From positions 1 through 31,555 of IMG/VR virus record IMGVR_UViG_3300005805_000295: a stretch of 31,555 nt of DNA. One strand, written 5' to 3'. Position 1 is the first letter of the stretch; every line of letters begins with the position of its first letter. Below the pieces are notes generated by a model. The model was not told the origin of the DNA and made no database searches. It was given only the letters and a program-made list of their open reading frames with translations. The position numbers were made by a program, and so were the translations under genes. This document shows, one piece after another, positions 1-31,555 of the stretch. Source of the stretch: a virus. Its lineage: Duplodnaviria; Caudoviricetes.

Positions 1-96
1 ATGTAGAACCGTATGTAGAACCGTATGTAGAACCGTATGTAGAACCGTATGTAGAACCGTATGTAGAACCGTATGTAGAACCGTATGTAGAACCGT
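1..96 (+). repeat. 12-bp tandem repeat ATGTAGAACCGT x8 (encodes VEPY), truncated by the window edge
   Basis: Eight exact copies read directly, in frame with the first CDS. Confidence 0.95.
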
Positions 97-3000
97 ATGC
101 CCCAACTGTAACTACCAATACACCAACTGTAACTACCAATACACCAACTGTAACTACCAATACACCAACTGTAACTACCAATACACCTACTTCAACAGCA
201 AATCAAGGTGCAATATCAGCGGCGCTAGAAACAATTGGTAATAACACAAATACCTCCACAAGCGGGAGCGCAGTAATGTCAACAAAAACCGATTTTCCAG
301 TGACTGTAAAAGGTATTACCTATAACTGGGATACAAAAGGAGATGCAGGCGATAAAGCTGACGCATATAACAATATGCTTAGGAGCGGCGCCACTCCTGC
401 TCAAATTAAAACTGCACTAGAAAACGCCTATAACTCAGTATTTAAACCTACTACGCCGGTGTCTATACCTGACTCGGATTGGAACGCTCTTACTTCTCTT
501 GCTGCTAGTAAAGCAACGGATAATATTGTAAACAACGCTACTGGTGCAAATACCGGTGCAAATACCGGTGCAAATACCGGTGCAAATACCGGTGCAAATA
601 CCGGTGCAAATACCGGTGCAAATGCTGGTGCAAATGCTGGTGCAAATGCTGGTGCAAATGCTGGTGCAAATGCTGGTGCAAATGCTGGTGCAACTGCCGG
701 AACAACTACTGGTACAACTACTACGACCACAAACAAAGGGCTTACTTCACTAGTACCGTTTGGAAACCCAGCTTACACATGGAATACTGAAGGAACGTTA
801 GGAGAAAAACAAGCACTCGTCCAAAAGATGAAGGACGACGGTTTTACTGTGTCTCAAATCCGAAACGAAATTAGCAGGCTAGAACCAGACAGATCTGCCT
901 TAACTGAATCTAACTTTAAATTACTTGGGTTGGAAACGGTACTACCCAAACCTGCTGATACGGCCACAACAACCACTGCAACCGCCGCAGACATTCCAAA
1001 CTCAAGCAAAATCTATAACATCGGTGGATTGCAGTGGAACAGTGGTGCGAGCTTAGACACTAAAAAAGGTTATGTCCAAGACTTGTTAAGGACGTACACA
1101 CCGGATCAAGTTAAGTCAATCATCAGGTATAACGACCCAGCAAATGCCACTGATGAAAACTTTGCACTTCTAGGTTTACCTGCGGGCGCTTCTAAAGCTG
1201 CCACACCAACTGGGTTTAGCGCACTGTATAAAGCTCCTACTGAACTAGCACCGTCGCGTGGACTAGGTGCGCTTGTTTCTCAATATGTAGGGCAACCCAA
1301 TTTAAGAACGATGACTCGCTCTATTGGGCCTGAAGGTATGGGTACGCTAACTGAACAGCCTTCAGCAGCTCTTTCTTATGCAACGCGTACTGGCGGTATT
1401 GGAGAGACTCAGTACTTTCAAAACATACGTGATTTCTTTGCAGATCCTAAAGTTACTCCGCAAGATGCCGCTTATCAAATGTCTCGATACAACATCCCTG
1501 AGACAGACATACAGGCTGCTATCGGTTTGACACCTACACAGTTCTTTGCTCAAAAACAATTAGCTGCGGATAGACAAGCTGCTTTGGACGCTGCAAAGCA
1601 AACCAAAGTTGAAAAAATTGAAGCTTTACCCCCTCCTTCACTAACTTATGGTGGAGCACCTATTTCTTTAGGTACAAATACGGGAGGCGCAGGTAATACT
1701 GTCGGTGGGACAGGTAATACTGTCGGTGGGGCAGGTGCTACGGTTGGTGGAGAAGGATCTTCGTTTAGTGGTAGTGCAGGCGGTATAGGTGTTGGTGGTG
1801 GCGTTGGTGGCGTTGGTGATGTAAGTGACGTGGATAGTGGCGCTAGCGACAACGACTCTATAGTTAGTACGATTTTAAAATCAATAGTCGGACCCCCCCA
1901 AGAACCTGCGCCTATTAGACCAGCGGGTACTCCAGACACACCTCCACCAGCGCCCCCTACCGAAGATAATAGAGCAGGAGGACCGATAGCTCTTGCCGAA
2001 GGTGGTAAAGCAAAAATGGCTGGGGAACAAAAGTTTTCGTTTGAAGACTTTGGACTTACTCCCGCTACGGTAGAACTAGCTCGTAAGCAGGGTGTTTTTG
2101 ATGTGCCGCGTAATGTTTTATTTGGCCCTGAGCTTAAAGGCTTAGAAGCTGCTGCTTTGGCAAACATGAGTCCTGAAGAACAAGAAGCGGCGTTACGTCA
2201 TTTGATGCTTAGACAAGGATTAACAGGGGCTGAATACTTTCCAGCAACCATGTTTAAATCAGCAACTCCGGCAAGAATGTTTGATGAACGCGGTAATAGA
2301 ATTCGCCCTCTATACCAATACGCCGAAGGCGGTGATGTCGGTCGAGGGCTGGGCAGTATCGCTATGAAAGGCTATGCTCAAGAGATGGCACAGAAAGGTC
2401 GGTTTGGCGACACGATGCTAGCCCACATTAGCCCCGAAGAAGCTCAGATGCTACAAGCCGCAGGTGGTGCGGGTACTATAAACCCACAGACTGGCTTGCC
2501 TGAGTACTTCAGTTGGAGGAAAGTTTTAAAAACTGTGGGTAAGGTTGCACCTTTTGTTGTGCCGTTCATCCCTGGGTTAGGTCTTGCTACTAAAGCACTA
2601 ATTTCTGGTGTTGCTGGTGGGCTTGGTGGACAGAAAGGCTTTGACTTTAAACGTGGTCTAATGTCAGGCTTGATGTCTTATGGCATTGGCAGTGCCGCAC
2701 AAAACCTCGGACTTACAAGCGGAGCCGCACCTACAGGTGCAGAGGCAGCTAGCGCGGGGGCTATAAATCCTGCTAGTTCGTTACAAGCGGGAATGGATTT
2801 TCCAACTACCGGGGCGCCTACTATTTCTGCTGGGGTTGACTTACAACCTTACACGCCCCCAACTGATGTTGGGTCTATGGATTTTTCTTCCCCTCCTCCA
2901 TCTACGTCTTTACCCACTACTCAACCTTCTGCGCTAGACACCATTAAAGACAAAGCAGTTGCTGGATTTGAAAAATTTCAATCAGTGGCAGATCAACCCA

Positions 3001-3485
3001 TAAGCACACTGTATGCGGTTCCAATGGCTGTAAGCGCAGCCGGTATGGTGTCTGAGAGCGATAAAGCTGCACAGGCTATGGCAGCGCAGGAAGCGGAAGA
3101 AGAACGTAAAAGGCGGCGTGGAGCAGAATTGTTTGCCGAAACACTTGGACGTATACCATTCCGTGCAGCTTCAGGTGGTATGGCTGGGCTTGGCGCACTT
3201 GCTGCGGGGGGTGCCACTGGGCCTGCTAACGAACCACGCACAATAAATGGCGCAGGGGATGGCATGAGTGATAGTGTGCCTGCTACCATCGAGGGTGTTC
3301 AAGAGGCGCGTCTTGCCGATGGTGAGTTTGTGATCCCTGCCGACGTTGTTGCAGATCTAGGTAACGGCTCCAGTAACGCTGGGTCTAAGAAACTTTACGC
3401 CATGATGGATCGAGTTAGGAAGGCTCGACATGGCACAACAAGACAACCGCCCGAAGTAGATACGGGTCGTTTGATGCCTGCTTAA
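3..3485 (+). CDS. Large low-complexity putative internal virion/ejection protein, 5'-truncated (true start lies upstream of the window)
   Basis: The frame of ORF 276..3485 is open back to position 3 (VEPY repeats, PTVTTNT repeats, then ...SGSAV-M276). C-terminal blocks GRFGDTMLAHISPEEAQML...GTINPQTGLPEY and INGAGDGMSDSVPATI...LADGEFVIPADVV resemble conserved virion proteins of uncultured podophages. First gene of a tightly packed + operon. Confidence 0.75.
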   Translation, partial: VEPYVEPYVEPYVEPYVEPYVEPYVEPYVEPYAPTVTTNTPTVTTNTPTVTTNTPTVTTNTPTSTANQGAISAALETIGNNTNTSTSGSAVMSTKTDFPVTVKGITYNWDTKGDAGDKADAYNNMLRSGATPAQIKTALENAYNSVFKPTTPVSIPDSDWNALTSLAASKATDNIVNNATGANTGANTGANTGANTGANTGANTGANAGANAGANAGANAGANAGANAGATAGTTTGTTTTTTNKGLTSLVPFGNPAYTWNTEGTLGEKQALVQKMKDDGFTVSQIRNEISRLEPDRSALTESNFKLLGLETVLPKPADTATTTTATAADIPNSSKIYNIGGLQWNSGASLDTKKGYVQDLLRTYTPDQVKSIIRYNDPANATDENFALLGLPAGASKAATPTGFSALYKAPTELAPSRGLGALVSQYVGQPNLRTMTRSIGPEGMGTLTEQPSAALSYATRTGGIGETQYFQNIRDFFADPKVTPQDAAYQMSRYNIPETDIQAAIGLTPTQFFAQKQLAADRQAALDAAKQTKVEKIEALPPPSLTYGGAPISLGTNTGGAGNTVGGTGNTVGGAGATVGGEGSSFSGSAGGIGVGGGVGGVGDVSDVDSGASDNDSIVSTILKSIVGPPQEPAPIRPAGTPDTPPPAPPTEDNRAGGPIALAEGGKAKMAGEQKFSFEDFGLTPATVELARKQGVFDVPRNVLFGPELKGLEAAALANMSPEEQEAALRHLMLRQGLTGAEYFPATMFKSATPARMFDERGNRIRPLYQYAEGGDVGRGLGSIAMKGYAQEMAQKGRFGDTMLAHISPEEAQMLQAAGGAGTINPQTGLPEYFSWRKVLKTVGKVAPFVVPFIPGLGLATKALISGVAGGLGGQKGFDFKRGLMSGLMSYGIGSAAQNLGLTSGAAPTGAEAASAGAINPASSLQAGMDFPTTGAPTISAGVDLQPYTPPTDVGSMDFSSPPPSTSLPTTQPSALDTIKDKAVAGFEKFQSVADQPISTLYAVPMAVSAAGMVSESDKAAQAMAAQEAEEERKRRRGAELFAETLGRIPFRAASGGMAGLGALAAGGATGPANEPRTINGAGDGMSDSVPATIEGVQEARLADGEFVIPADVVADLGNGSSNAGSKKLYAMMDRVRKARHGTTRQPPEVDTGRLMPA
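102..185 (+). repeat. 21-bp tandem repeat CCAACTGTAACTACCAATACA x4 (encodes PTVTTNT)
   Basis: Exact copies at 102, 123, 144 and 165. Confidence 0.95.
543..686 (+). repeat. 12-bp tandem repeat: GGTGCAAATACC x6 then GGTGCAAATGCT x6 (GANT x6, GANA x6)
   Basis: Read directly; in-frame coding repeat. Confidence 0.95.
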
Positions 3486-3495
3486 GGAAACAGTT

Positions 3496-4647
3496 ATGAG
3501 CACTACGCAAACAATTACCACCGCAGCCGAAATACCAAAAGTCCTAGAGCAGTTTTATCTAGGAACCGGCAAACAAGGCGAAACAGGCTATCAGCCAGGA
3601 CTTATTGGTCGTGGAATTTCTGAGATATTCCCAAGCGGCAAAACAGGTGCCGAGGCATATCAAGAGCAGTTTAAAACGCTAGAGCAAGCGGGATTGTTGG
3701 GTAGAGGCAGCGTTGCTGGTCTTTCTCCATTTCAAGAAGCCGTAGGTACACAACTTGGCGTAATGAGCGCAACTCCAGGCCAGTACGCACTTGGTACGCA
3801 GGCTGGGCAGCAAGCGGCATCAGGACTGCAAGCGTTACAAAATTATCAAAGTATGGGGGTAGCTGGGCCGCAGCTCACTACCTTCCAGATGGACCCTGCT
3901 CGACAATTCAGTTCCGCAGAAGCACAAAACTACATGTCACCGTACATGCAGTCGGTTGTAGATCGACAGCAGGCAGCAGCACTTAAATCTGCTAGAGAAG
4001 CGCAGTTAGGACAAAACCTTGCTGCGGCGCGTCAAGGCACTTACGGGGGTTCAAGACAAGCAATTCTCCAAGGAGCAAGGGAAGCAGGACTCCAGTCAAC
4101 ACTGGCAGATATCCAGGCTAAGGGCTTGCAGTCTGCGTTTGAAAATGCTCAAGCTCAGTTTGAGCGGGATCGTGCAGCACAAATGGGGATTGGTAGTCAG
4201 AACTTACAGGCAGCACTTGGGGTTCAGCAGCTCGGTGCAGGTCAAAACTTACAAGCGCAGTTAGCTAATCAAGCAGCACAGCAGCAAGCAGCACAGACCC
4301 AACTTGCTGCGGCACAAGGGCTTACTGGACTTGCAGGCCAGTTTGGTCAGCTTGGTACACAACAACGTGCGGCAGAGCTTGATACGCTTAAGACACAAGG
4401 TGCGTTTGGTGATTTACAACGCGCTATTGAGCAACAGAAGATGGATGCTCAGCGTCAACAACTTACAGATCAATCACAATATGGCCTGACTCAAGTGGGC
4501 CAACTCTCTAATCTGTTGCGGGGTATCCCGATGCAGGGTTCGACACAAACGGCAACTACGCCCCCACCGAGCTTTGCCAGTCAGTTGACCGGCTTGGGCT
4601 TGACAGGGATTGGGCTGTATAACATGCTTGGCGGGGGTCCAAAATGA
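3496..4647 (+). CDS. Putative internal virion / DNA-transfer (pilot-like) protein, Q/A/G-rich
   Basis: 383 aa with AAGGA RBS upstream. Has a YMSPYMQSVVD motif, a long QA-rich helical region and a hydrophobic Gly-rich C-terminus (LTGLGLTGIGLYNMLGG), as in podophage ejection proteins. Confidence 0.65.
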   Translation: MSTTQTITTAAEIPKVLEQFYLGTGKQGETGYQPGLIGRGISEIFPSGKTGAEAYQEQFKTLEQAGLLGRGSVAGLSPFQEAVGTQLGVMSATPGQYALGTQAGQQAASGLQALQNYQSMGVAGPQLTTFQMDPARQFSSAEAQNYMSPYMQSVVDRQQAAALKSAREAQLGQNLAAARQGTYGGSRQAILQGAREAGLQSTLADIQAKGLQSAFENAQAQFERDRAAQMGIGSQNLQAALGVQQLGAGQNLQAQLANQAAQQQAAQTQLAAAQGLTGLAGQFGQLGTQQRAAELDTLKTQGAFGDLQRAIEQQKMDAQRQQLTDQSQYGLTQVGQLSNLLRGIPMQGSTQTATTPPPSFASQLTGLGLTGIGLYNMLGGGPK

Positions 4648-6593
4648 GCCTTCGGACACTAGAAAAAGCGGTTAATAGGACCGCAGATCGTACGGTTGGT
4701 GACATTGTTGCCACTTATGGGTCTAACGTGCAACGCCTGAAGATGGACGCTGCTGCGGGAAAGATTGACCCCACGACAGCACTCATGGCGATGATGACGA
4801 TCCAACGGATTGTCGCTGCAAACACTCAACCACCGTCCGGTACGACAGTCGCTCAAGACACTGGAATGGCACCGCCCCCACAACAAATGGGCATGTCTGC
4901 AATGGCTCCCCAAGGCGCACCCGGTGCGTCACCCGGTGCGAACCCGGTTCGCATGGCCTACGGCGGTCAGGTTGCCATCAGTAATAACCAAGTGCCGTCA
5001 CCTGCGATGGAGCGTGGCATCTCCGGCCTACCCGTGCCTGACAACATGTTTGACTATGCTGATGGCGGCATGATTGCATTTGCTGGTGGTGGGGACGTAC
5101 AGCGGTTTCAGAACCAAGGTGCGGTAAACCTTCCATCGATCTATGGCACTTATCAGGCTAATGCACCAAAATTTGGGTCTAGTACTGCCACACCTCCAAG
5201 TGGGGGGTTCTTAGATTATCTTGCTTCTTATCCAGAAAGACGTAGAAAAGAAGCCGCTGAAGAATTAGCTAGAGTAAGAGAAGCTTTAACAAATCCTAAT
5301 TTGCCTGGGATGGCTAAAGCTGAATTAGTTACTAAACTAAATTTTTTACAAAAAGAATTAGGTGAAGCTGCTCCTCCTACTAGAGAAAATACTCCTATAC
5401 CAGATGTTCTTAAAGAAATGGGGGTAAAACTAGCTGAACGTCGTGGCGAATTTATAAATTCACCTGAAGAAATAGCTAAAACATTAAATCAACCAAAACT
5501 TGACCCTGTAGCAGCTTCGTTGGAAAGGTCAAAGCAAGAAGCAACAAAACAATCTACGGTTAGTTCACCAGGGGTTAGTTTTACTCGACCAAAAAGTGAA
5601 CAAGAGCATTTGAATTTTCTTAGAGGGCCACAGCCAGAATTCGGTGAGGATAAATTTTCGCCTAAAGCCTTTGCTGAAGCAGCTACTTCTGGATTTACCG
5701 TACCTAAAGAATTAAGTTTAGAAGAAGTAGTCCAACGCCAAAAAGATGTAGATGAAAAAATGGGGGTTGATAAAGACTTCTTTAAGAATATGCAAGGGCG
5801 TTTAGATACGATGCGAGAGCAAGCCAAAACGGATAAATCAGAAGCCGCAAACTTACGGATCATTGAAGCGGGGCTTGGTATTCTTGGCGGCACTTCACCC
5901 TATGCTTTTGTCAATATTGGTAAAGGTGCTTCTGAAGCTGTTAAAGGGTTTGGTCAAGATCTTAAAGACTACCAAAAAGCTCGCCGCGAACTTGATAGGG
6001 CTGAAATGGATCTTGCTAATGCTGAGCAAGTTTATAAGAGGTCAAGATCAGACAAAGCTTTAGCTACTCTTGAAAGCAGAGAGCGTGATGTAGTTACAGC
6101 AAAAAATACTGCTGCTCAGGCGTATTCTTCAGCTTATAGCGCAGGACAAAATGTTGTTGAGAACCGTGATCAAAGAGCAGCGGCGCAAAGAGGGGAAGCT
6201 GCCAAACTTGCCCAAGGTGATAGACAACTTTCAATACAAGAACAGCAACTTGCTGCTACTATAGCTTCGCATAGAGATCAGATCGAAGCTAGAAAAGAAC
6301 AAAATGCTAGACAATATGGCTTAGATAAAGCTTCAGCTATAGAAAAAGCAATGGTATCTGCTACTAAGTCTATTGACACTCAAATTATTAATTTAACTAA
6401 ACAACTAGAAGATCCTACTTTAGGTATGAGTATGTCGCCAGAAGTAAGGAAAGAAAAATATAGTAAATTAGAACAACTATATAAAGACAAAAATAATACT
6501 GAACAGCAAGTAGAAACTCGTATGAGGATGGAATTTGATAGTAAGAATAATTCAGGTCTTGTTTTGCTTGGGTCTAGATCCGCTAATAAATAG
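4644..6593 (+). CDS. Putative internal virion protein
   Basis: 649 aa; ATGA overlap with the previous gene; AxGG motifs (MAYGG, YADGG, FAGGG); coiled-coil-rich C-terminal half. Confidence 0.65.
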   Translation: MSLRTLEKAVNRTADRTVGDIVATYGSNVQRLKMDAAAGKIDPTTALMAMMTIQRIVAANTQPPSGTTVAQDTGMAPPPQQMGMSAMAPQGAPGASPGANPVRMAYGGQVAISNNQVPSPAMERGISGLPVPDNMFDYADGGMIAFAGGGDVQRFQNQGAVNLPSIYGTYQANAPKFGSSTATPPSGGFLDYLASYPERRRKEAAEELARVREALTNPNLPGMAKAELVTKLNFLQKELGEAAPPTRENTPIPDVLKEMGVKLAERRGEFINSPEEIAKTLNQPKLDPVAASLERSKQEATKQSTVSSPGVSFTRPKSEQEHLNFLRGPQPEFGEDKFSPKAFAEAATSGFTVPKELSLEEVVQRQKDVDEKMGVDKDFFKNMQGRLDTMREQAKTDKSEAANLRIIEAGLGILGGTSPYAFVNIGKGASEAVKGFGQDLKDYQKARRELDRAEMDLANAEQVYKRSRSDKALATLESRERDVVTAKNTAAQAYSSAYSAGQNVVENRDQRAAAQRGEAAKLAQGDRQLSIQEQQLAATIASHRDQIEARKEQNARQYGLDKASAIEKAMVSATKSIDTQIINLTKQLEDPTLGMSMSPEVRKEKYSKLEQLYKDKNNTEQQVETRMRMEFDSKNNSGLVLLGSRSANK

Positions 6594-6601
6594 AGAAAGC
6601 T

Positions 6602-9600
6602 ATGCGTATATATGAAATTCAAGCGCCTAACGGACGTATTTATGAAGTTCAAGGCCCTGACGGTATATCGCAAGAACAATTGTTTAGCTTTGTTCAGTCA
6701 CAGATATATAGCGAAGACTTAGAAAGGCTTAAAAAAGAAAGGGAAAAATCTCGCCAAGAAAGTTTTAAACCTGTTGATGTGCAGCCTATAGAAAAACAAT
6801 CTGTTCTACGTCAAGTAGCAGACGTACCTATTGGTATAGCACGCGGTGCCGCGCAGGGTATCCGCATGATTGCGGATGCTTTTGGGCCTGATAATGTTGT
6901 ATCGCAAGCCTACCGTGGCATGGAGGATATGCTCGGTGAGTTGTACTCGGCACAGGCTAAGAATGACCAGAAGAAGATAGCCCAGATCATGAAAGATGCC
7001 GAGGATAAAGGCATCGGTGATCAGCTTGTTGCAGCGGTCCAAGCTTTTGCAACGGCTCCTGTTGATATGCTTTCTCAAGCTCTTGGCACTGCCGCACCGA
7101 TTGTTGTCGGTGGTCTTCTTGGTTCAGTTGCCAGATTAGGAGCAGCAGGTGTCGGTGCAGTACAGACTGGACTCGGCGGGGCAATGGGTGCTGGTACTGT
7201 CAAAGGCACGATTTACGAAGCTGTTAAAAGTGCGCTCACAGATTCTGGGGAAGATCCCAAAGTTGCCGAGCGTAAAGCTCGTGAAGCTCAGTCCTACACA
7301 GGAGAAAACTGGGGCCAAGTTTTAGCGGGTACGGTGCTTGGTGGTATAGCCGGTAAGATCGGTGTTGAAGATCTTCTCCTAAAACGCTTTACTCAGAAGG
7401 CAGCTCAAGAAGGAGTTGAGGCTGCGGCACCTGGGTTATTACGTCGTTCGGCTACCGCAGGGGCTACTGAAGCTGTGCCTGAAATGGCGCAGGCTGGTCA
7501 AGAACAATTAGCTGAGAATGTTGCACTGCAACGCGCAGGCTTTGACGTTCCTACGTTTAGAGGGGTTGCAGGCCAAGCAGCTCTTGAAGGTTTGGCAGGT
7601 GCTGGACTTGGTGCAGGGCTGGGTGCATTGCCTGGGGCTACGCCACGTGACCAACAAGCTGAAGAATTTCGTCGCACGTTAAAAGACCAAGAACAAGAAA
7701 CAACGACTGAAGAAAGCGAAGCTGAGAAAAAAGCTAAGAAGCTAAAGCTTGAGGATCTTGACCCTACACAGGTTCAAACAACGCTAAAAGATTTAGAGAG
7801 ATTTACGATTGACCCTGAAGCCCTAAAAGAAAGGGGGGTCAAGAATGAGATTAAAAATAGTCTTCGTCTTTTAGGATTACCTGAAACGCAGGTTAAAGGT
7901 TTTTTACGCGCCAAAAATAACCAAGAATTAGTCAACGCACTGACTAAATTTTTGACGCCTAAACCAGCTACAGAGGAGAAACAAGGTGAGCAACTTGACC
8001 AAGTTGACCAACAGCCAAGTGGAACAGGCACTGATCTATCTGTCAGACCCGGAGGTGAAACCACTACCGGAAGAGCTGCACCACCTTCTACCGACGGAAT
8101 GGGGAGTGCTACAGATGCTTCTCAGCAGGTTGGAGTGGGAGCGCAACAACCTGACATTGCATTAGCCCAACAACAAGCCCCTGCAACTCAACAAGGAACC
8201 CTCAGTGTCGTTACGTCCCCTGAAGCCCAGCAAAAAGAAGAAGCAAGAGAAGAAGCGCCTGCTCAAGGAGCAGCAGTGGCAGGTGCCGCTGCAACCACAA
8301 CCGAACCCGTTGTTGAAACTAAACCAAAAGACTTAAGCGATAAAAGAGCTGCGGCTAAAGCTGCGCTTGAAGCTAGAAAAAAAGCTGCAAAAAATAAAGG
8401 TGCTGTTTCAATTGGGGCTAATGAAGAAGCTCGCTTAAAAGAAATTGAAGAGACCCTGTCTGAAGAAGAGCTAGATTTTGTTAATTTAGTAAGAGATGAA
8501 TTAAGGCAAAACAAACCAATAGACCCAGAAGATTTTAATTTTGCGTCAGAAATACTAAGACCGTTTGACCAGACAAGATACGCTCAGCAACAAGATCGCA
8601 TAGCAGCCCTTTATGAAGACGCTGCCGCAAGAGGATCTAAGAGTTTAAAAACTCGTGGGTTGCCTAAACTGTTCCGCGATTTAACGACTGAAGAAATAAA
8701 AGCTGGCGAAGAAAAAGGTGGCAAATTAACGGCTGATGAACGTGAAGTTTTTGTGGATGCCTTGGGTAAAGATCTGACCCCAGCAGGCGCTACCAAAGCC
8801 TTAGCTAAGTTATCTGATTACCGCGACAAGAAAAAATCTTTTACTGATGAAGCAGGGGCGCGAGCAGATATAGTAGCTAATTCAATAGCAGCTTACGAAA
8901 TAAATCGTAGGATTGAATCAAAACTACGTAAATTAAATTTACCTTCGTTTGTTGAACTCACTGAAGATGAACAACAAGCCTATCTTGGCGAAGCCCCTCT
9001 TAAAGGTAAAGTAACGGGCGAGCAAGTAATAAAAGGTTTTGATGCGATACAAAGCTACAATGAATCTTTAGGTACTGAAGAAGTAACTAAAGAAGAATTA
9101 GATGAAGGTAAAGCAGAAACTGCATACGGTAAAGCTCAACGTGAGATCCAAGCAGAAAAACTTGGTATGGCTGGTACTGAATTACCTACTGATATTTCAG
9201 AAGCAGCTAAACAGGGTAATTTAAAAACAGTAATTGATTACTTAGCTAATTTAGCTAAAGGTTATCAGAAAAAGCAACCGTATACAGGCACTTCGTTTTT
9301 ACAAGCTGTTACTGGGGGTACTCGGTTATCCGGCGCTATTAATAGAGGTATTGCTTCACTTATACGTGACTTAGGTGGTATCGACACAAAACTTAGATAT
9401 ATACCCACACTATCTAAAGACCCAGCTACTCGCGCAGAGGCAGCGCGTCTTTTGAGATCTGAAGGCAAAGCCAGCACATTTATTGCGGAATACGACCCAC
9501 GCACAGATACTCTTACTATTACTGATAGGGCATTAAATGAAACCGCCCTGATGCATGAACTTGTTCATGCTGTCACCGTTAAGATGATGTATAAATATCT

Positions 9601-12600
9601 TACGGGTAATAGAGCGGGCATGTCAGATACTCAAAAACAAGCTGCTCAAGACATAATTAAAATATACAACGCGGCGAAAAGAAACCCTGGTATAAAAGGT
9701 AGTTTTCCAAACGCGTTTGAAAACGTGTATGAGTTTATATCTTACGGATTGTCTGATCCTAATATGCAGACCGCCTTACGTAAGATGCCTTCGCCCATGC
9801 CTACAGCAAAATTACCAAGTACATGGAGTACTTTGGTTGATAGGATAGCGGACTTGTTGGGTATAAAAGGGCTTTTAAAAACCCTACGTATAACGCCAAA
9901 AGAATTTGTACCAACTAGAAAACGTGAGTTGTATGACAGCATTCAAGCTTTAAGAGATACTGTTGAAGAAAGAGTTGAACCTTCAATAGAAAACGTAGAG
10001 GCACTTGAAGAGTTAGAAGCTATTGCTGAAGAAGAGTACCAAATACCAGACATAGAAGTTCAACAAATTGAATATGGTAAAAGTGGGCGTAAGAGAGGAG
10101 AAAAACGTCCTAGTGAAAAACCACAAAAAATATCTAAACAAGAATATGAATCAAGAATAAATCGTCTTGTAGATGCTGCCATTATTGCTGGTAGAGGTGA
10201 TACTTCTGCCACGCAGACTGACGTAGCCAACATAGAACTAAACGAACAAAATGCTTTGTTTGACCTTATGGCAAACTTTGAACAAATTCTTAGTGTGCCG
10301 GAAGCCATACCAGAATTTGATAAGTCTTTGCAAATAACCGATGCTGAGGCTGATAAAACAATTAAAGAAACAGGCGACCGTTTTGTATCAAAGATGGAAG
10401 CTGAAAAGCCAACACTTGCCACAAAAACTCGTGCGCTTAAAAATGCCTTTAATAAAGACGGTCGTACAAGAATTATTGAACAAGCACAGAACTATAGGTA
10501 TAGAGTTGATCGTATAAATAATATTTTACGTAGAGTTGGTAAATTAATATCGTTTGGCAAAGACCAAAACAATTTAGGTACAGCTTTAGCTACGTCAGCA
10601 GGCCGCGCAGAAAACGCATACCAGAAATATTTTTACACAGACATCAGTAAGGCCAACGACATGTTGGCCGATTTAGCTAAGTCTATGGGCATCACAGTAC
10701 AAGATGCTTTAGCTCGCTTACACATGTATGCGATTCACTTGCATGACCCAGAGCGTAGAAAAATTAAGTATCTGCGGGAAGTGCCTTTAGCTGATAACCA
10801 AGCAGTTAGAGACCGTGACAGCATCATGAAAGACGTAATCAAAATAGACCGAAATAAGTTAGGTGATGCTGCTGCTAAACAAGAAGCTCAAAAACTACTT
10901 GTCAAATTAGAAGCTCTTGTTGCTGCCAAAGGAGTCAAGACTTCTCCACTGTTTGACATGAATAACGAAGCCTACAACACGCTAGGCCCATACAGCCTAG
11001 ATCAAATAGAAGCATTTGGCCGCGCATTTACAGGTGGAAATATAGCTAAGGCTAGTAAACTAATAGACACACTTAAAAAGATTGAACAGACAACCATTGA
11101 TCTTAATAAGAAGTCAAATTACTTTTCACCGCCAGTGCAAAACTTAGTTGATTTCTATGATTTTAAATTTTACTTTCCATTCAAAGGTAGACCTGATACT
11201 GGACCAGCCGACTACCAATTAGATTACTTTGGGCAGAATGTCGGTGGCGATTTGCAAGACAAACAAGAAGCTTTTGATGGCCGTATTAGTGATGCGGATA
11301 ATCCAATCCTTAACATCCTAAACGAGGCTAGTAAATCTGCTATGCGACTTGGTAGGCATGAAGCTGGGGTCACGCTTTCTATTAAGAATCTTATAGACTC
11401 AAAGATAATTAGTGGTAAGTCGGTTAAGACTGTTACGTTTGAACAAAGGTTTGATAACAAACTTAATGAAGAACTTAAACGCGGTGTAAAAAACATATTT
11501 CATTACTTGCCAGACGGTAAGATTCAGATTTATGAAATAAATGATAAGCAATTACTTGAGGCTATCAAGCGACCCCTACGTGATGACAATTGGTTTGTTG
11601 ATAGCCTAGGCAAGGCAACTAGCATGTTTGGGCAAATGCATACCCGCTTTAACCCAGCGTTTGCTCCAATGGACTTTCTGCGTAACTTATTCACCTATGC
11701 AGGGGTGCTTGGTGCTGAGACTTCGGGTAAGCGTGGGTTTCAGGTAATGACTGAAATGGCTAGTATCTTAGCCAAGAACGGTTTTACTAAAACTGCCAAA
11801 TACTCGCTTGCATTTAGTCGTGGTAATGAAGCTGAGATGGCTCGTCTTGCCAAGACCGACCCTTTCTATAAAGACCTTAGAGAGTATTACGAACTAGGCG
11901 GTCGAGTGGCATACCTGCAAGGCATAACCATCAAAGATAATCTTACTGATGCAGTCAACGCGGCAGACCAAAATGGTGTCATCAAGTCTTTGAGCGGGGC
12001 AAATAAATTCTTTGATGCTTGGCTCGACATGTTTGAGATGTCTACTCGCATTGCCGCTTACCGTACGATGCGGGATCAGTTTGTAGCTGAAGGTATGCCC
12101 ATTGAACAAGCAAAAATTGAAGCTGTTGCTTACGCTAAAAACCTTGCTAACTTTGAAAAGACAGGCATCAGGGGTAAAGAACTTGGCGCGTTTTTCATGT
12201 TCTTCAGGCCAGCAGCCACAGGCGCAGTACGCGCTTACGAAGCCTTATCTCCAGCCCTTGACTATTTCAAATCCGACGAAGAACTCAAAAAGATAGTTAA
12301 GAAAGAAGCCGAAGACGTTGGTAAGTTAACGGACGCTGACATCAACAAGCTTGTCAAAGAATATCGCAATAGAACTAAGAGTGCTGCGGCTGTGTCAACA
12401 ACTTTATTCGGTGTTGGTGCGGCTACGTTTATGATGGCAGCAGCTATGGCTGGCGACGACGATGAAGGTAGGAACAAAGTTCTTACTGATGACGCGGCAC
12501 GGTGGGTACGTAATGCTCGTTTCAATACAGGCATACAGTCAGGGGGCAAAGATATTGTTTTACAGATACCTTGGGGATTTGGCCCTGGCGCTTTTGCATC

Positions 12601-13426
12601 TGTAGGCGCTCAGATCGCAGCCTTTGTATCGGGTTCACAGTCGTTTGGTCAGTTTATCAATAACGTCTTAGATGCTGGTGCTGAATCCTTCATGCCTATC
12701 CCGATCTCTAAGATCAACAAGTTTGAGCACCCTGTAGAAGCTGCCCTTGATTCCGTACTCCCCAGTGCATTGAAACCTCTCTTTGAGTGGGCGATGAACA
12801 TGGACGGCCTTGGCCGCGAGATCTACAACAACAGGCAGTCACGAAATAACGATGCCTACACAGGCGGGGATAACATCCCAGAGTTTTTCAAAGACGCTGC
12901 TCGTTTGTTGTACAACATGTCAGATGGCAAGATCGATGTATCTCCCAACACGATGTACTTCTTCTCCAATAACTATCTTGATGGTGTGTCACGACTTGCA
13001 TCATGGAGCTACAACACGGCGCATACGATTGCCGGTAACCGAGACTTTGACTTCAAGACAGATACGCTTTTGCTTGACGCCTATCTGAAGGCTCCATCTA
13101 ACTACGATGCACGGCAGTTCAGTGAAGTTGAGAAAGAAATCAAGAACTTGGAGCGGCGCTACCGTGCCTATACTTCAAGCGGCGATGCGGAAAGAATAGC
13201 TGACTATTTCCAAGAACATCCTTATGACAAGTCAGTCATCGACTACTACAATAAGTTCAACGGACAGCTAAACAAATTGCGTGAACTTGCCAACAAGACA
13301 AGGACTAATACAAACCTCACGATCAAAGAGAGGCAGGACCAAGTCCGTGTTTTGATTGATAACCAGAACAAATTAAAATCCGCCTTTGTGCAGTCCGTTG
13401 CCGCGTACGGTATTGAGCCAGACTAA
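6602..13426 (+). CDS. Large polyvalent protein (zincin-like HExxH metallopeptidase motif + LPD38-like C-terminal domain), probably virion-delivered
   Basis: 2274 aa. AEYDPRTDTLTI...ETALMHELVHA carries HExxH. The C-terminal LQIPWGFGPGAF...LKPLFEWAMNMDGLGREIY pattern resembles LPD38. N-terminal YEIQAPNGRIYEVQGPDG is followed by Gly/Ala-rich hydrophobic segments. Confidence 0.8.
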   Translation: MRIYEIQAPNGRIYEVQGPDGISQEQLFSFVQSQIYSEDLERLKKEREKSRQESFKPVDVQPIEKQSVLRQVADVPIGIARGAAQGIRMIADAFGPDNVVSQAYRGMEDMLGELYSAQAKNDQKKIAQIMKDAEDKGIGDQLVAAVQAFATAPVDMLSQALGTAAPIVVGGLLGSVARLGAAGVGAVQTGLGGAMGAGTVKGTIYEAVKSALTDSGEDPKVAERKAREAQSYTGENWGQVLAGTVLGGIAGKIGVEDLLLKRFTQKAAQEGVEAAAPGLLRRSATAGATEAVPEMAQAGQEQLAENVALQRAGFDVPTFRGVAGQAALEGLAGAGLGAGLGALPGATPRDQQAEEFRRTLKDQEQETTTEESEAEKKAKKLKLEDLDPTQVQTTLKDLERFTIDPEALKERGVKNEIKNSLRLLGLPETQVKGFLRAKNNQELVNALTKFLTPKPATEEKQGEQLDQVDQQPSGTGTDLSVRPGGETTTGRAAPPSTDGMGSATDASQQVGVGAQQPDIALAQQQAPATQQGTLSVVTSPEAQQKEEAREEAPAQGAAVAGAAATTTEPVVETKPKDLSDKRAAAKAALEARKKAAKNKGAVSIGANEEARLKEIEETLSEEELDFVNLVRDELRQNKPIDPEDFNFASEILRPFDQTRYAQQQDRIAALYEDAAARGSKSLKTRGLPKLFRDLTTEEIKAGEEKGGKLTADEREVFVDALGKDLTPAGATKALAKLSDYRDKKKSFTDEAGARADIVANSIAAYEINRRIESKLRKLNLPSFVELTEDEQQAYLGEAPLKGKVTGEQVIKGFDAIQSYNESLGTEEVTKEELDEGKAETAYGKAQREIQAEKLGMAGTELPTDISEAAKQGNLKTVIDYLANLAKGYQKKQPYTGTSFLQAVTGGTRLSGAINRGIASLIRDLGGIDTKLRYIPTLSKDPATRAEAARLLRSEGKASTFIAEYDPRTDTLTITDRALNETALMHELVHAVTVKMMYKYLTGNRAGMSDTQKQAAQDIIKIYNAAKRNPGIKGSFPNAFENVYEFISYGLSDPNMQTALRKMPSPMPTAKLPSTWSTLVDRIADLLGIKGLLKTLRITPKEFVPTRKRELYDSIQALRDTVEERVEPSIENVEALEELEAIAEEEYQIPDIEVQQIEYGKSGRKRGEKRPSEKPQKISKQEYESRINRLVDAAIIAGRGDTSATQTDVANIELNEQNALFDLMANFEQILSVPEAIPEFDKSLQITDAEADKTIKETGDRFVSKMEAEKPTLATKTRALKNAFNKDGRTRIIEQAQNYRYRVDRINNILRRVGKLISFGKDQNNLGTALATSAGRAENAYQKYFYTDISKANDMLADLAKSMGITVQDALARLHMYAIHLHDPERRKIKYLREVPLADNQAVRDRDSIMKDVIKIDRNKLGDAAAKQEAQKLLVKLEALVAAKGVKTSPLFDMNNEAYNTLGPYSLDQIEAFGRAFTGGNIAKASKLIDTLKKIEQTTIDLNKKSNYFSPPVQNLVDFYDFKFYFPFKGRPDTGPADYQLDYFGQNVGGDLQDKQEAFDGRISDADNPILNILNEASKSAMRLGRHEAGVTLSIKNLIDSKIISGKSVKTVTFEQRFDNKLNEELKRGVKNIFHYLPDGKIQIYEINDKQLLEAIKRPLRDDNWFVDSLGKATSMFGQMHTRFNPAFAPMDFLRNLFTYAGVLGAETSGKRGFQVMTEMASILAKNGFTKTAKYSLAFSRGNEAEMARLAKTDPFYKDLREYYELGGRVAYLQGITIKDNLTDAVNAADQNGVIKSLSGANKFFDAWLDMFEMSTRIAAYRTMRDQFVAEGMPIEQAKIEAVAYAKNLANFEKTGIRGKELGAFFMFFRPAATGAVRAYEALSPALDYFKSDEELKKIVKKEAEDVGKLTDADINKLVKEYRNRTKSAAAVSTTLFGVGAATFMMAAAMAGDDDEGRNKVLTDDAARWVRNARFNTGIQSGGKDIVLQIPWGFGPGAFASVGAQIAAFVSGSQSFGQFINNVLDAGAESFMPIPISKINKFEHPVEAALDSVLPSALKPLFEWAMNMDGLGREIYNNRQSRNNDAYTGGDNIPEFFKDAARLLYNMSDGKIDVSPNTMYFFSNNYLDGVSRLASWSYNTAHTIAGNRDFDFKTDTLLLDAYLKAPSNYDARQFSEVEKEIKNLERRYRAYTSSGDAERIADYFQEHPYDKSVIDYYNKFNGQLNKLRELANKTRTNTNLTIKERQDQVRVLIDNQNKLKSAFVQSVAAYGIEPD
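7986..8165 (+). CDS. Putative overprinted 59-aa protein nested in the +1 frame of the polyvalent gene
   Basis: GAGGAG (7973-7978) lies 7 nt before GTG. Translation MSNLTKLTNSQVEQALIYLSDPEVKPLPEELHHLLPTEWGVLQMLLSRLEWERNNLTLH*; the host frame here is linker-like. Confidence 0.55.
   Translation: MSNLTKLTNSQVEQALIYLSDPEVKPLPEELHHLLPTEWGVLQMLLSRLEWERNNLTLH
8205..8336 (+). CDS. Putative second overprinted 43-aa basic peptide in the same +1 frame
   Basis: AAGGA (8193-8197) lies 7 nt before GTG. Translation MSLRPLKPSKKKKQEKKRLLKEQQWQVPLQPQPNPLLKLNQKT*. Confidence 0.35.
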   Translation: MSLRPLKPSKKKKQEKKRLLKEQQWQVPLQPQPNPLLKLNQKT

Positions 13427-13617
13427 GCCAGCCGCCAACATCGTACCCCCAGCACACCATCTTCTACGATGGTGTAGCACTTCACTCGCACACCTGCCCG
13501 CTTAGATGTTTCGTCAATGACATGGTGGGTGTTAGCGATGTGGACGGTGGGTATAAAAAAACTTTCACCTACCTCCATGAACTCGTAGGGCAGAATCCAC
13601 TCTGGTTCTTCAATCAC
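13423..13617 (-). CDS. Small conserved phage protein (PY..MEVGESFFIP...GVRCWR type), putative DNA-binding
   Basis: Motif recognised in ORF 13423..13650. Start re-assigned to GTG 13617, which has GAGG upstream and overlaps the primase stop. Confidence 0.65.
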   Translation of the reverse strand: MIEEPEWILPYEFMEVGESFFIPTVHIANTHHVIDETSKRAGVRVKCYTIVEDGVLGVRCWRLA

Positions 13618-16489
13618 TGGACAAGTCCTCATCAAAGAGGTCAGACACATCCAGTCTGAACTCGTAGCCTTGGATGTTGGCTACGTTGAACTTCCACCCT
13701 GCGCCGAACCGCAGCTTGTAGGGCGCGGTCATGTTCTTGCCGCCCTTCTTGAGGATGCCCTTATGCAATAGCTCGCCTTCAAAAGCTGTGATATTGATCT
13801 GCAATTTATCAAGGTGTTCTTTCATGGCAGATGAAGATATGAACACCCTGCCTGTGTGAACCTCGGTGCGGATTAACAGCTTATCGCCCTTCGGCTCCAT
13901 CACCACTTTGCCATCATTAATCATCAGTATCGAATTCATGTGGTTGATGATGAACTCATTGATGATGTCCTCGTAGGACTTCTTAGTCCTACGCTCTTGG
14001 TAATGCATGTCCCACATCTCTTTGAGTACGAACCGATATAAGTCCTCAAGATCATAGTCAAGGATCTTGCTCTTAATAGCTATCTCACCAGCGGCAAGAA
14101 TTGCCGCTAATCCTCCCGTCCAGTAACTGTAGCCTGTGTCATCAACAAAGTCTTTGAGGATACGTAGCTTCCAGTCAGTGACTGTCTTTTTAGCGTTGTC
14201 GATGTTGTAGTCGTACAGTGCCTTGACGAACATTGGCCCCGCATGACCGAAGTGTTCCTTGAACGGATTGAACAGGTGCTGACCTTCGCTCTCTGTTAAC
14301 CCCGGCGGCTTGTTGATATGAAACTCCAGTAAGCGGCGAAGCTCACCTTCTGGGTTGGCCTTGCCTGTGGCAAAGAGTTTTTGTTTGTTCGACTGGTTGG
14401 TTGTCATCAGCACAAGCTGACTTGAACCGTCCGACACCTTGCGCTCTAAGTTGTATGAAGTCTGTAGCCTGATCTTTGGTTGCTCGTTCATCGGTAGCTT
14501 AAATATGGCATCCGATATAACCTGTGGTTTGAAGTTTGATGTCTCGTCGATGCCTACTAAAAGATTGCGTAGTGTCGTAGCTCTCTGAAAGATACCGTTG
14601 GTAGTCGCGCCGTCTTGGGTTGTGATTTTTTGTTTTATAGGATCACCGAATACACTCAAGCCAGCTTGCAGAGCACCTGTCTTTCCTGACCCCTTTTCGC
14701 CTGACAAACTGATAATAAGCCCACCGATATTTGTCATCGGCACAAGTATCGATCCAAAGCCAGTCAGTAAAGATAGCCTGTGTAGTTCAAACCCTGGCCT
14801 AAGAAATTCTTCAGCAGCCGTGCGCCATCCACCGTAGGTTCCGTTTGGTCTAATGTGAGGCGACACGTTGCGTAATGACGGTGAGACAGGGCACTCAAAG
14901 TCTCCCTTCGGTGTGATCTCGATGCCGCCTGACACAAAGGATTCATAGCTTGGTGAAGTCCAGCCCATCTGAATCCGCATGTTTTCTGCTTTTCTTCTGT
15001 GGATGAAGTGTGAAGCCCATTTCATAAAATATTCCTTGAGTAATGCAACACCCTTGTCGTTGACCATGATCCCGTTGCTGTACAAAAACTCCTTGTACTT
15101 GTCAGGCATACCCAGATAGCGAAGCGGTAAGATATGCTGCGTGTCACCGTCTTGCGGCATTCTGATCATCAGTTGCAGCGACTCTCCTTCAAAAGGACTC
15201 GTTAGCCGTTTGATAGGAATGATGTCGTAGGGATAGACTTGATACGGTGCTTGCTGGATGCCATTCTTGTCTGGCGCTGGCTGAAAATAGATGCCACCGT
15301 TGGCTGGCCGCATGAAGGGAAACAAGTCGGGGGGGAACTTTAAAAATTCTTTCGGTATAACCTCGCTGCCTTTTTCTTCTGAGTTGGCTGATTCTGAGGA
15401 ATCATCAGGACTTTGCTCTGCCAACTTAAGTCTGGCAACGATACCAATGGGCGAGTTTGATCTGACTTTGCCTTTGTACGGACATCCATCACAACCGCCG
15501 GGGTTGAGACCTTCAAAGGCTTCACAGCCGTGCGCCCACCTTGCATCGGCGAGGCTGTGTTGAGCTTTTTGTTCTGTCTCTGTTGGGGTGTATTTGGGGT
15601 GTCCTTCAGAGAGGAGATGGATTGCTGTATCAGCATCAACACACCTAGCGGCGACAGATATTCCAGCGTACCACATCGGCTCCGGGCAACTAGCTGTGTT
15701 TTCGATGATCCATCGGATTTGGTTACATCCGTTTCCTGCGAGAGATTTTCGTGCAAGTTCACTGAATTCAGATTCATAGTTATCATAGCCAAGAAGTTTT
15801 TTAGTATCCTCATCAAGTCCTCGTTTGACTTGAGTGAGATTGAATTCACCTACAGGTTTAGCGACCTCACCGAGACAAGATACAAACTCCTCTAGTGAGT
15901 ACGTCGTGATGTCTGTAATGACTTCAGCTAGTGGTGGGTCAACTGCATCACAATTCTTACCAAAGTTAAGAGTGCCTGGGACTCGTAGGATTCTTGCTCT
16001 GTCTGCTGGTACACCAGGGTCGATCACCAATCCATGATCTACGCATAACTGCTTGAGTTTTTGAGCGTAGGGTAGCCACTCCTTAGTTGGTATCTCTTCC
16101 TTGAGAATCCAATAGATATGAAAGCCATTACCTGAATCAACCACAGTCGGCTCAGGCAGCTTCACCTTCTCAATCCAATTGATCACCGCATCTTGGGCTT
16201 CATCCTTTGTTGCGTAGCTGTTCTTCTCTTTACCTACGTCAATATCTAGAAAGAAACTCTTGATATAAAGAGAGTCGTCCCCTGCTCGTGAGTAGGCTGT
16301 TTCAAACGACGACAACGCAAACCAAACATTGGTGTGTGCCTCCTTCTTTACTTTTTCAATTAACTTGTAGAACTCTTCTAAGGATGCATTTTCGACAAAC
16401 CTTTGCCGCATCCTGTTAGGCTCACTCATGGAGCACAAACAATAGTTGCCTTGGCTAGGCAGTATTGCCTCAAGAAATTTTTCGTACAT
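13610..16489 (-). CDS. Primase-helicase: N-terminal AEP/RepB-like primase, Cys cluster, C-terminal DUF927-type helicase
   Basis: AEP motifs FFLDIDVG, VDSGNGFHIYW and RILRVPGTLN; Cys cluster HGC...GGCDGC; Walker A GEKGSGKT; Walker B VGIDE; downstream TTN and RRLLE. Confidence 0.88.
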   Translation of the reverse strand: MYEKFLEAILPSQGNYCLCSMSEPNRMRQRFVENASLEEFYKLIEKVKKEAHTNVWFALSSFETAYSRAGDDSLYIKSFFLDIDVGKEKNSYATKDEAQDAVINWIEKVKLPEPTVVDSGNGFHIYWILKEEIPTKEWLPYAQKLKQLCVDHGLVIDPGVPADRARILRVPGTLNFGKNCDAVDPPLAEVITDITTYSLEEFVSCLGEVAKPVGEFNLTQVKRGLDEDTKKLLGYDNYESEFSELARKSLAGNGCNQIRWIIENTASCPEPMWYAGISVAARCVDADTAIHLLSEGHPKYTPTETEQKAQHSLADARWAHGCEAFEGLNPGGCDGCPYKGKVRSNSPIGIVARLKLAEQSPDDSSESANSEEKGSEVIPKEFLKFPPDLFPFMRPANGGIYFQPAPDKNGIQQAPYQVYPYDIIPIKRLTSPFEGESLQLMIRMPQDGDTQHILPLRYLGMPDKYKEFLYSNGIMVNDKGVALLKEYFMKWASHFIHRRKAENMRIQMGWTSPSYESFVSGGIEITPKGDFECPVSPSLRNVSPHIRPNGTYGGWRTAAEEFLRPGFELHRLSLLTGFGSILVPMTNIGGLIISLSGEKGSGKTGALQAGLSVFGDPIKQKITTQDGATTNGIFQRATTLRNLLVGIDETSNFKPQVISDAIFKLPMNEQPKIRLQTSYNLERKVSDGSSQLVLMTTNQSNKQKLFATGKANPEGELRRLLEFHINKPPGLTESEGQHLFNPFKEHFGHAGPMFVKALYDYNIDNAKKTVTDWKLRILKDFVDDTGYSYWTGGLAAILAAGEIAIKSKILDYDLEDLYRFVLKEMWDMHYQERRTKKSYEDIINEFIINHMNSILMINDGKVVMEPKGDKLLIRTEVHTGRVFISSSAMKEHLDKLQINITAFEGELLHKGILKKGGKNMTAPYKLRFGAGWKFNVANIQGYEFRLDVSDLFDEDLSSD

Positions 16490-16506
16490 GGCAGTAGAGA
16501 CAATAA

Positions 16507-16527
16507 GGGCAGGGACCAGCCCTGCCC
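16507..16527 (-). terminator. GC-rich hairpin between the HTH gene and the primase (possible terminator/attenuator)
   Basis: Perfect 8-bp stem GGGCAGGG/CCCTGCCC with a 5-nt loop, followed on the - strand by a weak U-tract (TTATTGTCT). Confidence 0.5.
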
Positions 16528-16542
16528 GTAGACAATCCCAAC

Positions 16543-16857
16543 TTAATTGGGGCCAGATGTCAGACTTTTATAGTATTCAATTGAGGACTTGTAGTCCTTG
16601 ATCGGCAGCACTCCTTTTGCTAAATCTTCATCAATGATTTTTATGAGAGCTTGAGCTGTAGGGATTTTATCCTCGTTCATAGGCTTCCCACGAAACCAAT
16701 TGTGAACAGTCATACGGGTGACTTTCATTAACTTAGCCACGATGGTCGTATGAATCTTTGCCTTAACACATCGTTTGGCAAGGAGAATCTGGATACCGTC
16801 CTTGACGGTCTTGGTATCCAGCTCCTTAATGAACTCCGCAGTGTAGCCCCTAGGCAC
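16543..16857 (-). CDS. Helix-turn-helix DNA-binding protein
   Basis: TTIVAKLMKVTRMTVHNWFRG fits a Cro/XRE-type HTH pattern. Confidence 0.75.
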   Translation of the reverse strand: MPRGYTAEFIKELDTKTVKDGIQILLAKRCVKAKIHTTIVAKLMKVTRMTVHNWFRGKPMNEDKIPTAQALIKIIDEDLAKGVLPIKDYKSSIEYYKSLTSGPN

Positions 16858-17674
16858 TTTTCTTAGCCCACTTCTTCACAAGATCAGAGGCAGTGCCGTC
16901 GCTAGTAGCCGCGACCTCGGCACGTTGAGTGCTTTCACGCTTGGTTGGTTCACTATCGTCGCCCTTCTCTGACTTGTAAACCGTCATCTTAATCGCGTTG
17001 ATGGCGGCTGGTGCCTGACTTTGCTTGCGAATGGCTTCAAGATCGTCAGTATCGACCGCACCCGAAGGAGAGAAAAGTACACGCGGAACCTTAGCCTTCG
17101 TATCAAATTGCATCTTGGTAACCACCGCCCCAGCACTGACATTGTGGGACGCAAGCATCTGTATATACGGGCGGAAGGGCCAGCGGCCATTTTCTTCTTC
17201 TCCAAAAGAAGATGTTGCGGGAAGCACCAACTGATACACGGGGCCATCAAGCTGTTGAGGCAAGACAACCGCAGTACGCCAAGACATGCGGCAAGCTGTA
17301 CCCGTACCACCTTGGCCCGAACCCTTGATCGAGTTAGGACACGCGGCACAGGTAAGCGACACAGGGTTTTGTACCTCTGCGTCAGGCGTCTTGGAGTCAG
17401 ACGACCAACATGCGGGAGAAGATTTTTGACCTTCCTTATACGTGCCTTCGTAGTACGTACGGGACGGGTTGTGAGCCATCTTCACAAAGACCACATTCAT
17501 GTTGCGATCTTCAATCGAGGCTTGCTCTTTGCCGTTGACAATCATACGGAAGGTTCCACCAGCGATAGAAATCCTGAAGTTCTGCATACCACCGGCAACT
17601 GCTTTGGTATCGTCATCAAGACCTTTGGTTACGACGGCGGCTTGCTGAAGTACTACTGCTAGATCGTTACTCAT
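16850..17674 (-). CDS. Putative ssDNA-binding/replication accessory protein with Cys cluster
   Basis: RISIAGGTF, RTYYEG, CWSSD...CAACP...GTACR. Its position between helicase and primase is typical of SSB-like genes; function is inferred. Confidence 0.55.
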   Translation of the reverse strand: MSNDLAVVLQQAAVVTKGLDDDTKAVAGGMQNFRISIAGGTFRMIVNGKEQASIEDRNMNVVFVKMAHNPSRTYYEGTYKEGQKSSPACWSSDSKTPDAEVQNPVSLTCAACPNSIKGSGQGGTGTACRMSWRTAVVLPQQLDGPVYQLVLPATSSFGEEENGRWPFRPYIQMLASHNVSAGAVVTKMQFDTKAKVPRVLFSPSGAVDTDDLEAIRKQSQAPAAINAIKMTVYKSEKGDDSEPTKRESTQRAEVAATSDGTASDLVKKWAKKSA

Positions 17675-17687
17675 TTTGACTAAACTC

Positions 17688-18125
17688 CTACTGGGTTAAC
17701 AACTCATAATTGGGAGCGGTGATTGCCACGTCCCTGCTTGTCGGTTTGTACACAGTCACAGTGTACTCACGGGCTACGTTTATGCCGGGGGGTAAACCAT
17801 CTTTCTCACGCCCCACCATAAATTCTTCAAAATTTGTTTCATGAACACGCTTCTGAAGCAGTTGTGGTGCTTTCTGCTCGATCACGAATTCATAAAAATT
17901 GTTCCAGTCAGTTACATGAAACCGTGACTTAATCTTACGACTAATCGTGCCGCTTGGGGTACGGATGCTATCTGCACCTTGTTCAGCACACAACTTCAAC
18001 ATCTCTTGCTCAAGCACAACTTGTTGTGCCTTCAGTGCCTCGTCCGTGGACTTGAACGTAGCGGCTAACTTCTCCCGCTCGCTACGAATACCCATGAACG
18101 CACTGACAACATCATTCAGATTCAT
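17688..18125 (-). CDS. Conserved phage replication-module protein (N-terminal coiled coil; SIRTPSGT...DWNNFYEFV...LLQKRV)
   Basis: Start re-assigned to ATG 18125 (GGAGG RBS); motif common in phage replication clusters. Confidence 0.7.
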   Translation of the reverse strand: MNLNDVVSAFMGIRSEREKLAATFKSTDEALKAQQVVLEQEMLKLCAEQGADSIRTPSGTISRKIKSRFHVTDWNNFYEFVIEQKAPQLLQKRVHETNFEEFMVGREKDGLPPGINVAREYTVTVYKPTSRDVAITAPNYELLTQ

Positions 18126-19494
18126 TTTCAGCCTCCATTTCAGATGAATACAACTCAACTAACTTCTCATGTAAATCAATTTTGTTTTCCAACATACGGT
18201 ACATCTTTCTCTCTACTTCTGAACCTTCAAGATGAATGACAGTCATCTTGTGTTGCTGACCTACTCTATCAATACGGGCTACACATTGTATATACGTCTC
18301 CACTGACATGACAGGCGACCAAAACACAATCGTATCTGCCGCTGTAAGTGTGATGCCATGCGACGCCGCTTGAGGTTGCACAACAAGCACCCGTGGATGA
18401 TCCGTTGTTTGGAATCTAGAAAATATAGCAGCACGTTCACCCGCGCTGACTTGACCGTTGACAATCTCTGCTGTGTAACCTCCTTTAATAAGATGTTTAT
18501 GAACAAGCTCAATCGTGTGCGTGTACGGTACGAAGACTATAACTTTGCGCTCAGTCTCAACCATCACTTCCTCAAGCACACGCAAGCGATGCGATACGTC
18601 AAACTCTAACACTTCTCCGCTGTCCGAGTAAACAGCTCCACCAGAAATTTGTAACAATTTAGTAAGCATAGCGGCAGCATTGACTGCGCTGACTTTCTCA
18701 CCCGCTGCTTTGATCAGCAGTTCATTCTTGAGTGATAGATAATATTTCTGCTGTTGCCCAGTCATGGGGGCGCTACGGTACTGATACATGACCTCTGGCA
18801 GATCTAGGCACTCATCTTTAGTGAACCTAATCGCAGGTTGTAATACTTTGTAGACCACATCTCTAGCGCCGGGGCGGGGCGACCACTTAAATTTAGTAAC
18901 GGGGAACATCACTCTGTCGCGCCATGCTCCAAAAAATTTTGGTACATTCTCTGGGCAGACTAGCTTGGCAAGCCCGTACGCATCCACAGGCGACTGAGAA
19001 GCAGGAGTGCCTGTCAGCATCCACAACCCTGTGTATGGTAGGACTAAAGCCTTGAGTGTTTTCCAACGTAATGTTGTTGAGGTCTTGTAAGCGTTGGCCT
19101 CATCAACAACGATCAGATCAAAGCCAGCGTTATAAATATCCTTGGCTACAATATTTACACCATCATAGTTGATGATGACAAACTCGTAGTTACTGTTGAT
19201 GATCTTGGATCGCTTGCTCGCAGATCCATAGGCTACTGCCGTTCTACGGTGCATAGCAGTCTTAAATAGGTCTGACTGCCAAGCTGAATACATGATGGAT
19301 AGGGGGCAGATGATTAGCACACGCTTGAGGATGCCTTGGTTCATCAGGTAGTCACAGGCCCATATGACCGATGACGTTTTGCCCGTACCTGCTTCGTTGA
19401 AGCAGAAAGCCCGTGGGTTATCAACTAAGAATTCTGCCGTGGTCTTTTGGTGATCAAACGGCTTGAACATTCCGGGCCAACTATAGTCTTGCAT
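18112..19494 (-). CDS. SNF2-family (SF2) helicase
   Basis: Motif I EAGTGKT, II IVVDEA, III LTGTP, V ASHGITLT, VI QCVARIDRVGQ. Confidence 0.92.
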   Translation of the reverse strand: MQDYSWPGMFKPFDHQKTTAEFLVDNPRAFCFNEAGTGKTSSVIWACDYLMNQGILKRVLIICPLSIMYSAWQSDLFKTAMHRRTAVAYGSASKRSKIINSNYEFVIINYDGVNIVAKDIYNAGFDLIVVDEANAYKTSTTLRWKTLKALVLPYTGLWMLTGTPASQSPVDAYGLAKLVCPENVPKFFGAWRDRVMFPVTKFKWSPRPGARDVVYKVLQPAIRFTKDECLDLPEVMYQYRSAPMTGQQQKYYLSLKNELLIKAAGEKVSAVNAAAMLTKLLQISGGAVYSDSGEVLEFDVSHRLRVLEEVMVETERKVIVFVPYTHTIELVHKHLIKGGYTAEIVNGQVSAGERAAIFSRFQTTDHPRVLVVQPQAASHGITLTAADTIVFWSPVMSVETYIQCVARIDRVGQQHKMTVIHLEGSEVERKMYRMLENKIDLHEKLVELYSSEMEAENESE

Positions 19495-19692
19495 AACTTA
19501 TCCATAACTAAATTAACTTGTCACGCACGCGTCGGGGAAAATCCCCGACGATGCGACTAGACCTAACACGCCAGGAGGCTCCACTATGAAAGCTTTAAAC
19601 GCTGCCTAGTTGATGCGGTTTTTTGGGGTGTCCACTCACACCTAACGACTATGACGTTCCAACTGCCGAGAAACGCCCCCCGTCTGGAATAC
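19495..19692 (-). ncRNA. Candidate structured 5' leader / small RNA upstream of the helicase
   Basis: About 200-nt intergenic stretch directly after a consensus promoter. Contains hairpin CGTCGGGG-ATTTT-CCCCGACG (19530-19550, extendable by CGCA/TGCG) and GGTGT-GAGTGG-ACACC. Confidence 0.4.
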
Positions 19693-19698
19693 AAGTAA

Positions 19699-19726
19699 AT
19701 TATAGGGTCTACTTTGAATATGTCAA
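19699..19726 (-). promoter_or_regulatory. Consensus sigma70 promoter TTGACA-16bp-TATAAT
   Basis: The - strand reads TTGACA tattcaaagtagaccc TATAAT; the -35 box overlaps the stop codon of the upstream gene. Confidence 0.8.
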
Positions 19727-20037
19727 GTCTTTTTTCTTTCTCTTTTGCTAGTTTCCGAAACTAATTGTCGTTTGGAGTTACGGCGAAAGGATCTATTCGT
19801 ACTTGGAGATTGTATTGTGTATCCATCTCCATTCGTACCTCCCTTTGATAGGGCGCGTCGATGAGCGATATCCTTACCTTCTCTTGCGTCTGCCGTACCA
19901 TCGTGATCAGCATCCTTACCGCGCTTGTCAACAGCTCGTCTAGCTCGTTGTCTTTCCATGCGGTCTGCATGTTCACCTCTAGCTTTTTGTTGCTGATACT
20001 CTTTTTTGTATGGCCTTGGTTTGTTAACGTAAGGCAT
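19723..20037 (-). CDS. HNH-like small basic protein
   Basis: GKDIAHRRALSKGGTN...SPSTNRS matches the HNH (betabetaalpha-Me) pattern. Start re-assigned to MPYVNKPRPY (AGGAG RBS). Confidence 0.7.
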   Translation of the reverse strand: MPYVNKPRPYKKEYQQQKARGEHADRMERQRARRAVDKRGKDADHDGTADAREGKDIAHRRALSKGGTNGDGYTIQSPSTNRSFRRNSKRQLVSETSKRERKKT

Positions 20038-20038
20038 G

Positions 20039-20698
20039 TCAACTCCTATTGAACTCACAGGTTCGCACGGCACAGTAGCCGCACAGTACAGTCGGGTTAG
20101 CTACCCATTCATTGGTTGCGTGAGCCTCTTCCCACCGAGCAAGGTGGGGTGTGAAGTGTGCCCACAGATCATCAGTTTGATCCCTTGTGTAGGCTTCGTC
20201 AACTATGACGTTGTGCATGATGAAGAACAACGCGGCCTTGATATTCAGCACCTCTGGGAAGTGGGCAAACACCATCAAGCCCATGAGCTTTAACTGCATA
20301 GGATCGGGGTAGTTGGCACTACCAGTCTTGTAATCCACGATGTGCGCCGTGTCACCATCGACAATGATCATGTCAGCGATACCACGAACCCACCGGTTCT
20401 TATCCTCATAGTCACATGCCTTGCGGTTAGACAGTAGCCCCATCTTATATTCTGGGTACTTGTTGCCATCGATCTCCAAGATGCCATCGACATAGCCTTG
20501 GTATCGCTTGTAATTGTTTGGAAGAGGTGTACCGTCTACAGCGTACTTTTCCAGAGCTTTGTGTACTGCATTACCGTAGCGTAGAGCTTGCGTGTAGGGC
20601 TGTTGAAAGTTCTTTGCGATTTGGGTTTCGTAGTGTCTACGTGGGCAACCCATGAAATCTTTTAAACGAGAGTAAGACCAATTGATAACTGATTCCAT
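20039..20698 (-). CDS. PD-(D/E)XK (RecB/Cas4-like) exonuclease
   Basis: WSYSRLKDF.GCP, RGIAD, IVDYKTG, QLKLM and C-terminal CGYC...C (4-Cys, Fe-S-type staple). Start re-assigned to MESVINW. Confidence 0.85.
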   Translation of the reverse strand: MESVINWSYSRLKDFMGCPRRHYETQIAKNFQQPYTQALRYGNAVHKALEKYAVDGTPLPNNYKRYQGYVDGILEIDGNKYPEYKMGLLSNRKACDYEDKNRWVRGIADMIIVDGDTAHIVDYKTGSANYPDPMQLKLMGLMVFAHFPEVLNIKAALFFIMHNVIVDEAYTRDQTDDLWAHFTPHLARWEEAHATNEWVANPTVLCGYCAVRTCEFNRS

Positions 20699-20709
20699 AC
20701 TAATTTCTC

Positions 20710-22581
20710 CTATCCACACGCTCCGTAGGATAAACCATATTTAGCCTCACATGTGATAGGCAATCCAGGTGCCCAGCTTGGTCTAGTGTTCATACATTCT
20801 ATGACATACGCAAGGGCTTCATCCAGTTCATCTTCTGGTACAACAACTACAACAGCATCATGTACAGTCAGTGCTGGCCGGTATCTTTCGCTGATCAAAA
20901 GCATCTGCTCTCCGATGACACACCGTGCTAATGCTTGAACAATGTTCTCAACAATTGAGCCACCCCAGACAGACACTGGGCCTCTACGCGATTTATAAAC
21001 AATTCTAGATTTAGCTTCGGATGTATCGCGGGTAATCTCGGGGTAGTGCAGATAAAAGCCGTTGGGTAAAAGTATGCCCTCTGGACAAGCAGTCACGCAG
21101 TCGTGAACTCCTATGTAGTAGTCCTTCTTGTTTTTAGGCCAGCTTATAAGATTCTCAAGAAAGTTATCACAGTCAGCCCACAGGTCAATGATCTTGTCGT
21201 TCTCTGATCGATACAAATCAACGATACGTTTGGCCTCGTCGTCATCAACGACAGCCCCTGGCGGCTGAGTCTTTAAAGTGTGCTGGAGCTTGGCCGCACC
21301 TGTACCGTAACCAAGCCCAAGGATACAAGTCTTTCCAACGAAACGTTCTATAGGATTCTCTTTTGATATAGGGCGCCCATATACTTTAGTAGCAAACTCA
21401 GAGTACACATCCCTGCCTTGAGCGAAGGCATCCACCACATCAGTCTGCCCAGCCAGCCATGCAAGTATGCGAGCTTCGATCTGCGATGAATCTGAGTTGA
21501 TGACGAAGTGGCCGGGGTATGGCACAATGGCATTCTTTAAAGTCTTTTTCTTCTTGTCGCGGCTAGGTAGGTTCTGGAAGTTGACCTTGTCTTGGCCCGC
21601 CCAGCGTCCAGTATGTGCGCCATAATATTTTAGTGGGATCGGCAAGCGGCGTTGATTACGCTTACCAATATCGATGAACCGCTCGATGCGGGACTCTTCG
21701 ATGGTTGACTTCGTGCCTAGACGCACAGCACAGAGTTGCTGAATAAACGGGTCTTCATGTTCAGTGAGCGCAAGGAACCCTTCGTCGTTCTTAGCCAGTG
21801 CGAACGTGGGTTTGCCCGTGGTTGGGCTTTCTTTGACCGGCGGCTCTACGCCAAAAGATTTTAGGAGTTCCGCAAACTGCTTATTTGATGCCAGTTTTTT
21901 CCTTACCTCTTCCTCGGTATTGCACCCCAGCTTTTCTTTTAGCGAACTAAGAAGCTCAGACTTCTCCGCCCGCACATCCTCTAGCCTTTCTAATAAAAGG
22001 TTTTCATCCACGGTAAACACAGGGTGAATGTACATTCTTAAGGTTAAGTTTATGAGGTCTAGCTCAGACTCAGGAAACTTGTGGGCCATGCACTCAAACA
22101 ATTTGTAAGTCAGCTCGACATCGTTGACACAATACTCACCGTAACGTGCAAGCTCCTCGGGCGTGAAGTCAGCTTTGCGCTTGCCCTTGGCATGAATAAC
22201 TTCTTCGCCCTTCACCCCGATTTGATACCGCTCGGCCAAGACTTTGAGACTGCCCCCCGCATCCACACCGTGCAGGGCGCGAGCCATACAAAGTGTGTCA
22301 AGATATTTTTGCGGAGAGATTTGTAATGTCCAGGCGAGCACAGAGCCATCAAACATTGTGTTGTGACATAGGAGCATAGAGTCCCGCCAAGGCAGGGATC
22401 TCAGATGCTTATTTAACATTTCACGCGACCCTGAAATCCAATAAGCAGGGGCATCATTGATCTTGATCCCGATACCGATAATTTCAAATTCAGGATGACG
22501 GACGTACTCCTCCGTTGTCAGTCGGGTCAGTGAAACTTCTTGGCTGTAAAAAGTTTCTAGGTCTAATGTTATTAGGTTCAT
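20710..22581 (-). CDS. polA: Family A DNA polymerase with 3'-5' exonuclease domain
   Basis: Exo motifs DLET, HNTMFD and YCVND; HTGRWAG; motif A DSSQIEARILA; motif B RFVGKTCILGLGYG; motif C TVHDA. Start re-assigned to MNLITLD (ATGA overlap). Confidence 0.93.
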   Translation of the reverse strand: MNLITLDLETFYSQEVSLTRLTTEEYVRHPEFEIIGIGIKINDAPAYWISGSREMLNKHLRSLPWRDSMLLCHNTMFDGSVLAWTLQISPQKYLDTLCMARALHGVDAGGSLKVLAERYQIGVKGEEVIHAKGKRKADFTPEELARYGEYCVNDVELTYKLFECMAHKFPESELDLINLTLRMYIHPVFTVDENLLLERLEDVRAEKSELLSSLKEKLGCNTEEEVRKKLASNKQFAELLKSFGVEPPVKESPTTGKPTFALAKNDEGFLALTEHEDPFIQQLCAVRLGTKSTIEESRIERFIDIGKRNQRRLPIPLKYYGAHTGRWAGQDKVNFQNLPSRDKKKKTLKNAIVPYPGHFVINSDSSQIEARILAWLAGQTDVVDAFAQGRDVYSEFATKVYGRPISKENPIERFVGKTCILGLGYGTGAAKLQHTLKTQPPGAVVDDDEAKRIVDLYRSENDKIIDLWADCDNFLENLISWPKNKKDYYIGVHDCVTACPEGILLPNGFYLHYPEITRDTSEAKSRIVYKSRRGPVSVWGGSIVENIVQALARCVIGEQMLLISERYRPALTVHDAVVVVVPEDELDEALAYVIECMNTRPSWAPGLPITCEAKYGLSYGACG

Positions 22582-22985
22582 GTCCTTGCTCGTATGGCGG
22601 CGGCGGCTTCTGCTTTCGTAACCCAAGCGCCATTACGTTCTATTGCTTCAACAACCTTCGCACATGCCTCACGCTCAGACTCCCTGATCTGCCACTCAAG
22701 TTCTTTCAGCAAATCTTCAATGCTATCGCCGTGACCTGTGGCGTAGCCTTGTTGCGTCATCCACTGTGCTACCTTCTCACGCCCTATAACAAGGGCTTCC
22801 TCAAGCTCCTTGATGTGCGCGTTTATCTTTTCAATTTCTGGAGCATTCGCAGCGATGATTTGCTTCTCTTTTTCAGCGGTAACAAGGGCGGCGAAATGGA
22901 CGATCAAGTCTGGGAAAACCGCCAAGTCGCCTTCCGTAAATCCAGCCTCCCGCGCCAGCTTGATGATGTCTTCTCTAGTCATCAT
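22578..22985 (-). CDS. Hypothetical phage protein (EREACAKV...AAAAIRAR type)
   Basis: 135 aa, overlaps both neighbours; motif common in small proteobacterial phage proteins. Confidence 0.75.
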   Translation of the reverse strand: MMTREDIIKLAREAGFTEGDLAVFPDLIVHFAALVTAEKEKQIIAANAPEIEKINAHIKELEEALVIGREKVAQWMTQQGYATGHGDSIEDLLKELEWQIRESEREACAKVVEAIERNGAWVTKAEAAAAIRART

Positions 22986-23223
22986 TAGCCACCTTTCTAA
23001 GTAACTTAACTAAGTTTTCAAGCGTCTCAAGACTGTAGCTACCAGCGGTCAGGTACACCACTACAGAGGGCGTCTTAGTGGCTGGCTCTCGCCAAGCTTC
23101 GTCCTGACACCTTTTCCATGTGTCGGCAATCCACTGTCGTGTTTGCTCTAGCGTCATGGCACTTGTTGCTACGGGCAGAGGCTCCCCGTCTGCTGGTGTC
23201 TTTGCGTTTTTGTTTTCAGCCAT
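22975..23223 (-). CDS. Hypothetical protein (82 aa, MAENKNAK...)
   Basis: An internal ATG of ORF 22975..23343 gives tight packing with both neighbours. Confidence 0.6.
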   Translation of the reverse strand: MAENKNAKTPADGEPLPVATSAMTLEQTRQWIADTWKRCQDEAWREPATKTPSVVVYLTAGSYSLETLENLVKLLRKVANDD

Positions 23224-23626
23224 TGTTCTTCTCCCGCAGCTTGGCTTCGATAGATTCCGCAAAATCCTCCACGTTCTGATGTTCATAGCAAATGTGAAAC
23301 TCCACAGCACTGCCACTCGCTTTGTTGCATTTCCAGATTTCATCTGCTGTCAGACCAACCCATTCTTTCTTTTGTGGTGCGGTGTACAGGGGTGACCGAC
23401 CTTCGCCAGCAGATTTGTAAATGGTTCCACACCCTACTGCATCGAAATGCTCACGCACCTCATCAATCTTTACCCAGCCCTCTACTGCGTTCCAGTATTC
23501 AAACGGCTCCGTCTCCAGTGCTTGGCGCAGGGCGGTGATGGCCAGTTTTCTATGAACCAAACCCAGATGGCTTACCGGATCGCTCTCTAGCGCCTCTAGC
23601 GCCATCTGCATAGCTTCTCTGCTCAT
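23216..23626 (-). CDS. Hypothetical phage protein
   Basis: 136 aa; MQMALEALE...PLYTAP..EWVGLT.DEI...IEAKLREKN mosaic motif; ATGA overlap. Confidence 0.75.
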   Translation of the reverse strand: MSREAMQMALEALESDPVSHLGLVHRKLAITALRQALETEPFEYWNAVEGWVKIDEVREHFDAVGCGTIYKSAGEGRSPLYTAPQKKEWVGLTADEIWKCNKASGSAVEFHICYEHQNVEDFAESIEAKLREKNNG

Positions 23627-23811
23627 GCTCTATCTCCTTCTCTATCTCTCCAACTGTCATTGCCTTTGGTACGCTGCTCGTAAACTTCCATTAACAACTC
23701 AGCAGCTTCTTTGATCTTGAATTTCTCTGCTGTGCAGTAGTCAGGCAAACCTTCGGCGTAACCTTCAAGCCATGCGGCTAGCATGGCGAACTTCCACAGT
23801 GGGCTACTCAT
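23623..23811 (-). CDS. Hypothetical protein
   Basis: 62 aa, overlaps both neighbours. Confidence 0.65.
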   Translation of the reverse strand: MSSPLWKFAMLAAWLEGYAEGLPDYCTAEKFKIKEAAELLMEVYEQRTKGNDSWRDREGDRA

Positions 23812-24046
23812 CTGCCTTCCTCATAAACGGTGGGTCTTTTTCGTTGTTTAGTATGCGAGCGATCTCACGGTCTATGTACCAACGTGCCTTTCTCAGATCT
23901 TCAACCTGCTCGCCTTTCAACGAAGCTCTCCAGATGTACTTCGTAGCGTTCCCTAAGTTGAAGTTCATGTGTTCGGTAATCTCTATACACTCTACGCCGC
24001 TTGGGTGTGAGGTGTAGTGTTTAGGATGATTAACTGGATCGTTCAT
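23804..24046 (-). CDS. DUF3310 (T7 gp1.7/SaV-like) protein
   Basis: DPVNHPKHY...ECIEI...FNLGNATKYIWRA..K...EDLRKARWY signature. Confidence 0.88.
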   Translation of the reverse strand: MNDPVNHPKHYTSHPSGVECIEITEHMNFNLGNATKYIWRASLKGEQVEDLRKARWYIDREIARILNNEKDPPFMRKADE

Positions 24047-24186
24047 ACTTTGTGCCCCTCTCGTATTTTCATAATGGCTTCAGCCACCAACGCTTGTGCC
24101 TCGCGCACAATGCTTCGTCTTCCTTTGAGCACACCAAGCAAGTAGCCCACAAGGAACACACTAATCCAAGTTATAAAATCTTCCAT
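24043..24186 (-). CDS. Small putative membrane-anchored protein (47 aa; not in ORF track)
   Basis: MEDFITWISVFLVGYLLGVLKGRRSIVREAQALVAEAIMKIREGHKV*; fills the gap exactly, with an ATGA overlap to the next gene; hydrophobic N-terminus followed by KGRR. Confidence 0.65.
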   Translation of the reverse strand: MEDFITWISVFLVGYLLGVLKGRRSIVREAQALVAEAIMKIREGHKV

Positions 24187-24410
24187 CCTTTCACCTCGTC
24201 TGTCCAAAATCTTTTCCATAACTGCATCGTCGTAAGACGTGCGCCTACTTCAACCATTTCAGTGGTGCTGTACTTCTTACACTCATGTTCTCTGCCAGGA
24301 CTTATCCATGTATGTTTAAAACTGTAATGGGGCAGATACGGCACACCACGCAGAATGAACACAGGCTGTGTTACCGTTTCTGCTGGTTTATTTAGATTCA
24401 TCATGTTCAT
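24171..24410 (-). CDS. Hypothetical protein
   Basis: 79 aa; AAGGAAGGA RBS immediately downstream of the array. Confidence 0.7.
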   Translation of the reverse strand: MNMMNLNKPAETVTQPVFILRGVPYLPHYSFKHTWISPGREHECKKYSTTEMVEVGARLTTMQLWKRFWTDEVKGWKIL

Positions 24411-24433
24411 AGTTTTCCTTCCTTAATTAAATT

Positions 24434-24963
24434 ACCTGCCTCATCAAAATCCACCACACCTTGTGTTACCTAACGCCACCGTGCCTGCCCTAACAAACCG
24501 CACCAAATAAAACCGAACCGAACCTTACCTAGCCTGCCTTATGAGACCTTACATATAACAACTAACCCGACCTCACCTATCCTGCCAAAACGAACCGCGC
24601 CGAACCATACCCAAAGACAACCTACCGAACCGAGCCTGCCCGACCGAACCATATAACGCCGAACGAAATACCACCTAACCTTGCCTGCCTGACCGCATCA
24701 AACCACATCCCTCCTTACCCCATCACACCCCACCTGACCTGCTACACCAAACCCGACCCGACCTCACCTCACCCGACCTCACCACGCCTGCCGAACCATG
24801 CCCCACCTAACCTAAATACACCGCACCAGACCACACCCAACCGCACCTTGCCTGCCTCATCAAACCTTACCACACCCCACCTCACCAAGCCTGACCGACC
24901 GTACCATGCCTGCCCCACCGAACTCCACCGTACCAAGCCTGACCTTACCGTACCCGGCCTGCC
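24434..24963 (-). ncRNA. Array of 10 units GGCA+(GGY-NN)n: candidate guide-RNA array of a non-CRISPR RNA-guided (VIPR-like) system
   Basis: Eleven GGCAGG delimiters (CCTGCC on + at 24435, 24484, 24533, 24581, 24635, 24684, 24738 variant, 24787, 24851, 24909, 24958) with spacings 49,49,48,54,49,54,49,64,58,49 = 4+5n (two units 1 nt short). 73 of 97 pentamers start with GGY. Confidence 0.85.
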
Positions 24964-25427
24964 TAAACCTTCTCTAACTTGTTGCGTAGGACTAAGACTT
25001 GTTCAAGCAATGCTTCCATCTCATCCACCATATCAAGGGCTTGCGCTACGTTCTTTGCTCTTCTTAGCGCACCAACAATGAGTGCAACTTCATTATTAAT
25101 AACTTCTCTTGAAAGATCTTTATTACTACGTACTTTGGTAAGTGTGGTGTAACCTTGCTCGTTACCTTTTTTGCTTGGATCACGTAGATAGAAAGGTGCT
25201 TTAATAACAACTTTCTCTGTGGTTACAATCACGCGCACAGAAGCAATTAGATTACGTGCGGTATCAATCCAGTGCTTATGTGCTGCGCTCTCAAGACTCC
25301 AGTCAAAGTAGCTATGCAGGGGACTTGATGGGTTCTTAGCATCTGCCACTACGATGTCTGGTGTGAGCGACCCCCCGTGGAGGGCCGCAATCTCCTCTAA
25401 TCTTTTAGCTATTGCGGCTCTATCCAT
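24963..25427 (-). CDS. Accessory protein of the Cas7-like/array locus (LTP..VV..A....SPLH.YFDW family)
   Basis: 154 aa; AGGAG RBS; lies between the RAMP-like gene and the array, and the G of its TAG stop is the first base of the first GGCAGG. Confidence 0.8.
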   Translation of the reverse strand: MDRAAIAKRLEEIAALHGGSLTPDIVVADAKNPSSPLHSYFDWSLESAAHKHWIDTARNLIASVRVIVTTEKVVIKAPFYLRDPSKKGNEQGYTTLTKVRSNKDLSREVINNEVALIVGALRRAKNVAQALDMVDEMEALLEQVLVLRNKLEKV

Positions 25428-25437
25428 GTTTATCTCC

Positions 25438-26205
25438 TTAAGCTACTTTCAAACCACGACGTTTGGTCTCTGTGTTGAACCACGATAGCAACTCTTCAGT
25501 GTCGTCGTCATAAGCCTCTGGGTTCTCCAGTGCTTCAAGTTGCGCTGCCTTGCCGCCTGTCTTAATTATTTCTAAGAACTCAGGGTCATCAGCATCGACA
25601 ATCTTCCAACGACCATAGTTACCTGAACCTTTTTCAGGTCTCCAATCACCTACGCCCATCGTAATACCTGCTGTAGCGAAGAGGTTAGAGATAATCGTAT
25701 GGTTCAGAACCGGACGCACATAAGTGATGTCAACCTTACATGCCCACTTCGGTACGATGGCACGGGTGCGTACATCGGGAGTCTTGTTGATGTCTGCTGA
25801 CCGAGTAATACTTGAGAAGATCTTAGGAACACCAAACAACTCAAGACGTTCATTCTCAACCGTTGTCAGGCGACCAATCTGTGACTTCTTAGCTCCAGGC
25901 ATATCCAGTGCGGCATTGCGTAGCGCACCTTTAAATTGCGTAGCTAACACAGACAACTCAGTTGCATGGTTGCCCTGCGGCATACGGTATGGCGATGAGC
26001 GATACTCAGTCAAAGGATCGTGCTTCATTGATCCTGCTTTCTCAGCAGCAGTCTTGCGACCGGAAGGAAGAAGCAGTTGCTGCCATGCCTTCTCAGGCAT
26101 ACGGTTGCAGATCATTGGTGTAGTTCCTAGTACATGGAACGTAACCGTTTGGGTTTCCATCTCAACGATTTGGATCGTATCTTCTGTTACTTTCTTTGTA
26201 GCCAT
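25438..26205 (-). CDS. Stand-alone Cas7/RAMP-like RNA-binding protein (Vipr-like)
   Basis: RAMP-type order of motifs: beta1 VTFHVLGTTPMI, helix VLATQFKGALRNAA (cf. IPGSSLKGALR), thumb region ending RTRAIVPKWACKVDITY, and a C-terminal Gly-rich loop GITMGVGDWRPEKGSGNYGRWKI. Confidence 0.78.
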   Translation of the reverse strand: MATKKVTEDTIQIVEMETQTVTFHVLGTTPMICNRMPEKAWQQLLLPSGRKTAAEKAGSMKHDPLTEYRSSPYRMPQGNHATELSVLATQFKGALRNAALDMPGAKKSQIGRLTTVENERLELFGVPKIFSSITRSADINKTPDVRTRAIVPKWACKVDITYVRPVLNHTIISNLFATAGITMGVGDWRPEKGSGNYGRWKIVDADDPEFLEIIKTGGKAAQLEALENPEAYDDDTEELLSWFNTETKRRGLKVA

Positions 26206-26214
26206 AATTTCCTC

Positions 26215-26445
26215 TTAATTAATGAGATCGTTTTCACTTGCCTTAGCCGCTAGAGATTTGTAGAACGCCCACTTGCGTAAGTAATACGGGTCTTCGCTTG
26301 GGGGTGTCCACGTAGGAGCAGGGTGCGGCATGTCCCTCCTCTTATCTTCGGGAACTGGTTGCTTCTTCCACACAGCCATTACATCTGAGCCAGACTTCCA
26401 TAGCTTGATGTAGCGTTCCATTGTTTGTAGTTCATCTTCTGTCAT
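26215..26445 (-). CDS. Hypothetical protein
   Basis: 76 aa; TAATG coupling with the upstream gene; GGAG RBS. Confidence 0.7.
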   Translation of the reverse strand: MTEDELQTMERYIKLWKSGSDVMAVWKKQPVPEDKRRDMPHPAPTWTPPSEDPYYLRKWAFYKSLAAKASENDLIN

Positions 26446-26648
26446 TAGTAAGGAGCCTCCTCTATGTCAGATAGATCCTGCTTGCTTTGCTTTGTACGTA
26501 CTAGCTCAACGTCACGCTTTGTGCAGTAAACCCAACGTGGGAACGGCCAAGGTGTTTGCGGAATGAGGACGACTAAGTCATCGCCCTTAACTGCATGCAC
26601 CTTGCCTTCTTCTTTGTTTGGAAACCGCACTCGGTCTCCCTCGCGCAC
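26445..26648 (-). CDS. Hypothetical protein, possibly SH3/KOW-like
   Basis: 67 aa; GDRVRF....GKV...G..LVVL beta pattern; GGAG RBS before GTG. Confidence 0.65.
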   Translation of the reverse strand: MREGDRVRFPNKEEGKVHAVKGDDLVVLIPQTPWPFPRWVYCTKRDVELVRTKQSKQDLSDIEEAPY

Positions 26649-26650
26649 AG

Positions 26651-26959
26651 CTACTCCATCACGCGAGGGTTTAACATCTCCAGATACTTCTGCCTGTAGT
26701 GTCGGAACTTACCCGCGTCGGCAGGGTCTTTAAGACCTTGGCGCATAGCGTACTTAATCATGTTGCCCTTGAGGAACCCCATGAACTCGTCATAGGTAAG
26801 CAATGTCTCCATCGCTTCCCAAGGTTGTACGCCCATCGTCTTGTAGTGTGAACCACCAACTTGTATATCGTTAGCAGTAAGCGGTCTGTGTGCTGGTGCA
26901 GCATCGACTTTGTTGCGTGACCCAGGGGGACGACCCCTACGCTTCTTTGTAGTAACCAT
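26651..26959 (-). CDS. DUF3310-like protein with N-terminal AT-hook-like motif
   Basis: QVGGSHYK...QPWE...GFLKGNMIKYAMR..K; N-terminal KKRRGRPPGSRNK. Confidence 0.8.
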   Translation of the reverse strand: MVTTKKRRGRPPGSRNKVDAAPAHRPLTANDIQVGGSHYKTMGVQPWEAMETLLTYDEFMGFLKGNMIKYAMRQGLKDPADAGKFRHYRQKYLEMLNPRVME

Positions 26960-26961
26960 AA

Positions 26962-27936
26962 CTATTCCTCAGTATGTTGTTGCTCTGCATCTTGGAAGAT
27001 GTAGAAGCATTCTTGATTTGCTTTAAAACCTACACCACCTACGAAGTTATTAGGTTCGATCAGCTTCAACATGCCAAGCTTGGATCGTATGTCGTATGGT
27101 AGTGTTTGATGAGTGTAGCTCACGTTATTGACATTGTCAACAACTATATATGTATCGCCACGTTGAATTACAAGTTTACCTCCCTCAAGTTTTTCCACTC
27201 CAATTTTTGTATCGTCCATCATAGCCACTGCCTTCCCATACTCCACACAGGGTGCGCCAAGCTTGTCGTACCAATCGAACTGCATAAACATATCAGGTCT
27301 GGCTAGCAACGTATCCATAAGTGTGCTGCGTATATTCCACTGTGCTTCGTTCATCTTGCGATGGGCATCGACATGCAGGTCTTTGACAGTCTTGGTGATT
27401 GCCTCCCTTGCATGCTTGATTATCTCCGGCAGGTTCCTTGTACCAAACTCCTTAAACACAGTGCGTACAGCTTTATCCATACTGGACGTAGTCTTGTGGT
27501 CCTTCACGGTTAGCTTGTCGTTGATGCGATGGTTGTAGATCTTGTACACGTCTGCTCTTTGTGACCTACCACCTATGTAGTCAATGGTATGAGCAAGCTT
27601 GCCGAGTTCTTCTGTGCCTTCGCTTACAACAAACTCAACGATAAAGCCACTGTATATATAGTGGCTCGCCTCAAACCTCCACAGCGGACGCTTAGCGGCA
27701 AGCTCCTCAAGCAACTGCAACATGCCATGCCTGATACCCAAGGTTACTTGCTTAGAGGCATCTCTCTTCTTGTTGGTATTGATCAACTCAGCTTCTATCT
27801 TTGGCGTTCTAAATACTATGTTCTTGTGCACAGGGTGCACGTCAGGTAATGCGAAGCTGCTATCAACCTTGGTCTCGACCCTACCCTCCTCTCGTGAGGG
27901 AATGGGCATAAGGGTTACGTTATTGTATGTAGGCAT
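26962..27936 (-). CDS. Hypothetical protein
   Basis: 324-aa ORF, GAGGAG RBS, tight packing; no motif recognised. Confidence 0.8.
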   Translation of the reverse strand: MPTYNNVTLMPIPSREEGRVETKVDSSFALPDVHPVHKNIVFRTPKIEAELINTNKKRDASKQVTLGIRHGMLQLLEELAAKRPLWRFEASHYIYSGFIVEFVVSEGTEELGKLAHTIDYIGGRSQRADVYKIYNHRINDKLTVKDHKTTSSMDKAVRTVFKEFGTRNLPEIIKHAREAITKTVKDLHVDAHRKMNEAQWNIRSTLMDTLLARPDMFMQFDWYDKLGAPCVEYGKAVAMMDDTKIGVEKLEGGKLVIQRGDTYIVVDNVNNVSYTHQTLPYDIRSKLGMLKLIEPNNFVGGVGFKANQECFYIFQDAEQQHTEE

Positions 27937-27938
27937 AC

Positions 27939-28190
27939 TTACTCCTCGTTAGGGTTACCCGCTGCTTTGTACATTGCATAGGTGCTGCTAGGCATAAGAC
28001 TTAGCGACAACTCACCACGTTTCGGTGTATAGATATGGTGCGTATAAAAACTAGCACCACCGTCTTTGCCGCTGTGCCACTTATGTTCGTAAGCCTCACA
28101 CTCATTAAGCAGTCTCAGCACTTCTACTGCTCTCTCAATAGGAAGCACGTAGCTTCCCCTGAACTCAATCAATGCTTTCGTATCAGACAT
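27939..28190 (-). CDS. Hypothetical protein (83 aa, MSDTKALIEF...)
   Basis: An internal ATG with AAGGAG RBS removes the overlap with the vWA gene. Confidence 0.7.
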   Translation of the reverse strand: MSDTKALIEFRGSYVLPIERAVEVLRLLNECEAYEHKWHSGKDGGASFYTHHIYTPKRGELSLSLMPSSTYAMYKAAGNPNEE

Positions 28191-28200
28191 AGCTCTCTCC

Positions 28201-29454
<1,254 letters not shown>

Positions 29455-29462
29455 ATAACCTC

Positions 29463-30329
29463 CTATATCCAATCGTTAACTGCGAGGATGTTGTCTACCT
29501 TCTCCTTTATCTCCTTGCGTACTGATGCACTCTCCTTTATGTCATCGATGCGTACACCTAAGAGTGCACGTTCCAAGTCTTGCCTTGCCTGCTCTAGCTT
29601 GGCATCTCCTGTTATGTTGAATGCAGTAAGCAGTCCGCATAGCTCGTGAGCATTAGTGAGCATGCTCTCGTGATACCGCTTCTTCTTATCTTCTTGTTCT
29701 TGTGGCGAGTCAGTCATACGTGATGAGATATGAATAAGTGTCTCGTGCAACCTACCCCACGCATCCTTCATCGCATCACCTACCCTGCGGTTAGCCTCGG
29801 CTTCGTAGTTAGTTGCTAGCTCTTTGATAACCTCATTGTGCGTATCGAGGATGAAGTGTCCGCTCTGTGGCACAGGGGTGAAGGCATATCTGAAGCTGAA
29901 CTTGCGAGCAACCTCGCTCACGTCTGGATACTCTGAGCGATTGAAGAAGTTACCCAGCTTGAATGCTGCTACTGATACGAGGTTAGGATAAGCATCGAGG
30001 AATGTCTTGACGAGTGCTGTTGTGTTTGCCTCCATCGTATTAAGTTGCGACTTGTAGTTGAAGAAGTTAGCCATCGGCAAGAGCCTTGGGCCTTTCTCTG
30101 CCCACGGCAGGGTCTGCGCTATGTGCCATACGCGAACCTTCGCAATGTAGTCGTTGATGTTCTTGAGTAGTGCTGTACCTGCCATGAGGTTCTTGTTGAC
30201 GCGAGCCGCATCGCTCTCGGTTGCGTTGTTATCGGTGATTACTTTAGCCGACTGCTGTTTGTCTAGTTTGTATGCAGTCCATGCTGAGATGTTGAGTTCG
30301 ACAAGCACTGCGTTGTTTAAGATAGTCAT
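29463..30329 (-). CDS. DUF3150-like protein of the AAA-vWA module
   Basis: AVLVELNISAWTAYKLD, K.LMA, HIAQTLPW...G.RLLP, F....YP; typical position between AAA and vWA genes. Confidence 0.65.
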   Translation of the reverse strand: MTILNNAVLVELNISAWTAYKLDKQQSAKVITDNNATESDAARVNKNLMAGTALLKNINDYIAKVRVWHIAQTLPWAEKGPRLLPMANFFNYKSQLNTMEANTTALVKTFLDAYPNLVSVAAFKLGNFFNRSEYPDVSEVARKFSFRYAFTPVPQSGHFILDTHNEVIKELATNYEAEANRRVGDAMKDAWGRLHETLIHISSRMTDSPQEQEDKKKRYHESMLTNAHELCGLLTAFNITGDAKLEQARQDLERALLGVRIDDIKESASVRKEIKEKVDNILAVNDWI

Positions 30330-30346
30330 GCTAGCTCCTTTGCTGT

Positions 30347-31432
30347 TTAGAATAAGTCTTGGTTGTTAGCGCACCAGTCGCGGAACCTTGCGTTGCTGAA
30401 TGCGATAGCTTGTTTGATTGGATCTTTAGCGATGCTCAGTACGAGACATGCCATCCAGTCAGGATTCAACCGCTCGGCATAGGTCATGTAAGCATCGATA
30501 TTGTCCTTAGCCAGTGTGTCTATGAAGGCATACACAAGTATCCCCTGCGCCCCTGACTCAGCAGGCACTCGGCATCCCTTGGGGTCAGTCCGTATCGCCT
30601 CGCGTGTTGGCAGTTGATCTGAGAACTGCAAGTAAGTCATGAATGAATCAGCGAATGCAGCGCCTGCTGTACCTGCGAGTGCTACGTGTACTGCGTTCTG
30701 TGTAAGCTTCTTGCGGACGTGGACGATGTTGCTTGACCTTGAGAGTGTGCGAGGCGACACGCACGACTGATTGGGCTTGCGTGGGTTGTATGGATATGGG
30801 TTGCTCTCCTGCCCAGGGTCTCGATACGAAGCTAGACAATCGGGATGGGCATATACCCACGAGCGTATCTCTGGTGCAATGTTGTTAGCACTAGCCCAAG
30901 GCAACCACGTATCGGCAGAGGGCTTGCGTATCTCACACTCGGTTACCCGCTGTAGTGAGTGCGCTTTGAGGTTGTCACCGACTCCATCTGTGGACAGGTT
31001 ACCCGTGAGGAATACGATGCTTCCCTTCTTGAGGAACTTATCTGCCATGCGAGGCTTGTTTTCTTCGAGTAGTGGATGCAGCATGTTACGCACAGGTTCT
31101 GCACCCTTGCTGAACTCATCAAGGCATATGACTACCTTCTTATCAGTATGCAGTTTGAACGTGCCGTTGGGGAAGTATTCGAGGATGCGCTCCTCTCGGT
31201 TTGGAATTGGTGCTGCTGTGTCGCCAAGGTCTAGGCTCGCACAGTCTACGTAAACGAAATCGTACTCGTCTGCGGGTAGCAGGGGATGAGACTCTAAGAG
31301 GTTAAGCACAGACGACTTGCCGATCCCAGGCTCGCCACGTAGTAGGAACCTATTGTCAGGGATGTTAGCGATAAGGTCTGCTGCCTCTTGCAGTGAGATC
31401 TCGCGCTGCTGTTTGACTTGCTGTTCTTGCAT
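30347..31432 (-). CDS. MoxR-like AAA+ ATPase
   Basis: Walker A GEPGIGKS, Walker B ICLDEF, sensor LTGN, SLQR and SPRT. Confidence 0.9.
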   Translation of the reverse strand: MQEQQVKQQREISLQEAADLIANIPDNRFLLRGEPGIGKSSVLNLLESHPLLPADEYDFVYVDCASLDLGDTAAPIPNREERILEYFPNGTFKLHTDKKVVICLDEFSKGAEPVRNMLHPLLEENKPRMADKFLKKGSIVFLTGNLSTDGVGDNLKAHSLQRVTECEIRKPSADTWLPWASANNIAPEIRSWVYAHPDCLASYRDPGQESNPYPYNPRKPNQSCVSPRTLSRSSNIVHVRKKLTQNAVHVALAGTAGAAFADSFMTYLQFSDQLPTREAIRTDPKGCRVPAESGAQGILVYAFIDTLAKDNIDAYMTYAERLNPDWMACLVLSIAKDPIKQAIAFSNARFRDWCANNQDLF

Positions 31433-31437
31433 ATCTG

Positions 31438-31554
31438 TTATCTCCTCTTGGTTAATCTGATGCTTGGTAATGCTGCTGCTCTGTGCTTCTTAATAGTTAC
31501 CGAATGGTCATAGTCATCTAGCTCGTACTCCTCTTGGATTTCTTCAGCCATCTC
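31438..31554 (-). CDS. 3' end of a hypothetical gene running off the window
   Basis: Open frame ...EMAEEIQEEYELDDYDHSVTIKKHRAAALPSIRLTKRR* ending 5 nt before the AAA start. Confidence 0.4.
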   Translation of the reverse strand, partial: EMAEEIQEEYELDDYDHSVTIKKHRAAALPSIRLTKRR

Positions 31555-31555
31555 G

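Follow-up and report, generated by a model that had tools for sequence, protein, structure and literature searches.

The closest described relatives of the locus analysed here are the VIPR systems, which consist of a vipr gene, a vap gene and GGY/NN RNAs that are read with a one-base skip (10.64898/2026.04.26.720920). Filament formation, a triplex R-loop and repression have been reported for the VIPR systems of SUSP1 and P. fulva (10.64898/2026.04.26.720920; 10.64898/2026.04.26.720927; 10.64898/2026.10.15.759431). According to the reported cryo-EM structures of SUSP1 Vipr, residues of the thumb and the G-loop read GGY (10.64898/2026.04.26.720927; 10.64898/2026.10.15.759431), and repression by SUSP1 VIPR is described as stopping a satellite from excising (10.64898/2026.10.15.759431). 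A figure legend in the first report (fig. S18) describes staggered vrRNA arrays, in which neighbouring guides overlap by one base; the text of that report neither confirms these arrays by sRNA nor assigns them a type or targets, and its figures and tables may already list the clade described below (10.64898/2026.04.26.720920). VIPR has been in print for only months, and natural targets are on record chiefly for two type II clades.

Here we analyse a VIPR locus in a phage sequence of 31,555 nucleotides (IMG/VR record IMGVR_UViG_3300005805_000295; hereafter the window). A preliminary description of this DNA had named such a system and suggested that the locus may be a new member of it rather than a new class. 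The system named there exists, its published architecture of a Cas7-like protein with GGY/NN RNAs fits the locus, staggered arrays included, and the locus is a VIPR member. What is new here is the assignment of targets and a reading of 4-nt repeats; the class itself is published.

Results

Both minus-strand genes of the preliminary description are present, and the array begins on the stop codon of the shorter one as had been noted, its first GGCAGG junction falling at 24963, the G of TAG, and its last starting at 24440 (Table 1). In line with the preliminary description, Pfam named no cas gene among the 27 ORFs of the window; Rfam gave no match in it. Likewise, neither cas5, cas6, cas8 or cas10 partners nor a repeat-spacer array, the marks of class 1 CRISPR-Cas, was found within the window; these negatives cover the window, probably some half of the genome, since the relatives measure 62-70 kb (one of them with terminal repeats). 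The sole Cas-like match in the window is a Cas4-like PD-(D/E)XK exonuclease (20039..20719, minus strand) that adjoins PolA in the phage replication module and is probably an ordinary phage replication gene. The window belongs to a phage that has genes for PolA, an SNF2 helicase and a primase. Lakes and other freshwater sites are the source of most sequencing runs that contain this stretch. The host, to which no link was found, may belong to the freshwater Burkholderiales.

Table 1. Features of the VIPR locus and its predicted targets (a slash marks the boundary between units).
Feature	Position	Strand	Description
vipr	25438..26205	-	255 aa; Cas7-like RAMP
vap accessory gene	24963..25427	-	154 aa
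GGY-NN array, staggered, ten units joined at GGCA/GG	24434..24963	-	without structured tails
Unit 2	24853..24910	-	58 nt; no target found
Unit 3, 12 NN	24789..24852	-	predicted to target motif B (KACVLAVQYGM) in the PolA of integrase-PolA elements
Unit 6, 9 NN	24637..24685	-	weak candidate against the element L111 integrase (16/18, antisense)
Unit 8, 9 NN, one 4-nt repeat	24535..24582	-	predicted to target the AAA_24 ATPase (YDRYVIKLH) of a prophage
Integrase-PolA elements, widespread, ~5 kb	L043-L244, L289 (5567-10909)		freshwater Proteobacteria and other phyla

The RAMP fold proposed for Vipr is borne out by its predicted structure (AF2, pLDDT 82), for which the best matches by Foldseek and VIA are Csm3, Cmr4 and Cas7 (Z 8.9). 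The model comprises an RRM core, a thumb, a G-loop and a conserved C-terminal helical extension of ~50 aa, the last of which SUSP1 Vipr lacks. A PDB search with the single Vipr sequence gave no match and a profile was required; with a family profile of 72 close relatives, the best PDB match was SUSP1 Vipr (36PP, E=0.0018), and the same profile picks out the vipr gene in the SUSP1 genome. The two proteins are identical at 34/178 positions (19%). Residues R148, D187, W188 and R189 of the window protein align with the GGY-reading R138, D177, W178 and R179 of SUSP1, and SUSP1 H17 pairs with N34. At the SUSP1 DNA clamp, K33, K82 and K88 have no basic partner and R39 aligns to R50, in a part where this 19%-identity alignment is unreliable. 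With phmmer we found 1961 relatives of Vipr, and with a profile, at 50% clustering, 3362. Neither Vipr nor Vap is named by Pfam, NCBIfam or PADLOC, PHROGs holds only families of unknown function, and the ESM Atlas returned only unnamed viral clusters.

The vap gene lies beside vipr in 37/39 related viral loci (tblastn). The AF2 model of Vap has a pLDDT of 91, and fold searches with it returned generic helical-hairpin matches only, with no nuclease family or fold among them. Residues H38, W43, R58, Y93 and R123 are invariant. Homology with the ORF of 146 aa that follows vipr in SUSP1, and which we take to be Vap1, was not detectable (E=0.086).

The 530-nt array contains 54 GGY pairs at lag 5, compared to 5.0±2.2 (maximum 14) in 2000 dinucleotide shuffles and 13.2±3.4 (maximum 26) in 2000 shuffles that preserved GGY; elsewhere in the window, 500-nt stretches reach 5 at most. 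The 5-nt GGY-NN period of the preliminary description is therefore present, but it does not run as one continuous repeat. Instead, the array is made of ten units of, in order, 49, 58, 64, 49, 54, 49, 54, 48, 49 and 49 nt, each of which closes with a 4-nt GGCA (AGCA once), so that the register shifts by one base at every GGCA/GG junction. A length of 5n-1 nt is seen in 8/10 window units and in 128/199 segments across 16 arrays. Each window unit holds 9-12 NN; the triplet is a canonical GGY in 72/95 window pentamers, and position 3 is a pyrimidine in 93/95. Among 134 unique segments, a few of them trailing non-array ones, the two NN positions have entropies of 1.93 and 1.98 bits vs. 0.9-1.1 for the triplet positions. 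The units abut without tails, and the array has no ribozyme or other Rfam match. In fold prediction, each of 100 shuffles came out more structured than the array RNA (z=+2.2). The array is covered by contigs from two RNA libraries that belong to a single study. Joints in these contigs leave out stretches of the array, chiefly where one unit meets the next; the contigs are uninformative on transcription, strand and ends.

Arrays are linked to vipr among its homologues as well. We collected 39 viral loci, several of them near-duplicates, and dropped one without a gene end and two without downstream DNA; a period-5 signal exceeded all 200 shuffles in 35 of the remaining 36. GGCAGG arrays also adjoin the vipr relatives (~29% identity) of Mycobacteriophage Saal and Gordonia phage ODay, cultured phages that offer ready models for staggered arrays (L291 2100-2350 and L292 3120-3290, respectively); the Saal array lies upstream of the gene. 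At L036 5338-7856 the array is very long, ~2.5 kb in several tracts. The arrays of the window and its 15 close relatives have 8-19 units, shared in a mix-and-match fashion, and unit 8 is common to all 15. In five phages, 91-98% identity in Vipr goes with a PolA only 40-51% identical to that of the window, and in two relatives DNA identity begins at the start of vipr. Therefore, the VIPR cassette moves between phages.

Read on our assumption as codon positions 1 and 2, the NN of unit 3 resembled PolA motif B. The search pattern made from this unit comprised 11 of the 12 dinucleotides and allowed Y in place of one T, a change made after the motif had been read. It had no match in IMG/VR, 82 matches in GTDB genomes against ~0.14 by chance (estimated from 596 Gb), and 120 among the matches listed, of about 390, in metagenomes. 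KACVLAV[QH]YGM is in frame at 82/82 genome loci, and the matched site is in frame at all 202 loci (82 plus the 120 listed), on which unit 3 with a one-base skip mostly scores 21-22/24. At the relaxed base, unit 3 has T and the loci listed have C (202/202); the last dinucleotide is usually mismatched too. A G-U wobble could be the cause of the T/C mismatch.

The 202 loci were then compared with 75 regular guides from the window and its relatives. With a skip of one base, 7/75 matched at 90% or better; with skips of 0, 2 or 3 none did, and four shuffles gave 0-1. Two of these seven guides overlap the site by which the loci had been selected, and one (15/16) is scattered. A relative's guide matches motif C of PolA with 24/24 at best and at least 21/24 at 144/146 loci, and the positions it reads are 97% conserved compared to 63% for those it skips. 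Two versions of one relative guide match motif A (18/18 and 17/18), and another relative's guide matches the integrase (20/20, antisense, one locus). The motif C, motif A and integrase guides played no part in locus selection. The idea that recognition is encoded in the NN bases thus gains skip-1 matches, in wobble phase and in mobile-element genes, for 2/10 window units. Unit 3 and a unit of one relative (L004 6225-6273) read a single PolA motif at offset, partly overlapping positions and have a degenerate ATT triplet in common; the offset looks like guides sliding along a target by gain and loss of repeats.

The PolA gene lies in an element of ~5 kb that holds an integrase, often AlpA, an unnamed gene, PolA, an HTH gene and sometimes HGGxSTG. 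Of 41 loci with full flanks, 35 yielded the integrase, 39 the unnamed gene and 40 the HTH gene; AlpA was recognized by Pfam in 4/4 candidate ORFs and by tblastn at 3/41 loci. Carriers include many freshwater Burkholderiales and members of other phyla, and the element is in 5/127 genomes of the Limnohabitans genus set. The surroundings of element L289 contain no att repeat of at least 12 nt and no tRNA, no capsid gene was seen in the elements, the target loci hold no solo vrRNA arrays, and no packaging gene or att repeat connects the elements with the window phage. Our literature searches met no family name or description for them. The nearest described kind are the PICMI/PICI-like satellites (PMC10803314, PMC9618062), as reported there likewise ~5 kb with an integrase, AlpA and a replication gene. 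PICMIs are defined by int, alpA, a primase and mobilisation by a helper (PMC10803314), whereas the target element has a family A polymerase, an HTH gene and HGGxSTG instead of the primase.

Unit 8 contains one internal 4-nt repeat, kept in every relative at two differing positions. We read this repeat as two scaffold bases plus NN, with the step still 3 nt, and the match of unit 8 depends on that reading. Exact matches occurred in 2/401 Burkholderiales genomes and in none of the control, both in an AAA_24 ATPase gene and in wobble phase. The gene adjoins SSB, helicase and primase, followed in one genome by terminase, portal and capsid. At this site unit 8 of the relatives scores 18/18, including a ninth dinucleotide left out of the search, and unit 8 of the window 17/18. 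When 31 irregular units were scored under this model, 7 reached at least 94%, against 0-2 under four other models and 0 when shuffled; the test is partly circular, since versions of unit 8 make up 6 of the 7 and the same model had led to the target of that unit. Apart from unit 8, two irregular guides match element L111, one in the integrase (19/20) and one in PolA (21/24). These matches are suggestive of internal 4-nt repeats that still step three bases. A 4-nt-repeat rule did not turn up when two VIPR papers were searched by term (10.64898/2026.10.15.759431; 10.64898/2026.04.26.720927), and the first report speaks only of "internal degeneracy" (10.64898/2026.04.26.720920).

A convincing target is missing for 8/10 window units, units 1 and 4 having been searched locally only. 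The unit 6 match is to a single locus, its score lies within the shuffle range, and the L111 integrase has no relatives in IMG/VR. In the RNA-library contigs an extra base at 24894 makes unit 2 a regular 59-nt unit; in this form it matched 0/127 Limnohabitans genomes and had 33 viral core matches, none above 18/22. Unit 5, considered as a Walker A guide, had no viral match and matched 53/127 Limnohabitans genomes (at most 2 mismatches), mostly at one ychF site out of wobble phase; in 401 genomes it gave 11 scattered matches vs. 3 for the control, and was rejected. Unit 7 had no viral match and 13 in unrelated host genes. Unit 9, a weak lead, had 12 IMG/VR matches, in terminase, scaffold and one large ORF, of which the terminase matches were 18/18 in 5; no second guide converges on them and their number is near the calibrated chance rate. 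Unit 10 had 3 viral matches, 2 of them distinct, also near chance. No self-target was found: the best match of a window unit within the window was 16/24, unit 3 scored 15/24 against the PolA motif of the phage itself, and in three near-complete relatives 2/75 guides reached at least 85% compared to 0-3 when shuffled.

Discussion

The predicted RAMP fold, the homology with SUSP1 Vipr, the linkage of arrays and the one-base-skip targeting are all positive, which makes the locus a member of the published class. It has a stand-alone RAMP, the GGY-reading residues, a minimal vipr-vap locus in a phage and guides of 9-12 repeats, within the 9-16 of VIPR. Its nearest counterparts are the staggered-array VIPR loci, as far as their report describes them (10.64898/2026.04.26.720920), with which it shares vipr, vap and a GGY/NN array in a phage, the one-base overlap and the skip at wobble positions. 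Like type II VIPR of coliphage SUSP1, it keeps the GGY-reading residues, has no self-targets and directs guides to catalytic motifs of integrated elements. It differs in the size of Vipr (255 aa vs. ~200 aa), in its Vap, in having about a quarter of its triplets degenerate, and in the internal 4-nt repeats; neither a structured 3' tail nor Vap1, by which type II is recognized, was found at the window locus. The SUSP1 guides are reported to end in a 40-nt pseudoknot tail (10.64898/2026.04.26.720927), whereas the window units are tail-less, and the reported SUSP1 target is an F5 satellite recombinase (10.64898/2026.10.15.759431), compared to PolA, integrase and ATPase for the window clade. The backbone RAMPs of class 1 CRISPR systems (Csm3, Cmr4, type VII Cas7) have the same predicted fold (Z 8-9), but the window locus has no other cas genes or repeat-spacer array, and its code is gapped.

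We therefore regard the locus as a phage VIPR with a staggered guide array that likely silences replication genes of resident integrated elements and prophages, a reading to which we give a probability of about 80%. The array would be co-transcribed with vipr and vap, and the one-base shift at GGCA/GG would separate the guides. By analogy with the described systems, Vipr would polymerise on the array RNA with one subunit per GGY-NN repeat, clamping GGY so that NN could pair with double-stranded DNA while every third base is skipped, and the bound complex would block transcription of the replication genes. Since two guides find their matches in conserved replication genes, carried by integrated elements and by prophages, the phage likely silences rivals already in its host; and because the guides match catalytic or conserved motifs in genes for replication and integration, the targets could not escape by synonymous change. 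The integrase-PolA elements may be satellites that the phage needs silenced. The preliminary description had proposed recognition of foreign nucleic acid; the targets found are integrated elements and prophages in the chromosome, not free phages.

The same recognition could have another output, with Vap as an enzyme that processes the array or damages the target, or with a filament that blocks replication forks. The invariant residues of Vap, its lack of homology to SUSP1 Vap1, the position of the target sites deep inside replication genes on either strand, and an array without tails or ribozymes, in which something must therefore separate the guides, would all suit such an output. Nevertheless, we think it improbable, as Vap matches no nuclease family or fold, and the published accounts place nucleases in VIPR types III and V only and report repression from sites in coding sequence (10.64898/2026.04.26.720920; 10.64898/2026.10.15.759431). 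Silencing of resident elements also seems to us preferable to a range made up mainly of free competing phages, of which integrated elements would merely be the part visible in databases. That unit 8 falls on a prophage gene, that unit 9 fits terminases and that eight units have no target would be expected if free phages were the main targets; but unit 3, with no match in IMG/VR and 82 in genomes, argues the opposite, and the viral matches of units 9 and 10 are near the chance rate, with no converging second guide. We consider free phages as the main targets somewhat less probable again than a different output.

Finally, the array might be a G/T-rich repeat without guide function, matched by chance. 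Conserved coding motifs do inflate pattern matches, as ychF did with unit 5, but the 82 genome matches of unit 3 far exceed expectation and all lie in one gene and one frame, and independent guides converge on the PolA gene with a skip of one only, which leaves chance a very small share of the probability.

The locus extends support for the one-base-skip code to a clade that is distant (19% identity) and has staggered arrays of tail-less guides, and its concrete guide-target pairs make both the separation of staggered guides and the rigidity of the 5-nt repeat testable. Guides of ~50 nt without a tail would make a more compact programmable tool, and the guides flag a family of integrase-PolA elements. 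More tentatively, and a little short of what we would call probable, this clade may use a looser code than the published one, in which 4-nt repeats with only two scaffold bases have their NN read and keep the 3-base step and tail-less guides are split only by GGCA/GG and swapped as cassettes, against undescribed but widespread ~5-kb PolA satellites of freshwater Proteobacteria that have these phages as helpers.

Some other features of the window may be recorded. DUF3310 genes flank the VIPR cassette, one on each side (23804..24046 and 26651..26959, minus strand). Upstream of the cassette, genes for an AAA ATPase, a DUF3150-like protein and a DUF2201 metallopeptidase-vWA protein stand in a row (28201..31432, minus strand), with a poly-Q run inside the vWA gene (28945..28977). 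A 2274-aa protein with an LPD38 domain, a large polyvalent protein, is encoded at 6602..13426 on the plus strand, and the first large ORF, which may encode a tail fibre, contains tandem repeats of 12 nt and 21 nt (1..191, 539..722).

Follow-up and report, generated by a model that had tools for sequence, protein, structure and literature searches.

Staggered VIPR guides of a freshwater phage likely match conserved helicase codons of satellite-like elements

Which genes do the guides of a phage-borne GGY/NN array read? The question is raised by a 31.6-kb virus record, analyzed here over its whole length (the window), which encodes a family A polymerase, an SNF2 helicase and a DUF927 primase-helicase in addition to the array. 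Elsewhere in the window are a protein of 2274 aa that carries an LPD38 domain close to its C-terminus (6602-13426) and a VWA/metallopeptidase-type protein with a poly-glutamine run of about 14 residues (28201-29472). The sequencing runs that contain this phage are mostly from fresh or drinking water, and matches in named phages reach at most 35% identity. A first-pass annotation proposed that two neighboring units of the array read conserved codons of a foreign primase-helicase gene, with the wobble positions skipped.

On the minus strand the locus runs from vipr through a 154-aa gene to ten units that descend from 24959 to 24437 (Table 1). Each unit consists of 9-12 pentamers and a 4-nt linker of GGCA type, and the register moves by one base per linker. 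Across the eight regular units (77 pentamers), the scaffold has G at position 1 in 67/77, G at position 2 in 63/77 and C or T at position 3 in 76/77, and all four bases are used at positions 4-5 (NN); the conserved GGY and free NN are those of VIPR tracts, which have 9-16 pentamers. Runs of three or more GGY-NN pentamers occur 13 times in the window, 12 of them inside the array. Close relatives have the same array architecture with different unit sets, and gain and lose whole units. Two DNA runs yielded contigs that match the array letter for letter over 24550-24792 (X3) and 24587-24777 (X5), a span that takes in most or all of U4-U5; the window may itself derive from either run. Contigs from two RNA runs cover the locus patchily and show neither strand, ends, processing nor transcription. 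The U4/U5 pair noticed in the first-pass annotation is real and its NN strings are exactly as given there, with the span of 24690..24792 shifted by 4 nt from the units themselves.

Table 1. Features of the guide locus, in window coordinates.
Feature	Position	Strand	Description
vipr	25438..26205	(-)	255 aa, predicted RAMP-fold guide-binding protein; SUSP1 Vipr profile match and fold
Putative vap accessory gene	24963..25427	(-)	154 aa; directly between vipr and array; assigned by position
Staggered GGY/NN guide array	24437..24959	(-)	Ten units joined by 4-nt GGCA-type linkers
U1-U3	24789..24959	(-)	No match above shuffles on L345
U4	24740..24788	(-)	9 NN pairs; fits arginine-finger region VERDDRRFV of DUF5906 helicases
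U5	24686..24739	(-)	10 NN pairs; fits Walker A QGVGKGVFAQ of DUF5906 helicases
U6-U10	24437..24685	(-)	Weak lead for U9 only

The protein encoded beside the array has no family in a Pfam scan. A profile built from 72 homologs of this 255-aa protein returned SUSP1 Vipr (36pp) as its sole PDB match, weak at E 0.0018 over 47 positions, and the top Foldseek matches of its AlphaFold model (pLDDT 81) are type III/VII CRISPR effector subunits (E ~1e-5, TM 0.4-0.5). Its homologs share an invariant glycine-rich stretch at residues 180-198. No cas genes were found among the 21 window proteins scanned, and the RAMP-fold Vipr gene lies outside a CRISPR locus. The 154-aa product corresponds to phrog_15946, of unknown function, and has no Pfam family and only unnamed viral clusters as Atlas neighbors; a DNA-binding role may be supposed for it by analogy with the VIPR preprint. 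The window locus resembles published VIPR (10.64898/2026.04.26.720920, with its companion 10.64898/2026.04.26.720927; see also the further preprint 10.64898/2026.10.21.760802) in its two-gene organization with a RAMP-fold gene, its GGY/NN tracts of 9-12 pentamers, its one-base skip with wobble alignment, its matches on either strand and its abutting, "staggered" units. It differs in the distance of its Vipr from SUSP1 Vipr (the profile match above), in having only the 4-nt linker between units instead of a long pseudoknot tail, and in the freshwater habitat of the phage. We conclude that the window locus is a VIPR system with a staggered array.

According to the first of these preprints, the NN pairs specify the target with one base skipped, mostly at the wobble position; its authors suggest that skipping the wobble base defeats escape by synonymous change, and they describe staggered arrays with a 1-nt offset (10.64898/2026.04.26.720920). 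The mechanism put forward for the window in the first-pass annotation, in which conserved codons are read, wobble positions skipped and synonymous escape blocked, is therefore correct but already known in general form, since the VIPR preprints describe the skip, the wobble alignment and the targeting of satellites.

Exact patterns gave little. The first-pass annotation had looked for both guides to hit the same primase-helicase gene, an expectation that failed at the exact level: the U5 pattern has no match in the viral collection or in the metagenome collection, and the U4 pattern has one viral match (L001), which lies in an open stretch of 38 codons outside any helicase and was treated as chance. 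A 16-base core of U5 retrieved 59 viral loci, nine of which are in-frame Walker A sites of DUF5906 proteins of 728-850 aa (three are near-duplicates) with an RR motif 102-105 codons downstream of the Walker A. One shuffled U5 core retrieved 27 viral loci, with no such DUF5906 site on inspection. The comparison with shuffled NN order thus speaks for the U5 reading (9/59 against 0/27), with this one shuffled pattern as the collection-wide control and gap-0 and gap-2 controls run on individual loci. U5 fits the nine sites at up to 19/20 and U4 at only 11-13/18. A 16-mer of U4 matched 39 viral loci, of which only two are in-frame DUF5906 sites (17/18), a result that weighs against the helicase reading. 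A relaxed U5 pattern, scanned over 26/64 parts of the metagenome collection, gave at least 121 loci; among the matches listed, we counted by eye approximately 12 DUF5906 sites and 25 Smr-type sites. Patterns joining U5 and U4 were set at a fixed spacing of 102 codons, the distance between the Walker A and arginine-finger motifs in the helicases, and the 54 viral loci that they retrieved, with a best joint score of 32/38, are all in-frame and helicase-type, as expected from this design. A profile search with the Walker A region found no protein close to both guides (best 50/60 over three guides).

PF19263 scores above its cut-off in the guide-matched genes, with the Walker A and the arginine finger at the guide sites. 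DUF5906 has been grouped with D5-type SF3 helicases (PMC9611036), and NrS-1 polymerase's helicase domain (DUF5906, SF3; PDB 6k9c), in which the Walker A is given and Arg556 is named as the finger (PMC7102993), aligns its Walker A and RR finger with the U5 and U4 sites; one guide-matched helicase, P0408, aligns to it across both motifs (E 7e-8). The NrS-1 enzyme is a distant homolog of the guide-matched helicases and not a target. The gene that is read appears to be foreign to the phage, as the first-pass annotation had supposed, since PF19263 is absent from all five related phage records (three of them ≥90% complete). The three P-loops quoted there as the phage's own are all present in the window. 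Against the window itself, U4 scores 13/18 (shuffle mean 13.1) and U5 14/20 (shuffle mean 14.1), no better than shuffles.

The joint pattern retrieved nine loci from the genome collection, among them L345, a contig of 5,670 bp that carries integrase, AlpA, Prim-Pol and DUF5906 genes. To this contig we compared the guides of sister phages. A Vipr scan gave 39 loci, of which the 17 closest, together with the window, hold 128 distinct units; exclusion of units with indels or poor scaffold left 69 distinct NN strings in 45 families for shuffle tests. On L345, 13/69 clade guides reach p<=0.03 (400 shuffles each). All 13 skip codon position 3, and each scores lower with a gap of 0, 2 or 3, so that the alignment of the skipped base with the wobble position and the comparison with gap sizes 0 and 2, both called for by the first-pass annotation, support reading two bases and skipping one; at the level of the gene family this one-base skip holds with mismatches present. 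Two of the 13 guides (U4 and the L005 allele of U5) had helped to find L345, and the fit of U4 there is partly built in, because 10/18 of its bases were in the search pattern. The other 11 were not used in finding the contig and form six groups, with two antisense sites in the integrase (up to 19/22), one in Prim-Pol (17/20), one in the strand that immediately precedes the Walker A of the DUF5906 gene (17-18/22) and two overlapping sites, again antisense, within a 91-aa gene. Just above the threshold come two guides (p 0.035 and 0.047) that are out of phase. Among 164 loci tested alike, five guide families coincide only on L345; 129 loci have none, 30 have one and four have two.

The pattern recurs on elements related to L345. 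U4 fits L366, L367 and L374, all found by protein similarity, at 15/18 in frame. Moreover, the integrase guides fit L366, which has integrase and DUF5906 genes and a 76-aa gene without a Pfam match, at 17/22, and the guide for the 91-aa gene fits a 53%-identical homolog in L374 at 18/24. For L368, L375 and L376 the fits are limited to the pre-Walker guides, with the exception of a single further weak match each on L368 and L375. These elements also show a few out-of-phase matches at p<=0.03, and they are not independent of each other, because they are homologous.

L345 carries the co-located integrase, AlpA and primase/DUF5906 genes that form the defining core of PICMI/PICI-type satellites (PMC10803314). 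It differs from PICMI in belonging to a non-Vibrio MAG, and its 5.7-kb contig showed neither a fis integration site nor attachment sites. The targeted helicases likely belong to small parasitic satellite elements of this kind. Close relatives of the L345 helicase (E<=1e-40) were found in 10/201 genomes searched, all approximately 30% identical save L345 itself, and further searches found them in 4/301 and 1/400 genomes (one genome unscored); plasmid and phage records gave only distant relatives. Compared with four runs that contain the phage, L345 yields short pieces only, a result that counts neither for nor against.

Other features of these contigs were noted in passing. A small Cys/His-containing gene, conserved and itself a guide target, follows the helicase (L345:2-274, L374:1540-1896); no Pfam family was found for it, and its Atlas neighbors are unnamed. 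The U7 family (24583-24636), antisense, adjoins the site of an L009 guide in the 91-aa gene of L345 at only 12/20, and a longer allele of this family reaches 14/22 there. In L374, two ORFs with visible DNA-methyltransferase-like motifs follow the element core (1983-4924) and are presumably akin to defense cargo.

The two window guides differ in how they fit DUF5906 helicases. U4 fits L345 at 16/18 in frame, L249 and L251 at 17/18, and P0408 and P0422 at 18/18 at the protein level, a level at which guide scores presume the most favorable codon and give upper bounds. The window U5 scores 13/20 on L345 (p 0.95) and reaches 19/20 in frame in L045, L056, L057, L097, L111, L182, L202, L204 and L214, genes in which U4 fits at 12/18 or has no close match. 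In 118 parsed homologs of the L345 helicase the best scores are 17/18 for U4, 19/20 for the L005 allele of U5 and 16/20 for the window U5; in 149 further representatives the window U5 reaches at most 17/20. The best single proteins total 34/38, namely P0393 (U5 17/20, U4 17/18) and P0422 (16/20 and 18/18), with the two sites 98 codons apart. U4 beats 60/60 shuffles on both helicase sets. U5 beats all 60 on the wider set, and 4/60 shuffles reach it on the narrower, closest set. With Vipr homologs as a control set, neither guide stands out. U1 and U3 gave nothing above shuffles against two DUF5906 protein sets, and U2 and U8, which were parsed separately, nothing at p<=0.03 on seven loci; a target class can be assigned to 2/10 window guides, U4 and U5.

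The NN string of U4 is identical in L002 and L015, and U5 has two further alleles, in L005 and L016. Differences among the three U5 alleles are confined to motif positions 3, 7 and 9, which are variable across 245 helicases, and positions 2, 4, 5 and 6 in the Walker A are nearly invariant in the same set. On the evidence of sequence, U5 reads as a guide for the Walker A of some DUF5906 gene, and U4 is well tied to the satellite-like DUF5906 helicase family of the L345 type, because it beats all shuffles and fits P0408 and P0422 at 18/18. At the family level, the first-pass annotation is therefore supported in giving U5 a Walker A and U4 the DUF5906 arginine finger as its motif. Its further suggestion that both guides meet on one gene finds no such support, as no gene matches both fully. 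The AT-rich elements of the L111 type were considered as a common target and set aside; they fit U5 but lack the U4 motif. The array of the L016 record (G206) has several units in common with the window, though its Vipr is only 74% identical, and the first 17 kb of this record look unrelated to the window phage, which suggests that the contig may be chimeric.

We favor, with moderate confidence, the explanation that U4 and U5 are staggered VIPR guides which both direct Vipr to DUF5906 helicase codons of satellite-like elements and would thereby silence a replication gene. The unequal fits could instead mean that the guides have two targets, U4 the satellite-like helicase family and U5 the Walker A of another DUF5906 primase-helicase, for example the fused enzymes of 728-850 aa on viral contigs or those of the L111-type elements. 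We regard such a division as possible but rather unlikely. The window U5 does reach 19/20 in L045, L056, L057, L097 and the L111 group, compared with at most 17/20 in the satellite family, and its L016 allele fits five loci of the L111 group at 20/20, although this allele may be unreliable because the L016 record looks chimeric. However, in the satellite family the L005 allele attains as much as 19/20, the loci with the 19/20 fits attract no further guide family, and the Walker A is so conserved that fits of 19/20 arise in several unrelated subfamilies.

The NN string of U5 can also be read as H-G-V-G-N-G-V-L, a motif of Smr domains, and its decoding as a Walker A might then be coincidental or U5 might be aimed at a cellular gene, an idea we consider improbable. 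The Smr-type sites, about 25 of the at least 121 relaxed metagenome matches, fit at 17-18/20 (by eye; Pfam Smr confirmed for 2), but they never reach 19/20, their K or R at position 9 fits no U5 allele, and neighboring and sister guides point to DUF5906 elements. That the region is not a guide array at all but low-complexity or coding sequence, with the codon reading as noise, is barely credible: a 55-aa ORF does overlap part of it (24769-24936) and no exact targets were found, yet the fixed scaffold with free NN, the turnover of whole units among relatives, the adjoining Vipr homolog and the gap-1 and codon-phase signal on L345 largely refute this reading.

If U4 and U5 are indeed guides against DUF5906 helicase codons of satellite-like elements, the course of events may be pictured by analogy with the VIPR preprints: the array would be transcribed together with the operon and processed to RNAs of unit length, Vipr would coat each GGY and present the NN pairs as a filament forms, and the guide complex would bind DNA with every third base flipped out and repress transcription. 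Should the infected host carry such an element, guides against its helicase, primase and integrase genes would limit its excision and replication. The targeted elements may parasitize this phage clade, a helper-satellite relation suggested by gene content only. Guides on conserved codons would persist because synonymous change leaves the match intact, and the gain and loss of units among relatives would fit ongoing turnover. The motifs are probably targeted as conserved DNA and not for their catalytic role, because sister guides also match conserved segments outside both motifs.

The closest published parallel is the phage SUSP1, one of whose guides covers codons of the catalytic core of the F5 satellite recombinase with an 89% mean match and blocks excision (10.64898/2026.10.15.759431). 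There, as proposed here, wobble-aligned phage guides lie on catalytic-core codons of an essential satellite gene, and the authors argue that synonymous change offers no escape. What is targeted there is an excision recombinase with a catalytic serine, in an E. coli satellite that has tape-measure and baseplate genes, whereas by sequence the guides of the window clade fit a DUF5906 helicase, Prim-Pol, a tyrosine integrase and a 91-aa gene. In the main text of that preprint "helicase" and "primase" have no occurrences, and in the main text of 10.64898/2026.04.26.720920 "helicase" occurs once, about accessory genes; helicase or primase targets are likewise absent from the supplementary PDF of the latter and from a literature search, and target tables may list such genes. 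Among the main texts compared, DUF5906 satellite helicases as a target class are not found in print.

The principle is thus published. What is added here is a class of natural targets for a staggered-array VIPR remote from E. coli and Pseudomonas, made up of genes by which small satellite-like elements in lakes replicate and integrate. Translation of NN strings finds target families even without a target genome in databases. If confirmed, the anti-satellite role of VIPR would extend to PICI/PICMI-like elements, and the locus would provide a test case for staggered-array processing and mismatch tolerance. A bolder extension, which we offer tentatively and think more probably wrong than right by a good deal, is that the clade guides are family-wide motif readers near the codon consensus of diverse integrase-AlpA-Prim-Pol-DUF5906 satellites and not copies of one genome. 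In that event a single lytic lake phage would suppress numerous unrelated satellites, perhaps also rival phages that share the helicase, and guide arrays could be translated like peptides to name the unseen competitors of a phage.

The October preprint (10.64898/2026.10.15.759431) describes guides directed at the vipr genes of rivals. In the window, U9 (24486-24534), antisense, fits the first codons in one subgroup of other Vipr proteins, at 15/18 at the protein level in 25/120 homologs (0/60 shuffles, as one of 48 tests); other U9 alleles look a poorer fit to these codons. A set of 30 Mycobacterium and Gordonia phage records (H1-H30) contains distant Vipr homologs, 26-29% identical and annotated as hypothetical. 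In the remoter Vipr loci L024, L031, L032 and L039 the tracts are long, consist almost purely of GGC-NN and are divided into short or irregular units; in L031 and L039 such tracts flank vipr on both sides.
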